Source of the DNA: Leptolyngbyaceae cyanobacterium
Lineage (GTDB): Bacteria; Cyanobacteriota; Cyanobacteriia; Phormidesmidales; Phormidesmidaceae
Reading direction: 5' to 3'
Assembly (NCBI GenBank): GCA_965263355.1
Contig: CBDHHL010000049.1
Location: 184,059 to 248,058, forward strand
DNA length: 64,000 bases
Translations under genes and position numbers: made by a program
The notes under the pieces: generated by a model
What the model was told of the DNA's origin: nothing
The model's database searches: none
Seen by the model: the letters and a program-made list of their open reading frames with translations, nothing else
Part shown: piece after piece, positions 1 through 64,000 of the stretch
Numbering within the stretch: position 1 is the stretch's first letter
How the letters are laid out: each line of letters starts with the position of its first letter

Positions 1-1512
1 AGGGCCCTCAAAGAGGGGGCGAATGACGAACAGGCTCTGCAAAACGCTGTTTTACGATACCTTGAAGATGTCAAAAAGGTGCTCTACGCTCGAATGATTG
101 ATCTTGTGCGTGCGGACAATCACATTGACATTAAGCAAGACACAAACAAGTGGCAGATGCTCGGGGAGTTGGTTCTAGCACAGGGAATTCCCATTGAATC
201 AGGGAAGGTGAAACCTGCTGTGTTAGGTATGTTTAACACGATTCATGAGCGGGGACTGCTGGACTATTACCTGGATGAATATATCAAGCGGGGGGAAATC
301 GAGCCAAGTAAGTTCACCCCTGCCATCAAGACCAAGATGCTGGATCATCTGGTCAAGCTCAATCTGAAGATAAATGACAACCTTAGCGTTGCCCAACAAA
401 CAGCCTATGATGAGTATTTTGCCTTAGCTTACAGTGAGGCGATTGGCAGTGGTTCAGCAACCAACGATCCCATTGACCAGGTTTATACAACTGGCTTTAA
501 GAATAGCTGGGATTTTACCGTTGATGATCTCACGAAGTACGACAAGCAAAATGTTGAACCCGAGAACATTCTGGCTGCCGGAGCCCTGGATTATATTTAC
601 TGTGTGGGTGAGGCAATGCGGGTTTTCGATGCAACCGATGCTCTGGTTTTACGCTGGGCCAGCGGTCTGTTAGATATTCCCGATGGTTCTACAGCCTCGG
701 CCCTTTATCGGTATTACAAACGCCGGGACGATCGCTCCTCAGCCGAAGAGCGGGCCATGCTCTACAAGCGTGTGCTAAACCGAGGCAACGGCCAGCTGCT
801 GACGCGCATGGTCGCCAATACTGGCTTTACCGATTTGTGGAATGAACTTATGCAGGCTGTCATGGCCTACATCCGCAAGTCAGAGCACAAAGTCTATTGG
901 AACTCCTGGCAAGACAACGGTTTGTCCTTGACCCACATCTACCGCGTCACCGAAGACTTGCAATATAATCTCACCCTGCATATGACTGGGATGGCCCATC
1001 TGCAAGTGACGGAAGACTATCACCATCTTAAAGAAGCCCTCGATATTATCAGCAGTCATGATATCCGCAACTACTATGGCGGCAGCAATCGCCAGAGCGT
1101 GTGGAACACCATTGCTCGGATTGTGCAGGAAGAGTTCCACGCTGGTCTCAATACTGAAGTCATCAAAACCATGGCCACTGAAGGCAATAAGGTGTTCCAG
1201 TGGTTGGCCAACTTTAATGAAAACACCGTAACAGCCGCTCAGTTTCAAACCTTTGCCAAAGCTGCCGAAGCCTGGGCGATCGCTCAATCAAGCCTCAGTG
1301 GCGGGCGTGTCGCTTATCACCCCCACTACGAATTACCCGGTGCCTCTCTGCCTGTACCGGCTGGTTACCACTCCAATGGTTATGGCCACCGCCACGGCCA
1401 TGGATATTTGGGTCATAACGCGCTGCCTGGGGCCGACTTTAACGGCAGCCACGGGCTGTCACAGGCGGAGGCTGTTTACGCCGATGCCAGTGATGAGTTT
1501 GACCAATGGTAA
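1..1512 (+). CDS. Conserved hypothetical protein, 5'-truncated by window edge; first gene of uncharacterised cluster
   Basis: Frame is open from base 1 (RALKEGANDEQ...) into the 477-aa ORF. Helical globular core (LYRYYKRRDDRSSAEERAMLYKRVL), His/Gly/Tyr-rich tail ending AVYADASDEFDQW. Confidence 0.85.
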   Translation, partial: RALKEGANDEQALQNAVLRYLEDVKKVLYARMIDLVRADNHIDIKQDTNKWQMLGELVLAQGIPIESGKVKPAVLGMFNTIHERGLLDYYLDEYIKRGEIEPSKFTPAIKTKMLDHLVKLNLKINDNLSVAQQTAYDEYFALAYSEAIGSGSATNDPIDQVYTTGFKNSWDFTVDDLTKYDKQNVEPENILAAGALDYIYCVGEAMRVFDATDALVLRWASGLLDIPDGSTASALYRYYKRRDDRSSAEERAMLYKRVLNRGNGQLLTRMVANTGFTDLWNELMQAVMAYIRKSEHKVYWNSWQDNGLSLTHIYRVTEDLQYNLTLHMTGMAHLQVTEDYHHLKEALDIISSHDIRNYYGGSNRQSVWNTIARIVQEEFHAGLNTEVIKTMATEGNKVFQWLANFNENTVTAAQFQTFAKAAEAWAIAQSSLSGGRVAYHPHYELPGASLPVPAGYHSNGYGHRHGHGYLGHNALPGADFNGSHGLSQAEAVYADASDEFDQW

Positions 1513-1581
1513 GTCCCATCCAAACATGTCTGGGCATCGCATCCGTGGGCATTGCAACCACAGTACTGAATAGGAATTGAG

Positions 1582-2643
1582 ATGATGACCAACAATGGAA
1601 ACTTAATGGAACAGGCTAAGCAATTAGCCCGTGAAGAATTTAGTCGCGATCAAACCTTCCAAAAGCTCGATCGTAGCCAACAGTTTGAACTGTATCGCGA
1701 TCGCGTAAATGACATCCACAACCAGCTTGCCCAACAACAAACTGTGTCGGATGCCATGTCAGCGGACCAACTCGTAAATAAGAAATTTCTCCAAAACCAA
1801 CGGATTGATCAGGAAGGTGAGCAGGCCGGTAGAGTGCTGCGGGACGTAAATTTCCCCAAGTTTGTTAAAGATCTGCTCAAAGGGGTGTTTGACGCCAATT
1901 TGACAGTGATGAAGGAGCAGATGGAATCCTACGTGGATTTGGTCGAGAAAATCACCAAGCCAGCCAGCGAGTTTATTAAGACCATTGACGATGTTGCGGC
2001 CTACACCTTTATGGCGGAAAGCCAGCCCAATCGTTTCCAGTTGTTACCGCCAAAGGCTCCCTCAAACCTGCCGGGGGGAACTCCGCCGGGTGTGGGAAGT
2101 GTTCCTCAGCTATCCACCAGTAGCGGCACGCAATTGGCGGATAAGGACGGTAATCCACTGAGTAAAGACGATATCCGTGGGGAGGTAATGCAGGCCAAAC
2201 TACAGCTTGCCAATCAGCATCAGCAGTTGTTGGAAGAGATGTTGCTGATGGGGGTCACCCGTCTAGTCGTAGACCACGGTAAGGTGAAGGCCAGCGTTGA
2301 TTTCCAAATTAAAGCCCATGAGGCTCTCAATGCAAGCGATAGTGCCTACGAAAACAAGCAACACTCCCAAACAAAAGGCTTTCATCTTGGTTACTCACCC
2401 TTTTTTCGGGGACCCTCTTTTGGTATTAGTCACTCCAAGACCAACACCCAAATCCAGATTTCAACTGCGGGTGCTACTGGTACCGGAACAACGGACGAAA
2501 CGACCAAGGTCCATGGCGAAGTGGAAATCAACTTCAAGTCAGATTACTTCAAGTTGGATAATTTCCGCGATATCTTAGCCCAGACTAAACCCAAAACGGA
2601 CCAGAAAGACAAGACCCAACCGGTTGACCAATCGGAGTCTTAA
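1582..2643 (+). CDS. Hypothetical protein with helical N-half and Ser/Thr/Gly-rich beta-hairpin C-half
   Basis: 353-aa ORF with AGGA RBS upstream. Motifs VNFPKFVKDLLKGVFDA, LLMGVTRLVVDHGKVKASVDF, GEVEINFKSDYF. Confidence 0.85.
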   Translation: MMTNNGNLMEQAKQLAREEFSRDQTFQKLDRSQQFELYRDRVNDIHNQLAQQQTVSDAMSADQLVNKKFLQNQRIDQEGEQAGRVLRDVNFPKFVKDLLKGVFDANLTVMKEQMESYVDLVEKITKPASEFIKTIDDVAAYTFMAESQPNRFQLLPPKAPSNLPGGTPPGVGSVPQLSTSSGTQLADKDGNPLSKDDIRGEVMQAKLQLANQHQQLLEEMLLMGVTRLVVDHGKVKASVDFQIKAHEALNASDSAYENKQHSQTKGFHLGYSPFFRGPSFGISHSKTNTQIQISTAGATGTGTTDETTKVHGEVEINFKSDYFKLDNFRDILAQTKPKTDQKDKTQPVDQSES

Positions 2644-2679
2644 ACGACATTAAGCAACGGTTAGCGGAGAGTAACCCCG

Positions 2680-3015
2680 ATGGCGCTGGCGATTTTGCAC
2701 TACGAAGACAGCAATAGTACCCACTGCCGGTTTCGTATCGACATTGGCACAACAAATCGGTTCTATACCTATGCCATTGGCGATCATCGCATGTTGCAAC
2801 GCCATGGTCTGGTGGTGTTTGCCCAGCCAAAGGTGGTTTCACCTCTGTTGTCACTAGCGGCATACCGCCTGGGGCGGGGCGTTTTGACAATTCCCCACCC
2901 GCAGTTTGATACCCGTCATTGTTATGTGCAACTGATCAGCTATCGAACCGCAGATAAACAGGGGCCAGCCCTGTCCACCATCATTAGGGTCCCGTTGTTC
3001 TCCTCCAGTCGATAA
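2680..3015 (+). CDS. Hypothetical protein, possibly detached N-terminal domain of the next gene
   Basis: 111-aa ORF with GGAG upstream. Same frame as 3115..4824, separated by a single TAA. Confidence 0.65.
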   Translation: MALAILHYEDSNSTHCRFRIDIGTTNRFYTYAIGDHRMLQRHGLVVFAQPKVVSPLLSLAAYRLGRGVLTIPHPQFDTRHCYVQLISYRTADKQGPALSTIIRVPLFSSSR

Positions 3016-3029
3016 CATGCGGGTCTCGG

Positions 3030-3068
3030 TCTGTTATTCCAATCTGTTATCTCAATCTGTTATCTCAA
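3030..3068. repeat. 13-bp tandem repeat x3 (TCTGTTATYYCAA)
   Basis: TCTGTTATTCCAA TCTGTTATCTCAA TCTGTTATCTCAA read directly. Confidence 0.9.
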
Positions 3069-3132
3069 TGGCAACCGCGATCGCAATTGTCATGTCTTTC
3101 TCCCATCTGTAATTTTGTTTATCCGTGAAGCA

Positions 3133-4824
3133 ATGACCATGGATCACCAACCCACTTACACCATGTCTTTTGCCTACGACGAAATCCGCCCTGACACCTA
3201 CAGTCTGGGCCAGGGATTCTTAGGCAAGTTATTCAAAGGGGCTACCAAAGTCATATCCGGGGTTGTCAAAGGCGTATCCCACGCCATCCCTGTGGTCAGC
3301 AAGCTTGCCGGGAAGCTATTACCGGCCCTTATGCCTGCGTTAGAACCCGTTTTGGGTAAAAAAGGGGCCTCCCTGGTGGGGCAACTGGCTGGCATTTTAG
3401 GCGGCAGCGGCGGCAAGATAACGGATGTTCTCAAAGACCCTGCCAAAGTAGCCCAAATCGCTAAGCTTCTAAAGACGACTGGCCTGACGCAAAAACTGGC
3501 TCATGCGAAGGGAGAACCAGTGGAGGCCATGGGGCATTCGTACGGTTTTTCTCAAGGGTATGGGGCCATGGCCCCCACCTATGGGGAATACGGATACCCC
3601 GATGAAGAATACCAACACCCCGAGCGCATCCTAACCCAGCTGCTGGAACATTCGCTGCACCCAGAAACGTTGCAGGGACTGATGGTCGATACCCTACGTC
3701 CTGCCGTTATGCGAGGGATGGTGGTCCATGGCCTTATAGATACCTTTAAGCTAATTCCAGGGTTTCCTGATGCGTTGGAGCGGATGGTAACAGAAGAGTC
3801 ATGGTCCACAGGTCAACCACCCGCGATCGCAGGGCTGGCCTCCCACTCTCCCGAATACCCCTACCATCGGGTGGAAGCCGTCACCCTGCATTTTACGGAT
3901 ATTGAACCGCTGAGCGTAGGCGGGCGATCGCGGGTGCTTTACTACATCGGGGATGACCTGGCGTTTCCCCTGGAACTAGAGACACCTCGCCCCATCCGCC
4001 ACGGGACACTGCAGATTTTGGTCAAGTGTCCCGAGACGCTAAAGGTGATGGTGGAGCAAACGTTTCAGCTCCATCACCTCGTGTCAGGTGAGCTAGATAC
4101 AGTACCTTACCTGAGCCGGTCCCAGCTGCGATCGCTCCAACCCAATGCCGAGTATCTGATCTGTGCCGTTTTGACCTGGACGGCGCGCTCCAGCCAGAGC
4201 GGGCACGAACGACGCTTAGGCACCAGCACCAGTGTGTTAGCGACGCTGATGGGCAACTATATTTTTGACCAGCTAGACGGGGTTACTGAGACCTTTGCCC
4301 TCAACGATCCCCAGACGCATCGCCCCTACTGGCATAAAGTCTGGACGGGCGGGATGGCCACCGATGACCAAACCCTGGCCCTAGATTGCAAATACTATTA
4401 CGTCCTGGAGGCTGAGCCATCTCAGCATGCCCGCATGGAAACCCTTATCCGCATGGATGCCCACGGCGGCGATGCCTCCGGTAAATTAAAAACGGGGTTG
4501 GTATTGAGTCTCACCCAGCTCAATCAGCTAGCGGCCTGGATGTTCGAGCAGCCCCCCCTGGACACTGACGAAATCGTCGCCCTGGCCTGTTGTGAATTTT
4601 GCGATCGCTTTCACCAATTAGCCCGCACCCAGGTGACTTTTACCGGCGACGCTGGCGATCGCGCCACCCTTTGGGTCTATCCCGAATTCGATCAGCAGCG
4701 AGTGGTGCTAAAGCAGGTTAGCGATCGTGATGCCAATGGCCGCGTACAACAACTTGTTGACCACATTATTCAGTTCCCCATACCAACAACCGCTCACTTT
4801 GTAGGCACCACTACCGCCGTCTAA
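3133..4824 (+). CDS. Hypothetical protein with amphipathic Gly/Lys-rich N-terminal helices and beta-rich C-terminal domains
   Basis: ORF 3115..4824; first ATG at 3133. GFLGKLFKGATKVISGVVKGVSHAIPVVSKLAGKLLPALMP amphipathic stretch. Confidence 0.8.
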   Translation: MTMDHQPTYTMSFAYDEIRPDTYSLGQGFLGKLFKGATKVISGVVKGVSHAIPVVSKLAGKLLPALMPALEPVLGKKGASLVGQLAGILGGSGGKITDVLKDPAKVAQIAKLLKTTGLTQKLAHAKGEPVEAMGHSYGFSQGYGAMAPTYGEYGYPDEEYQHPERILTQLLEHSLHPETLQGLMVDTLRPAVMRGMVVHGLIDTFKLIPGFPDALERMVTEESWSTGQPPAIAGLASHSPEYPYHRVEAVTLHFTDIEPLSVGGRSRVLYYIGDDLAFPLELETPRPIRHGTLQILVKCPETLKVMVEQTFQLHHLVSGELDTVPYLSRSQLRSLQPNAEYLICAVLTWTARSSQSGHERRLGTSTSVLATLMGNYIFDQLDGVTETFALNDPQTHRPYWHKVWTGGMATDDQTLALDCKYYYVLEAEPSQHARMETLIRMDAHGGDASGKLKTGLVLSLTQLNQLAAWMFEQPPLDTDEIVALACCEFCDRFHQLARTQVTFTGDAGDRATLWVYPEFDQQRVVLKQVSDRDANGRVQQLVDHIIQFPIPTTAHFVGTTTAV

Positions 4825-4883
4825 GAGAGGCGCACAAAAATCTCTCCCCTTCTCCCCAACCGACTCATCCACGGAGCAAACCC

Positions 4884-5165
4884 ATGTCCTCTCCCTCTCC
4901 CCCACCCTTGCACTCCCCCTTCTCCCAGGTTGTAGAACAACTCACCGGCTGGGAAGCCCCCCTCGAAGATTCAACCTGGGGGCATCGTCTCACCGTGGAC
5001 GCCTTAAAGGTGACTATGCCCATAGAACTGAGCATTGACGTCGACAATACCGGCGCGGTCACAGTCAACGGGTCGGCCCCCACCCAAACGGTCGAAACCA
5101 CAATCATGCCAGTGTTTCATCGTGTGCGGATGCGTTTGACGGTGGACGAGGAAGCGACGCCATGA
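4884..5165 (+). CDS. Small hypothetical beta-rich protein
   Basis: 93 aa, GGAG RBS, ATGA overlap with the next gene (translational coupling). Confidence 0.75.
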   Translation: MSSPSPPPLHSPFSQVVEQLTGWEAPLEDSTWGHRLTVDALKVTMPIELSIDVDNTGAVTVNGSAPTQTVETTIMPVFHRVRMRLTVDEEATP

Positions 5166-5905
5166 ACACCACCAACCAGCCCTGGAACCTCAATTCCTTT
5201 ATCGACGCGCTGATCTACGAACTCGATCGCGCCCACGATACTTTGTCAGTAAAAGGCACCAACCGCAAGCTCACCTATATGGTCAAAGACTTAGATCTGG
5301 ACTTGCAGTTATTTCCCGAATTTGATGGAGATGCGGTTTACTTTACCACCGCTCAACCAGGTGACATCGGAGCCTCTAAAATCAGTGTGAAATTAGGGTC
5401 TATTCGCGACCATCAAATCCAGGAAATTGCCAAAAAACCTGTTAGCCATGCCGACATTGCCCTGGAAGAAACCCAACTACCGCTAGCCACGCGCAAAATC
5501 TTAAAGAAGCTAGGCATTCACTCCGCCGAAGACCTGCGCCACACCATCGAAGATCGCGGTATCGACCTAAACATTGCTACCGACGGCCAGGTCGATTACC
5601 AGCAGCTTACCGACATTCTCCACCAGGCCCACCGCCAGCACTATCCACCGACCGTCGCCAGCGCCAAATTTGACCAGGTCGACGGCCAGCCCGTCCTCAC
5701 CCTACAGGGCAAAAATCTCGCTGTCACCCAATCCACCAATGGCTTTCCCGCCGCCCTGCTCGATGGCCACCCCATCCCGATGTTGACTGCCAGGGAAGAT
5801 GAGATTCAGTTTCAGCTTGACCCGCAACAACTGCACAATCGCCCCGGACAGTTAAAAGTAGCACTGGACCCGTATGCGGTGGTGGCGATGAAATTGGCGG
5901 TTTGA
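5162..5905 (+). CDS. Hypothetical protein: helix+strand N-domain, HhH-like middle, IPT/TIG-like C-terminal domain
   Basis: 247 aa. KILKKLGIHSAEDL resembles a helix-hairpin-helix; PPTVAS...LTLQGKNL...LDGHPIPML resembles an IPT/TIG fold. Confidence 0.7.
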   Translation: MNTTNQPWNLNSFIDALIYELDRAHDTLSVKGTNRKLTYMVKDLDLDLQLFPEFDGDAVYFTTAQPGDIGASKISVKLGSIRDHQIQEIAKKPVSHADIALEETQLPLATRKILKKLGIHSAEDLRHTIEDRGIDLNIATDGQVDYQQLTDILHQAHRQHYPPTVASAKFDQVDGQPVLTLQGKNLAVTQSTNGFPAALLDGHPIPMLTAREDEIQFQLDPQQLHNRPGQLKVALDPYAVVAMKLAV

Positions 5906-5988
5906 TAGAAGTAACGAGTTGCGAGTAACAAGTTGCAAGTAATAACAACTAAGCATCAGCGACTAAGAACCAACAACTAAATAAACGT

Positions 5989-6020
5989 TTTTCACTTTTT
6001 ACTTTTCACTTTTCACTTTC
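5989..6020. repeat. Heptamer short tandem repeat (TTTTCAC)n, STRR-like
   Basis: TTTTCAC TTTTTAC TTTTCAC TTTTCAC TTTC; similar degenerate heptamers at ~10760-10810. Confidence 0.8.
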
Positions 6021-6040
6021 CCCCTCCCTTTTTCTCTCCC

Positions 6041-7255
6041 ATGTCTAATGCGTCTTCCTATTACAATCGTCTCCGATCGCTCGAATCTGAGCTGTTGGAT
6101 CGGGGTGGGGCGGTGTCAGCAGATAGGCCGGTTACACCGCAGCGGAGATTGCTGGATACGGGTGTTGAGACTTCCCACAGGAGCTGGATATCTCCCGGTT
6201 GGCGAAGAGAAGGAGCCCATCGAGAACAGTGGCCATCGCAGCCAAGTGACATATCTAGCGGTAATCGACTGCTAGGGTTGGCACACCATTTGGATCGGGG
6301 GCGTGTCAGCGCCTCAGCTACCCCTGAGAGAGTATCACCTTCGGTCTCCTCAGCTCGGCGTTCTGTCGCTGACAACGGCTTTGCAGCCTATGTCTTTGAT
6401 CAGGGTGAGCACATCCAGGTGGGCTACAGACCAAAGGTGTCTCTCCCAGAAGATGAAGTGGAGGATTGGGCAGATGAAGCGCCCGACTGGACTGATCAGT
6501 GGGATAACCACTGGGACGGTGACTGGGAGGACGATGAGTCAGAATATTGGGAGCCTGACGAGGATCTGACAGAGGATGAACAGTCTGCTTGGGAGGAGGA
6601 AGAGGCTGAGTGGGAGGAGGACCGGCCCCAACCGTTGACCCAGCGACCACAGGCAGCGCCCGGTCACCCGTCGGCTCCTGGGCCTACTTCCAAAACACCG
6701 GTTCAGCGCAATGGGCAGCGCCCGGTCACCCGGACCGTCGTAGTCGATGACGTTCCGGCTAAGTCACCTAGCAAACCACCTGCCCAGCGCCCCGCCACGC
6801 AGACCGTCACGGTCAAACCGATTCCTGTAGATGACGGAGCGGCCCCGACAACAGAGGCCAGTCCGCCACCGCCAGCTGCCCGGAATGGCCATGCCGCCCG
6901 AGCACCCAAAGCCATCCCCCGGACCCGCCCGCCCAAGGCAAAGGGCACCACACCGCCACGCCCGTCGGCTCCGCGGCCCCCGACCCCAAAAGCGAACCCA
7001 GCCCCGTCTCCGGCCAGGGCGAATGGCAATAACCCGCACGCGGCCTTTGGCAAGCTTAGTCAATCGTTAAACCACGCCACTGCCTTCAACCTGGGCACTG
7101 TCCCCGTTGAAATCCCCTTCGATGACTTTGATCATCGCATTACCCAAGAGACCACCGCCCAGGCCCAAGCCCTAGAGCACCGCTTTAAAGAATTCGATCG
7201 CGTACTCACCCGCAAGCCTAAAACCAAACCTTCCGAACGCGCCCCGCCATCCTAA
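6041..7255 (+). CDS. Intrinsically disordered hypothetical protein (Trp/acidic tract, Pro-rich tract, short C-terminal motif)
   Basis: 404 aa. WADEAPDWTDQWDNHWDGDWEDD tract; C-terminal NPHAAFGKLSQSLNHATAFNLGTV...FDDFD...FKEFD. Confidence 0.8.
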   Translation: MSNASSYYNRLRSLESELLDRGGAVSADRPVTPQRRLLDTGVETSHRSWISPGWRREGAHREQWPSQPSDISSGNRLLGLAHHLDRGRVSASATPERVSPSVSSARRSVADNGFAAYVFDQGEHIQVGYRPKVSLPEDEVEDWADEAPDWTDQWDNHWDGDWEDDESEYWEPDEDLTEDEQSAWEEEEAEWEEDRPQPLTQRPQAAPGHPSAPGPTSKTPVQRNGQRPVTRTVVVDDVPAKSPSKPPAQRPATQTVTVKPIPVDDGAAPTTEASPPPPAARNGHAARAPKAIPRTRPPKAKGTTPPRPSAPRPPTPKANPAPSPARANGNNPHAAFGKLSQSLNHATAFNLGTVPVEIPFDDFDHRITQETTAQAQALEHRFKEFDRVLTRKPKTKPSERAPPS

Positions 7256-7312
7256 ATCTTACCTTTTACCTGTTACTCGTCACTTGTTCCTTTCTCTTCC
7301 CCCGAGGTACCC

Positions 7313-8641
7313 ATGACCCAAACTACCTTGCCCAACCGCCTATTTGCCCTCGACCAACATCTCACTCACAAACGCATGCATGCCAATGCGCCGCCTGGTA
7401 CGAGGGTAGCCTACCGATTTGATCAGGGGGCACCCATCCGGGCCATGGGGTATCCCGAATGGGATACCGACTCGGAGTACGCCGAGGCCAACGACTGGGA
7501 CGACGAGGACTTCGAGAATGAAGCCTATGCCGAGGCCAGTGATTGGGATGACGAGGACTTCGACGTCGATGGGGACTATGCCGAGGCGAGTGATTGGGAC
7601 GATGACGACCTCGAGGACGAAGCAGAATACGCCGAAGCCAATGCCTGGGACGACGAGGACTTCGAGAACGACTCGGAGTACGCCGAGGCCAGTGCCTGGG
7701 ACGATGACGACTTCGACGTCGATGGGGACTATGCCGAGGCCAGTGCCTGGGACGACGAGGACCCCGACCACGACGCCTATGCTGAGGCGAGTGATTGGGA
7801 CAATGGCGATTTTGAGGACGCCTCGGAGTATGCCGAGGCTAATGACTATGTGGATGCCTACGATGTCGACGCGGACCACCTAGATGGCTTAGAAGCGGAG
7901 GCCGACGAAGACATCTATGCCGAGGCCAGTGAGTACTCCGACGATGATGAAGCCGCCTATGCCGAGGACTTCGACGTTGAAGACCCCGGTGAGTGGGCGG
8001 AGGACTTTGACGCGGAGGACGACCCCGATGCCTGGGCGGCGGAGTTCGACCCAGCTGATGACTACGCCGATGCCGCTGGGGACCCTGCCACCTATGTCGA
8101 CGCGATTGTAGAAGCCCCGGTGGCCTATGAAGCCGCATCGTTTGAGCTGGGGGACGCACCAGAGGATTGGGCTACTGAGGACCAAACCATTACGGTAGAG
8201 GCGGCGGCTGTAGATTCCACTCCAGCTGACGACGATACCGAGGTGGCCCCGACATCGGCCCTGGCAGCGGAAGTTGCGGCCTTGCGGCACGATGTGCAGG
8301 CCTTAAGTCACACTCCGCAAGTAGCCTCGCCTACGTACCCCGCGACGGCGTTTACTACCGAGTTGCAGGAACTGCGCGACCAGGTGCGGGCGATGCAGGC
8401 CAACAAGCCGCCAACAGCCAATCCGGCAGAGGCAGAGGCCATGGCGGCGCAAGTGCAGGCGTTGAAGCGGGAGCTACAGTCGATGCGGGTACAGCGCTCG
8501 ACGGAAGCGCTCAGCTCCGGTTACTGGACGGCACTGGAACAGGAGCCATTGTTTAAGGCTTTCGACGACCAAATGGCCGCGTCCGTGGCACCCCCCGCGA
8601 CCCCAGAGGACATATCAAAATTATTAGCTGATTCTCCTTAA
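7313..8641 (+). CDS. Highly acidic repeat protein with C-terminal coiled-coil segments
   Basis: 442 aa, GAGG RBS. Nine YAEA[SN] repeats; three heptad helices near the C-terminus. Confidence 0.85.
   Translation: MTQTTLPNRLFALDQHLTHKRMHANAPPGTRVAYRFDQGAPIRAMGYPEWDTDSEYAEANDWDDEDFENEAYAEASDWDDEDFDVDGDYAEASDWDDDDLEDEAEYAEANAWDDEDFENDSEYAEASAWDDDDFDVDGDYAEASAWDDEDPDHDAYAEASDWDNGDFEDASEYAEANDYVDAYDVDADHLDGLEAEADEDIYAEASEYSDDDEAAYAEDFDVEDPGEWAEDFDAEDDPDAWAAEFDPADDYADAAGDPATYVDAIVEAPVAYEAASFELGDAPEDWATEDQTITVEAAAVDSTPADDDTEVAPTSALAAEVAALRHDVQALSHTPQVASPTYPATAFTTELQELRDQVRAMQANKPPTANPAEAEAMAAQVQALKRELQSMRVQRSTEALSSGYWTALEQEPLFKAFDDQMAASVAPPATPEDISKLLADSP
7478..7850 (+). repeat. Coding tandem repeat, 8 units of 48-51 bp (YAEA[SN][DA]WDDEDF...)
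   Basis: Recurrent TAYGCCGAGGCCARYGMYTGGGACGAYGA units; a ninth YAEAS copy at ~7916. Confidence 0.9.
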
Positions 8642-8864
8642 GGGGCACCCCCGCAAATCCAGGATTTCAAGAAAGACGAAGTCCCATTGGTCGTGGCTAT
8701 CCACACACCGTTACCGCCTGCTGAAGGGCGGCTCGCTTACCAGGCAACAAAGTGTAGTCAATAAGTCACACAACCACACCAGCCAAGGCCGCCGCTCCAT
8801 GCCATGTCTTCCCTTGAGTGACTCAAGGTCCACATCGGAACAAGCCACCTTATTCAGAGGAACT

Positions 8865-10301
8865 ATGAATAAACTACGAATGATCGAGGCATTTCTCTAC
8901 CCAGCTGCCACACATCCCAACCGCGAGGAGCCAACGGAACACCGCCTGCAACTAACCAGTGCATTAGGCTACGACCAAGTTCTAGCTGCGCGCCGGGCGC
9001 GATCGCACGAAGTTATCACCGAAGCAAAGAAAGCAAACGTCAAAAAAGACAAAGACTCGCTTTCCCAATTTTTGGGAACGTACATCGATAAAATCTACCC
9101 GAACACTAAAGCCGATGACAAATGGTTAATCACTGAAGAGCTTCTGCAGCAGATAGCTGAGACCAACTCGCCATATAGAACCTACGCAAACTCGTTGCTC
9201 AACACGACTTACAGCGAGGAGAATCTCAAAAGGAAGAAGTACTATATCCAGAACAACAAGGTAACCAAAGTCTCAGACCATTCCAGTAATCCACGCATCA
9301 AGTATTACCGCTACATGGGCAAGATCTACAAGGTCACTACGAAGAAGGCTAATGCAGAGTTTCCCAAGAATATAGGGAGTCGACTTAAAAATCTAATCAC
9401 CATTCTCACCCCGAAAAACATAAAAAGGAATACGAAAATCACTACGAAAATCACATGGATAGATGTCTCTCCCACCGGCTATGACAACGAGTACGACGCG
9501 TCAATTCTTCTTTCCTATTCTTATAATAAAAATGTGTCTGGCAGATTTCATTGTCACTTGCACAAACAATATAACCAATTAAATCCAAAGCCAGGAAACG
9601 GCTGGGTTGTTTTCACAGACGGCATCACAATCGAACTTAACAGAGAAGACTGGAAACCGTGGGCGCTGGCAGCATGGGGCGATGAGTTTCAAATCTCAAA
9701 ATACGATAAATCTGCCAATGTTATTGACGCTATCGCCAAGAGAATCCAAAAAAGGCCCGGAAAACACAAGGTAGAGAAAGCACTCGGTCTCAATCAATAC
9801 AAGATCTCGAACCTAGACTTCGATGGCATACCAATTTATCTAAAATACACAAAAACCGGAAAGGTAAAAACGTTAATGGTAGGCAACATGAGTATCTTCG
9901 ACGTAAATATCAAAGGCACGTCCAAGAATACGATATCCAAAATCCGTAGTGCCCTGGATAAGTTGGCCACCTACAAGAAATTCGGAAACGAGATTATTAC
10001 CGCAACACTAAAAGAATTGGCTGATATGATAGATTCGAAGACTAATAACGAAACGAAAGTTGAGTTACACCCCAAATACTCATCCACCATCAATATTATC
10101 GTCACTGAAAATAAGTCCGGTCGCTCCAATATTATTACCCGACCGCTTTCTATAAGCCAACAAACGGGCAAACCCCTTCAGTTGTGGTATGGCAACGACT
10201 CCATCATCTTGACTGAAGACGCCTCAATAAAGCTCGAGAACACTCTAAAGTTGATCGCAGGTTATGAAGATCTCGTCAACAGGCTCCAAAACCCTAAGTA
10301 G
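8865..10301 (+). CDS. Lys-rich, AT-rich hypothetical protein with cluster-type N-terminal leader (putative cargo/effector)
   Basis: ORF 8799..10301; AGAGG RBS precedes ATG at 8865 (MNKLRMIEAFL). Body visibly A-rich versus upstream genes. Confidence 0.75.
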   Translation: MNKLRMIEAFLYPAATHPNREEPTEHRLQLTSALGYDQVLAARRARSHEVITEAKKANVKKDKDSLSQFLGTYIDKIYPNTKADDKWLITEELLQQIAETNSPYRTYANSLLNTTYSEENLKRKKYYIQNNKVTKVSDHSSNPRIKYYRYMGKIYKVTTKKANAEFPKNIGSRLKNLITILTPKNIKRNTKITTKITWIDVSPTGYDNEYDASILLSYSYNKNVSGRFHCHLHKQYNQLNPKPGNGWVVFTDGITIELNREDWKPWALAAWGDEFQISKYDKSANVIDAIAKRIQKRPGKHKVEKALGLNQYKISNLDFDGIPIYLKYTKTGKVKTLMVGNMSIFDVNIKGTSKNTISKIRSALDKLATYKKFGNEIITATLKELADMIDSKTNNETKVELHPKYSSTINIIVTENKSGRSNIITRPLSISQQTGKPLQLWYGNDSIILTEDASIKLENTLKLIAGYEDLVNRLQNPK

Positions 10302-10323
10302 CCATCATAGCGCAGCAGAGCCA

Positions 10324-10355
10324 GTAGGGTGCGTTACGGCACAACCTAACGCACC
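10324..10355 (+). repeat. GTAG-type REP palindrome (possible terminator)
   Basis: GTAGGGTGCGTTA-cggcacaacc-TAACGCACC, 22 bp after the stop of the last cluster gene. Confidence 0.75.
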
Positions 10356-10929
10356 ATCACCGAGATACTACGTATACTGCTTCCATAAACCTCATCATAG
10401 CCTCAAGATCCAATAACGCTCCCACTCCACCCCTAACCTACCGCCACCAACGCCCAACATGTCTTTCAATCAAACATCATCTGCAAAAAACAAGTAATGA
10501 TTAACAAGTAACAAGGGAGAGGTAGGAGTGGTGTTTAGGGAAATACTTATTGCTTTTGCTTCAACGTCTTAATACTAGCCATCAGGATTTTGATAATACC
10601 GTTTGATTCATCAATCACCGGGAAAAACCATCGTCCCAAAACAACCTCAGTGCAATTAATAACCTGCTCAAATAACAACACTCAAACACTTCCCTAAGCA
10701 CAATTAAAAACTTCGCAATAAAATCTCGATAAGCTCTAACCATCCGCACCGTAAACAGCTTTACTTGTTACTTTTCATTTGTTATTTATTACTTTCACCT
10801 TTCACCTCAAAACACCATGCCCCATCCCACCCTCCACTCCCTCAACGGCGAAAAAATCCACTTTCACAAAGCCATCCCAACAACCCCTGTCACCTTACAA
10901 CCCAAAACACCAAAACCACACCACCCTCC

Positions 10930-11286
10930 CAAGCCTCCGACTGTTTCTCCCTGATGGTGAACTATCAAGTCATCGGTCAATATGTGTAAAACAACGGTGG
11001 ACAGTTTCTGTACACGCCCCATCACCACAACAGCTTGGATGTGTGAGTCTGCTTACTAGGGCAGCCCAACTATCCTGAAACCCAGCTAGCCTATCAAGAA
11101 GCAATCGCTCAGCTGGGGTCAATAGCCCTGTGTCACTATCGTCTGGGCCACATGACGCAGGCCCTCCAATGGTTAGAGCGGGCATTGACGCTCGATTCTA
11201 CCTTTGTCCCTGCCCGTAAATTGCACGCCAGGATAATGCGATCGCAGCTACAACTACCCCGCCAACCCCAAATCATCCTCAACTAA
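10930..11286 (+). pseudogene. Remnant of a TPR-containing protein, probably of the SAM-dependent methyltransferase-TPR type
   Basis: One frame reads CFSLMVNYQVIGQYV*NNGGQFLYTPHHHNSLDV*VCLLGQPNYPETQLAYQEAI...ALCHYRLGHMTQALQWLERALTLD with two in-frame stops and a clear TPR. Confidence 0.55.
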
Positions 11287-11406
11287 ATAAAAGAACCCTT
11301 AACCTTGTATCATTAACCCCACAAAACAATCTAAGGTTGCTTGACCTTCGCTTGAATAAAATAGCCACTTCCCTCAGTTTCATTGCAACTGACAGACGAT
11401 ATTATC

Positions 11407-11660
11407 AAACTGTTTTAGCCTTGTTTGCCTGACTATTTACCTGACAAAACCTGACACTTTCTGGATAGTTTCTGCCATCGGATTAGGTAATAATAGAGCT
11501 AACACATTGGAGTCTTAGTCTTCAATTGAGCTTCTTTGGCTATTTGCAGGTTTAGCGGTAGCGATCGCAAGTTCTATCATTGCATCTACCCCAAACAGTC
11601 TTCATCAGTTAGTGAACGTCAGGGCGACTTTAGGGAGCCCTTTAACGTTATATCTATATA
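11407..11660 (+). promoter_or_regulatory. CCTGACA-box promoter/leader, copy A (upstream of PTPA/PEP-CTERM gene)
   Basis: Boxes at 11428, 11440, 11450, then CTGGATAGTTTCTGCC and TAATAAT. Alignable to copies at 16.7-16.8 kb, 17.0 kb and 23.0 kb. Confidence 0.75.
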
Positions 11661-11725
11661 TTTTGGCGCAACAGCGAATAGAGACGCTCGTTTTGTTTTG
11701 AGAATTATAGCAAGGATTTTATTAG

Positions 11726-12286
11726 ATGTTTAAACTCTCTGCAGGTTTTGGGATTGCAGCTGCTAGCCTGCTCGCACTTTCGGCGGCTCCGGCGGCGGCA
11801 GCTCAGTTTACGGCCTCCTATGACTTTGGTGGACCGGCCACCGACGGTGATGTGTTTACGTTTGATTTTGAGGGAATGATCAATGGCGATAATGAAAATC
11901 TGATTGAAGGCGTATCCTCTCTATCGAATTTTCAGTTAGGAGGTGTTTCTGTTTTTGACCCCGGAGATCCGGGTATTTTTGGTGGACCTTTTTCGGTGGT
12001 TTTGGATGTTCTCTCTTTTGATGGCACTGCCAACTCTTTTATAGCAACCAACCCTATTGCTACCGATGTGCTTGCATTCCAATCTGGTTTTGGTGCAGTT
12101 GTCCAATCTAATGCGGTTTTTGGACCCTCTGGTTTTTCTGTCTCTGAGAGTTTTGATGCCGCCCGATGGTCTGTGGTTAGCCCCCCTGCCACCGCCGTCC
12201 CCGCACCTGCCCCTCTCCCAGGAATCATCGGCATGGGCTTTGCTTTGTGGCGCAAACGCAAACTAGCACAGTCCGACAAATCGTAG
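11726..12286 (+). CDS. PTPA-CTERM / PEP-CTERM sorting-signal surface protein
   Basis: N-terminal signal peptide and C-terminal VPAPAPLPGIIGMGFALWRKRK (Pro motif, TM, basic tail). Confidence 0.85.
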   Translation: MFKLSAGFGIAAASLLALSAAPAAAAQFTASYDFGGPATDGDVFTFDFEGMINGDNENLIEGVSSLSNFQLGGVSVFDPGDPGIFGGPFSVVLDVLSFDGTANSFIATNPIATDVLAFQSGFGAVVQSNAVFGPSGFSVSESFDAARWSVVSPPATAVPAPAPLPGIIGMGFALWRKRKLAQSDKS

Positions 12287-12482
12287 TCAAGGCATCGACG
12301 CGCCTCCGTTAGCTTAGCTCAAGACCTGACAGACCCTTGAGCCAAGCCAGCTACCCAGCAGGACTACCTGGTAAGTCTCCAGATTTTGACACTGTTTGGT
12401 ATCCGCCATTCGGGAGCTGGTTTACCCCTCGGAGTGCGGTCTTTTACAACTAAAAGCTCATGACCAGTAACAGGTCTTCCAT

Positions 12483-13822
12483 TTACTTGGCATCTAAAAC
12501 GCGCAAAACCAGCCAACTTGGGATAGCGCACAATCCGACCCGGCTGTCGTGCTGAAACCACCGCAGCATAGATGGGCCATGCACTAAACGCAATGCTGTA
12601 AATTATAATAGGGAGGCCAATCAGTAAGAAAAGTGGCCAGAAAACAAGGAGTATCGCCACTACTCCCAAGACCAAAAAGATAGACCCTAAAAACAAGATA
12701 ACCAGCAACACGATTGCAGTAATGGCATAGTTCGTCGCCTCTATGGCGTTGGCCTTAACTACTGGGTCTTTAGTTCGCAGCAGGATCACGACAGGCACCG
12801 CCATGCGCAAAAGCCCTAGAAAATTCGCCTCAATTGAATCAGTAAACAGAACAATTAAAAGCAGGCTAGCCAAGAGGGAAACACAGCCATGGCCAATGCG
12901 GGCCTGACAAAACTTGAGGGGTCAAATCTTTGGTGGCGGTTCGTTGCCGATAGCTTCGCCCAGTCCTCATCGAAGCAGTCCTGTTTTTAAGGGGAGCGGT
13001 CGAGGACGAGAATTTGCCAGGGCGAGGTTTTGGCTGTAGGGGTGGTCTTGATGAGCTGAGGGTATCGGGGCTATCCGTAGTCCCATTGCTGTCGATAACG
13101 GTAGGTGCATTTTTTTCTGGGGTCGGGTTGATCAGGTCCCTCGGTAGGGTCTTCATAAAGTCTCGGGCCCAAGCTCGGGTGCTTTCGCGATCTGTCTTCA
13201 ACATTTCCTGACAGAGGGCGATCGCAGCCTCGTATTGCCCATTGCCTCTATAGGCTTTAGCCAGGCTGTTTTTACCCCAGGCATAGTTGGGGTAGCTGTC
13301 ATCGGCACCCCGGAAAAAGTCTTCCAGAGGTGCGATCGCGGCCCTATAATCTCGTTTCCGTAAATTCCTGATACCCTCTTCCAGAAACTGTTGCGCTGCT
13401 TCCGGGCTAAGGGGTTTTGTAGGGGCTAGGTGAGCCAGCGGATGGGGGGGAGTGGCAGAGGAAGCATCGGTGAGAGCCGCAGGAGAAGTGTGTTTCGGCT
13501 GAGGTTGGGTAGCATTAGCCTGGGCTGGCAGCTGTTCAAGCATCTTTGCGGCCCACTGACGAATCTTGGGATTTTCCACCTGGATGAGTTGCTGGCATAG
13601 GGCCTCGGCTTGGGAAGACTGTCCGGCTTTTAAGTGAGCCCGGACTAGCCACCCCTGAGTTTGAAACCGGTCTTGAGCATTGATTGTGGTCTCATCACAG
13701 ACCTGTTTAAAAATCTGAATCGCACTAAGAGAGTCCCCCTTTTTCAGGGCTTGGATCCCCTGCTGTAAAGAGGCTGCCACCTCCTTTTTGTTTGTTTTGT
13801 TTTGTTTGTTTTCGTGGTTCAT
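12483..13822 (-). pseudogene. TPR + DUF4870-like membrane protein, frameshifted (~12900 and ~12517)
   Basis: ORF 12866..13822 (two TPR-like modules) joins ORF 12364..12873 by a shift giving ...QVLS/IGHGCVSLLASLLL. KDPVVKANAIEATNY is DUF4870-like. A second shift gives RYPK/WLVLRVLDAK*. Confidence 0.65.
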
Positions 13823-13900
13823 TGTTAGTAACGTTAGAGCTAAACAAACTGCAAGATTAAACTCTCCGTAAAACGTTGCTCAATGAAATTTGAGCTTAAT

Positions 13901-13923
13901 TTGGTGGGCATTGCCCACCCTAC
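13901..13923 (-). repeat. GTAG-type REP palindrome
   Basis: Reverse strand GTAGGGTGGGCAATGCCCACCAA. Confidence 0.8.
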
Positions 13924-14102
13924 TACCAGACTGACGACAACGATCACCGAGCCGGCATAAGTGGTTATCTATTTGAAAACGCACGCAAGTCCGGCGCAGT
14001 AAAATTTGCAATTCCATTGAATTGACCACCACTGAAAACCTGTTGAAACTTGAATTCCACAGGATCGCCATGCCATTGGCCTATGTCTGTACCTGTCCGA
14101 AC

Positions 14103-16103
14103 CTATGATTGGGCCCGAAATTCGAAAGGCAATCCTGCGGGCTCGATACCTGGCCCTTTTGTCAAGCCTTGCCAAACGATGCTGTTGCTGTCAATCTCGA
14201 AATTTGCATCGCTGGCAACTTGAGATCCAATTTCAACATCTCTTGAGATTGTTAATCTACCATCAAAATCTGTTCTCCCCGTAAACCCAAATTGAATTCC
14301 GTTATGCGGCCCTTCTACAAACTCACCAACGCCATTAAATTGTCCAGTAGGAAATATTTGTTGGATCGAAAATTTAACGGCATGACCATGCCAAACGCCT
14401 GAATAGTCTCCTGGTCGCAATACATTCCTCACCATCTCCAGGGGAAGGTCGTCCGTCGGGTCTACAATGTCGTTAAATGATGATTCGGAGGCAGTTTCAG
14501 AGCAAGAGAGCGATTCCAGAGTCTCTTCGATTTCGCTCGGGAGAGTCTTGGAGGAACATACAACCCGAAAACCGAGACTGAAGTTTATGCCACAATAGCC
14601 CGGAGCGTAACTATCACGACGCGCGGACCGGCAATCCTCCGGCTCTCTGCTCCAGTAGCCGCCGCGAAGGATACGTTGGCTTGCCTGGGCGTAATCCGTA
14701 TCGCCTTGCTTACTTCCTTCTACCCAAGCACTGCCATCAGTGGGAGCGCCCTCATAGTTGTTGTGCCAAACATCTTCACACCATTCCAACACATTGCCGT
14801 GCATGTCATGGAGGCCAAAAGCATTGGCAGGGAAGATTCCAACCTTTGTCGTCTTTCCTCGCGAAACCCCTGGTTCACCATTACCATAGGGGCAGCCACC
14901 GTCGTAATTAGCTTGCTCGGTGCTAATCGTCTCACCAAAATAGAACGGGGTTGACGTACAGTCTTGGGTCGCTCTACAGGCATATTCCCATTCCGCCTCA
15001 CTGGGTAGACGATAGTGATCACCCGTATGTTTGGACAGCCGCTTACAGAACTCTACGGCTTCTAACCAACTCACTTGATCCACTGGTAGATCGTCTCCTA
15101 TGAACTGAGAGGGGGTATTCTTTAAGGGAATATCCACAGGGTCCAGCAACGATACGACCCGCCATTGTCGTTGGGTGATGGGGTACTTACTCATGTACAA
15201 GGCAGAAACAGTCACTTTATGCTGGGGACCTTCAGTTGACCACCTCTCTAGCTCAGTTTCAGGAGAGCCCATTAAGAACTCACCCTGGGGCACATAAACC
15301 ATCTCCAGGGGAACGTCGCCCATCGGGTCTATGGTGTTGCTATATGATGATTCGGAGGACGTTGCAGAGCGAGAGAACGATACAGATATCCCCGAGCCGA
15401 TCTCTGCATTTTGCTCCTCCTGCCACAAATAGTAGGCTGCCTCAATATCAGGATCGACATACCAGTCGTCGTCAGCATATGCCAGCAATCCTTCTGCCTG
15501 CCGGAGGGGATAGCCATAGTCCCAATTGTCTGACCACACAGGCCACTTCTCCCCATCCTCAATGCCTCCACTTTCTTCTAAGAATTCATCTATTGACGGG
15601 ATTTCAACGTGATCAGGATAATAAATGGCGATACACGTGTAGTGGCCCTCGTCCTTATGGAGACCCAGACGTATTCGAGAAGGATCGCTCTCGATCTCCC
15701 TTTCGCGATACTGATGCGAGATTTCCTCCCATGTCCTCGGCAGCGAATACCCATTTGGTTCGAGTTGGGTCTTGCTGTATTTCTGCATCATCTGGAGTGC
15801 AGTGTGAGCTTGTTTAAGCGTCAACCTTGCCCCACTTTGCAACTGCCTAATTAACGAATGGCCAAACCGCGAATCGTTCCCATTGAAGCCAATACTGTCT
15901 TCCAAATTTTCACCATCACCGCTTCCTGCTAAAAATAGAATTGCATCTTCTAAGCGGCGATCGAAATTTTGCTCGATACGTGCAATAATCTCATCAATTC
16001 GCCCTGCAATTTCTACCTTAAGAGCAAGTAATTCATCAATAACTCCTCTCCCTAATGAAGGGGCGATTTTGCCGGTTTGGCTTGGCTGATTTTCGTTGTT
16101 CAT
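14103..16103 (-). CDS. Multidomain formylglycine-generating-enzyme-like (FGE-sulfatase/SUMF1) protein
   Basis: EMVYVPQGEFLMGS, YRLPSEAEWEYACRA, NAFGLHDMHGNVLEWCED, RGGYW, LGFRVVC; extra N- and C-terminal domains. Confidence 0.85.
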   Translation of the reverse strand: MNNENQPSQTGKIAPSLGRGVIDELLALKVEIAGRIDEIIARIEQNFDRRLEDAILFLAGSGDGENLEDSIGFNGNDSRFGHSLIRQLQSGARLTLKQAHTALQMMQKYSKTQLEPNGYSLPRTWEEISHQYREREIESDPSRIRLGLHKDEGHYTCIAIYYPDHVEIPSIDEFLEESGGIEDGEKWPVWSDNWDYGYPLRQAEGLLAYADDDWYVDPDIEAAYYLWQEEQNAEIGSGISVSFSRSATSSESSYSNTIDPMGDVPLEMVYVPQGEFLMGSPETELERWSTEGPQHKVTVSALYMSKYPITQRQWRVVSLLDPVDIPLKNTPSQFIGDDLPVDQVSWLEAVEFCKRLSKHTGDHYRLPSEAEWEYACRATQDCTSTPFYFGETISTEQANYDGGCPYGNGEPGVSRGKTTKVGIFPANAFGLHDMHGNVLEWCEDVWHNNYEGAPTDGSAWVEGSKQGDTDYAQASQRILRGGYWSREPEDCRSARRDSYAPGYCGINFSLGFRVVCSSKTLPSEIEETLESLSCSETASESSFNDIVDPTDDLPLEMVRNVLRPGDYSGVWHGHAVKFSIQQIFPTGQFNGVGEFVEGPHNGIQFGFTGRTDFDGRLTISRDVEIGSQVASDANFEIDSNSIVWQGLTKGPGIEPAGLPFEFRAQS

Positions 16104-16214
16104 TTTCTTTATGCTGCTGTTAATCAGTCACGTTCTAAGAGCTAATTTCAAAGTTAGGCGAAAGAAACGAGAGCATACCCAAGTATGTCTTCTCGAACTG
16201 TCAACACCCAAAAT

Positions 16215-16403
16215 CTACACAGACAACAGCATACTGCTGCCAAATGCTCCCGCTGTTTTGAAAAACTGACGCCGTTTCAGACCGTGCTTGCGCTTGCATT
16301 GTGAAAGTTCAGATAACTCATTGATGGGTATGCTGCGACGATTAGCCAGGGTTGCGGTGCGTAAGGCTCGGGAAAATACACCAAATAATGGATTGCGTGC
16401 CAT
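16215..16403 (-). pseudogene. Truncated N-terminus of a Tat-exported protein, probably a flavin (monoamine-oxidase-like) oxidoreductase
   Basis: GGAGG RBS, MARNPLF... leader and twin-arginine KRRQFFK; ORF stops within the signal peptide. Confidence 0.5.
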
Positions 16404-16724
16404 GGTTTAATGTTACCTCCTGTAAATTAGGTTCAAAAAGGATTCAACACATTTCATGAGTTTTTTCACCGTGCCCGCATCTGAATCGAGTTTTGCGAGA
16501 CAGCACTATAGTTTATTAACAGCAATCTCTGCATGAGAAAATTAATGCAGAATGACTTCAGCGTTGGGGTTGGCACCCTTGAGCAGATGGTGTGGTTGGT
16601 CAATGCTGGGGTCAATGAACAAAACTGGGTGAGCGACTTCACTGTGAGGGGCAGACATGGAGCTGGAAGCGCGGCTTAGCATCTTCTTATGCCTCTTGAT
16701 ATTTGTGATTGCAGATGTTTGCCT

Positions 16725-16830
16725 TTACCCCCACTGTCATCAAAATCCACGGCAGAAACTACCCAGGAAGTGTTAGCTTCTGTCAGGTAAATTGTCAGGT
16801 TTTATCAGGTAAACAAGACTAAGACGGTTT
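16725..16830 (-). promoter_or_regulatory. CCTGACA-box promoter, copy C
   Basis: Reverse strand AAACCGTCTTAGTCTTGTTTA-CCTGATA-AAA-CCTGACA-ATTTA-CCTGACA-GAA-GCTAACA-CTTCCTGGGTAGTTTCTGCC. Confidence 0.75.
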
Positions 16831-17013
16831 AATTGGAAGTTGCCCAAGCGAAAATAGCGTGAAAGCATTACCTCATATGAAGAGGATAACGGCAGGTAAT
16901 CAGTCCTTCCTCAGGATAGTCATGAGAATTAAACTGGTGAGCCTGCGAAATTTTTGCCACAGCGCATTGGGGAGGAAAAACCGTAGAGATTAGCAGGCAT
17001 AGTATCGATATAA

Positions 17014-17077
17014 CCTGACATTTATCTGATAAAACCTGAAAATCTATGGCTATTTTCTGCCTAGACAGTTTGGGATA
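17014..17077 (+). promoter_or_regulatory. CCTGACA-box promoter, copy D (divergent; upstream of HTH-REC regulator)
   Basis: CCTGACA 17014, TCTGATA 17025, CCTGAAA 17035, then TGGCTATTTTCTGCC. Confidence 0.6.
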
Positions 17078-17113
17078 GTGAGGCCAACAAACATCCACAC
17101 CAGCGGATTTGTT

Positions 17114-17908
17114 ATGAACAAGGCTGAACAACTACTGTCATTTGCAGATACCCTGCTCAAGACAAAAACGGGGAACCAACTCAGCTATCTTCAGCGGCTT
17201 ATCCTAATCAAGGTTCTAGAAGGCGTCAAGGCCAGCTACGAGGACATTGCTGAAGCTCACAATTACTCGCCGCGCTACCTGCGCCAGGATATCGCGCCCA
17301 AACTCTGGAATGAATTTTCTCAAGTACTGGCCTGCAAAGTGTCGAAAAGTAACATTAGAGCTCTTCTGGAACGTGAGATGGAGGAGCAAGCAATTAGCCC
17401 TATGCCGTCCTTGCAAGAGGGAGCTTCCTCGGCGACGTCTGCCCTAGTGACAGAGTCCGAAAGAGGCGATATTCTTCTCGTCGATGATCAACTAGAGAAT
17501 TTGACGCTGCTAACTCATCTTCTAGAGGAGGTGGGCCATACCGTCAGACAGGCCATTAATGGATCCGTCGCTTTGCAAGCAATAGCGTTTAGCCCACCCG
17601 ATCTTATTTTGCTGGACATCAACATGCCTGATATGGATGGTTATGCCGTATGCCAAAACCTGCGAGAAAATACTTTGACTCATGACATACCAGTTATTTT
17701 TATTAGCGCCCTGGACGAATCCTGGGACAAGATAAAAGCCTTTTCAGTTGGCGGCAATGACTATATCACCAAGCCCTTCAAAACGATTGAGGTATTAGCC
17801 CGAGTCCAGAATCACTTGAAGGTAAGGCGGCTACAGCAACTGTTGAGAGCCACAGAACATGAGTTACAGGCGGTCCGACAGGAAATAGCAGCCTTAAGGT
17901 CGGTGTGA
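17114..17908 (+). CDS. Response regulator with N-terminal HTH and C-terminal receiver domain
   Basis: SYEDIAEAHNYSPRYLRQDIAPKLW HTH; ILLVDD, PDLILLDINMPDMDG, DYITKPF receiver motifs. ATG at 17114 preferred to GTG 17078. Confidence 0.9.
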   Translation: MNKAEQLLSFADTLLKTKTGNQLSYLQRLILIKVLEGVKASYEDIAEAHNYSPRYLRQDIAPKLWNEFSQVLACKVSKSNIRALLEREMEEQAISPMPSLQEGASSATSALVTESERGDILLVDDQLENLTLLTHLLEEVGHTVRQAINGSVALQAIAFSPPDLILLDINMPDMDGYAVCQNLRENTLTHDIPVIFISALDESWDKIKAFSVGGNDYITKPFKTIEVLARVQNHLKVRRLQQLLRATEHELQAVRQEIAALRSV

Positions 17909-17985
17909 AAATAGAGTGGCTGTACAAGGCAGTGAACCACTTCTGCCATCCGCAATTCCTTTTGTGGGCCGGATATTGGTGCTGC

Positions 17986-19293
17986 TCATGAGCTCACCCA
18001 ACAATTTCCCCCCTGACCCTGAGCTTGTTGCAGCCGTAGCTCACACGGTTCAAGCAGCGCTTCCTCCAACTCCACATCAGATGTAGGGTGCACAGTCACC
18101 AGGCCTATACTGAGGGTTAGCGGTGAAGTTTGAGACGAGATCGCACATTTCTGCATCTGTTTCAAAATCATCTGTGCCAGAGTCTCTCCTGCTGACAAAG
18201 TCTGCTGCGGTAAAACAATCGCAAACGTAATCACGCTATATCGACAAACTAGCCCATCCCCCGCCGCTGCCTTAATTGCCTGAGCCACCTGATAGAGGCG
18301 ATCATCCATCTTACGGGGTGTTGCCGCTGCCCCCTCAAACTGGAAATTATCAATCTGACAGAGCATTAACGTCAGAGGCGTTTGCGTTGCTAACCCTTGC
18401 TGCCAGCTTTCTAGTAAGAACTGATCAAACTGACGACGACTCGCCACCTGGGTCGCCTCATCAATCGCAGCCAGCTGCTGTAACCTCTGGAGCGCCTGCT
18501 GCAACTGTTCATTTTGCGCATCCAGTGCCTGCTGCAGTTGTCGCAACTTCAGCTGATTTTCAACCCGCGCCAGCACCTCCACTACCTTAAACGGCTTGTT
18601 AATGTAGTCGGTACCACCTACGGCAAACGCCTTGACCTTATCCCAGATTTCGTCCAACGCGCTGACAAAAATAATCGGAATATCTGTAGTCGCCGGATTA
18701 GCTTTAATGCGTTGGCAGACACCGTACCCATCCATCTCTGGCATGTGGATATCCAGTAGCACCAGGGCTGGCTTCTCTTGCGCGATCGCATCCAACGCAA
18801 ATGGGCCACTAATGGCCTGACGAACTCTATATCCATGCTCCTCCAGCAAATCTGACAAAACCCGTAAGTTTTGCGGCTCGTCATCTACCAATAGAATGCC
18901 GGCTGTCGTCGCAGCATTAACTGAGCTTGAGGGAGCGGCTGGGGTGGCTAGTCTGGAGTTCTGAAACGTGGCATCTTTAGCCGGCAGCGACGGCACAGAC
19001 AATGCTCGGTTCATCGCCTGTTCTAACAAAAACCGAATATTTGCCTTGTTAACCTTATGCCCTAAAGCCTCTGACAAAAGCTGCCAAAGCTTAGGCGCAA
19101 CATCTTGCCTGACATATTTACTTGAGTAACCAGAGGCTTTAGCTAACTGGTCATAGGTTTTGCGCTCACCCTGTAATGCCGTGAGCAAAATCTGGCGTTG
19201 TAAATCATTGCAGTAAGCACCAGCTGTCTCATAAATAAGGGTTTCAGCGAATTCTAAAATAGTGTCGGTGTTATCTATACCCATCGGATTCAT
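17986..19293 (-). CDS. HTH-receiver-degenerate GGDEF response regulator
   Basis: Same HTH (TYDQLAKASGYSSKYVRQDVAPKLW); receiver LVLLDIHMPEMDG; GGDEF site reads RYSVITF. Confidence 0.9.
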   Translation of the reverse strand: MNPMGIDNTDTILEFAETLIYETAGAYCNDLQRQILLTALQGERKTYDQLAKASGYSSKYVRQDVAPKLWQLLSEALGHKVNKANIRFLLEQAMNRALSVPSLPAKDATFQNSRLATPAAPSSSVNAATTAGILLVDDEPQNLRVLSDLLEEHGYRVRQAISGPFALDAIAQEKPALVLLDIHMPEMDGYGVCQRIKANPATTDIPIIFVSALDEIWDKVKAFAVGGTDYINKPFKVVEVLARVENQLKLRQLQQALDAQNEQLQQALQRLQQLAAIDEATQVASRRQFDQFLLESWQQGLATQTPLTLMLCQIDNFQFEGAAATPRKMDDRLYQVAQAIKAAAGDGLVCRYSVITFAIVLPQQTLSAGETLAQMILKQMQKCAISSQTSPLTLSIGLVTVHPTSDVELEEALLEPCELRLQQAQGQGGNCWVSS

Positions 19294-19445
19294 TTATGAA
19301 CACCTGATGCATCCAACTTGCTTCCCTGTGACCAGGATGCCAGAACTTGCTATGCCAGGACTGACGCAGTTGAAGGCGAATTTTACTTAATACTATAAAT
19401 AATCAGGCAACTGATACTGACAACAGGGCGAGAGCACTAATTCTG

Positions 19446-20225
19446 CTAAGGTGCTGTAGTTTCCACTATGTCGGCGATTTGGGTCAAATACTGACCATGC
19501 ATACCACCTTCTAACTCAGCTAACTGATGCAGTAAAGACCTTGCTAAATCATCAGTGTCCGGATTTTCTGCAGCAATCAGAGCTTCGCGTAAAGCGTCAT
19601 ACCAATAACCAGCATCCGCATAAATTTCCGCTCTTTCCACTGCTGTTTGAGCTGTCGCAAGGGATGAAGTCAGTAAAACAGAGGGTTCTTGGATATCTAA
19701 CTCAGAGACAAATAATTGGCTATAGGTAGGAGCGTCTGGCGTGCAGGCAATGTTCACCTCCCACAGGTAACGTTGCCCCAAATCCAGCTGAAATTCTTCC
19801 TCTGGTAACGTAAAACTGACTATTCCTGAAGCACTTTCTTCGTATTGAATTTGCTGCAGTAATTCAGGAAGTTGATTTTCATTAATCGTATAAAGAGAGA
19901 GTTTAGTGCGATAATCGCCTGTGGTTGGAACAAACCAGATGAGCGTTGGAGTAGCAGTGGTGGTTTGCCCTACATGCTGAGTTGGGGCCAACACAGTTAG
20001 CGGCACCTCATAGTTTTCGCCACAACTGTCACGGGTTCCACTGGATAAAATAGGGCCACTCGGAGGATCACCAGTAGGGGGTTGATATTGTTGAGCCCAT
20101 GCAGCAAGGGGATTCATTGCAAAGGACGTGACGAGTAGACCAGCTGCTAGTTGACAACAGTTTTTAGGAGTAAATAGTCGTCTAGCAGAGTGTCCGGGAG
20201 ATAGGCATACGGTTACATTGCGCAA
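19446..20225 (-). CDS. DUF928 domain secreted protein
   Basis: Signal peptide; SSGTRDSC, LTVLAP, GQTTTATPTLIWFVP, YADAGYWYDAL. Confidence 0.85.
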   Translation of the reverse strand: MRNVTVCLSPGHSARRLFTPKNCCQLAAGLLVTSFAMNPLAAWAQQYQPPTGDPPSGPILSSGTRDSCGENYEVPLTVLAPTQHVGQTTTATPTLIWFVPTTGDYRTKLSLYTINENQLPELLQQIQYEESASGIVSFTLPEEEFQLDLGQRYLWEVNIACTPDAPTYSQLFVSELDIQEPSVLLTSSLATAQTAVERAEIYADAGYWYDALREALIAAENPDTDDLARSLLHQLAELEGGMHGQYLTQIADIVETTAP

Positions 20226-20475
20226 AGTTAAACTCCTAACAGGTTATGATTGTTAGTCATTATCGGGTGGTCTGATAACGACTGAGAGGAGGGTTAATAT
20301 TCCTCTTCGTATTTGGTATTTCAGGTGCTTCTATATAAGTTTCAGATTAGTTGGGGAACATTCCGGCATCTGTTTTACATTCTTTAAGGTGCTTGTGGAA
20401 ACCTAGCTATGCTCTACAACGCTCAATCTTTGCTCAGGTACAGTTATAGCTACCAGTAGCTAGAGGATGTTTTGA

Positions 20476-22935
20476 TTGCACTTAACGATCTGGAGCAGAA
20501 TTTGTAGACAGGTAGCAGTTCTAAACCATATCCGATTTGGAAATTGGAGTTTTCCCTTAGGCAAAAATCAGGGATCTGGAGGTGGCCAAGGGATACCTAT
20601 TGGTCTGCTACCGGGCTTACTGTTTCTGGTACTGATTATAGGAGGACGACTAGCTGGTACATTTCAATTGCTAGAGTGGCGGGTTTTCGATGCCTTTTTA
20701 CGATCGCACCCCCCCGAAGCCAGAGACGAGCGGATCCTAATCATAGGCATCGATGAGCAATCGATTCGAGCAGCAGGGACCTATCCGATTCCCGATCAAC
20801 AGTTGGCTAGTCTGCTGCACAGTTTGCAAAGCCATCAGCCGCACGTGATCGGCCTTGATTTATTTAGAGATTTGCCAGTTGAGCCGGGCTACTCAGAATT
20901 GGCTGCAGCTATGCAGGAAATGGACAATTTGATTGGGATTGAAAGGGTTTTGCCCCCAAAGGTGGCACCACCGCCAGACCTCCCCTCAGACCAGGTCGGG
21001 TTTGTTGATCTCCTCCCCGATGGAGATGGCCGTCAGCGGCGAGTGCTTTTAGGCACTCAAACGGATCAGGGGTTCCGATTTTCCATCGGGCTATTGCTAG
21101 CAAAAACGTATTTAGCAGCAGAAGGCATCCCACTGGCCAATGGAATTCGCGATCTCGCCACGATGCGATTTGGGGAAGCCGAGTTACCACGAGTCCAGGC
21201 GAATTTTGGTGGCTACGTCGGAACCAATGCGGGCGGGGGTGATATGCAAATGCTACTGAACTTTCGTAAGGGAGCTAATGCCTTTCGGGTCATTTCATTT
21301 CAAGATGCGCTAGCTGGCAGCTTTAACCCTGAGTGGGTGCGAGATCGCATTGTGCTAATAGGGAGTACTGCCCCCAGCATCCAGGATCACTTTAATGTAG
21401 CCACCACCTCCACCATCAACCGAGAAGGCAATTTCGTCTATGGTGTGGAGATTCAGGCCCATGCAGTGAGCCAGATAGTCAATGCAGCCCTCCATCAACG
21501 CCCCCTGATTAAAAGTTGGCCTGATTGGGTGGAGTACCTGTGGATTCTAGGCTGGGGACTGCTAGGTATCGGTTTTGCCAGATATTTGCGATCGCCGCTC
21601 CAAAGCTTGTTTTGGGTATCCATCAGCATTGTTGGGTTAACGAGTATCAGCTATTTAGCTCTGCTAGTTGGGTGGTGGCTTCCCCTCGTCCCTACAGTTG
21701 CCGGGCTACTTTTGAATAGTGCGGGGCTGGCAGCTTTTTATCAATATGATCGCGTCATTCAAACCAAAATAAAGGCTCAGCAGCAAATGGTCGCTCTCCT
21801 GGAGCGGGCAAAATCGGAACTAGAGAGCACGGTGGCTGAGCGCACCGCCGAACTTCAACAGTCCAATGCCAAACTCCAACAGTCTAATGTTGAGCTAGGA
21901 CAAGCCAGAGAGGCAGCCGAGACGGCCAGTCGAGCTAAGAGTCGTTTTTTAGCTCACATGAGCCACGAGTTACGCACGCCACTCAACGCTATCCTGGGGT
22001 TCGGCCAGCTGATGGCCCAGGACCAGACTCTCTCTGAGAGCAACCAAACCCGCGTGCGTTTGATCAATCGCACCGGAGAGCATTTCTTGGGCCTGATCAA
22101 CGATATTTTGACCCTGACTAAACTGGAATCTGACAAACAAACCCTGCAGGAAACACCCTTTGAGCTGAAGGCATTGATTGACCCGACTGAAGCCCTATTT
22201 CGAGTACGTATGGAACAAAAAGGGCTGACGTTTTTAATTGAGGTTTCACCAACGATGCCCCAGAGGTTTATTGGCGATGCCCCTAAGCTGCGACAGATAC
22301 TGATTAACTTGCTTAGCAATGCCCTCAAATTTACCCATACTGGAACCATTATCCTGCGTGTGGGAGCGTCCCAACAGCCACAGGAACTCTATTTACGGTT
22401 TGAAGTAGAAGATACCGGGGAAGGGATTGGGGCGTCTGAACTGCACAAACTTTTTGAGCCCTTTGTGCAAACAGAAAGTGGTGAAAACACGAAAATGGGA
22501 ACCGGGTTAGGCCTGGCCATTAGTAAACAACTTGTACAGCTGATGGGAGGAGACATCCAGGTTTCTAGTCAAGTGGGTAAAGGAAGCGTCTTTACCTTTA
22601 CAGCCAAAGTTCAAGTAGGCTCTGCCGATTTAGACGCACAAGCAGCGTCTAAAGTCCCTCAATCATCATCCGTAAATGTGATGGCAACAACTCCCTTGAG
22701 TGCTGAGGCGATCGTAACCGAACTCACCACCATGCCTTCAGATTGGCTGCATGACTTACATCAAGCAGCGTTTAAGTTAGATGGTCGGCAGGTGATGGCG
22801 TTACTGGAAAATATGCCGTCGTCCCAGGAAATGGTGACGCAACATTTGATCACCCTGGCCGAGGGGTATCAGTATCGCAAAATTGCAGAATTAATTAAGC
22901 CGAGTTTGCCAGGTGATAGCAAACTTGCGGAGTAA
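20476..22935 (+). CDS. CHASE2-domain membrane histidine kinase
   Basis: ILIIGIDE, IGLDLFRD, GVEIQAHAVSQI, three TMs; H-box FLAHMSHELRTPLNAI, N-box LRQILINLLSNALKFT, G-box GTGLGLAI. Exact start uncertain. Confidence 0.92.
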   Translation: MHLTIWSRICRQVAVLNHIRFGNWSFPLGKNQGSGGGQGIPIGLLPGLLFLVLIIGGRLAGTFQLLEWRVFDAFLRSHPPEARDERILIIGIDEQSIRAAGTYPIPDQQLASLLHSLQSHQPHVIGLDLFRDLPVEPGYSELAAAMQEMDNLIGIERVLPPKVAPPPDLPSDQVGFVDLLPDGDGRQRRVLLGTQTDQGFRFSIGLLLAKTYLAAEGIPLANGIRDLATMRFGEAELPRVQANFGGYVGTNAGGGDMQMLLNFRKGANAFRVISFQDALAGSFNPEWVRDRIVLIGSTAPSIQDHFNVATTSTINREGNFVYGVEIQAHAVSQIVNAALHQRPLIKSWPDWVEYLWILGWGLLGIGFARYLRSPLQSLFWVSISIVGLTSISYLALLVGWWLPLVPTVAGLLLNSAGLAAFYQYDRVIQTKIKAQQQMVALLERAKSELESTVAERTAELQQSNAKLQQSNVELGQAREAAETASRAKSRFLAHMSHELRTPLNAILGFGQLMAQDQTLSESNQTRVRLINRTGEHFLGLINDILTLTKLESDKQTLQETPFELKALIDPTEALFRVRMEQKGLTFLIEVSPTMPQRFIGDAPKLRQILINLLSNALKFTHTGTIILRVGASQQPQELYLRFEVEDTGEGIGASELHKLFEPFVQTESGENTKMGTGLGLAISKQLVQLMGGDIQVSSQVGKGSVFTFTAKVQVGSADLDAQAASKVPQSSSVNVMATTPLSAEAIVTELTTMPSDWLHDLHQAAFKLDGRQVMALLENMPSSQEMVTQHLITLAEGYQYRKIAELIKPSLPGDSKLAE

Positions 22936-22978
22936 CTCTATGCATCTGTTGGTGTTGTTAGCGTAAATTTCACCGCAG

Positions 22979-23226
22979 CGTGACAAAACCTGACAAAACC
23001 TGACATTACACCCGACAAAACCTGACAATTGCTGGGTAGTTTATGCCAGCGGTTTTGGTGATAGTAGGGCTGACACAAATTTTCCTTGGCCCTTAATTCA
23101 GCTGTTCCCATCGCTTGCCCATATGTCTGTAGCGATCTCAACTTGCGCCCACCCCAACAAATCTTCATCGGATAGTGAAGGTCGGAACGACTTTAGAGAG
23201 CCCTTTAACGTTATATCCGTATCTTT
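22979..23226 (+). promoter_or_regulatory. CCTGACA-box promoter/leader, copy B (upstream of haemagglutinin-CHAT fusion)
   Basis: Five boxes at 22979, 22989, 22999, 23011, 23021, then CTGGGTAGTTTATGCC; colinear with copy A over ~220 bp. Confidence 0.8.
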
Positions 23227-23311
23227 ACGATACAAGTAATCTTGTCGGTGCCATTGAAAAAAGCTACCCTGACCTGACTTAATTTCGCCCCCTCAAAGCA
23301 GACCCACGATC

Positions 23312-26300
23312 ATGACTAACCCACATCCGATTCGGAAACAGGCGTTTTTGCTGAGGCAGAAGCCAAGGAGTTGGATAGAGATAAGCGATAGATGCCAAGC
23401 CTTGTTGCTCAGCAGATGGGCGGTCACATCCGTCCTGGCCTGGCCATTGGGCCTTTTCCTGAGCGGTGTTCTTTTTCCCACACAGCCTGGGGTAGCCCAA
23501 CTCATCCCCGATGGTTCGACAGGGACCCAAATCCAGTCGGGGGCATTGGTCGAAGGACTGCCCTCCGATCTGATTGAAGGGGGCACAATACGCGACAGCA
23601 ACCTGTTCCATAGTTTTCAGGAATTCAATATTGAGAGCGATCGCGGCGTTTACTTCAACCCCCAGAATGGCATCCTCACGATTCTGACACGGGTGACGGG
23701 GGGCAATGTCTCCAATATTGACGGCACATTGGGCGTGTTGGGGAGCGCTGATTTGTTCCTCCTTAACCCGACCGGCATTCTCTTTGGTCCCGATGCCCAA
23801 CTGGACATAAGCGGCTCGTTTGTGGGCAGTACGGCGGAGAGTATTTTCTTTGAGAATTACGAGTTTAGTGCGGCGGATACCGATACGCCGCCGCTGTTGA
23901 CGTTGAGCGTGCCTCTAGGATTACGAATGGGGGTAAATCCAGGTTCCCTTAACGTTGATCAGGCAACCTTGTCGGTTGATCAAGCCCTGACCTTGGCAGC
24001 GGGCATTTTGGATGTCAGTGGTGACCTGCAGGCCGGAGGAGACATCACACTCCGGGGGCAGGAGCGCCGTCTGGGAGAAGGCGCATTTACAACGGGAGGA
24101 TATTTTTTAACCCAAGACTTGAATGGAACCAACGTTGATTTCTTGATTCCCCATGAGAATGTGATTCGGGCGGATGGGGACGTGCAGATCAGTGACGACT
24201 ACACGGGCCCTTCGCTGTATGTGCTGGCGGGGGGACAGGTCACAGTCGGTGACGGCACAGGTAGCGTCGAGATTACTGACGCGGGGGATGTGCCGAGCAG
24301 CGTGACGGCCACGATTGCTGATGGGGTTGGGGGCACTCAAGCAGTCACAGTCAGCGCCATAGATGAACCCACGCTGGATATTCGGGCGGGAGTGGACTGG
24401 AGCCAGCTGCCTGGTGGGGCACCGGGGAATGAAAACTTGAGCGTTGCCCAGGTGGTGTTTGGCAATGGGACAGGGATCAGTGGTGTAACAAGCGCCGACA
24501 TCCAGATTGGTGAAATCACAAACGCCGGGGGCAGGGTGGCTTTGAGCAACCTCTTCTCACCGAATGAAACCTTAGCGGGCGCGATTCAAGTTGATTTCAT
24601 TGATACCAGTACCTTTATTGATGCAAGCAGCAATCCCCAAACCGGACTCGTGATCGGAACGGATGGCGGTGATATTCTGATATTGGGGCGCGGGGATGTT
24701 GTCACCGCAGAGCTGACATCAGAATCGAACACAATTTTGGCAGATGAGGATGGGAATGACAGCGACAGGGATGTCATCGGCGGCAATGGCGGAGAGATTG
24801 CGATTACAACCCTCTCTGGAGACATCACTGCATCCTCTCTAGTCGCCATATCGTCAACAATCAATGATTCGGGTAGGTCAACGGCAGGAGACAGTGGCGA
24901 TATTACGCTTTCATCCATCACTGGAGATATTACGGTTACCGATACGCTAAACTCATCATCTTACTTACAGACTGCTGCAGGGGATGTAACAGGTGGGACC
25001 GGAGGAGATGTTACGTTCGCGACTGGTACTGGCGATATCACCATAGCATTTTTAGCAACAGCAGCGATCGCCAACACAGGGGTTGGAGACGCTGTCGGGG
25101 GGCAATCAGGAAATCTTTCCCTCAGAACAACGTCCGGCGATATCACCATGAGTTCGCCGAACGTCGATACTGAACCTCGGGTATCTGCATCTGCGGTCAC
25201 ACAGTCTATTGAGGGGGATGTAACAGGGGGAACTGGAGGAGATATTGAGATCTCGTCCAGTACTGGGGATATCACCACCACATTTTTAGAGTCAGTAGCA
25301 TTCACTCAAACAGAAGCTGGAGACGCTGTCGGAGGGCAAGGAGGAAATCTTTCCTTCAGTACAATGACTGGCGATATCACAATGAATGCGACGTTTACTC
25401 ATAATCTTTTGGCCTCATATTCGAACACAATAACTAATTTGGGAAATGTCCAGGGAGGTGATGGTGGCAGGATCTCGGTCACAACTGTCAGCGGTAATTT
25501 TAGAACTGTGGAAGTTTCTCCATTTAGTGAGCCGTTAGTGTTAAGGGCTTCTTCTTTTGCAATCCTAGGGGATGATGGTACGACCGAGGAGATAATCGGC
25601 GGCAATGGTGGCGATATCCTAGTCTCCACTGTCTCTGGTGATGTCGACACCGCATTTTTGGCTTCATACTCGTTCTCATATGCCTCTTCGGAACTATTTA
25701 GTGGCAATATCACTGGGGGCAATGCTGGCGATATTGCCATCTCCACTGTTTCTGGTGATGTTACGGCTGAGAGTATTGACGCCATTTCTCTGTCGGGTCC
25801 ATCCAACGGCGATGTCAGGGGAGGCGATGGCGGCAAGATCACTGTCTCAACAGCCACTGGCGATATCGCACTCCGTCAAAGTGACCTAGATTCATTTGCC
25901 TTTGCGCCCACTGGCCTAGCGGGGAATGGGGGCGACATTAGGATTACAACCGAGCAAGGCAACTTAATAGGAATAGGAGCAGACATAGGAATAAGAGACA
26001 ATTTTCCATCCCTGAGAACATTTGCCGTTTCCCAGAGCAGTTCTGGCAGCGGTAGCGGTGGCAACGTTACCTTGGCCGCTCAAAATCAGATTACCAACTT
26101 AAATATTTTCACACCTGCCTCTGAGGCAGAGGCTGGAGCGGTTGAAATTAATGGATCTGGCGATCTTGTCTTGGACAATGTCAACACTGTTACCAGTGGA
26201 GTTATCGAGCTTGATGTCCCATTCGAAGACGTCGTTAGCTTTGAGGAAGGCAGTATTGGCCAATCGGGAGATGTCACCATTACTGGAGCCAACGACCTCA

Positions 26301-29300
26301 CCTTTATGAATAGCCGTATTGAAAGTACAACCCAAGGGGCTAACCCGGCAGGGGATGTCCAGATTAGCAGCCCAGGGTTGATTACTTTTCAGGGCAACAG
26401 TCAAATTTCCAGTAATACCAACAGTCGGGGAAATGCTGGTGCAATTCAGCTAGAGTCGGACACAGGGATTGTGCTCACTGGCTCCGAGGTTTCACTGGCA
26501 GCCATCAGCAATGGCGACGGCAGTGCGGGAAATATTGCCCTCAATGCCCCGAACATTGCGGTGGAACAGGGGGCCGAAATTTCTACTATTACCACTGCAG
26601 ACGGCAGTGCTGGAGACATTCGGCTCGAAACCGAGACCCTAACAATTACCAACGGCAGCGAAATTTTGGCGTCGTCATCGGGCTCTGGTGATGGCGGAGA
26701 GATTGTCGTCGAGGCTTCTACAGCAGTGAACTTGGGGGAAGGGGTGCAGGATTTTGCCCCGATTATTTCTGTGGAAACCAGTGGGGCAGGAAGAGCCGGA
26801 GATATCACCATCAATACGCCCATCTTCACCCTCTCAGAAACGGCGCGAATTACCGCCACAGCCACTGAAACAGCTACCAATACAGAGGCTGGAGGGAGCA
26901 TTACCCTCAATGCCTCGGAGATGGATTTAGCCGGTGTGGTGGGTATCTTTGCCGAAACCGAGGGGCTTGCCCCAGCGGGTATTTTGACCCTTCAACCGTT
27001 TGATGCCAACTTTGATCAGGGTACGCCTCAATTTGACCCCGAATTGAACGTCACCCTAGCGCCAGGGGCGGAAATTTCAGCGTCTACCTCTGGTATAGGC
27101 CAAGGCGGTGGTTTGCAAATTTTTGCGCCGGAAGCCATTACAATTGTTGGCCCAGGCCGTCTTGCCGTTGAAACCCGAGGGGCTGGGGATGGTGGCGATA
27201 TTGAGATTCGCACGCAGCAGCTAACCCTGACCGACGGGGTTGAAATCTCGGCCTCATCCGTCCCGCAGGCTGTTCCTATCATTGAAACGACGACAGTAGA
27301 AACTGTGGAGCTGGTGGATGCGTCCCCTGATATCCTGGAGGCAGGCGATGCAGGGCAAACCCTGGACACAGTCCAAGTTGTGAGTGACCAGCCAGGGACT
27401 CCCCTAGAGAGCATTTCAGGCTCGCTATCGGAGGATGGAGATGTTGACCTATACCAAATTTATCTCTCTGGGGATGGCACATTCTCAGCCAGTACCGTTG
27501 ATTTGACACGGCTAGACACCCAGCTATTTTTATTTAGCGCCCCTGACGGCTTAGGCATCTATAGGAATGATGACGATGCCAATTGTGGTGGATGCTTTCA
27601 GTCCACATTGCCAGCACAAAACCTCTTAACGCCTACGGAGGCCGGCATTTATTATCTCGCCGTGAGTGAATTTGCCAATAACCCTCTAGCCGAGTCCGGA
27701 GAGGAGATTTTTCCTAATAGTTTTGATGATATTGAGGTCGACGCCATCAAAGCCCCGACAGGACCAGGGGGAGCATTGCCCCTGGAAGACTGGACAGGTG
27801 GCGTTTTTGACACCGGTGACTATGTCATCAGTCTGACTGGTGTGGAGTCTGGCCCCATTGAAATTACGACTATCACTGAGATAGAGGAGATTATAGGGTT
27901 TCTTGAGCCAGACCTTGAGCTAGGCGATGCGGGCGATATCAATATCTTTGCAGACAGCGTTGACCTCACAAACGGGGCAACGCTGCAAACCAACACCGCA
28001 GGCATGGGAGATGCTGGAACCATCGCCCTGACCATTGAGAACACCTTAAATTTAGAACGGGGAGAAATTGCCGCCAATACCAGCGCCACCGCTAGTGGTC
28101 GGGGGGGGGATATTGAAATCGACACTGGGATGGCGCAACTGAGTGACAGTCGTCTGACCGTGAATAGCCAGGGTCAGGGCATCGGAGGAGACATCCTAGT
28201 GGTAGCAGACTCGCTCTTTCTAAAGCAAGGCTCAGTAATCGATGCGGCAACCGCCAGTAGTGACGGAGGCAACATTGATCTCAATCTGGAGGAGGTCCTG
28301 CTGTTGTCGGGCCAGAGTGAGATTACGGCCACAGCCGGTCTGGCGGAGGGAGCAGGCAATGGCGGTGATATTAATATCCAATCGGAGTTTGTCATTGCTG
28401 CCCTGGATGGCCCTAACCGCATTGTTGCCAATGCCTTTGAGGGCAACGGGGGTAACATTACTATTGCGACCACCTCCCTGTTTGGCGAAGAATTTTTGGA
28501 AATTTCAGCCTCTTCGCGCTTTGGCTTACAGGGTACAGTCACCCTTGATTCTCCTGACATTGACCCGGCTCGGTCTCTGACTGAGCTGCCAACAACTCTG
28601 GTGGATGCCAGCAACCTGATTGCCGATGCCTGTCTCGTGGATGGTAGCCATGGGCGATCTCAATTTGTCGCCACCGGACGCGGGGGCTTGCCTACCCAGC
28701 CCACCAGCTACCCTACCGGGACATTCCTCTTGCCAGATTTAGGGCCATTGACAACAACCCCACCCAATGCCCCGACAACAATGTTGCAAGAGGCCCAGTC
28801 CTGGAGCGTCGCCGCCAACGGTGACATTGTGTTGGCCGCCAATCCAGTCAATCCCCTCGATAGGGTGTTATGGGACGCCCGTCAGGCGTATCAGCAAGCA
28901 GACTATGCCACCGCCGTTACCCTTTGGCGTGAGGCCGTCGAGACGTTGGCACCTAGCAATGACCCCTTAGCCTATGCGTCGACCCTGAGCAATTTGGCCC
29001 TGGCCCATCATCATTTGGGGGAATGGGAACAGGCACAGAGCCAGATCGCCACTATCCAACATGTGCTCACCCCCGAACTGGCCACTACAACTCCCTGGCT
29101 CGTAGCTCAGACACTCAATACCCAGGCCAGTTTGCAATTCGCCCAAGGTCATGCTCAAGCTGCTCTGGATACCTGGCAGCAAGCAGTGGAAGCCTATGCC
29201 TTGGCGGGGAATGCCGGAGGCGAACTTCGGGTCAGGCTGAATCAGACCCAGGCCTTGCAATCGCTGGGGTTCTATCCCCGTGCTGAGGCTCAGCTAGAAG

Positions 29301-31294
29301 CGATCGCGACCGCATTAGCCGATCAATCCCCGTCTTCGGTTCAGGCACTGACCCTGTTGCACTGGGGAACTGCGTTGCGGGCGCGAGGGGAGACGGAGCG
29401 CTCTCAACAGACCCTGGCATCAGCGTTGGCGGTAACCCAAACCTTAAACGAGCCCACCCTGACCAGTGCCATTTTGCTGAATCTTGGCCATACCGCTCAA
29501 GCTCAGGCCCACACGGAGCAAGCCCTGAGCTATTACCAAAATGCAGCGGCGACCGCTCCCACTGCCCTCGCCCAGTTTCAAGCCCAGGTCAGCCAGTTGG
29601 ATATCCTAGCCACTCAAGACGCTGCCGCCGCCAAGACTCTTGGAGCCGACCTAGCTCACACCCTACAGACCAATCCCTTGCCAACCAGTCGGGAGGGAAT
29701 TTATGCCCAGCTGCATTTAGCGGCAACGCTTCTGCAAACTGACGCCACACTGGCCTCGCCCGATCAAATCATGAACCTTCTGCTGACAGCTGACCAACAG
29801 GCCCAACGACTGAACGATACCCCTGCCCAAACCTACATCCTCGGCTATCAGGCCCAGGTCTACCGTCAGACGCAGCAGTGGGCCGAGGCGCAGGCTCTCA
29901 CTGAAGAGGCCTTACACCAGGCACAGATCCTCGAAGCCCCTGCGATGATTTATCAATGGGCGGAGCAACTGGGACAGTTACGTCGGCAGCAGGGCGATCG
30001 CGCTGGAGCCATTGCTGCTTATACTGAAGCCGTGAACGCCCTGGACACCCTACGGGGCGATTTAATCGCTAGTAGCGAAGATGCTCAATTCACCTTCCGC
30101 GACACGGTTGAACCCGTCTATCGTGAGCTGGTGAAATTGTTGCTGCAAGATGAGGCTGGACAACCGGTGGACCCAGCCAATCTCACCCAGGCCAGACGCC
30201 TGATTGAAGACTTGCAATTGGCTGAATTACAGGATTATTTCCAAGATGTCTGTGTGCAGGCGACGCCTATCGTCGCAGACGAGGTCGACCCGACCGCTGC
30301 TGTCATTTACCCCATTCTGTTGGACGATCGCCTGGATGTGATTGTCAGTGTGGCAGGTCAGCCCGTGCACCATCACAGCACCCCAATCTCAGCCGATCAG
30401 GTGGAACAAACGGCATACGAGCTGTTAGACACGCTCACCACCGCGTTAGGTTCTGGGCAAGCCAGCACAACCCAACAGTTACAGCAGGTCTACGACTGGA
30501 TTCTTGCCCCAGTAGAGGCCGCATTAGAACAACAACCGATCGAAACCCTCGTCTTTGTCGCGGATGGTGTTTTGCGGACGTTACCGCTCACGGCCCTCCA
30601 TGATGGTGAACAGTATTTAGTCGAGCAGTATAACGTGGTGCTCTCTCCCGGTCTCAATCTGTTAAACCCTCAACCGCTGCAACGGCAGGACTTACGCATG
30701 TTAGCCGGGGGCATCAGCGAATCTCGTCCAGGCTTTCCCCCATTACCGTTTGTCACCGATGAACTGCAGCAAATCACCACTCAAATTCCTGACCACCAGT
30801 TGTTAGTGAATCAAGACCTGACGCAAGCGAATCTTGCTGAGAGCTTAGCCACTGCCCCAGCCAGCGTTGTTCACCTGGCGACCCATGGCACGTTCGGAAC
30901 CAGTGCCGAGGACACCTTTATTCTCACCTGGGATGGCAAACTCAATATCAAGGAACTGAGCAGCCTCCTGCAAAGCCGCAATCGCAGCAGCAATATCCCC
31001 ATCGAGCTATTGGTATTCAGCGCCTGCAGAACCGCAGAGGGAGATAGTCGAGCCGTGTTGGGCATTGCTGGTATGGCCATTCGTTCAGGGGTGCGTAGTG
31101 CGCTAGCCGGATTATGGCCCTTAGACGACCGGGCCACAGCTGTGTTTATGGATCATTTTTACAAGGCTCTAGCTCAACCTGAGGTCACGAAGGCCGATGC
31201 GTTTCGTCAAGCCCAACTGGCACTGATGCAGGATTCTCGGTTTAGTACCCCCTATTACTGGAGCCCGTTTGTGATGGTTGGTAATTGGTTGTAA
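23312..31294 (+). CDS. Filamentous-haemagglutinin (TPS-domain) exoprotein fused to TPR and CHAT protease domains
   Basis: NLFHSFQEFNI, LFLLNPTGILFG TPS domain; GG.GG.I.I beta-helix repeats; PPC-like insert (DVDLYQI..DTQLFLF); TPRs; CHAT HLATHG, LLVFSACRTA, PYYWSPFVMVGNWL. Confidence 0.9.
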   Translation: MTNPHPIRKQAFLLRQKPRSWIEISDRCQALLLSRWAVTSVLAWPLGLFLSGVLFPTQPGVAQLIPDGSTGTQIQSGALVEGLPSDLIEGGTIRDSNLFHSFQEFNIESDRGVYFNPQNGILTILTRVTGGNVSNIDGTLGVLGSADLFLLNPTGILFGPDAQLDISGSFVGSTAESIFFENYEFSAADTDTPPLLTLSVPLGLRMGVNPGSLNVDQATLSVDQALTLAAGILDVSGDLQAGGDITLRGQERRLGEGAFTTGGYFLTQDLNGTNVDFLIPHENVIRADGDVQISDDYTGPSLYVLAGGQVTVGDGTGSVEITDAGDVPSSVTATIADGVGGTQAVTVSAIDEPTLDIRAGVDWSQLPGGAPGNENLSVAQVVFGNGTGISGVTSADIQIGEITNAGGRVALSNLFSPNETLAGAIQVDFIDTSTFIDASSNPQTGLVIGTDGGDILILGRGDVVTAELTSESNTILADEDGNDSDRDVIGGNGGEIAITTLSGDITASSLVAISSTINDSGRSTAGDSGDITLSSITGDITVTDTLNSSSYLQTAAGDVTGGTGGDVTFATGTGDITIAFLATAAIANTGVGDAVGGQSGNLSLRTTSGDITMSSPNVDTEPRVSASAVTQSIEGDVTGGTGGDIEISSSTGDITTTFLESVAFTQTEAGDAVGGQGGNLSFSTMTGDITMNATFTHNLLASYSNTITNLGNVQGGDGGRISVTTVSGNFRTVEVSPFSEPLVLRASSFAILGDDGTTEEIIGGNGGDILVSTVSGDVDTAFLASYSFSYASSELFSGNITGGNAGDIAISTVSGDVTAESIDAISLSGPSNGDVRGGDGGKITVSTATGDIALRQSDLDSFAFAPTGLAGNGGDIRITTEQGNLIGIGADIGIRDNFPSLRTFAVSQSSSGSGSGGNVTLAAQNQITNLNIFTPASEAEAGAVEINGSGDLVLDNVNTVTSGVIELDVPFEDVVSFEEGSIGQSGDVTITGANDLTFMNSRIESTTQGANPAGDVQISSPGLITFQGNSQISSNTNSRGNAGAIQLESDTGIVLTGSEVSLAAISNGDGSAGNIALNAPNIAVEQGAEISTITTADGSAGDIRLETETLTITNGSEILASSSGSGDGGEIVVEASTAVNLGEGVQDFAPIISVETSGAGRAGDITINTPIFTLSETARITATATETATNTEAGGSITLNASEMDLAGVVGIFAETEGLAPAGILTLQPFDANFDQGTPQFDPELNVTLAPGAEISASTSGIGQGGGLQIFAPEAITIVGPGRLAVETRGAGDGGDIEIRTQQLTLTDGVEISASSVPQAVPIIETTTVETVELVDASPDILEAGDAGQTLDTVQVVSDQPGTPLESISGSLSEDGDVDLYQIYLSGDGTFSASTVDLTRLDTQLFLFSAPDGLGIYRNDDDANCGGCFQSTLPAQNLLTPTEAGIYYLAVSEFANNPLAESGEEIFPNSFDDIEVDAIKAPTGPGGALPLEDWTGGVFDTGDYVISLTGVESGPIEITTITEIEEIIGFLEPDLELGDAGDINIFADSVDLTNGATLQTNTAGMGDAGTIALTIENTLNLERGEIAANTSATASGRGGDIEIDTGMAQLSDSRLTVNSQGQGIGGDILVVADSLFLKQGSVIDAATASSDGGNIDLNLEEVLLLSGQSEITATAGLAEGAGNGGDINIQSEFVIAALDGPNRIVANAFEGNGGNITIATTSLFGEEFLEISASSRFGLQGTVTLDSPDIDPARSLTELPTTLVDASNLIADACLVDGSHGRSQFVATGRGGLPTQPTSYPTGTFLLPDLGPLTTTPPNAPTTMLQEAQSWSVAANGDIVLAANPVNPLDRVLWDARQAYQQADYATAVTLWREAVETLAPSNDPLAYASTLSNLALAHHHLGEWEQAQSQIATIQHVLTPELATTTPWLVAQTLNTQASLQFAQGHAQAALDTWQQAVEAYALAGNAGGELRVRLNQTQALQSLGFYPRAEAQLEAIATALADQSPSSVQALTLLHWGTALRARGETERSQQTLASALAVTQTLNEPTLTSAILLNLGHTAQAQAHTEQALSYYQNAAATAPTALAQFQAQVSQLDILATQDAAAAKTLGADLAHTLQTNPLPTSREGIYAQLHLAATLLQTDATLASPDQIMNLLLTADQQAQRLNDTPAQTYILGYQAQVYRQTQQWAEAQALTEEALHQAQILEAPAMIYQWAEQLGQLRRQQGDRAGAIAAYTEAVNALDTLRGDLIASSEDAQFTFRDTVEPVYRELVKLLLQDEAGQPVDPANLTQARRLIEDLQLAELQDYFQDVCVQATPIVADEVDPTAAVIYPILLDDRLDVIVSVAGQPVHHHSTPISADQVEQTAYELLDTLTTALGSGQASTTQQLQQVYDWILAPVEAALEQQPIETLVFVADGVLRTLPLTALHDGEQYLVEQYNVVLSPGLNLLNPQPLQRQDLRMLAGGISESRPGFPPLPFVTDELQQITTQIPDHQLLVNQDLTQANLAESLATAPASVVHLATHGTFGTSAEDTFILTWDGKLNIKELSSLLQSRNRSSNIPIELLVFSACRTAEGDSRAVLGIAGMAIRSGVRSALAGLWPLDDRATAVFMDHFYKALAQPEVTKADAFRQAQLALMQDSRFSTPYYWSPFVMVGNWL

Positions 31295-31401
31295 GACTAC
31301 TGACCTGACCGCCATCATAATTGCTTTGGACTAATACCAAACTGTTGCCGCTTGGCAAGGAATTGCAATTTTTCCTGTTCTGTCTGAACCACTCCCTTCC
31401 C

Positions 31402-31504
31402 CCCACTAGTCCATGAAGCCAGGGCTGTTTATTGTCCGAAAAGGAAAGCCTTTCAATTTTTCTCTGGTGAACATGAAACAAACCTGCCCACTAGTCCATG
31501 AAGC
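31402..31504. mobile_element. 67-bp MITE-like element flanked by 18-bp direct repeats
   Basis: CCCACTAGTCCATGAAGC at 31402-31419 and 31487-31504; inner ends CAGGGCTGTTT and (reverse) CAGGTTTGTTT. Confidence 0.7.
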
Positions 31505-31831
31505 GATCCATTTTGCCTTCGAGTTCTATAACTTTTAGCAATACTATGTACTGGTCAACCCGAATAATCTCGTTGTCAAAACGGTGTTACAAACCATGCT
31601 CGAAGGTGGGAATTACTTTTTCTTTGCGATCTATGAACGGTTTGGGAATGTGACCACATTCAGGGCTGATCTTGGCTACAACGTACTGCTTAATCTCAGT
31701 ACAAACTGGGATCTCATTCAACAATCAACTACAACAGAGCCGCAATACGATCTGTTGCTTGAGCAGTTTGCCGAGGATTCCTCTTATCTATTTGGAAAAC
31801 TGCTGACTTGTGTCTGTCGAGATGATATCTC

Positions 31832-32601
31832 TTAGAGGAGTCCAATGAAAAAAGTATCCAATAGTTACCTGATACTATGTTGTTGCGGTGACGGGAATTT
31901 CAACGAACCATTTTTCTAATCCTGGCAGTTGACGGTGGCTTTGGCATCCATACTCAATCGTTTCGTTTGTTTGGAGTCGATGCCGACATCTTTGGTCTCG
32001 ATGTTGGTAAAGATGTCGTCGGTTTCGGGAATTTTTTTTGAGGTTTTGCTTTGACAACCTTGCGCAAGCGATACCCCATCCGGTTTAGGACATCGGCCAT
32101 CGTGCTGGGTGAGGGCAACTGGTCATCGTTAAAGCCTTGAGCGCTCAGATGGCGAATCGCCGCCGCCGCCGTCAGACGGGTATATCCGAGGGAGGTGCGA
32201 AAGGTTGGATCCTGTTGAGTATACGCCTCAGCCAACTTTCGCAGGGCGCTGGCCGCTTCCGGTTGACGATCCTCCCAGCATTTTGCCCCACCGGAAAAGG
32301 ACTGGGCACCCACGCAGATGATGCCGGTACGGTGTTCAGCTAACCCTAACGCCACGGTTGCGCGCCCCCAGCCAAACACGCTTTCTGTCTGACGTGGATT
32401 GCCTTGACAGTATTTAAGTGACATAGCGGCTTGAAACGCTCGACGCTTCGCTCCAGATAGCTGTGAGGACGCCAAGCGAAGATCAGCGATTTGGGAGGGG
32501 GATAACGGGGCATTAGCTGGAGGGGATTCTTTCATACAAGCTTGATTCCACTCTTTTCACCAGAGGATAGCATGGTAATTTAGTTCTCAGAAATCACCTA
32601 A
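31832..32601 (-). mobile_element. ISAzo13-family IS remnant with internally deleted transposase
   Basis: ORF 31954..32535 (DPTFRT..TRLTA..LNRMGYRLRKVVKAKPQKK); shift at an A-run continues IPETDDIFTNI...LSMDAKATVN, then jumps to LPGLEKWFVEI*. Imperfect terminal IRs beginning TTAG. Confidence 0.75.
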
Positions 32602-33297
32602 CCCCTTTGTAGGATAAGCCTACGGTTTGCTTACACAGCCATCAAGTTTTCTTGGTTTGTGTCTGCGATCACGGTGAAGTGAACCGATTGGGTATTAACT
32701 AAAGGATTCTGAGATTGTTTGATGCTGTGGCCCGGTGAGTTGTGGCGTTGGGCGATCAAGCTAGGGATGCTTTAAAACACAACAGCACCCAGAACGATCT
32801 AGCTGAGGAACTCTTCTACATTGGACAAGACTTTCTAGAGTTGTTCTGAGCAGATCAAGCCCTACTAGGAACAATACTCTCTAGTGCAAGCGAGAAGAAA
32901 TATCAGCGACCTGTTTGGATGCTATGTGTAGTCTGTCAAACGATGATATAAAGATATCTATCATTGACCTCCTTTGTTGTGGTTATAAGCTTTTCAGCTC
33001 ATGCCCTTAGCATATTTCTTAAGTGGAGAAATGTCTCTTCTCTGACATAAAGGTTAATGTTGTTAGCTTTTGTAACTGGTCAGTGAGGATGGTCTCTAGA
33101 CTGTTGTAGTTGATGACACGGCAAGAAGATAAGATTGAAATGCGTATGTTGTTAGTGGCTATCGTGATTTGCAGACTGTTTTTCAAAATAGCTGAGAGTG
33201 CTTGTTTGTGTGTAGTGTAGTGCGGATAATCGGTATTATACTGATTGTTCTGTCAAAGTAAGTGCTCAAAGTAGTTCTGTAGATTGTCAGCAAAAGA

Positions 33298-34257
33298 ATG
33301 AAAAAGCTCGGCTTTTATATAGTATTGGCTTGCTTAAGCATCGGTATTGCCCTATTGCCAGCTTATGCTGACCTTACAGTCGATACACAGCAGATTACGC
33401 TTGCTACCATTCGGAACCAGGCCCTGAGTAAGTCTCTCCGATTTACAACCGATGAGGACATTAGTAATTTAGTCATTACGCCATCTGATTTGGAGTTGGC
33501 AGATGGCAGAGCCCGAATACCGGCTAGTGAGGTTAAAGTATCTAAAATCAACACTCCGTTGCGTGCAAATCAGGCGATTAATCTGGAGCTTGGAATAGCT
33601 AGAGAATTTCTGAGTACAAGTGGTGAATTTACAGGCTCCTTATTGGTTCAATCCGATGACTCTAGTCAGCTGCTGCCCATTACTGTGAAAGTAAAGTCAA
33701 GGGCATGGCGAGCCTGGTTAGTGCTGTTAGCGGGGGTTGGCTTGGGTACTGGCTTGTCGGTATATCGGTCGATAGGTTTACCGAAAGATGAATTGTTGGT
33801 GCGAGTTGCTCAGCTTCGGTCTGAAGTGAGATCGGTTTCAGCGCCCGAAGTTCAATACTTTAAGGCTCAGACTGAGCGGGCATTGATTAGGCTTGAGACT
33901 GCGCTCAGTAATCAAGATTGGGCTCAGGCCGAAGCTAGTTTGTCAGAAGCGCAGACCATTTGGGACCGTTGGCTCGGTGGTCAGGCTGATTGGATAAAGC
34001 AAATAGGTTATCTAGAAGATCTGTCTCAGGAAAAAATAGACGTTACTCATCAATATGGCCAGTCAGTAAAGCATCAGCTCGATAAGATTAGGCGTCAGAT
34101 AGCGACCTATGCAACGCCCCAAGTCTTGGCTGATAAACTCTTTAGTGTACGTGGGCAAGTAGAGCGCTATAACCAGGGAGATGCGTTTGCCCTGGTTATA
34201 GCTGGAGTATCATGGGCTCACTTACTCCAGGTTAGCGGCGATGGCACGTTGGTTTAA
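33298..34257 (+). CDS. Secreted/membrane hypothetical protein (Ig-like domain, TM, helical domain), probably 3'-truncated
   Basis: Signal peptide, beta-rich domain, TM WLVLLAGVGLGTGLSVY; tail overlaps the next gene. Confidence 0.65.
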   Translation: MKKLGFYIVLACLSIGIALLPAYADLTVDTQQITLATIRNQALSKSLRFTTDEDISNLVITPSDLELADGRARIPASEVKVSKINTPLRANQAINLELGIAREFLSTSGEFTGSLLVQSDDSSQLLPITVKVKSRAWRAWLVLLAGVGLGTGLSVYRSIGLPKDELLVRVAQLRSEVRSVSAPEVQYFKAQTERALIRLETALSNQDWAQAEASLSEAQTIWDRWLGGQADWIKQIGYLEDLSQEKIDVTHQYGQSVKHQLDKIRRQIATYATPQVLADKLFSVRGQVERYNQGDAFALVIAGVSWAHLLQVSGDGTLV

Positions 34258-35782
34258 TACAGCAGGTCCTTGCAAGGTCGATCAGCATTATATGCTGCCG
34301 TCCTCAGATCGATTGCCTGCGTTAGGGCGGCTGATTGCTCAGCAAGGCTACTTCGTTATCCATGCGCCGCGTCAAACGGGTAAAACAACGGCCATGCTTA
34401 CCCTGGCGGAGCAATTGACCCAGCAGGGACGATATGCCGCACTGATGGTTTCGGTGGAGGTGGGAGCGGCCTTTTCTCAATCGCCTGAAAAAGCTGAGGC
34501 TGCTATTTTACGAGCCTGGACCGATGCTGCCAGTTTCTGGCTACCGGAAGACTTACATCCCCCTGACTGGAGTGGGTGTCATTCTATTGGTCAAGCGTTG
34601 CGGCTATGGTCAGAGCAGTGTCCTCGACCGATTGTGTTATTTATTGATGAGATTGATGCACTGCAGGATGATGCGCTGATATCGGTATTGCGTCAGCTGC
34701 GGGATGGCTATCCTCGACGTCCGAAGGGGTTTCCTCATGCGTTGGCGCTGGTGGGCCTGCGGGATGTGCGAGATTATAAAGTCTCGACGACAATTGCTCA
34801 GCGGTTAGGGACGGCGAGCCCGTTTAATATCAAGGTAGAGTCTCTGACGCTGAGAAACTTTACTGAGGCGGAAGTGGCCACTCTCTATGGGCAGCATACG
34901 GCGGAGACGGGACAGGTGTTTGCTGCCGATGCAATTCAGTGGGTCTATGGGTTAACCCAGGGGCAGCCATGGTTGGTGAATGCCCTGGCTCGACAAATGG
35001 TGGAGGAGCTGACCCCGGACCCGCAGACTGAGCTAACGGTAGACCATGTAGACCAGGCAAAAGAGATTTTGATTCGGCGGCAGGATACGCACCTGGATAG
35101 TTTGGCGGAGAGATTACGGGAGCCACGGGTGCGGGCGATTATTGAGCCGATGTTGGCGGGGCAGGAGTTGGGGCCTGTTTCTAATGAGGATATTCAGTTT
35201 GTTTTGGATTTGGGGCTGTGTGTGATGAGTCCCCAGGGTGGGCTGATCATTGCGAATCCGATTTATCGGGAGGTGTTGCCACGGGTGTTGGCGGTGCCGC
35301 CGATGGCATCGATGCCGCAAATTGCGCCCACGTGGTTAACGGCTGAGGGCACTCTGGATATAGATACGCTGCTGGATGCGTTTTTGGTGTTTTGGCGACA
35401 GCATGGAGAACCGTTGTTGCGTAGTGCGGCTTACCATGAGATTGCACCATATTTGGTGTTGATGGCGTTTTTGCATCGGGTGGTGAATGGTGGCGGCACT
35501 CTGGAGCGAGAATATGCGCTGGGTACGGGGCGGATGGATTTGTGTTTGTCTTATGGTGAGGTGCGGTTGGGGATTGAGCTGAAGGTGTGGCGAGATGGAC
35601 GACCGGATCCGGCGTTGGCAGGGGTGGATCAGTTGGTTGGGTATCTGCGGCGTTTGGGGGTAAGGCAGGGATGGCTGGTGGTGTTTGATCGTCGTCAGGG
35701 GCTGCCGCCGATTGAGGAGCGGGTGACGGTGGAGGATGTTCAAGAGGCAGAAGGGTTCGCGGTGACGTTAGTGCGAGCGTAG
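34241..35782 (+). CDS. AAA-family ATPase with C-terminal PD-(D/E)XK nuclease-like domain
   Basis: Walker A APRQTGKT, Walker B LFIDEID, C-terminal EREY..GRMDL...IELK. Confidence 0.88.
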   Translation: MARWFNTAGPCKVDQHYMLPSSDRLPALGRLIAQQGYFVIHAPRQTGKTTAMLTLAEQLTQQGRYAALMVSVEVGAAFSQSPEKAEAAILRAWTDAASFWLPEDLHPPDWSGCHSIGQALRLWSEQCPRPIVLFIDEIDALQDDALISVLRQLRDGYPRRPKGFPHALALVGLRDVRDYKVSTTIAQRLGTASPFNIKVESLTLRNFTEAEVATLYGQHTAETGQVFAADAIQWVYGLTQGQPWLVNALARQMVEELTPDPQTELTVDHVDQAKEILIRRQDTHLDSLAERLREPRVRAIIEPMLAGQELGPVSNEDIQFVLDLGLCVMSPQGGLIIANPIYREVLPRVLAVPPMASMPQIAPTWLTAEGTLDIDTLLDAFLVFWRQHGEPLLRSAAYHEIAPYLVLMAFLHRVVNGGGTLEREYALGTGRMDLCLSYGEVRLGIELKVWRDGRPDPALAGVDQLVGYLRRLGVRQGWLVVFDRRQGLPPIEERVTVEDVQEAEGFAVTLVRA

Positions 35783-35805
35783 ACGATGGGGCATCGTACT
35801 TTAGT

Positions 35806-36159
35806 TCAAAGCGGAATATGAATGATTTGGTCTTGAAATTCGCTGTCATCTGCCAACTCTGAAATCAAAATCAGATCGTCCAAAATAGCTTTAATGGTTG
35901 CTTTTGGGCGGAATGCCAGAATACCTGGGATATGTTTTCCTTCAGCCAGGTGATCGGCTAAGTGTACAGGCATGGAGGCCCGGTTATTGGTGACAAGAAT
36001 AAAGCCATGCTGTTCGCACCAGTCTAGAATCATGGGGTCCTGAGTGCCTCGTTCAGGTGCTGCTGGATCACCTATCATCCAGACGGTGAGTGATGGAGCT
36101 AGGCGAGATAGTTGAACTCGATAGAGTGTGGGTAAGTTCTCGTCAAGCAGAAACTTCAT
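35806..36159 (-). CDS. DUF5615 PIN-like toxin
   Basis: MKFLLDENL, D..IL.W, ILVTNN; overlaps DUF433 gene. Confidence 0.85.
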   Translation of the reverse strand: MKFLLDENLPTLYRVQLSRLAPSLTVWMIGDPAAPERGTQDPMILDWCEQHGFILVTNNRASMPVHLADHLAEGKHIPGILAFRPKATIKAILDDLILISELADDSEFQDQIIHIPL

Positions 36160-36502
36160 GGCCAGCAGACTGTTCGATAGAGACCGTAGATTGACGTTCT
36201 GCTTTTAACTGCATCAGTTGTTTTACGAATGGGCTTGGATTTTGGTCCTGGGCTTGTTCAGCTTGGAGGCAGTATTCTAGCCAAGTTTTGAGGTATTGAC
36301 TGATGTCGTCATGGCGATGCCAGTAGTATAGAACGGTGGCGTAAACTTGCTCCAGGGTCAAGCTGGTATAGGTTTTGGCGATTTCTTCGGGGGTGCGGCA
36401 GCGGTAAATGTATTCGTAGAGTATTGTTTCGATGCCGATACGGGTGCCTCTGAGCCGAATGTCGTTGTCGGCCAGGAAGTCGAAATAGGCTTCTAACTGC
36501 AT
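36143..36502 (-). CDS. DUF433 antitoxin
   Basis: IRLRGTRIGIETIL, TPEEIAKTYTSLTLEQVYATVLYY. Confidence 0.88.
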   Translation of the reverse strand: MQLEAYFDFLADNDIRLRGTRIGIETILYEYIYRCRTPEEIAKTYTSLTLEQVYATVLYYWHRHDDISQYLKTWLEYCLQAEQAQDQNPSPFVKQLMQLKAERQSTVSIEQSAGHEVSA

Positions 36503-36767
36503 GTGTCTGAACTCCAGCGGGTTAAGGCTCTTTTATTATAGAACTGAGATGCAGTAGGTGCGATCGCATAAAGGAGTCGGCAATCAGATCCCATAGAGGA
36601 GTCGGTAATAAGGTTACACCCACCCTGTTCTCCCTTGTCCATCCACCCATGCACTCATTCCCCCTAACGCTTCTGACATTCAGGAAACAGGCAGTATAGC
36701 GAAAACTTTTGCTGAAGTTGAATAAGTTCGGGGTATCAACTCTAGCCGGGAAATTTAGGCTGGGGCT

Positions 36768-36802
36768 GAAGTCGGAAATCAGAAGTCGGAAGTCGGAAGT
36801 AG
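36768..36802. repeat. Heptamer STRR (GAAGTCG)x5, degenerate
   Basis: GAAGTCG GAAATCA GAAGTCG GAAGTCG GAAGTAG. Confidence 0.85.
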
Positions 36803-36930
36803 ACCGGATTACAGGCTTTAATGACTGAACTGTAAATCCAGCAAAATGTCCCGCGTTAAATTGGTACCCTAAGTTCGGGCTGCTCAGCGCCATAGACTGG
36901 CAGCAACCTTTGATTGAGGCTTCCTTGTCT

Positions 36931-39900
36931 ATGCGTCATTGTTCTATGAGTGGTTTTAAGTGTCTTGGCTGGTTTGGTTTAATGGCAGCGGCTGTGCTAT
37001 TGCCTGTGGAGACGGCTATGGCATTGCCTGCTGAGACATTGACTAATCAGGCAATGTCGTTAACAAAAAAACAAAATGATCAGATTTCCAAAAGCTTTAC
37101 AAAAATGCCGTTCGAGATAGCAGAAGCAAATGCTGAAACAGAAATTAAGAAAGAGCAGGCTAGACAACTTTTTCAAACAGGTGACGCTTATTTCGCTCAA
37201 GACAGATATCAAGAAGCATTACAGCTATATGAGCAGGCTTTAGTAATTTATCGTGAAATTGAAGATCAGGTAGGTGAAGGGCAAACCCTTAACAATATTG
37301 GTAGTGTCAATGCTAGTTTAAGCCAATATGAGCAAGCTTTAGAATATTATGAACAAGCTTTGATAATTGTTCGTACGATTGAGTACCGTGTTGGGGAGTG
37401 GCCTATTCTCAATAATATTGGTGATGCATATAATAGTCTAGGGCAGTATCAGCAAGCACTCGACTATTATGAGCGTGCCCTTGAAATTGTTTATGATTTT
37501 AATGATCGCTCAGGTGAAGCTACTCTTTTAAATAATGTTGGACAGGTTTATCATAATCTAGGTCAATACTTACCGGCATTAGACAACTATAAACAAGCCT
37601 TGACACTTCTTCGGGAAGTTAAGGAGCGTGAAAGTCAAGGTATTGTTCTAAATAATATTGGCCTTACAAACTATAGCCTAGGAAAGTATTGGGACGCACT
37701 AGAGAATTATCAACAAGCGCTGTCTATTTTCCGTGAATTTGGTGAGCGTGCGGGAGAAAGCTTTCTTCTCAAGAATACAGGTCTGGTTCATAACGATCTA
37801 GGTCAATATTCACAGGCGTTGGATAGTTATAATCAAGCTTTAGTAATTGCTCGTGAAATTGGAACTCGAGCAGTTGAAAGCGCTGCTCTACAAAATATTG
37901 GCAGTACGTATCATAACTTAGGTCAATATTCACAAGCACTAAACAATTATGAGCAAGCTTTGGTAATTGCTCGTGAACTTAGAACTCGTGCAGGTGAAAG
38001 TGCTATTCTCAATGCTATTGGTAGCAACTACTATTTTCTGGAAAAATATTCACAAGCATTAGAGAGTTTTAGCCAAGCTTTAGCGATTCGCCGTGAGATT
38101 GATGACCGTGCAGGTGAAGGAATTACTCTTAATAATATCGGTGTCATATATTTTAGTTTGGATGATTATTCGCAGTCACTCAGATACTATGAACAAGCAT
38201 TAACAATTAGTCGTCAGATTCGGAACCGATTAGGTGAAAGCCAATCTCTTAACAATATTGGTCAGGTTTATAGCCAGTTAGAGCAATATTCAGAATCATT
38301 AAACTATCATGAACAAGCTTTATTAATTGATCGTGAACTTGGAAACCTTGAAAGTCAAGGAACAGTTCTAAATAACATTGGCCGATTGCTAGAGGAAATG
38401 GGCTCCTCAGAATTAGCGATCCTCTTTCTTAAACAGTCAATTAATATCCGCGAAGAAATTCGCGAAAAGAATTTAGCTCTTTCCTCGGATCAACAACAAT
38501 CTTACACTGAAACTGTTGCTCATACCTATCGCCAACTAGCCGATCTTCTCCTCCAACAAGACCGCGTCCTTGAAGCCCAACGCGTCCTCGATCTCCTAAA
38601 AGTCCAGGAACTCGACGAATACCTAAATACCGTCCGAGGTAATACCCGCACTGCCAGTGGCATCGACTACTACCAACCCGAGCAAGAAATCCTCAATCGC
38701 TATAACGAACTCCAAGCCTCCGCCATCGAAATTGGTCAACGACTCGCCGCCCTCAACAAAAAAGATACCGAAACCGGTCTCACCAATAGCGAAACCTCTG
38801 AGCGTAATGAACTCTACCAGCTACAAAAACAACTCCGCAAACAATTTAACGAATTTGCCGATACCCCTGAAATCAAAGGCTACATCGACCAAGCTCACCC
38901 GCGTAGACAGCACCCTCCCCATCACCGAAATCACCGGCCTCACCGACAAACTCGACCAGCTCAACGCCGTCCTCATCTATCCCCTCGTCCTCGACGACCG
39001 CATCGAACTAATCATTACCACCCCAGACTCCGCCCCCCTCCGCCGCACCGTCGAAAATGTCAGCCGCCAACAGCTTAATGACGCCATTACCCGCTTCCGC
39101 CAGGACCTCAGCACCCCAGCCAACAATGCCAAAGCCTCCGCCTATCAACTCTACCGCTGGCTGATCGAACTCCTCGAAGCTGACCTCGCCGATGCCGGTC
39201 TAACAACAATTCTCTACGCCCCAGACGGTCCCCTCCGCTATGTGCCCCTGGCCGCCCTTTACGATTCCGCTAATCCAGACGATGGTCAATGGCTGGCACA
39301 ACGCTTCCAGGTTAATAATATTACCGCCACCTCCCTACAGGAACTGGATACCCAACCCCCCGAAAATCCCCGCATCCTGGCCGGAGCCTTTGCCGATGAA
39401 AGCGTTATCCATACGGTCAATATTGGCGATAAAACCGTCGACTTCACCGGACTTCCCTTTGCAGGCATCGAAGTCACTACCATGGCCGATACTCTCTCTA
39501 ATATTCGCACCTACCTGGACGGCGATTTTAGTCTGGCTTCGCTAGAACCCCAGCTCAACAACTTTAATATTCTCCACTTTGCTACCCATGCCTCCCTGGT
39601 CCCCAAAGACGCTGGCGAGTCCTTTATTCTCTTTGGCAATGGCGATCAGCCCACCATTCGCGATATTGCCGACTGGCAACTGGACGATGTAGACCTGGTA
39701 GTACTCAGCGCCTGTGAGACTGGACTGGGGGGCTTTGATAACAATGGTGAACAAATTTTAGGCCTGGGCTATCAGTTTCAAACGGTGGGGGCACGGGCGG
39801 TGATTGCCTCGCTGTGGCAGGTGGATGACGGTGGTACCCAGGCCTTGATGAATGCCTTTTATCTGGCCTTGCGCAATGGGTTCTCAAGGACAGAAGCACT

Positions 39901-40069
39901 GCAACGGGCACAGCAGGCATTGATTGAGGATGATTTATCACTGGTGGGTGAACCGAGGGGGACGATTCGGGTGGTGGATGCGACGACGGGAGAGCCAGTG
40001 GCGCTGAAGGGCAGTTCGGACCATCCCTATTATTGGGCACCGTTTATTTTGATTGGCAATGGGTTGTGA
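36931..40069 (+). CDS. Secreted TPR-CHAT protease, split by one extra base near 38890 (pseudogene or sequence error)
   Basis: About eleven 40-aa TPRs in 36910..39078; CHAT HFATHA, LVVLSACETG, HPYYWAPFILIGNGL in 38657..40069. Junction YID/KLTRVD. Confidence 0.85.
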
Positions 40070-40184
40070 TGGTTTTGCTGAATAACTTAGGGACCCTGAG
40101 TGGTAACGATGAATGCAATAGTAAATAGGGCATCTAAGGCGCATTAACATCGTAGATTTTTGTTGATTTAATACTGACTGACCC

Positions 40185-41105
40185 ATGAAAAAATCACTGC
40201 TCTCTATTGTTGGCCTTGGCATTCTTTTAACTAGTAGTTTGACCTGGCGGCACCTAAAGCCTGCTGAGGCATCTGGTTTTACCCTACGTCGGGCAGCACC
40301 TACATTTACCACTGACCCTGGTGAGCTGGATCTATCTACGTCGGCTCTGGTGCCCGATGGTTTGCCAATGTCCGATGAACCTGCCGGGGGCCGGGGGGTG
40401 ATTGGCATTGATGACCGTACAGAAGTGCGAAGACGGGCTTACCCCTGGACAGCAATCGGGCGTTTAGACGGTGTTTCCCAAGCTGGTGATTATTACCACT
40501 GTACTGCCACCCTGATTGACACTAACTTGATTCTTACCAATGCCCACTGTGTGATTGATCCGGCTACCGGCCAGGCGGCTGCCCAGTTAGTATTTTCACC
40601 TAATGTTATTGACGGTACTGTCAGTTCGCCCCTTGACCGCGCGCTAGTTATTGATGGACTGGTGGGTACTGACTTTCAAGATCGTAATGCACCACCCCAC
40701 GAAGATGACTGGGCTATTCTTACACTCAATAAACCCCTGGGGCAACAGTTTGGTACGATTCCCCCAAAAGTTGTGGAGACCGAAACCCTAACCCAGGATA
40801 CCTATCGTGAGCAACTGATCATGGTGGGGTACTCGGGAGACTACCCGGCTGTACGTCCTGGTGAGACGGCAGCAGCCCATATGGGATGTAGCATTACGGC
40901 TGAAGCTGAGGAAGTGCTGTATCACATCTGTGATACCTATGGCGGTTCCTCCGGTGGTCCGCTTTTGGCCAGGGATGATGATGGCTATAGCATTGTAGGT
41001 TTGAATGCGGCAGCCCGGTTAGATCGCCAGGAGCGTGGCATCGTTAACTATGGTGTCAAAATCTCTCGCATTTTGGACCGTCTAGATCAACTGGTTGCTC
41101 GATAA
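40185..41105 (+). CDS. Secreted trypsin-like (V8/glutamyl-endopeptidase type) serine protease with propeptide
   Basis: Signal peptide; GRGVIGIDDR; triad TNAHCV, DWAIL, CDTYGGSSGGP. Confidence 0.9.
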   Translation: MKKSLLSIVGLGILLTSSLTWRHLKPAEASGFTLRRAAPTFTTDPGELDLSTSALVPDGLPMSDEPAGGRGVIGIDDRTEVRRRAYPWTAIGRLDGVSQAGDYYHCTATLIDTNLILTNAHCVIDPATGQAAAQLVFSPNVIDGTVSSPLDRALVIDGLVGTDFQDRNAPPHEDDWAILTLNKPLGQQFGTIPPKVVETETLTQDTYREQLIMVGYSGDYPAVRPGETAAAHMGCSITAEAEEVLYHICDTYGGSSGGPLLARDDDGYSIVGLNAAARLDRQERGIVNYGVKISRILDRLDQLVAR

Positions 41106-41247
41106 GGGGGGGTTAACAATAAGGTACCGATGCGTTACGACTATCGTCTTTGCTTGAATGCCTCTTGGGCTATACATAGCCTACATAGGGGCGGTACGTT
41201 ATTTAATTGCACATTCCTAAAGGATAAAACTGCGTTGTACGATTCCC

Positions 41248-43701
41248 ATGATTCAGACCTATCGCCTTGCCATTAACAGAGTTGACCAGATCTGTTTCTT
41301 TATCCTGAGCTGGGGAGAGGGTATGGAGCTGACGGCAACCGTGCCTTATCCCCAAAAGCTGGTAGAGAAATATGAAAAGTGGCAGCAGGCTTACTACTAT
41401 TACTATCGGGCGTTGCCAACTATCGATGTGGCTGATGGTGTATCTGCGCTGCGCGGACGCCCTGGTGTTACGGGCAATGTTCCGGTTGCCCACTCCGAAC
41501 TGCGCAGTCAACTGGCCCAGGTAGGAGAACGCTTAGTCGCGGATCTTTACAACTGGTTAGAACGTGGTGAACTGATTGAGATTCGCAGGCAGCTCAATAA
41601 ACGCGATTCTCCTCACCTAACGACTACTCTATTTCTCAGCTGTGCTGAAATGGAACTGCGACGATTGCCGTGGGAGAGTTGGGAACTGACAACAGAATTT
41701 GGCCAGGGGCCACCGATTCGGATTGCCCGACAGCCGGTTAATATTCCGGTGGCGGCAAACCCACCGAGAAAACAACGGCGTAAAGCTCGGGCTCTGGTGA
41801 TTATTGGCGATGATACGGGGCTAGACTTTAGGCAAGATTTAGAGGCTGTTGCGCGGCTAAAAACGCTAGTGGATATTCAGATTATTGGCTGGCAGCGGGG
41901 CAAGAACGCTACTGACCTGATTAAAGAGGTGCGCAGTGAGATTTGTGACCCTGAAGGTTGGGATATGTTGTTCTTCTTTGGCCATAGTAATGAAGCAACG
42001 GGCCTGGGTGGAGAGATTGCGATCGCACCCAAAACCCATATCTCTATGCGCGACCTAGAATTAGACCTGACCGAAGCCAAACGCAATGGTCTTCAGTTTG
42101 CTCTATTTAACTCCTGCAAAGGGTTAGACATTGCCAATGAGCTGGTGACCCTGGGGCTAAACCAGGTGGTGATTATGCGAGAGCCGATCCACAATCAAGT
42201 GGCCCAATGCTTTTTGCTGCAGTTTCTCAAACGGTTGGCCCAATATGACGATGTGCATACGGCGCTACAGAATGCGACAAAGACGTTGAAGGCTGAAAAG
42301 AATATGGCCTATCCGTCGGCGTACCTGGTGCCATCGTTGTTTAGCCATCGGGGTGCAGAGCTGTTTCAACTGCAGCCAGTGGGGATAATGGCCAAGCTAG
42401 CAAAGTTATGGCCGAGTCGAAAGCAAGGGATAGTACTGAGTGCGATCGCAGTTCTCTCGTTGCTACCGCCTGTGCAAAATAGTCTTATTGCGGGTCGTCT
42501 ATGGACCCAGGCAGTTACGAACCATGTCGCAACTCGTCCCCTCCAAGCAGAGGTGTCTCCACCGGTACTATTAGTGCATGTGGATGATGCGTCCATTACC
42601 GATCAACGCTATGAGGGAGATGTTGATCGGATTAGTAGAGATTATTTAGCCCAGCTGTTGGATCGTCTGGTGGCCCTTGATGCCAACGTTATCGGCATTG
42701 ATTATATTCTTGATCAAAAGCAGGACGATAATGATCGTCAATTGGCCCAGTCTGTCCAAAAAGCTGTTGAGGAAGACACCTGGATAGTATTTGCCAGTGA
42801 GTTGAAAAATGGTCAGGAACTAGGCCCCCAGGAAGCCCTATTTAATCACTATTGGAGTATGCAAGGGTATGTTAATGCACCTCCCTGGTATCTCAAAGCA
42901 TTACAAACCAGTCAATACTGTGATGTACGCTGTCCATTTAGTTATTTACTAGCCATTACCCATGCTGCGGTTCATAGTCCATCTAATCTAGACGTGAATC
43001 TCTCGTTGGAGAGAACTAGTAAACTGAACACAGATCTGTTTAAGGAGGTCTCACGAACAAATGATGATCCATTGTTAAAAGACTTATTTCGCTATCGTCT
43101 ACCTTTGATAACTAGTCTATCCCGTTGGCTTAATCAGCGATGGTTTCATCCGGTTTTAGACTTTTCCATACCGTTAGAGCATGTTTTTATGCGTATCTCG
43201 GCCCAAGAGTTGTTGGGTCGAGATATTACGACATTAAACAACCAGTATGACTGGCAAAATCAGGTTGTTTTAATTGGTGCCAGTGATTACTATAGAGCTA
43301 GTCCCGACAGGTGGCTAGATTATGTGGTAAATCCTCCTGCTATTCAATTTTGGCGAGATCGGGTACAGGATCGCAATAATCATTTTACAGGTGTAGAAGG
43401 CCATGCCTATACGATTCATCACTTTTTGAACCGGCATAGGGTAACCCCTGTTCCTAATTTGTGGATGGTGATAATGGGGATGGGAGTAGGGGCTGTCTCA
43501 GCATGGTTTTTACGGCGACATAAGGATTTACGGCAGTATCGTTGGTCGGGGTTGGTGGCCTTTAGCATTGGATATGGGCTGTTTGGGCTTGTGAGCTATG
43601 GTGTAGCGTCGGTTATGTTGCCCTGGCTGTTACCAACGGCTGCTGTGTGGGTATATCACATACCCAATTTGAAACGTTCTAATCAGGAGAGAAATTTATA
43701 A
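41248..43701 (+). CDS. CHAT-TM-CHASE2-TM receptor protease
   Basis: LPWESW, FFFGHS, LFNSCKG, VVIMREPI (CHAT); VLLVHVDD, IGIDYILD, GVEGHAY and terminal TMs (CHASE2). Confidence 0.85.
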   Translation: MIQTYRLAINRVDQICFFILSWGEGMELTATVPYPQKLVEKYEKWQQAYYYYYRALPTIDVADGVSALRGRPGVTGNVPVAHSELRSQLAQVGERLVADLYNWLERGELIEIRRQLNKRDSPHLTTTLFLSCAEMELRRLPWESWELTTEFGQGPPIRIARQPVNIPVAANPPRKQRRKARALVIIGDDTGLDFRQDLEAVARLKTLVDIQIIGWQRGKNATDLIKEVRSEICDPEGWDMLFFFGHSNEATGLGGEIAIAPKTHISMRDLELDLTEAKRNGLQFALFNSCKGLDIANELVTLGLNQVVIMREPIHNQVAQCFLLQFLKRLAQYDDVHTALQNATKTLKAEKNMAYPSAYLVPSLFSHRGAELFQLQPVGIMAKLAKLWPSRKQGIVLSAIAVLSLLPPVQNSLIAGRLWTQAVTNHVATRPLQAEVSPPVLLVHVDDASITDQRYEGDVDRISRDYLAQLLDRLVALDANVIGIDYILDQKQDDNDRQLAQSVQKAVEEDTWIVFASELKNGQELGPQEALFNHYWSMQGYVNAPPWYLKALQTSQYCDVRCPFSYLLAITHAAVHSPSNLDVNLSLERTSKLNTDLFKEVSRTNDDPLLKDLFRYRLPLITSLSRWLNQRWFHPVLDFSIPLEHVFMRISAQELLGRDITTLNNQYDWQNQVVLIGASDYYRASPDRWLDYVVNPPAIQFWRDRVQDRNNHFTGVEGHAYTIHHFLNRHRVTPVPNLWMVIMGMGVGAVSAWFLRRHKDLRQYRWSGLVAFSIGYGLFGLVSYGVASVMLPWLLPTAAVWVYHIPNLKRSNQERNL

Positions 43702-44384
43702 TGGTTCCGATTCAGAGCATGTACCGTAATGGTTTAGGTGGTTTTTTTATTGTTGTTCTTGGTTTAGGGTTGGCTTCTGATGCAAAGGCCCAACAGTCAT
43801 CTATTAGTTTACAAAGTCGTTTGAATAATATTTTGAGTCGGATTATTAAGGATGATGAGGATAAGGAGCCACCCTGGGGATCGCGGGGAGATATGTGTGC
43901 GATCGCACCGACTTTTCCTGGAGCTGGAACGCCTACAATTTGGCATGATCGGCCAGTAATTGTATGGCAGGCAGGAACCGTGGCTAAAGTCGCGCTCCAG
44001 GATGCCCTGACTGATGAAACTTTGTGGGAGTACGCACCCTCCGCCGATGAAACCCATGTGGTTTATGATGGTGAGCCGTTGAAGCCAGGGGAGACCTATA
44101 CGCTAGCGTTACACAAGTTTGCCTCTGCTGGTCCTACATTGATTCCTGACTTTCAGGTGATGCACCCTATTTTCAGATCTCTGGTTAATAATGGTTTGGA
44201 GAATTCGTTTAAGTCCAATGAGTCAGTGGTATCTGATGCTGAGTGGATGGCTATCCATCGGGCGGATTATTTCTCTCAGCGAGATCTGCCCTTCGATGCG
44301 ATTCAGGCATTATTTAGCGTAAGCGATCCGTCTTCTGAACTGTTGGCTATTCAGGCACAGGTGATTGAAGAGACATGTGATTAA
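43701..44384 (+). CDS. DUF928-like secreted protein
   Basis: Signal peptide; GSRGDMCAIAP, IWHDRPVIVW, YDGEPLKPGETY; coupled to the upstream stop codon. Confidence 0.7.
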   Translation: MVPIQSMYRNGLGGFFIVVLGLGLASDAKAQQSSISLQSRLNNILSRIIKDDEDKEPPWGSRGDMCAIAPTFPGAGTPTIWHDRPVIVWQAGTVAKVALQDALTDETLWEYAPSADETHVVYDGEPLKPGETYTLALHKFASAGPTLIPDFQVMHPIFRSLVNNGLENSFKSNESVVSDAEWMAIHRADYFSQRDLPFDAIQALFSVSDPSSELLAIQAQVIEETCD

Positions 44385-44397
44385 AATGAATAACCTT

Positions 44398-44529
44398 GTA
44401 GGGGCAATCCCTTGTAGTTACCCTGCGAAATTGATGGCAGTTAACCAGGATCTTTCATCACATTCATATATGAAGGTTTTGGCTAATGGCCTATGATATC
44501 CAAGGGCTGGCACAAGGCGCAGCCCCTAC
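44398..44529. repeat. REPIN/MITE-like element bounded by inverted GTAGGGGC REP ends
   Basis: GTAGGGGCAATCCCTTGTAGTTACCCT ... AGGGCTGGCACAAGGCGCAGCCCCTAC. Confidence 0.7.
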
Positions 44530-44596
44530 AAGATGATGATTCCAGGTTAAATCTAAATTGGGGTAATGTGATTTTCTCTACGCTTGGCACACGTAA

Positions 44597-44698
44597 TGGT
44601 TGGTGGACGACACTGGCACCAGTCTGCTTGCCAGCGGCACTGGGTTACAACATCCCTACTACTGGGCTTCGTTTATTTTGATTGGCAATGGACTGTAG
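44597..44698 (+). pseudogene. C-terminal remnant of a CHAT gene
   Basis: Unlisted frame reads WLVDDTGTSLLASGTGLQHPYYWASFILIGNGL*, matching the end of 38657..40069. Confidence 0.85.
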
Positions 44699-44721
44699 GT
44701 AGTGCATGATGGCCAGACGTT

Positions 44722-44982
44722 TCAGATAATAATCAAGCAAAAAATACACATTATGCAGTCAAGGCATTTATCCAGGAAGCTCCAGCTATCTAGAAGTTTC
44801 AGCCCTTCTTGAGCATTACCAACGGCGGCCATTGCTTTGAATCGGGTATAGGCATCGAATTCTGCCAGGACAATTGTAGACAACTCTTCCATTAGCTTAT
44901 TGATACTAATGCCACGACTTTGAGCCAGTTCTTTTAACCGCTCATGCTTATCATCGGGTAGTCGAATAGTTAATGTCGCCAT
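44722..44982 (-). CDS. Ribbon-helix-helix (HicB-like) antitoxin
   Basis: MATLTIRLPDDKHERLKELAQSRGISINKLMEEL; tail may be frameshifted. Confidence 0.85.
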   Translation of the reverse strand: MATLTIRLPDDKHERLKELAQSRGISINKLMEELSTIVLAEFDAYTRFKAMAAVGNAQEGLKLLDSWSFLDKCLDCIMCIFCLIII

Positions 44983-44984
44983 GG

Positions 44985-45410
44985 TTATACTCTCCTTAAA
45001 ACTTCTTCTGGTTTTACGATCATCAGATCAGGAAACAACAATTCTGAGTTTTGAAAATCTTTAATGTTGTTAGTGGCAATAATTTTGGCATTACCTGCTA
45101 CAGCCAGTTCGATTAAATGGTTATCAGTCTCATCTTTTAGATTTGGACGCCAGGTGTAATAGAGGGTGATCCATTTGCTCACACTCATAAATGCCTGGAG
45201 TAAGGTGATAATCTCAGCCTGATTTAAGGGGCATTTAGCAAGAATGCTATCTCTTGCCATTACAGACTCATACTCACAAAACAGGGTACTTCCCATCAGT
45301 GGCTGATAGGTACCTATCAAACATTGCCTGATCAGTTCACGACTAGGACCCATCGAACCAATTAAGGCACTGATAAAAACACTAGTGTCGACAACGAGCT
45401 TAGTAGACAT
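44985..45410 (-). CDS. PIN-domain toxin
   Basis: VVDTSVFISAL, WRPNLKDETDNHLIELAVAG, IATNNIKDF. Confidence 0.9.
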   Translation of the reverse strand: MSTKLVVDTSVFISALIGSMGPSRELIRQCLIGTYQPLMGSTLFCEYESVMARDSILAKCPLNQAEIITLLQAFMSVSKWITLYYTWRPNLKDETDNHLIELAVAGNAKIIATNNIKDFQNSELLFPDLMIVKPEEVLRRV

Positions 45411-45553
45411 AAGAGAATGATAGCATATGTGCTATCATCTGATGACTGAGGACGTAAACGATAGTGCCGAGCTGCACCAGTGAATAGGTTGAAACTGCTT
45501 AGAAATAGCAATTCTAACTTGGCAGAACTTGAGGCAGCTATGACGAAATACAG

Positions 45554-48500
45554 TTGGGAGGCAAGAACATGTCATTAGGGCAATCTTGGGCAGGTGGAAT
45601 GCTAACAATGCTGCTAACTGCAAGCAGCGGGAATCTACTGCCAATACAAGCAAAACCTACCTTACTTCAACAACTGGCCCAAGTAACCGCTGGTGCAGTA
45701 ACCGGGTATTTAGATAGCAATAGCCAAGCCTTTGGTGATGGTACTTACTTCAATGTTCACACCTTTGAAGGTACAGCGGGTGATGCCATCTCCCTAGAAA
45801 TGATCAGTGACGACTTTGATGCCTCATTGCTACTGATTAAACCTGGAGGTGCAATATTAGCCTCATATGATGGCGGTGGCGAAGGCACCAACGTCAAGTT
45901 CATGCTGAGATTACCAGAGACAGGATATTACCAACTCTATGCCACCTCTAACAATCTTGGAGAAGGAGAATATCGTCTCAGTCTGCGCCCGCTTAGCGAC
46001 GCTGAGGCCGCTGAATTGCCGTCCTGGAATCAGACATACTACAGCGATCGCCCCTTCGATTTTGCCTTTGCACAAGATGTGGGTTCAGCCTCTATACAGA
46101 GCAATTCTTCACAAGGGCTCCCCATGTTTGAAGAACAGCTCGCTATTTTGAAAACACAGTTAGGAGATAACCATCCAGTAGTTGCCAGCCAACTCTATGG
46201 CTTAGCAAGTCTATATCTGGTCCAATACCGCTTCGCTGATGCTGAACCGCTCTTGTTAGAAGCGCTGACTATCTACCGTGCCTTACCCGACCCCTATCCC
46301 GATGAAACAGCAGAGATTCTCCAGGCTCTAGCAGATATTGCTGGACTTCGAGGTCAGTTGGAAGCAAGTGAGGCGCTTGGTGACCAAGCCGTGGAGATTC
46401 GCGAAAATTCAGATCTACCTAGTCGTACCTATGATGAATCATCCCTGGTTGCATCGATTGAAACTGCTCGCAGCAATGGACAACTGGTAGATGTGGTTGG
46501 TTCTATGGACGTTCTGGCGGATATGTATAATCGCCAAGGTCGCTATGATGATGCCGAGTCGCTTTACCAAGAGGCGATCGCAATTCGTCGCAATTCTTCG
46601 GTATACGAAGGAATCGAAGATCCCGAGATTGCCAGGAGTTTGAATGGACTCGCTCTTCTATATCAAGCACAAGGTCGTTACAAAGAGGCTAGGTCACTAT
46701 ATCAAGACGCCTTGGACATTCAAGAAGCATTCAACAACTCCATATATGCTGGTGAATCTGCAGACATTTTTCAACTTTATAGGACGTTTCCAATCCTATA
46801 TAACTTGGCTGGGGTATATAGGGCGACTGACAATATCTCTCAAGCAGTTACTACTCTCCGAACTGCACTGGATATTGAGGAGCGAGACTTGGATGTCAAC
46901 TTAGCTAACTTAGGAGAGGCTGATCGTACTAGATATCTTGCCCAGCGTGCCAATACGCTAGATTATGTCCTTTCTCTTAATTTAGATGCCGCCCCAGAGT
47001 CAGCTGGAGCAACCCAGTTAGCGCTGACCACATTGCTGCGTCGTAAAGGACGTCTCTTGGAAGCCAACGTTAGAACACAAGAGATTTTGCGTGAGAATGC
47101 TACTCCAGAAGAACTGAATTGGCTGGATCAACTCTCTCAGATTCAGCAGGAGATTTCGAATCTAACGTTGCAGCCTCCAGCAAACTTGTCAGCAGCTGCC
47201 TATCAAACCAGACTGGCGCAACTCAAAAGTAGGGCGAATCAGCTAGAAACGGTCTTGGCTCGGCGCAGTGCGGACCTAGCGCTAAATTCACAGTCGGTTG
47301 ACCTGGATGCTGTTCAGGCTAAGATTCCAGCCAATGGGGTGTTGATTGAGTATGCGCGCTACCAGCCATTTGATCCGTTGACTCCCCTCAGTGAACAAGG
47401 GGTAGGGTTTGCCGCTGATCGTTTTGGTGCGCCTCGCTACGCTGCCTATCTCTTCTTTCCCGATGGCCGTATCCATATTACTGACCTGGGAGATGCTGCT
47501 GAAATTGATGCGGCTATTGAGTCGTTTATTCGGTTGTTGCAGGTCCCCAGCGTTGACTTTCAACGGGGGACTATTGATGTTGTTCCTAATCCTCAAGCGA
47601 GCGATCGCATCACCAGCACCCTCAATCGCCTCATTTTTGCCCCGATTGCCCCCTATCTTCAGAATACCGAACACCTTTTAATTTCTCCCGATAGCCAGCT
47701 GAACCGTGTCCCCTTTGAGGCCCTGCAGCCGGAAGCAGGGGGCGACTACCTGGTGCAGCGATACCAGATCAGCTATCTTAACTCCGGGCGGGATCTGTTG
47801 CAGTTTGGTGTGCTGGAGCCTAGTCAAAATCCCGCTGTTATCTTTGCTAACCCTGACTATGATGCGGTTGATGATACTGTGCAGATTGCCCAGGCTCGCG
47901 ATCTCAACCTGGAAAAAAATCGTCGCTCCAGCGATCTAAGTCAGATGCAAGTAGGACCGCTCCCTGGGACTGCCGACGAAGCGGAAGCCATTAAGTCGCT
48001 GCTGCCCAATGCTACTCTGCTAACCACCGACAAGGCGACAGAAAATGCCTTGAAACAGGTGCAGTCTCCCCGTATTCTACACATTGCTACCCACGGTTTC
48101 TTCCTGCCTGATATGGAACGAGCTGCTGCTGTCACCGAATTGGCCAATGGTCCTGTCTCTAATGTTGCATTGACAGCCAGGGGTTCCAGTGAGAATCGCC
48201 TACTGCGCTCTGGTCTAGCCCTAGCTGGTTTCAATCCCCGTGAAAGTGGTCTTGAAGATGGAGTGTTGACTGCCCTGGAAGCGTCTACCCTAAATCTCTT
48301 TGGAACACAGCTTGTTGTCTTGTCTGCCTGCGAAACTGGTTTGGGCGATATCGCTAACGGTGAAGGAGTGTATGGCCTCAGGAGATCCTTTGCCCTAGCT
48401 GGAGCCGAGACTCAACTCATGAGCTTGTGGCAGGTAGACGACTATGGCACCCAGAGTCTGATGGCGCAGTACTACAAAAATCTGACCACCAGTATGGGAC

Positions 48501-48613
48501 GTAGTGAAGCTTTGCGAGAGGTGCAGCTAGAGATGATTAAATCAGATGAAAAATATAGTCATCCTTACTACTGGGCTGCTTTCATCCTGGCTGGAGACTG
48601 GCGTCCTCTATAA
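45554..48613 (+). CDS. Secreted PPC-TPR-CHAT protease
   Basis: PPC-like domain (FEGTAGDAISLEMISDDFD), kinesin-light-chain-type TPRs, CHAT HIATHGF, LVVLSACETG. Start may be ATG 45569. Confidence 0.9.
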   Translation: MGGKNMSLGQSWAGGMLTMLLTASSGNLLPIQAKPTLLQQLAQVTAGAVTGYLDSNSQAFGDGTYFNVHTFEGTAGDAISLEMISDDFDASLLLIKPGGAILASYDGGGEGTNVKFMLRLPETGYYQLYATSNNLGEGEYRLSLRPLSDAEAAELPSWNQTYYSDRPFDFAFAQDVGSASIQSNSSQGLPMFEEQLAILKTQLGDNHPVVASQLYGLASLYLVQYRFADAEPLLLEALTIYRALPDPYPDETAEILQALADIAGLRGQLEASEALGDQAVEIRENSDLPSRTYDESSLVASIETARSNGQLVDVVGSMDVLADMYNRQGRYDDAESLYQEAIAIRRNSSVYEGIEDPEIARSLNGLALLYQAQGRYKEARSLYQDALDIQEAFNNSIYAGESADIFQLYRTFPILYNLAGVYRATDNISQAVTTLRTALDIEERDLDVNLANLGEADRTRYLAQRANTLDYVLSLNLDAAPESAGATQLALTTLLRRKGRLLEANVRTQEILRENATPEELNWLDQLSQIQQEISNLTLQPPANLSAAAYQTRLAQLKSRANQLETVLARRSADLALNSQSVDLDAVQAKIPANGVLIEYARYQPFDPLTPLSEQGVGFAADRFGAPRYAAYLFFPDGRIHITDLGDAAEIDAAIESFIRLLQVPSVDFQRGTIDVVPNPQASDRITSTLNRLIFAPIAPYLQNTEHLLISPDSQLNRVPFEALQPEAGGDYLVQRYQISYLNSGRDLLQFGVLEPSQNPAVIFANPDYDAVDDTVQIAQARDLNLEKNRRSSDLSQMQVGPLPGTADEAEAIKSLLPNATLLTTDKATENALKQVQSPRILHIATHGFFLPDMERAAAVTELANGPVSNVALTARGSSENRLLRSGLALAGFNPRESGLEDGVLTALEASTLNLFGTQLVVLSACETGLGDIANGEGVYGLRRSFALAGAETQLMSLWQVDDYGTQSLMAQYYKNLTTSMGRSEALREVQLEMIKSDEKYSHPYYWAAFILAGDWRPL

Positions 48614-48781
48614 TCTGATACCATTGTTACCGGCTTAGGGAGGGGAATGGGGACATTAGCAGCATTTTATTACCTGTGAGTCCCTATACTGACCCTGTTT
48701 ATTGGTCTGCCTTGACCTTCATTGGCGAAGACACCTAACCTGGCCATGCTCAATCTCAGTGATACCCAACTATATAGCGTG

Positions 48782-51748
48782 TTAACGCCAATCTCCTACT
48801 AAAATATAAGGGGCCCAGACAGTCGGCTTTTGTCCTTCTCGAATCAGCTTTACTTGTGCTTTTTGAAGTGCCTTAGCTTTAGAAAATTCAGGACTTAGCA
48901 AAGTCCGATAAAACTCTTCCATCAGCGTAGAGGTTGACGCATCATCAATATTCCAGAGGCTGGCTAACGTACTTCTAGCACCTGATTGAATGGCAAGACC
49001 TGCAATGCCTAAGACTTCTCGGTTATCCCCGGTGGCCGTTTGACAGGCACTTAAGACTAATAGCTCTAAGGGCGTTGGCTTTCGGGGCCTGAGAAAACTG
49101 TCGAAATCATTGAGGTCGATTTTTTCGACTTCGATAGTTTCACTAGCTGAGGCGTTTAACCCTTGACTAGATTGTGAAGAAACATTATCAGCTGGGACCA
49201 GTAGAAAAGTCTCATTTCGGGTAAAGCCAAATATACCATGGGTGGCTAAATGAACGACATTATACAGAGATGACGCCATCTGCGCTTGAAAAGCTTGTTT
49301 CTTAAAGTCTAAATTTAGAAAGACATCTGTGTCCTGAATAATTTCTTTAATTGCATTCAGCTCTTGTTCAACGTATATCAGCCGACTAAAGAGAATCTCA
49401 GAGAGATTATTCTTTTCGGTTGACCCATTATTCTCAGGTTTGGCTAACGGTAAAACGCTTGGATAGGATAAACCTGCTGCCAGTACTCTAAAGCTTTTTT
49501 CGGGAGGTGCTTTGGGGATTTCTAAATTGCCAAAGGTGGTTGCGATCGCATATTTCTCAATCAAAAACGTTTGTGTGTCTTGATCATATAGGGCAGCCAT
49601 AGGTACTTGCCGAAAGGCTCCGTCCATCACAAAAATAAGCGTCTCTATCGATTCGTCAAGCCAGCCTGCTTTTTCAGCAGGACGAATCAACCAATCGTAG
49701 ATTTCTGTTGCCAATGGTATCAATTGGTTAGAGTTTCCTGCCTCCCTGGGAGATAAGTTTATACCCGCTCTACCATAGCGAAAAAAAGTAGTGCCTGGAT
49801 GTTCAATGGCCTGATAAAATCGCTGTAGTGTTTCCTCCACAGTATGTACATTTGGTCGAGGAGCTGTACTTACTATTTCTGGAGAATAGCGTCTCAGTAC
49901 AGGTGCTTTAGCTTGACTATCCGGTGTTTGGATTAATACTTCCAGGCGATCTCCCCTGGGACCATCTGGCAAAATTATTGGATAAATGATTGCAGCCTTA
50001 TCTTTATTAGCAATCGTTTGAATAGTGGTACGTGGGATATTGTCGTTGGGTTCCAGTAGCCCACAGGCCAGAAAACTCTCTAACTCAGCGACGCGTAAGT
50101 CATCAATAACAGTTTGAGCTTGAATTAACTGAGCAGGATCACCCTGGATATTAGAGTCTTCCTTAGGAAGCAATAAACTAAGGTATTCTCGGTATAGAGG
50201 TTCGATGCGATCGCGAAAATAAAATTGTACCTCTGGTCCCACGTATCGTAGGTCCTGACGGACTTCCTGCACATATTGAAAAGCACGCCCATAGTGCCAG
50301 AGAATACTTTCCTGACTACGGTGTAGCTGATTGTCAATGCGGCCCAGCTGCCATTCCCACTGGTAAATTAAGCTAGGCTGATAGGTGGCTTTGTCTAACG
50401 CAGCTTCTGTAAATTGGAGCGCATCTGAGTAACGCCCTTCTGTCTCATACAAGTGCCCTAAATATCCTAGAGCATAGGATTCAGCAATGGGATCCTGTAG
50501 CTGTATTGCTTGTTTGTGAGCTTTGGATAATAGATTATAAATCTGTTGCGGAGTCTGGTGTAATGCAGTGGAGCAGACAGAATCACACTGGTCGGATAGC
50601 AGTCGTGCTAACCTCATATGGACAAACGTTTGTGTTCGACCTGGAGCTAGTGCTTTTATCTGTGGCAGTAATGATGCCTTAAGAGATGTTGCCGTTGCCC
50701 AAGCCTGGCGGTGAATAGCAATCTCTAAGTGACTGATCTGTGCCTGAACTTGAATCAATGGGGGGGCCGTATCAGCAATTGCTGAATAATTCTCCTCTGC
50801 CTGCTGGTAAAATTCGTTCACCGATGACTGGCTTGCTGTTTTGTTGGTACGGCTAACCAATAATTCAGTCTGGTGGGCCAGAGTCTGCAAGGTAGTGCCC
50901 AAACTAAGCTGAGTAATGGCGAGTTCTTTGGGATCTGGTAAACCCTTGGCGATTTCCAGGCTCTTGTTGAGAGATGTTTGAGATGCTTTTAAGTCACCTA
51001 TCAACCGCTGGGTTTCCCCTACGCTGCGCATTAAGGCACTCTTCAAGGGTAGATCCTCTAGCCCTACTAAAATCTGTTGTGCCTGTAGTAAACGGGTCTG
51101 GGAATCTCGGAAAAAACCTAAGCTACGTAAGGCTTGAGTTTGGTTGATCAAGCTTTTGATTACCCCTGCAGGATGACTCGCTTGCGTATACATTTGAGCG
51201 GCCTGCTCCCAAGCTTTCAGTGCATTGTCTGCATCCCCCTGGGCAAAAAATAAACTCCCTTGGGCATTGAGGAGTTGACCATAGATCCTTAAGCCTTCTG
51301 AGTTTAAAGAATTGCTTGAATCAAGGAAGAGAGCACCTTCATCAATAGCCATTTGAGCCTTTTCCCACTCGCCCAACTGGCGATAGCCTAAGGCCAGGTT
51401 ACCTAAGACAACTGCCTGACTTAAAGAAGCTTTCTGACTAAGATGCTCTTTTGCCATGGACCATATGTTTACGGCCTCTACAAATTGTCCGGTCGCATAG
51501 TGGGTTTGTCCTATTTGTAGCAGGTGTTCAAAGCCGTTGACTTGTGCTGATGGACTAGCTTTTTGGGGTGAACCAGTGGATGCTCCGGGAATGTTGATCT
51601 TGAACGTATTTGTCGCGATGGCCGGATTTAGAAATTGACCCAATACCGCTCTACACTGGCCTAACATGATGGTGAGAAAAACGGTTGTCAGGGCTAGTCC
51701 CAGATGGCGAAACCATTTTAGTAACTGTGCAGAAGGGTAACGTTTCAT
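48782..51748 (-). CDS. Secreted TPR-CHAT protease
   Basis: Signal/TM, TPRs, HLATHG, LLVLSACQTA, WAPYILVGDWR. Confidence 0.9.
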   Translation of the reverse strand: MKRYPSAQLLKWFRHLGLALTTVFLTIMLGQCRAVLGQFLNPAIATNTFKINIPGASTGSPQKASPSAQVNGFEHLLQIGQTHYATGQFVEAVNIWSMAKEHLSQKASLSQAVVLGNLALGYRQLGEWEKAQMAIDEGALFLDSSNSLNSEGLRIYGQLLNAQGSLFFAQGDADNALKAWEQAAQMYTQASHPAGVIKSLINQTQALRSLGFFRDSQTRLLQAQQILVGLEDLPLKSALMRSVGETQRLIGDLKASQTSLNKSLEIAKGLPDPKELAITQLSLGTTLQTLAHQTELLVSRTNKTASQSSVNEFYQQAEENYSAIADTAPPLIQVQAQISHLEIAIHRQAWATATSLKASLLPQIKALAPGRTQTFVHMRLARLLSDQCDSVCSTALHQTPQQIYNLLSKAHKQAIQLQDPIAESYALGYLGHLYETEGRYSDALQFTEAALDKATYQPSLIYQWEWQLGRIDNQLHRSQESILWHYGRAFQYVQEVRQDLRYVGPEVQFYFRDRIEPLYREYLSLLLPKEDSNIQGDPAQLIQAQTVIDDLRVAELESFLACGLLEPNDNIPRTTIQTIANKDKAAIIYPIILPDGPRGDRLEVLIQTPDSQAKAPVLRRYSPEIVSTAPRPNVHTVEETLQRFYQAIEHPGTTFFRYGRAGINLSPREAGNSNQLIPLATEIYDWLIRPAEKAGWLDESIETLIFVMDGAFRQVPMAALYDQDTQTFLIEKYAIATTFGNLEIPKAPPEKSFRVLAAGLSYPSVLPLAKPENNGSTEKNNLSEILFSRLIYVEQELNAIKEIIQDTDVFLNLDFKKQAFQAQMASSLYNVVHLATHGIFGFTRNETFLLVPADNVSSQSSQGLNASASETIEVEKIDLNDFDSFLRPRKPTPLELLVLSACQTATGDNREVLGIAGLAIQSGARSTLASLWNIDDASTSTLMEEFYRTLLSPEFSKAKALQKAQVKLIREGQKPTVWAPYILVGDWR

Positions 51749-51791
51749 AGTGGGTTAAGGGGCTGATTGGTGGGCATAATGGCCGTTGATC

Positions 51792-54700
51792 TTACGGTGC
51801 ACAGGATGACGGGGGATGCCAGCGATGCTCCGCTACTAAAAAAATGTCGCCTGATGGGGTGACGACAGCGTCTTGAGAATCTAATAGGGGAGCCTGGACT
51901 GGTTGCGGGTTTGACGACAGTGGTTCATTGTCTGATAAGGAGAACAATTCATCGTTCACCGTCGCTGGTCCAAAATCATCCAATGGTTCATACTGGCTGG
52001 CAATATCTGTGGGACTTAGGAGCTGTCCTCCACGCCCAGTAATCCTAAAATCTCCCGTCAGGCCATCGACAATAGCACCTACTTCAGTGCTGCAGGTTTG
52101 GGCAATCCGGTTAGCTGGATCCGTCAGGTTTGTCGGTAGTTCCGTTAGTTCCGGATTGGGTTCAGATTCCAGGGTCACGGTTCCATCAAAGCCAAAATTA
52201 GATCTGGCGCTAATGTCACTGATTCGATTGCCCCTTAAATTTGGGTCAAATAATTCAACTTCTCGAAAGCCATTAATCAGATTGGCGGTAATCGAAACTG
52301 TGCCCCCTTCACCAACGTTAGCGGTGGCAAGGATATCATTATCTTCTGCAGGAATTGTCAAAATAAATCCTGCATCAATATCAACATTTCCGCCGCGCCC
52401 CGTTTGATTGGCTGCCGCTAGAATAAGGCTACCGCGCCGCATAATAAATTCACCTACACCTTGTATAAAGATGCTGCCAGCTGTACCAGAGCCGTCGCCA
52501 CTGGTAACAATCTCTGTATTGCTTAATAGGACAGTATCCGCATCGCGAATTGTAATGTTTCCCCCTCGCCCAGTACTTTCAGCTGCCGTGGATGCAGAAA
52601 TTTGAGGCCCATTATCGAGTGTGAAAATGTGTAGACTATCTTCAGCTAGAGGGAGTAATGTAATATTGCCAGCTGCAGCGATATCATTAGTGTTAACAGA
52701 TATTCTTGTCTCTTCTCCAGAAAGATTAATGTCATTGGCCTGAAGCAAAATATCACCACCAATACCTTCAGGGTTTGGACTGCTAGTTTCTCCCGTGATA
52801 GTTGTGTCGTTTTGAACAGTTAAGAGAGGGGCTGTAATCAGAATGCTACCTGCACGGCCATCGCCATTAGTGTTAGTAGTTATGGTGCTATTGTTTAGAA
52901 CTACACTATTTGTTCCTGCAATAATAATGTCACCACCGTTACCACTACTCTGGTCCTTGGTATCGCTAAAAATCTCGCTATCGTTTAGTTGAAGACTGCC
53001 ATTGCTTCTAAGTTGTACATTGCCAGCATCAGCGGCACGATTTGCATCACTCAAAAGTTCAACATTATTGAGGGTCAGGTTATTAGCACTGGTGATGATG
53101 GTCTCGCCAGATTGATCAAAATCGCTCAGATCTAAGGAAATTGGCTGCTCGGGAAAAATGGGATTGGAAATTTCTAGTTGACCACTGGTGATCAAACGTA
53201 AATTATCAACGGTTAGATTACTGTCAGTACCTCGGATTGTTACATTACCCGATGCGCCTGCACTGGATATGGTGGATATTTCTAAATCAGAAATACTGTT
53301 GGCTTGCAGTGTGACATTGCCGCCGCTGCCGGTAATGCCATCTATTTCTGAAATAGCGATCGCACTAATTTGACTATCATTGACAATAGCGCCATCACTG
53401 GTTATCAGGGAAATATTGCCGCCATTCCCCACATCTCCATCCCGTGAAAACGACGACGACGATAAGAACCCATCGGTTACAATATCCCCTGATGTAGAAC
53501 GAATTAGGATATTACCTCCATTCCCAGTAGACGTATCTAAGGGTGTGATGCCAATGGGCGTATTTTGAACAAATAACGAGGATGACGAGTCTACGTCCTT
53601 GGTGGAAATATCGCCAGATATTGACATAATAGTAATATCTCCACCATTACTTGAGTTCCCCAATGATGATGATGAAAATGAATTAATTCGTTCATTAAGG
53701 ACAATATTGCCAGCATCAGAGGAAATAGCAATATTTCCACCATTATCGGCATTGCCAATATCTGTCAGAGAAGGTGCAAACGAGAATGTAGCTAGTCTTC
53801 CATTAGTAACAATGTCACCGGAGCCTGAAGAAATTGAGATATTTCCACCAGGACCAGAACTACCGTTCATTGATTGGGAAGACGCCCGTAAAATGTCGTT
53901 GGCTACGATATTACCTGATTCTGATGAGATGAGAATATTGCCACCATTGCCAGCATCGTTGTTAGCGGATGAGTTTGCTTCTAGAGTGCCCTCAACCAAG
54001 ATATTGCCTGAATTTGCAATGATGGAGATTGTGCCACCGCTATTTGAATTACCAACGGCTGAAGAAGAAAATGACTCTAAATCTCCGAAGGTTGAAATAT
54101 CACCAAGCTCTGCAGAGATAGTAATCTTTCCGCCACTGCTTGCGTTACCCGATGACGATGATGAAAACGAATTAATTCGCTCATTAAGGACAATATTGCC
54201 AGTATCAGAGGAGATAGCGATATCTCCTCCATTGTCGGCATTGCCGACATTCATGGGGGAAGACGGTACAAACGAGAATGTAACTAGTCTTCCATTAGTC
54301 ACAATATTACCAGAGCCTGAAGAAATTGAGATGTTTCCACCGAGACCAGAGCTGCCGTTATCTGATTGGGAAGACGCTCGTAAAATGCCGTTGATTAAGA
54401 TATTACCTGACTCGGACGAGAGGAGAATATTGCCACCATTGCCAGTATCGTTGTTAGCGGATGAGTTTGTTTCTAGAGTGCCTTCGACTAGGATATTGCC
54501 TGAATTTGCAATGATAGAGATTGTGCCACCGCTACTTGAATTACCATCGGCTGAAGAAGAAAATGACTTTAAATCGCCGAGGGTTGAAATATCACCAAGC
54601 TCTGCAGAGAGAGTAATATCCCCACCATTTTTGCCATCAATAGCCCCTGGCTGGGAAAATGAGAAGGTATTTAATCTACCGTTGATCAGGATATCACCAG

Positions 54701-56144
54701 CTGTTGATGAGATAGAAATATTGCCACCATTGCCAGCATTGCCTGTAAAGGCTTGAGAGAATGAAACTAAGTCTTCAATAACGGTGATATTGCCATTAGC
54801 AGCCAGAATAATCGGCCCTCCATCCTCACCGTCATTATTAGATGTATCGATCCGGTTAACGACAATACTGCCCGCAGGATTACCTGTTGTGGTGCCCGTT
54901 GGAACAATCATGCCACCAATGGTTTCCGGGGGCTCATTCCCGCTAAGCCCATCGATTCCGGCCCGCAGGATTACGGCTTGACTGCTGGCCAATAAGTCCT
55001 CATCCGAACCTGACCCGTCAGCTTGTAACAAAAGGTCTGGCCCTGTAATACGAATATTGCCCGTCTGGATGCTGCCAGTGGCTTCGATTTTTAATGCAGT
55101 TCCAATATAGTTGCCCAGAATCACATCACCATTGGCACTAATAATGGGATCGTAGAGGCTAACAAAATTACCAGGTATTCCACCTAGGGTTAAAAACTGG
55201 ACATTTCCCCCACTCTCAAATTGGGCATCTGCCGAAATCGCTCCATCACTGATCAGGACTAAATCTCCCCCGCTAACAAAGGGTAACTGTTCTAGGTGCT
55301 GTAGGGTTAAAATATCAATTGCTTGATTGCCCTGAATGGTAAGATTCCGAGCTGATCGAGCTATAAATGCATCTGCTTCTGTATCTCGAATGGTAATGCT
55401 ATCTTGGGCCTGAAGCGTTAAATCTCCTCCCGCAGTGAGCTGTCCCTTTAAGTCTAGTTCCTGGCCCGATAAGGTAAAATCCTGCCCAGTTTCCAAAATA
55501 CCCTGATTAGAAATTGTCCCCTGACGGCGGTCGCTAAACTGCACCCCCAACGGTACACTCATGGTTAATAAGGAGATTCCTTGAGGGTTAATAGCACTGA
55601 ATGTGCTGTCATCAGCAAACATAATCGCATCCGCTGTACTGGCTGTGAAGGAGCCGCGAATATCTAGCTGGGCATTGGGGCCAAAGCTAATCCCATTGGG
55701 ATTAAGGAGAAATAAATTGGCGGTACCATCGACACCCAAGAGACCATCAATGTCAGAGATATCGTCGCCAGTGACCCGACCTAGAATGGTTTGAATATCG
55801 TCAGGGTTAGCAAAGTAAACTTGCTGTCCGGGATTGATATTAAATGCCTCAAAACTGTGGAATAAATTAGGCCCCTGAATGACCCCTCCGTTAATACGAA
55901 TCTGTTCGTTATTATTGAGAATGGTAGACTGTTTATTCCCTAAGGTGTTGTCTGGGATAATCTGAGCGATTAGTCTTGCTGTTGGTGGTGACGATGGTTT
56001 TGGGGCGAAAACAGCATCAGAGTTAGAGGAGCCAACGCCTGAAGCAGGAGTCCCTGGGGCCACTGCATAGGCCGCAGAGGCCATTTGGCTAATGATAATT
56101 ACTAAGGCAAACTGAAACCAGTGATTAGAGAACCAACGAGCCAT
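51792..56144 (-). CDS. Filamentous-haemagglutinin family (TPS-domain) exoprotein
   Basis: NLFHSFEAFNI, LFLLNPNGISFG; GNGGNI.I beta-helix repeats; C-terminal FRITGRGG. Confidence 0.92.
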   Translation of the reverse strand: MARWFSNHWFQFALVIIISQMASAAYAVAPGTPASGVGSSNSDAVFAPKPSSPPTARLIAQIIPDNTLGNKQSTILNNNEQIRINGGVIQGPNLFHSFEAFNINPGQQVYFANPDDIQTILGRVTGDDISDIDGLLGVDGTANLFLLNPNGISFGPNAQLDIRGSFTASTADAIMFADDSTFSAINPQGISLLTMSVPLGVQFSDRRQGTISNQGILETGQDFTLSGQELDLKGQLTAGGDLTLQAQDSITIRDTEADAFIARSARNLTIQGNQAIDILTLQHLEQLPFVSGGDLVLISDGAISADAQFESGGNVQFLTLGGIPGNFVSLYDPIISANGDVILGNYIGTALKIEATGSIQTGNIRITGPDLLLQADGSGSDEDLLASSQAVILRAGIDGLSGNEPPETIGGMIVPTGTTTGNPAGSIVVNRIDTSNNDGEDGGPIILAANGNITVIEDLVSFSQAFTGNAGNGGNISISSTAGDILINGRLNTFSFSQPGAIDGKNGGDITLSAELGDISTLGDLKSFSSSADGNSSSGGTISIIANSGNILVEGTLETNSSANNDTGNGGNILLSSESGNILINGILRASSQSDNGSSGLGGNISISSGSGNIVTNGRLVTFSFVPSSPMNVGNADNGGDIAISSDTGNIVLNERINSFSSSSSGNASSGGKITISAELGDISTFGDLESFSSSAVGNSNSGGTISIIANSGNILVEGTLEANSSANNDAGNGGNILISSESGNIVANDILRASSQSMNGSSGPGGNISISSGSGDIVTNGRLATFSFAPSLTDIGNADNGGNIAISSDAGNIVLNERINSFSSSSLGNSSNGGDITIMSISGDISTKDVDSSSSLFVQNTPIGITPLDTSTGNGGNILIRSTSGDIVTDGFLSSSSFSRDGDVGNGGNISLITSDGAIVNDSQISAIAISEIDGITGSGGNVTLQANSISDLEISTISSAGASGNVTIRGTDSNLTVDNLRLITSGQLEISNPIFPEQPISLDLSDFDQSGETIITSANNLTLNNVELLSDANRAADAGNVQLRSNGSLQLNDSEIFSDTKDQSSGNGGDIIIAGTNSVVLNNSTITTNTNGDGRAGSILITAPLLTVQNDTTITGETSSPNPEGIGGDILLQANDINLSGEETRISVNTNDIAAAGNITLLPLAEDSLHIFTLDNGPQISASTAAESTGRGGNITIRDADTVLLSNTEIVTSGDGSGTAGSIFIQGVGEFIMRRGSLILAAANQTGRGGNVDIDAGFILTIPAEDNDILATANVGEGGTVSITANLINGFREVELFDPNLRGNRISDISARSNFGFDGTVTLESEPNPELTELPTNLTDPANRIAQTCSTEVGAIVDGLTGDFRITGRGGQLLSPTDIASQYEPLDDFGPATVNDELFSLSDNEPLSSNPQPVQAPLLDSQDAVVTPSGDIFLVAEHRWHPPSSCAP
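53630..54610 (-). repeat. Internal tandem duplication (~490 bp, ~163 aa) in the haemagglutinin gene
   Basis: SAELGDIST...NERINSFSSSS occurs twice; matching nucleotide words are offset by 489-492 bp. Confidence 0.85.
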
Positions 56145-56495
56145 AGAATAATCAGGGCATCTTTGCCATTGTGATTTTCAAGATTGACGATACTCATACT
56201 GTATTTGTGTCTTTGATAGTGAGTTTTATACTAAAGATGTAGATTGAGTGTTAAAAGAACGAATGTAATCGCTTGATGTAGCATAGCCACTATCGTTGTA
56301 GAGTTGGGTAATGGCCTCTTACTTGCTGACTATAGATTTGGTCAATACGACTAAAGTTTACTTTTTGAAGTAAGCATCTTTATGCCTGGGAGTGTGGCTG
56401 TGGTTAATATGTCTGATTCAGGCAGACGTTATCATGCATATTAAAGGTGTAAGCACTATTGGAAAATAGTCGGAAATAGACACTGTTAAAGGTGA

Positions 56496-57320
56496 ATGGT
56501 GCGATCGCAGATATCCATAACGAAGCCAGATAAAAATCTGTATAACTTTGCCTTGGTGAGAAACACCCCTGGGGGCACACCTGAAACAGGTAATCCCCTC
56601 ATGCCCTTAGATCGCGATCCTGACAATTATTACCAGCCAAGCCTCATAGATCACCTGCAAGCTCAGGTCAATAATTTACGAGCTTCACGTATAGACTATG
56701 CCAGTGCTCTACGGGCATTGCAATACTATAATTCTGCTATCGTTCCATTTGACGGACAACTCTGCCGCCGTCATACCGTCACAAAACAACAACCTATCGC
56801 TCAATCCCTTACGCATCGATCAGGTCGTATTATTAAACTAAAAATTGTCAGATTATGTCGTAGAGCCGTTATCTGTAATAAAAAAAATGACATCGATCAA
56901 GCATTTAAGCTGCTAGAGCTAAGTTTACAACTGAGCGAAACCCTGGCAGAACGTAACTACTACAACAGTCAGTATTATATCGCTATGGTGCTCAGCATGA
57001 TGGGCAAAATCTACCTTTCTAAAGGCTACTATCTTTTCGCCCTGACTTCTTTCCAGGCTTCCCTAGATGCCTATCGTAGCCTGACTTACGATGCTGTTAC
57101 CAATGCGCCAATTCAAGGTCGCATGGCTGTAGTGCTTTGTGATATTGCCCACATTGCCCAGGTTACAAAGCATCCAGATATTGCCATTGAACGTTATTTG
57201 GAGGCCCTTTGGCATTTTAACCAGCTAGGCAACAAAGTTCAGATATGTCGAGTTGTGCAACAGCTAAACCAGTTGTTTAATTTAGGAAACACTCTATCTC
57301 CGAACATGGCTCAAAACTAA
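56496..57320 (+). CDS. TPR-like hypothetical protein
   Basis: 274 aa; AMVLSMMGKIYLSKGYYLFALTSFQASLD and IAIERYLEAL are TPR-like. Start uncertain. Confidence 0.6.
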   Translation: MVRSQISITKPDKNLYNFALVRNTPGGTPETGNPLMPLDRDPDNYYQPSLIDHLQAQVNNLRASRIDYASALRALQYYNSAIVPFDGQLCRRHTVTKQQPIAQSLTHRSGRIIKLKIVRLCRRAVICNKKNDIDQAFKLLELSLQLSETLAERNYYNSQYYIAMVLSMMGKIYLSKGYYLFALTSFQASLDAYRSLTYDAVTNAPIQGRMAVVLCDIAHIAQVTKHPDIAIERYLEALWHFNQLGNKVQICRVVQQLNQLFNLGNTLSPNMAQN

Positions 57321-57405
57321 CTTCTATCGATGTTGCTTGTCGTCTAATTTGCGATCGCGCTTCCCTAACCCTTTTGCTGTAGCAGCTTCAGATATTGATA
57401 ATCTG

Positions 57406-57969
57406 CTATCCAAATAAGACCTCAACCTGACAGGTAAAGCCTGGCAAAATAGGCGATGTCAAACTATCTTGCGGAAACAGTGTATTCATCAGTTTTAACA
57501 AACCATTTTCTCGACGATACACTTCCAACTGTTGGGCACGCCAATCTAAAATCCAATATTCTTGAACACCACGTTCACTGTAGAGTTTTACCTTAGTCTC
57601 TCGATCTCGTGCTTGATTTTGTTTGCCAGCTGATAACACTTCCACCATGAGTTCTGGGGCAATGGTTAAATGGCCTTCATCGTCTAACCCTACCGATAGA
57701 CGCCCATAGCTAATCCATACAACATCTGGAATTACATTATCTGCATCTTCAAAAATGACACCCGGTGTGGGTACAGCTTCACCGAGCTTACTACTATCCG
57801 ACCAAGTGTTTAGGACCCTGGCTACATTGCTAATGACCTTTTGATGTTTCCAGTGGGGCGCACGGGTCATAAGCAAGCGTCCATCAATTATTTCATAGCG
57901 GTTGCTACTATCTGGCAATCGTTTTAAGTCTTCGGTAGTCCAACGAACTCGGTTGATAGATTGAGTCAT
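57406..57969 (-). CDS. Uma2 family endonuclease
   Basis: RYEIIDGRL, IPDVVW, APELMVEVLS, GVQEYWILD, LTSPILPGF. Confidence 0.93.
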   Translation of the reverse strand: MTQSINRVRWTTEDLKRLPDSSNRYEIIDGRLLMTRAPHWKHQKVISNVARVLNTWSDSSKLGEAVPTPGVIFEDADNVIPDVVWISYGRLSVGLDDEGHLTIAPELMVEVLSAGKQNQARDRETKVKLYSERGVQEYWILDWRAQQLEVYRRENGLLKLMNTLFPQDSLTSPILPGFTCQVEVLFG

Positions 57970-58154
57970 GGCAGGCGATAGGCTAGGGAGCCGGAATTCT
58001 AGCCTAATGATACTAAAGTGTTTACTGAAACGCGAAGGTATGGTGCGTGGAGTGCGATCGCACCCTCCCTACCTCTCTTTCTGTAACTGCTTCACGCATT
58101 CCTGAAAAATATGGCGTAGGGCTCCATCGCTTACACCTGGCGAGGAAGCACCAA

Positions 58155-58308
58155 CCCGCCCCGCACTCAAAGTGACAGGGCTCATAGATTCAAAACCAAC
58201 TAAAGAGGTCAAAGACCACTGAAAGCGCTATAACTAGAGCCTCACAGCCAATTTGTTCCTTTAGTGGACAGCCCTCAATTAGCGGTGGGTTTTGAACCCA
58301 ACGTGGGT
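58155..58308. repeat. Degenerate palindromic MITE-like element
   Basis: Short hairpins at both ends (CACTCAAAGTG; TGGGTTTTGAACCCA) and internal inverted words ACTAAAG / CTTTAGT. Confidence 0.3.
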
Positions 58309-58369
58309 TTGGGCCTGACAACCGACTTAGTGCAAGATCTAAGTACTAGCTACATCATAGATCCTATGG

Positions 58370-61300
58370 CTAAATCCCCTCCAGTGGGCTCCAATCGCCG
58401 GAGAAAATAAACGAGGCCCAATAGTAAGGATGCTGATATTGTCCGCTGTTCATCAACGTAATCTGAGCATTGTGTAAGGCTTCACTGCGGCCCTGACCCG
58501 CTTTAAGGTTCTGATAGTAAAGTTCCATCAGGGCGCTGGTGCCATAGTCGCTTACTTGCCACAGGCTCATTAGCTGACTTTCGGCTCCGGCAGTAACAAA
58601 GGCACGGCGCAGACCGTAGACGCCTTCTCCTGTAGAGACCTGACCGACACCGGTATCACAGGCAGAGAGAACAACGAGCTTGGTACCATAGAGGTTTAGA
58701 CCTGAGGCTTCGAGGGCGGTGAGTACGCCGTCTTCGGTGCCGCTATCGCGTTGGTTAAAGCCTGCCAAAGCGAGGCCGGAACGGAGCAATGGGTTTTCGG
58801 TGTTGCTAGGGGTGGGTTGAATGGGGATGGCATTTTCATTGGAGACGATTTCAATGCTTGCCCTGAGGCCACGATTGTCAGGAGGGACAAAGAATTCGAC
58901 ATCTTCTAGGAAGAAGCCATGGGTGGCGATGTGGAGAATACTGGGAGCATTAAGTTGTTTGAGAGCGTTTTCGGTGGCGTTTGTTTGGGTGAGGACAGTG
59001 ACATTGTCAAGCAGTGGGGCAATCGCCTCAGCTTCTTCAGCAGTGCCAGGAAGCGGATCAAAGTTGTTGAAGTCAGAAATATCAACCGACCGCCGATTCT
59101 CCCCCTCTCCCCCTCTCCCTTTCTCCCCTTCTTCCCCCTGCAATACCTGCGCAATCTGGACAGTCTCTCCGCTGCCAGGATTGTCATAGTCTGGATTCGC
59201 CAGAATAACGGGACCTTGTTGGCTGGGTTGATCGAGCTGGAGCCTGAGCAAATCGCGACCGGAGGTAAGGTAGGTGATTTGGTAGTCTTCTTCGATCAGA
59301 TAGCGGTCGTTTTCGGTAACAAGGGCGGCGAAGGGGATGAGGTTGAGCTGGCTGTCAGGAGAAATGAGTAGGTGTTTGTTGTCACCGAGGAGAGGGCGAA
59401 TGGGGGCCATGATTAGCTCATCGAGCTGACGGGCAATAGTTTTAGTACGGAATGTTTGGGATCTGAGATTAATGCGGAAGTCAGCGACGAGTGCATCAAT
59501 AGGGGCGGCTTCGCCAAGATCCACTGCGCCAATAGATCCATCATCAGCTAGAACGTATGCTGCATAGCGCTCAGTTGGAGGAATATCAAGAGGCTGGTTG
59601 ATGAGGTCATTCGATTGATAGCGTACGAATTCTACTAATGTCGTATTTTCTGGCAAAGTAGCTCGAACGGCTTCGATAGAGATAGGTGGAGTTTCTATGT
59701 AGAGTTCCGAACTACGTTGCGCTAAAGTTTCTGATAATTGATTGAATTTCGCTTCCAACTGTTGCAGTTCAGATAAGAACTGTTTTTCAGATATATCTAA
59801 TGAACGGCTAAATCTTAACTCTGAAACCTCTGATCGAGTTTGATTCAGTTCATCTAACATTTGAAGTTCATCAGCAGAAAATTGTTGCTTCGCCTTCTGG
59901 AAATCACTTGAAACAGAATCTAAAATACGACCTTTACGACGTAAGATAGTAGTCAATGCAAGCTCTAATGACTGCTGATTTTCGGGCGTTCTCTGCATAT
60001 TTACTGCAACGATTGCATTAGCATAGCCTTGAAGAGTGCTGATGTAAGCTTGTTTCTCTGCTTCTGTACCGCTAGATATTAGGGTAGAAAGATTTTCTTC
60101 AAGAATATCTTCACTCTGAGTGAAAAGCTGTAATGCTCTATTAGCATCGCCTTTATTCAAATAGGTTAACCCAACTTTATGTAAAACCTGGCCATATTGA
60201 GGATGTGAGTCAAGATTTCTTGCTTCGAAGATTGAAGTTGCTTTTTGAAATGTAGAGATTGCATCTTCATAATTGCCTTGATCAGCGTAGCTTAAACCAA
60301 GCTGATCAAGTGCCAAGATATAAAAAATCTCTGGCAAAGCAGATAAACCTCCTGATGATCCTTGCAAGAAGACCCCACTCCTTAAATCACTTAAAATCGA
60401 AGAAGAACGTCCCTTTAGTTCTTCTTCAAATAGCATGATGGATTCTAAAAGGAGATCTTCAACCTCACCATCATTGCCATTGCGAGAATAGAGATGACTT
60501 AGGTTCCTTAAAACCATTGCCAGCTCTTCCTTCTGCTGAAAGCCACCATGACTCGACTTATCTTCACGTAGAATCTTGATTGCCTTTAAATACAGATCTT
60601 CTGCGGCCTTTTCTAACTCCTTTTTTTTATCTATGTTGGTCAAGGATTCGATTCGATAGTTTTCTGCCAAACTATTCAGAAAATTTGGCATCTTATTGAT
60701 GTACTTCCTCTCTTTTGAAAGTTCTTCTATCATTGAGTAGGCTTCTTCTAATTTTTCCCGACTACTAACATACTGACCTTGATCTTGAATAGTTACAGCA
60801 AGACTATGAAGGGTATTAGCAACGTCGTATTTTGCTTCATCAGTTGGAGTATCTGAAACAATTCTTCTATAAATCTCTAATGCATTTTTGTACATCAATT
60901 CTGCTTGATCAGGCCTTCCCAAGGCTCGGTAGAGTCGCGCTGCTGACACTAGAGTCCCAGCTGTCTCTTTTGAAAACGGATTTCTTTCTCTTTGGTAAGT
61001 AACAATTCTGTCATTTAGCTCTATGGCTTCATCATACCTGTTTTGTAGTAGATAAGTTTTAGTTAGAAGGGCGACTGAATCTTGAGAACCATCTCCAAAC
61101 TCAGCCTCTGCTTCGATGTTGTAGTTAATCGCTTTTAGAAACCATATTTCTGCACTTTGATAATCAGAAAGATTCTCTTCAAGAAACTTTCCAACATTGC
61201 TAGCAAGACTACTGAGAGTCGTATATTCACTAACTGGCCAATTGCGACTATTAATTATGTCGATAACCTCTTGGAAAGCAGCAACTGAATTTTTGAGGGC

Positions 61301-62248
61301 AGTTTCTTTAGATTCATCCAATGGTGGGAAAAGAAAGTTCATAAAAGCGTACTGACTTAGTTCCCATGCTAAACTTAGAGAATTTTCTGAAAAAGTTCTA
61401 TGATAAATCTCAATATTATTTTGTGTGATTTTTAGTATTTCGTAGGCATCGAATGATACTTCTTCTTCTGAAAATCCTATTAACATTTCATTAAAAGGTC
61501 TGATTTGAGATGTTAAATAAGCTTTTTCCTCTGGTGTAATTTCGACTTCGGCTTGTTGTTGCTGCAAACGAGTGACTAAATCCTGAATTCTTATAGTGTG
61601 CCCATGACATTTGCCTATGATCTCTATATGGTTTTCGAGGCTACGTTTTGCTGCTGACATTGCATCAAACAGATTGCCCCTATCGGCTAATCGAAGGCTA
61701 GCTTGATACCATTCCATACCTTCAAATAGCAAAGGATAATATCTTTCTCCTTGTAGACTGAAAGTATATGAACCAGTTGTATTAGGCTGGTCTGAACCGA
61801 TAAAAACCGTATAGTGACCAGTATATGGTAGTTCAATCTCTATGCGAGAATTGGTACTATTTTCTGAATCATTATTTAGGATAATGAATTCCCCATTTTG
61901 ATCCCATAATTCAAGATAAGTATCAAACTCATCACTTACGAGTTCTAGTGTAATCTGTTCCCCTTCCTCTCCATAAATGGGATATCGATCATAGTAGCTA
62001 CCATCTGCAAAAATACGTTCACTTTGTCTCAGTTCATGTTCTAGTCCAATTATACCGTCTGGGCTATTGTTATTCTCTATCGAGAATGTAGGTAGAACAC
62101 ATTGAATAGTAGTAGTCTCTTCCTCTTGTGCCTGGACAGCAGTAGGTGTAAGTGGCACTAAATCTGTAATGATCAAAGTGCTTGCTATGACAGTTACAGA
62201 GATATAGAGTCGAAAGGGCAAGAACCAATTTGCGGGAGACTTTGACAT
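58370..62248 (-). CDS. Secreted PPC-TPR-CHAT protease
   Basis: Signal peptide, PPC (GEEGEQITLELVSDEFDTYL), divergent TPRs, CHAT HIATHGF, LVVLSACDTG, HPYYWASFIFSGDW. Confidence 0.9.
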   Translation of the reverse strand: MSKSPANWFLPFRLYISVTVIASTLIITDLVPLTPTAVQAQEEETTTIQCVLPTFSIENNNSPDGIIGLEHELRQSERIFADGSYYDRYPIYGEEGEQITLELVSDEFDTYLELWDQNGEFIILNNDSENSTNSRIEIELPYTGHYTVFIGSDQPNTTGSYTFSLQGERYYPLLFEGMEWYQASLRLADRGNLFDAMSAAKRSLENHIEIIGKCHGHTIRIQDLVTRLQQQQAEVEITPEEKAYLTSQIRPFNEMLIGFSEEEVSFDAYEILKITQNNIEIYHRTFSENSLSLAWELSQYAFMNFLFPPLDESKETALKNSVAAFQEVIDIINSRNWPVSEYTTLSSLASNVGKFLEENLSDYQSAEIWFLKAINYNIEAEAEFGDGSQDSVALLTKTYLLQNRYDEAIELNDRIVTYQRERNPFSKETAGTLVSAARLYRALGRPDQAELMYKNALEIYRRIVSDTPTDEAKYDVANTLHSLAVTIQDQGQYVSSREKLEEAYSMIEELSKERKYINKMPNFLNSLAENYRIESLTNIDKKKELEKAAEDLYLKAIKILREDKSSHGGFQQKEELAMVLRNLSHLYSRNGNDGEVEDLLLESIMLFEEELKGRSSSILSDLRSGVFLQGSSGGLSALPEIFYILALDQLGLSYADQGNYEDAISTFQKATSIFEARNLDSHPQYGQVLHKVGLTYLNKGDANRALQLFTQSEDILEENLSTLISSGTEAEKQAYISTLQGYANAIVAVNMQRTPENQQSLELALTTILRRKGRILDSVSSDFQKAKQQFSADELQMLDELNQTRSEVSELRFSRSLDISEKQFLSELQQLEAKFNQLSETLAQRSSELYIETPPISIEAVRATLPENTTLVEFVRYQSNDLINQPLDIPPTERYAAYVLADDGSIGAVDLGEAAPIDALVADFRINLRSQTFRTKTIARQLDELIMAPIRPLLGDNKHLLISPDSQLNLIPFAALVTENDRYLIEEDYQITYLTSGRDLLRLQLDQPSQQGPVILANPDYDNPGSGETVQIAQVLQGEEGEKGRGGEGENRRSVDISDFNNFDPLPGTAEEAEAIAPLLDNVTVLTQTNATENALKQLNAPSILHIATHGFFLEDVEFFVPPDNRGLRASIEIVSNENAIPIQPTPSNTENPLLRSGLALAGFNQRDSGTEDGVLTALEASGLNLYGTKLVVLSACDTGVGQVSTGEGVYGLRRAFVTAGAESQLMSLWQVSDYGTSALMELYYQNLKAGQGRSEALHNAQITLMNSGQYQHPYYWASFIFSGDWSPLEGI

Positions 62249-62295
62249 TCTTGTGAGGACTATAAGAACAAGGAGATAAGAAGACTGTGAAAATT

Positions 62296-63429
62296 CTAAG
62301 CGTCTAGATTAAACTTAAACGTTGGCAGATTCAACGTCTCACCATCTGACAAACCAATCTCCACCGTAAACTGTTCATCTAAATTACCAATGGCCTGAAC
62401 ATATAAATAAGTCGTCGCCGCATCAGGTGTCACCTCACTTTTCGACAACACCGACTCCTCATCACTTACCTGTAGCCCCAACCCAGTAGGCAAAGGCTCA
62501 TCCCCCGCTGGCCCCAGTACCACAAATAGACTCCATTCCTGGCTTTCCGGCAACTCCCATACCAGGCTATAAACCTCACAGGCCACATTACCTATCCTAA
62601 TTTCCTTACAAGCCCCAGTCGCATCCTCGGGCACCTCCACACCCTGCTGCCGTAGCTCTTTCAAAATACCTGTTGTTTTTTCCCGCAGAGGTTCATCCTG
62701 ACCAAAATCCCGAAATCCATAGCTAGGTTCCAAAGACGGTATCAACTGCCACGCCAGCTGTTCTGCCACCGCATCCAATTCACCCCGTAACCATTTTCCA
62801 GTATTAATTACTGTAGTGACTGCCTCATCCAGATAACTGGTAACTGTCTCACCTATCCCAGACCTGACCACCTCAGTTTGCATAATCACCTCCGGATTCA
62901 AACAGTTGAGATACCACAACAGTTTTTCAGGAGATACTGTAAATTCACTTGTAGGTACCACATAGTCCTTAGCCCCATGCTGCCGAAGATACTGCCGTAA
63001 CTGATCATGCCGCAGTCCACTCAATACCCGCACCTGCTCAACTTCCTCATGAACCTCCACCAACACATACAAATGAGCCGCATTCTCTCCCGTTACCACT
63101 GTTGCCGGAATAGCCACCCGATCATCCGTCAGGGTGCCCATGGGCAAAATGCACAGTTGAAAGTCTCCCACCTGGATATTGGCCTCTTTGCCCGGTGCCA
63201 GATTTTGTGGGTAAGTAATAGATAGTGTTGTGTTGCCTTGATTTAACCATTGGTCAAAACCAGCAATGGCTAAAGCTTTCAGAAAACTGTGCCATTGTTC
63301 ATCCGCGTCTGCAATGTGGTGACAGACCCGTTTGGCCCATTGAATAGATTTATTAGTCAGCATAATCGTTTCTGTTGCTACAGGGAAAAAGTCGTTAAAA
63401 AATTGTGCGTGTGACAGTGAGGAACTCAT
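62296..63429 (-). CDS. DUF1822 family protein
   Basis: LAIAGFDQWL, AAHLYVLVEVHEE...V.G, WSLFVVLGP...LPTGLGLQVSDE, YLYVQAIGNLDEQFTV. Confidence 0.8.
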   Translation of the reverse strand: MSSSLSHAQFFNDFFPVATETIMLTNKSIQWAKRVCHHIADADEQWHSFLKALAIAGFDQWLNQGNTTLSITYPQNLAPGKEANIQVGDFQLCILPMGTLTDDRVAIPATVVTGENAAHLYVLVEVHEEVEQVRVLSGLRHDQLRQYLRQHGAKDYVVPTSEFTVSPEKLLWYLNCLNPEVIMQTEVVRSGIGETVTSYLDEAVTTVINTGKWLRGELDAVAEQLAWQLIPSLEPSYGFRDFGQDEPLREKTTGILKELRQQGVEVPEDATGACKEIRIGNVACEVYSLVWELPESQEWSLFVVLGPAGDEPLPTGLGLQVSDEESVLSKSEVTPDAATTYLYVQAIGNLDEQFTVEIGLSDGETLNLPTFKFNLDA

Positions 63430-63471
63430 GGTTAAAGTCTGGCTAAAACAGTGTGAATGGATATAAGGGGC

Positions 63472-64000
63472 CTAGTCAGGTGGCAGGGGTAGAGTGGGCA
63501 CCACAGAACAGATACGCCTGGCAAATACACTGTTTGCGGTACGATTTTTAGGTGTCTGAGCTTCAGAGGCTGCTTCATCCATCACCGCCTTAGTCTCTTC
63601 CGTCAAAATCTGTTCCAGTTGGTCAGCAATGGCATCTAACTCATCGGCAGAAAGATGCTCTAGGACATCAGTCTGGACCTGTTCCTTGAGCTTAGTCAAC
63701 CAGTAAATGCACACCTGAGCACGAAACTTTTTTAAGTCCAGCAGTCGGGTGACCTTTACCTGGTTGGTTAAACCGAGGGTTTTGGCAATCTCCCCCATGG
63801 AGCGACCCTCACAGTGAAATAGCTCCAGCGCTCGACGGTATACATTCCCCTGGGGCGGCTTACGCTTTTGGTAATGAGCCGTATAGCCCTCCACCGTTAC
63901 TTGAATCGCCTCACCCAGGGTATCAAGAAAGTTCTGGCGATACTTTTTTAAGAATGTGCTCTGGGTCTCTTCCGTATCATCAGTAGTAGGGGCCACCGGC
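63472..64000 (-). CDS. Sigma-factor-like/HTH protein, C-terminal part (5' end beyond window)
   Basis: Frame open to the window edge; ALELFHCEGRSMGEIAKTLGLTNQVKVTRLL resembles a sigma region-4 HTH; directly upstream of DUF1822. Confidence 0.6.
   Translation of the reverse strand, partial: PVAPTTDDTEETQSTFLKKYRQNFLDTLGEAIQVTVEGYTAHYQKRKPPQGNVYRRALELFHCEGRSMGEIAKTLGLTNQVKVTRLLDLKKFRAQVCIYWLTKLKEQVQTDVLEHLSADELDAIADQLEQILTEETKAVMDEAASEAQTPKNRTANSVFARRICSVVPTLPLPPD

Follow-up and report, generated by a model that had tools for sequence, protein, structure and literature searches.

The nine genes at positions 1..10301 of the window (the whole 64,000-nucleotide stretch of DNA that was analysed) are, judging from gene order in relatives, the downstream part of a conserved operon that has apparently not been described so far. 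In our view the operon probably encodes a protease-matured, multi-subunit, membrane-penetrating complex which would carry a changeable set of toxic or lytic enzymes into other cells, in all likelihood bacterial ones. If this is correct, bacteria would have a means of attacking their neighbours that is new. We infer assembly, cleavage, release and killing from the sequence features described below. The features, with coordinates and strand, are as follows.

1..1512, +: F0, the last 503 of its 589 aa; a core protein, conserved and all-helical, that ends in an acidic D/E-F-D-x-W tail (sequence and model)
1582..2643, +: F1, with a helical hairpin at the N-terminus, followed by the A-M-S motif, a helical body and a beta-hairpin of roughly 100 residues with a Gly/aromatic tip
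1753-1761, +: A-M-S motif of F1
about 2257-2547, +: the roughly 100-residue beta-hairpin of F1
2680..3015, +: F3 N-terminal domain, its own ORF here, fused to the next ORF in relatives (alignment)
3016..3138, +: diverged spacer in place of the F3 linker (13-nt tandem repeat, HIP1 site)
3139..4824, +: F3 main part, with conserved Met, S-L-G motif, cationic amphipathic helix and a conserved region without family match
3202-3210, +: S-L-G motif of F3
about 3208-3279, +: cationic amphipathic helix of F3
4884..5165, +: F4, conserved 93-aa protein, helix-then-strands pattern, weakly Pepco/Trypco2-like
5162..5905, +: F5, helix-plus-strands N-terminal part, small middle part, IPT/TIG-like C-terminal domain
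6041..7255, +: ORF7, cargo-class, N-R-L-x-x-L-E leader, conserved A-T-A-F-x-L-G / F-D-x-F-D block
7313..8641, +: ORF8, cargo-class, with leader, acidic repeats and heptad-like region
7473-7844, +: acidic Y-A-E-A-x-x-W repeats of ORF8
8578..10470, +: exchangeable cassette, ORF8 end and ORF9 (public contigs)
8865..10301, +: ORF9, 478-aa basic orphan in cargo position (purine-rich site upstream; database protein of 478 aa)
10328..10355, +: hairpin downstream of the last gene
10817..10954, +: 45-codon ORF with a stand-alone slot-2 tag, L-N-G-E-K-I-x-F ... T-T-P-V-T-L (tblastn and translation)

The nine ORFs are all co-directional, as the first-pass annotation had described, with short gaps or coupling: the intergenic distances are 69, 36, 123, 59, -4, 135, 57 and 223 nt with the preferred starts, and the start of F5 overlaps the stop of F4. 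The annotation counted nine separate genes, which is correct for the ORFs but not for the third and fourth. These two share one frame, with one TAA and 41 diverged codons between them, and 8/8 relatives tested align over both as a single protein of 650-720 aa. On this alignment they are halves of one gene, F3. The stop that splits F3 is also present in identical contigs, and in a relative with 94% identity 1 nt is deleted at 3063, within the spacer.

Searches of Pfam, NCBIfam and PHROGs gave no convincing match for any of the nine ORFs (best E 0.009), and PADLOC listed F0 alone among the window proteins, with a weak E of 0.002. A hydropathy heuristic (not SignalP) found no signal-peptide-like or transmembrane stretch in the nine proteins; this heuristic is strict, in that a likely exported control protein in the window fell just below its cut. 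With that proviso, the failure of the annotation to recognise a signal peptide, enzyme or tail motif is borne out.

In relatives the gene order is S8 subtilase, a variable lectin/peptidoglycan-binding gene (slot 1, between S8 and F0), F0, F1, F3, a variable gene (slot 2, between F3 and F4), F4, F5 and variable cargo (slot 3, after F5). Where the flank allows, synteny to F1 is kept in genome loci by F2 in 37/37, F0 in 42/42, F3 in 38/38, F4 in 29/30 and F5 in 29/30, and in metagenome loci by F2 in 26/26, F0 in 65/65, F3 in 54/54, F4 in 24/25 and F5 in 24/24. The subtilase position lies upstream of the left edge of the window; an S8 subtilase is found upstream of F1 in 63/63 loci with enough flank (37/37 genome and 26/26 metagenome), a count that comes from related loci. 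The suggestion that key genes may lie beyond the left edge is supported for a protease but not for an ATPase, none being conserved in the operon across related loci; only S8 and the five core families are kept. The conserved core with variable last genes, and the co-occurrence of the homologues elsewhere, were both named by the annotation as checks on its reading and are seen in genome and metagenome loci alike. In a distant locus on a Burkholderia pyrrocinia plasmid, S8, two copies of F0, four F1 paralogues, F4 and F5 are kept next to an amidase/C92/C70 polyprotein, and no F3 was detected. The operon occurs in cyanobacteria, Gemmatimonadota, Bacteroidota and Proteobacteria, and the carrier genomes are large. 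The window copy is a reduced variant, in which F3 is split, the slot-2 gene is absent, ORF7 and ORF8 lack a payload and ORF9 is the current cassette.

The subtilase (PF00082 at E 2e-54 in locus L010) has about 430-450 aa and consists of a pro-region and catalytic domain only, with an intact catalytic consensus and neither a sensor domain nor a signal peptide. It has a motif of Q/A/S (50/62), M/L/F (47/62) and S/G (49/62) where, in the alignment, mature subtilisin BPN' has its N-terminus. This maturation motif lies no more than 43 residues upstream of 17/38 cargo domains compared with 8.0 in shuffles that keep composition (p 0.0008), where related cargo are not independent and similar motifs had been noticed in cargo linkers before the motif was defined on S8. 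It is short and degenerate. The observed/shuffled ratio is 1.7 for F3 and slot 2, 1.4 for slots 1 and 3 and 1.0 for flank proteins; F1 as a whole shows no enrichment of the motif (1.12), and in F0 and F4 the motif is depleted. In F3 it also precedes the cationic amphipathic helix. The median hydrophobic moment of this helix ranks at the 99th percentile within its own protein, and its net charge is positive in 26/27 parsed sequences. The unmasking of a cationic helix in a toxin by an S8 peptidase has a precedent, described in 10.1101/2025.07.24.666436.

F1 is a candidate pore or needle subunit on the pattern of its hairpin, in which hydrophobic positions alternate and the tip is conserved and hydrophobic. 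The hairpin region is 87-125 residues long (102 in 28/55 parsed), and the predicted cleavage site reads A-M-K-A in most relatives. In the F1 model the pLDDT is under 50 in the central part of the hairpin, and the proposed barrel therefore rests on the sequence pattern alone. The predicted structures of F0 and F1 matched no known folds, and none of the core proteins had a significant family match. The nearest named family to F1 in the ESM Atlas (score 0.81) is DUF2589 (PF11655), a family without described function that has a similar succession of helix, strand, S/T/G-rich hairpin with aromatic tip, and strand. When about 600 ORFs were ranked with a nine-sequence DUF2589 profile, F1 came first, though only at E 0.02-0.5; the hhalign probability was 0.5% or less and there was no Pfam match.

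F0, a candidate hub of the complex, has a full length of 589 aa (database protein P0001). Compared with P0002 it is identical at 85/165 positions in residues 1-167 and then at 417/422, and contigs from three runs part from the window sequence before position 244, at the 5' end of F0. By these comparisons, the N-terminal module of F0, which reaches to about window position 243, has been exchanged. In F5 a TIG domain was matched in 13/28 members (best E 9e-5). F4 gave E 0.07 with Trypco2 and 0.08 with Pepco (1/26 members each), and hhalign probabilities with Pepco/Trypco were under 1%.

The sharing of short motifs among the products, as described by the annotation, is supported. Each variable slot has its own short tag, present in 30/46 slot-1, 22/23 slot-2 and 35/66 slot-3 proteins, and in 0, 1 and 0 of 112 flank proteins, respectively. 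Lectin, LamG, PG-binding, beta-propeller or crystallin domains were found in 16/34 slot-1 proteins scanned, while slots 2 and 3 in relatives often hold hydrolases or toxin domains. A peptidoglycan-hydrolase-type, C70 papain, lipase or Ntox11 domain was present in 31/86 variable/cargo proteins scanned and not in the other 55/86; EndoU, patatin and PAD also occur among cargo domains in relatives. Outside cyanobacteria the classified cargo are mostly wall-degrading enzymes, whereas cyanobacterial cargo are mostly unclassified. Cargo N-termini consist of short leaders and low-complexity sequence. By the hydropathy heuristic, signal peptides were found in 0/41 peptidases, 1/23 slot-2 and 1/66 slot-3 proteins, compared with 13/112 flank proteins.

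ORF7 and ORF8, which the annotation took for scaffold proteins, are better read as cargo carriers: both have the leader and the processing motifs of cargo, and a toxin domain is often found at the end of their orthologues. Their leader scores are 18.3 and 24.3, respectively; the highest score among 112 flank proteins is 6.2. ORF7 is Pro-rich and shorter than its orthologues, with no recognisable payload. ORF8 has 30% D+E and 51-nt tandem repeats; its orthologue in locus L002 has a PAD domain and that in locus L008 a long unclassified C-terminal extension. The payload varies, as had been proposed: a contig from run X1 links 8577 to 10471 via 1727 other letters, and a contig from run X5 also departs from the window sequence at 8577. 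By these contigs the C-terminus of ORF8 is exchangeable from 8577, and cassettes are exchanged between close strains both there and at the F0 N-terminus. ORF9, the start of which is more likely at 8865, is a swappable orphan and a probable payload. It is basic and foreign-looking, as previously noted, with a GC content of 43% against 49-61% in the other eight ORFs. At about 9010 there is a changepoint from a GC of 0.55 down to 0.42, which was reached by 0/200 shuffles. No homologue of similar length was found, and its leader score is not significant.

In the mechanism that we propose, the subtilase would mature itself at a small-[M/L/F]-S site and cut the same type of site in F1, F3 and cargo. 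The cut would free F1 of its N-terminal helical hairpin and allow it to oligomerise, whereupon the long hairpins would form a beta-barrel stem with a membrane-inserting tip, possibly joined by F4 and the N-terminal part of F5. Cleavage of F3 would expose the cationic amphipathic helix, which would disrupt the membrane. The tags would dock targeting proteins and cargo onto the core, with F0 as the likely hub. Since no component has an export signal and no export route is encoded in the operon, the complex would be built in the cytoplasm and leave by lysis of some cells or by another route. That the products form an assembly at all, as the annotation proposed, we likewise infer. In AB toxins a pro-part is cut off by a subtilisin-type protease, a barrel is built from a long beta-hairpin, and enzymes that are separate proteins dock on it and enter. 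The operon resembles such protease-activated beta-pore translocases in proposed logic only, and PDB searches gave no sequence or fold match to them. A fuller version, which we advance tentatively and with less confidence than delivery itself, is an undescribed, non-phage-derived machine with a cytoplasmic subtilase for arming, a self-assembling complex, an F1 beta-barrel needle of the order of 15 nm, a lytic F3 helix freed by the protease, and three plug-in tags for exchangeable receptor binders and toxin or lysin cargo.

The S8-PTS, as described in PMC9424270 and 10.1101/2025.07.24.666436, shares with the operon a stand-alone S8 peptidase and variable toxin domains, and there cleavage frees a caged cationic amphipathic helix, which in the operon is a prediction for F3. 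It is described as comprising three genes (peptidase, BetaH-toxin and immunity) with Sec signal peptides in Gram-positive hosts; the operon differs in having no signal peptides, five extra core proteins, three tagged slots and no evident immunity gene. No BetaH domain appeared among the Pfam matches of the cargo. The umbrella toxin particles of Streptomyces, as presented in PMC11062931, are, like the proposed complex, non-phage-derived and multi-protein, with diversified lectin subunits and a polymorphic toxin. The lectin-type slot-1 subunits of the operon are analogous rather than homologous to the umbrella lectins, and the operon differs in having no ALF-repeat protein (no match in core or variable proteins), an intact protease catalytic consensus, several cargo genes per locus and other hosts.

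No conserved immunity gene stands out and no small downstream gene recurs in the ORF maps (ORFs above 75-90 aa), which is odd because some cargo, such as EndoU, acts in the cytoplasm. This and the absence of signal peptides would fit intracellular protease-gated suicide or lysis, in which a trigger (phage or a developmental cue) leads S8 to activate Pepco-like pore formers F4, F5 and F1 together with the F3 helix, so that pores in the cell's own membrane let hydrolases reach its own wall in holin-endolysin fashion. Pepco (Trypco1/Trypco2) modules, as described in 10.1101/2025.11.14.688446 and PMC7159879, place a small helix-plus-strand protein, a pattern shared by F4 and the F5 N-terminal part, beside a serine protease, and proteolysis arms a membrane-active beta-barrel; the former source presents these proteins as death effectors. 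Among about 600 locus ORFs, 21 of the 22 best non-self matches to a Trypco2 profile are F4, F5 or F1 proteins, at a non-significant E of 0.04-1.2. However, the Pepco protease as described forms a fusion with a sensor and acts against the cell that makes it, killing it without targeting subunits or cargo arrays, while S8 stands alone and is not fused to an immune sensor, and PADLOC gave it generic subtilase and IetS matches only. The variable lectin/PG-binding subunits and the many alternative wall-lytic chemistries point at foreign surfaces. Furthermore, sigma-54, LuxR, LytTR, AraC or BTAD regulators are found in 11/16 upstream genes (Pfam; hand-picked, non-cyanobacterial loci), which suggests induced expression. 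We regard suicide or lysis as unlikely.

Signal-peptide-less cargo, overlapping domains (Ntox11, Tae4, lysozymes, amidases) and variable receptor-binding subunits also recall eCIS/PVC and T6SS as treated in PMC3482391, where Ntox11 is described as PVC-delivered. The operon could accordingly be imagined as an accessory module that supplies and matures cargo for a contractile injection system with its genes elsewhere in the genome, with the tags as tube-loading signals. A tube gene (PF06841) is present in 29/36 cyanobacterial carriers compared with 62/151 in a one-order sample, an association confounded by the large carrier genomes. Against this, the tube genes are not linked to the operon (at a distance of at least 0.7 Mb in G1203 and of about 250 kb in G1204), none was found in 7/36 cyanobacterial and 4/7 other carriers (many of them incomplete MAGs) or on two carrier plasmids, and TssC was not found in 5/5 carrier genomes tested. 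The nine window ORFs gave no sheath, tube, baseplate, spike or AAA ATPase match in Pfam, NCBIfam and PHROGs, the PVC-metallopeptidase domain DUF4157 had no match on cargo (78 and 86 proteins scanned), and five conserved core proteins exceed the needs of a loading module. We consider such a module improbable.

The prevalence of wall-degrading enzymes in classified cargo outside cyanobacteria, tags that resemble docking modules and the Ig-like TIG domain of F5 would also suit a non-penetrating extracellular scaffold or filament (cellulosome-like, sheath or matrix) showing binders and lytic enzymes to digest debris or prey walls. Such a scaffold leaves without explanation the membrane-active-looking F3 helix and F1 tip, the intracellularly acting cargo (EndoU, Ntox11, PAD) and the presence in phototrophs, and we think it distinctly improbable. 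Non-enveloped virions mature by proteolysis and have amphipathic peptides that lyse membranes, but a capsid-like nanocompartment or virus-like particle enclosing cargo is very improbable given an all-helical F0 and a helical F1 with a long hairpin (the two core proteins folded, whose predicted secondary structure does not suit an HK97 or jelly-roll shell protein), no PHROG match and no relatives in viral or phage collections. Of the two possibilities offered by the annotation, toxin delivery fits the cargo of relatives and the capsid does not fit these models.

The hairpin reported after the last gene is real (z -3.0); its left arm occurs once in the window, so that the name REP given to it is a putative label. 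Downstream of it, the ORF at 10817..10954 is matched at E 0.002-0.03 in tblastn searches with three slot-2 proteins and is a candidate remnant or free slot-2 tag.

The nine ORFs described in the first-pass annotation are all present where it placed them, and its view that they belong to no recognisable family holds: searches of Pfam, NCBIfam, PHROGs and PADLOC gave no convincing match for any of the nine. A hydropathy heuristic likewise found no signal-peptide-like or membrane-spanning stretch in any of them, in agreement with its statement that signal peptides are absent. The nine ORFs are not nine separate genes, however, since ORFs 3 and 4 are the split halves of one gene, encoding the core protein F3 (8/8 relatives tested align across both). 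The two halves share a frame and are separated by a TAA codon at 3013–3015 plus 41 diverged codons, and the split lies directly before a conserved methionine that precedes the F3 helix described below; in 30 relatives F3 is a single protein of more than 600 residues. We considered a sequencing error as the source of the stop and rejected it on the coverage by public contigs. A contig from sequencing run X2 is identical to the window over 2556–3632, spanning the split (runs X1 and X2 are from one study, which may include the source of the window), and a relative in run X5, from another study and 94% identical, has a 1-nt deletion at 3063 within the spacer, the stop codon itself falling outside the part of the alignment seen. 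The split is therefore genuine. Gene 1, which encodes the core protein F0, has a full length of 589 residues, and ORF9 probably starts at 8865. Promoter and terminator scans performed at chance level.

Alignment of gene 1 homologues led to 44 loci among the species-level genomes; for F1 it gave 199 metagenomic stretches, and the best 80 of these were retained. Clustering and profile mapping give one gene order: F2, slot 1, F0, F1, F3, slot 2, F4, F5, slot 3. The prediction of a conserved core synteny with variable last genes is thus borne out across the related loci, with the F2 protease and the five core proteins F0, F1, F3, F4 and F5 as the fixed part and the slots as the variable positions (slot 1 often for binding or targeting, slot 2 for cargo and slot 3 for the last cargo genes). 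F2, which lies upstream of the window, is an S8 subtilase with its D, H and S motifs kept in the consensus. On contigs that reach far enough, F1 is accompanied by F2 in 37/37 genome loci and 26/26 metagenome loci, F0 in 42/42 and 65/65, F3 in 38/38 and 54/54, F4 in 29/30 and 24/25, and F5 in 29/30 and 24/24. Exact patterns were used to find these loci, which are closely related, so the counts describe one branch. Two individual arrangements are of note. Adonisia turfae CCMR0081 holds two operon copies in one genome (loci L011 and L012), the second of which ends within F3 and is without F4 and F5, and in locus L007 (15194–21191) three slot-2 genes alternate with two F4 copies, suggesting a duplicated cargo-plus-F4 unit.

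The operon is rare despite the large size of the F0 family (867 representatives at 50% identity) and the F1 family (1037 proteins): apart from the centre genome, F1 turned up in 1/300 cyanobacterial, 0/400 Pseudomonadota and 1/200 Gemmatimonadota genomes sampled. Cultured carriers include Tolypothrix PCC 7601 and PCC 7712, where the standard version is on plasmids, Calothrix PCC 7716 and Baaleninema PCC 7105. In the F1 tree, which excludes locus L045 and partial F1 matches, the window clusters with copies from Symploca, Baaleninema, Geitlerinema, Microcoleus and Anabaena, and the Gemmatimonadota copies form their own branch with one from Saprospiraceae. The F1 proteins of loci labelled Pseudomonadales (L037) and Planctomycetaceae (L034) nest on short branches within cyanobacterial clades, which suggests mis-binned contigs, and these labels were not counted as host range. 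A distant version is present on a Burkholderia pyrrocinia plasmid, with S8, two F0, four F1, F4 (E 1e-4) and F5 in a different order; F3 was not detectable in that locus, which adjoins a 1254-residue amidase/C92/C70 polyprotein. In loci L062 (1941–2228), L059 (3075–3455), L065 (64–357) and L042 (7651–8118) S8 is directly preceded by a small conserved protein that lacks a Pfam match, often after a sigma-54 activator.

F0 is confidently modelled as helical domains (mean pLDDT 82, pTM 0.50). In the F1 model a helical hairpin is joined by a linker containing A-M-[K/A/G/S]-A to long helices, and there are two strands (232–248 and 303–319) flanking a low-confidence 55-residue segment rich in Ser, Thr and Gly. 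Neither model matched a known fold in Foldseek or VIA-align (best Z 6.9 and 6.7, within background), and F0 gave short unrelated matches in the ESM Atlas (top score 0.77). Sequence searches of the PDB with F0, F1, F3, F4 and F5 gave no match, the middle part of F5 returning only weak RNA polymerase alpha-subunit rows (E 0.14). Across homologues the F1 hairpin region is of near-fixed length, with two-residue hydrophobic periodicity and a G-G-hydrophobic-x-x-x-I-F-G-G tip; on this pattern it would form one long hairpin of an oligomeric barrel. A complex prediction for four F1 copies (residues 87–335) returned 'no answer' (score 0.00). A second motif in F3 precedes a helix, for example F-L-G-G-L-V-K-A-I-S-S-V, with a hydrophobic moment at a median 99th percentile of its own protein; 26 of the 27 helices parsed from 32 long F3 proteins are net positive. 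We take this helix to resemble antimicrobial and viral membrane-lytic peptides. F4 and the N-terminal part of F5 follow a helix-then-strands pattern, and F5 ends in a TIG-like domain. When about 600 ORFs were ranked against DUF2589 (nine sequences) and Trypco2 (ten sequences) profiles, F1, F4 or F5 filled 21/22 top non-self ranks for each, with E values of 0.02 or worse, and hhalign comparisons of F1 with DUF2589 and of F4 and F5 with Trypco2 were not significant; a kinship with these families is a lead only. Bacteroidota have tandem DUF2589 paralogues (L132, L137 and L141 in genome G461; L128 and L138 in G480), just as Burkholderia has for F1, and the DUF2589 neighbourhoods may represent a sister system.

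The S8 protein carries the motif [Q/A/S]-[M/L/F]-[S/G], its positions kept in 50, 47 and 49 of 62 sequences, respectively. It corresponds to residues 124–126 of the L010 S8, for which alignment to subtilisin BPN' places the mature start near residue 127. Subtilisin specificity fits a small P2, a large hydrophobic P1 and a small P1'. Of 38 catalytic cargo domains, 17 have this motif in the 43 residues preceding them, compared with 8.0 in shuffles (p 0.0008), in a test that was not blind because similar motifs had already been noticed and in which the cargo families are related. It is enriched 1.7-fold in F3 and slot 2 and 1.4-fold in slots 1 and 3, compared with 1.0 in the flank proteins used as controls; the ratio is 1.1 in F1, and the motif is depleted in F0 and F4. 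The S8 protease would cleave F1, F3 and cargo at this kind of site.

Each slot has its own tag, although proteins were assigned to slots by position, which also brought in some unrelated genes. Slot 1 proteins carry D/E-N-W-x-x-I-x-x-L-F (30/46, compared with 0/112 flank proteins), slot 2 proteins a mostly C-terminal L-N-G-M-K-V-I-F (22/23 compared with 1/112) and slot 3 proteins an N-terminal N-R-L-L-x-L-E (35/66 compared with 0/112) together with repeated A-x-[A/S]-F-D-x-x-E-P-I blocks. The leader DNA pattern was too degenerate to reveal its use elsewhere in the genomes, controls giving similar counts. PG-binding, LamG, OAA or ricin lectin, beta-propeller or crystallin domains were found in 16/34 slot 1 proteins scanned. 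The metagenome scan covered 86 proteins, namely 81 of the 112 listed slot ORFs (repeats, fragments and apparently unrelated or wrong-frame ORFs were dropped) and five plasmid proteins: 20 are of peptidoglycan-hydrolase type, eight further are C70 papain, two Ntox11 and one lipase, and 55 are none of these. Genome loci additionally carry EndoU, patatin, CAP and PAD. Wall hydrolases dominate the cargo outside cyanobacteria, and cyanobacterial cargo is mostly unclassified. In locus L003 (3639–9922) a transposase-like gene sits among three tandem beta-propeller genes of slot 1, whose products end in a different, Ser-rich tail, 'L-S-V-L-x-V-A-A-S'. Non-cyanobacterial loci (L039, 5590–7908; L087, L097, L100, L107 and L109) mostly have nothing in slot 1, and their F0 is often longer at the N-terminus or internally, as would be expected had the targeting part been incorporated into it. 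The cargo genes of L102 are followed immediately by a gene for a SIR2-like plus TIR protein (8876–10387), possibly a defence gene adjoining the operon.

Both ORF7 and ORF8 of the window have the slot-3 leader, scoring 18.3 and 24.3 where no flank protein exceeds 6.2. They match the carriers found in the nearest relatives, yet end before any payload. No homologue of similar length was found for ORF9, its leader score is not significant and a PDB sequence search was without result; its GC content drops at about 9010. A slot-2 gene is absent from this copy, and a 45-codon ORF at 10817–10954, about 500 nt past the last gene, contains almost nothing besides the slot-2 C-terminal tag and is either what is left of a lost cargo gene or a tag peptide standing by itself. 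An X1 contig joins 8577 to 10471 via 1727 differing letters, a second joint connects 8579 with 10525, and an X5 contig departs from the window at 8577; the comparison indicates a recent cassette exchange. F0 and its relative P0002 share 85/165 residues before residue 168 and 417/422 after it. The N-terminal module of F0 (window 1–243) differs among close strains while the remainder is about 99% identical; it is likewise exchanged and may co-vary with the upstream slot-1 targeting gene.

The operon is real and conserved, and the machine is what we infer from it. The core of the operon is fixed, its surface-binding subunit varies, its hydrolases or toxins are tagged and exchangeable, it has a maturase of its own, and two of its elements look membrane-active. 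On this combination we lean towards a delivery complex that would be built in the cytoplasm, armed by the protease and then released. The known protein weapons of bacteria rely on export by Sec or T5SS, on phage-tail machines (T6SS, eCIS), on T7SS or on a few special particles, umbrella toxins among them. The operon follows the same genetic logic, in which the core stays constant, targeting subunit and tagged cargo can be exchanged and a maturase is dedicated to the system, but its five core proteins have no family match and F0 and F1, the two that were folded, no solved-fold match. It resembles S8-PTS in an S8 protease unmasking a cationic helix, and umbrella particles in a lectin-tipped toxin particle, but falls outside both as defined (PMC9424270 and 10.1101/2025.07.24.666436; PMC11062931). 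It also lies outside eCIS/T6SS as defined (PMC3482391), and outside Pepco modules (PMC7159879), in which a sensor is fused to the protease. No description of the operon was found in the literature searched, which left out most subscription journals; the S8 neighbourhood survey (PMC9424270) and the supplements of PMC3482391 could list the clade. It is apparently a previously undescribed conflict system. If correct, this interpretation predicts exactly where the protease cuts, a peptide that acts on membranes, a barrel of long beta-strands and docking by the three tags, and would provide a route for lysozyme, amidase and AvrRpt2-like polyproteins without signal peptides and an extra antagonism mechanism for filamentous cyanobacteria.

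The absence of export signals and evident immunity genes would also suit a self-lysis or defence system, for which Pepco offers a precedent (10.1101/2025.11.14.688446), but the protease is stand-alone here, lectin subunits are present and 11/16 hand-picked upstream genes encode transcription activators. We regard this as unlikely, and even then the operon would be a lysis system of a new kind, with several components and gated by a protease. Tube genes, present in 29/36 carriers compared with 62/151 in an order-wide sample, prompted the idea of a role as a CIS accessory; since they are not linked to the operon, are missing from some carriers and may merely follow genome size, we give it a low probability. 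A digestive scaffold is a slightly slimmer prospect, and a capsid, among the options first proposed as a nanocompartment or virus-like particle, is very improbable. No encapsulin family match was found in five carrier genomes, and no relatives in viral contigs or phages. Cyanobactin-type RiPP maturation, suggested by the repeated motifs in ORF8 and the cytoplasmic S8, was dropped because the loci conserve neither a tailoring enzyme nor a short precursor.

The window DNA looks like that of a filamentous cyanobacterium, with 32 HIP1 sites, CHAT and TPS genes further to the right, and nearest relatives that are cyanobacterial. Beyond the operon we note the following:

11030–11240, + strand: small TPR-like reading-frame fragment, seen in translation
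11726–12286: 186-residue protein with a hydrophobic N-terminus and a V-P-A-P-A-P-L-P-G ... W-R-K-R-K C-terminal tail; no Pfam match at 1e-5
23312–62248: dense CHAT/TPR, CHASE2 and TPS-domain genes; no connection to the operon seen

Such dense gene runs are typical of filamentous cyanobacteria, and the tail of the 186-residue protein is presumably PEP-CTERM-like.
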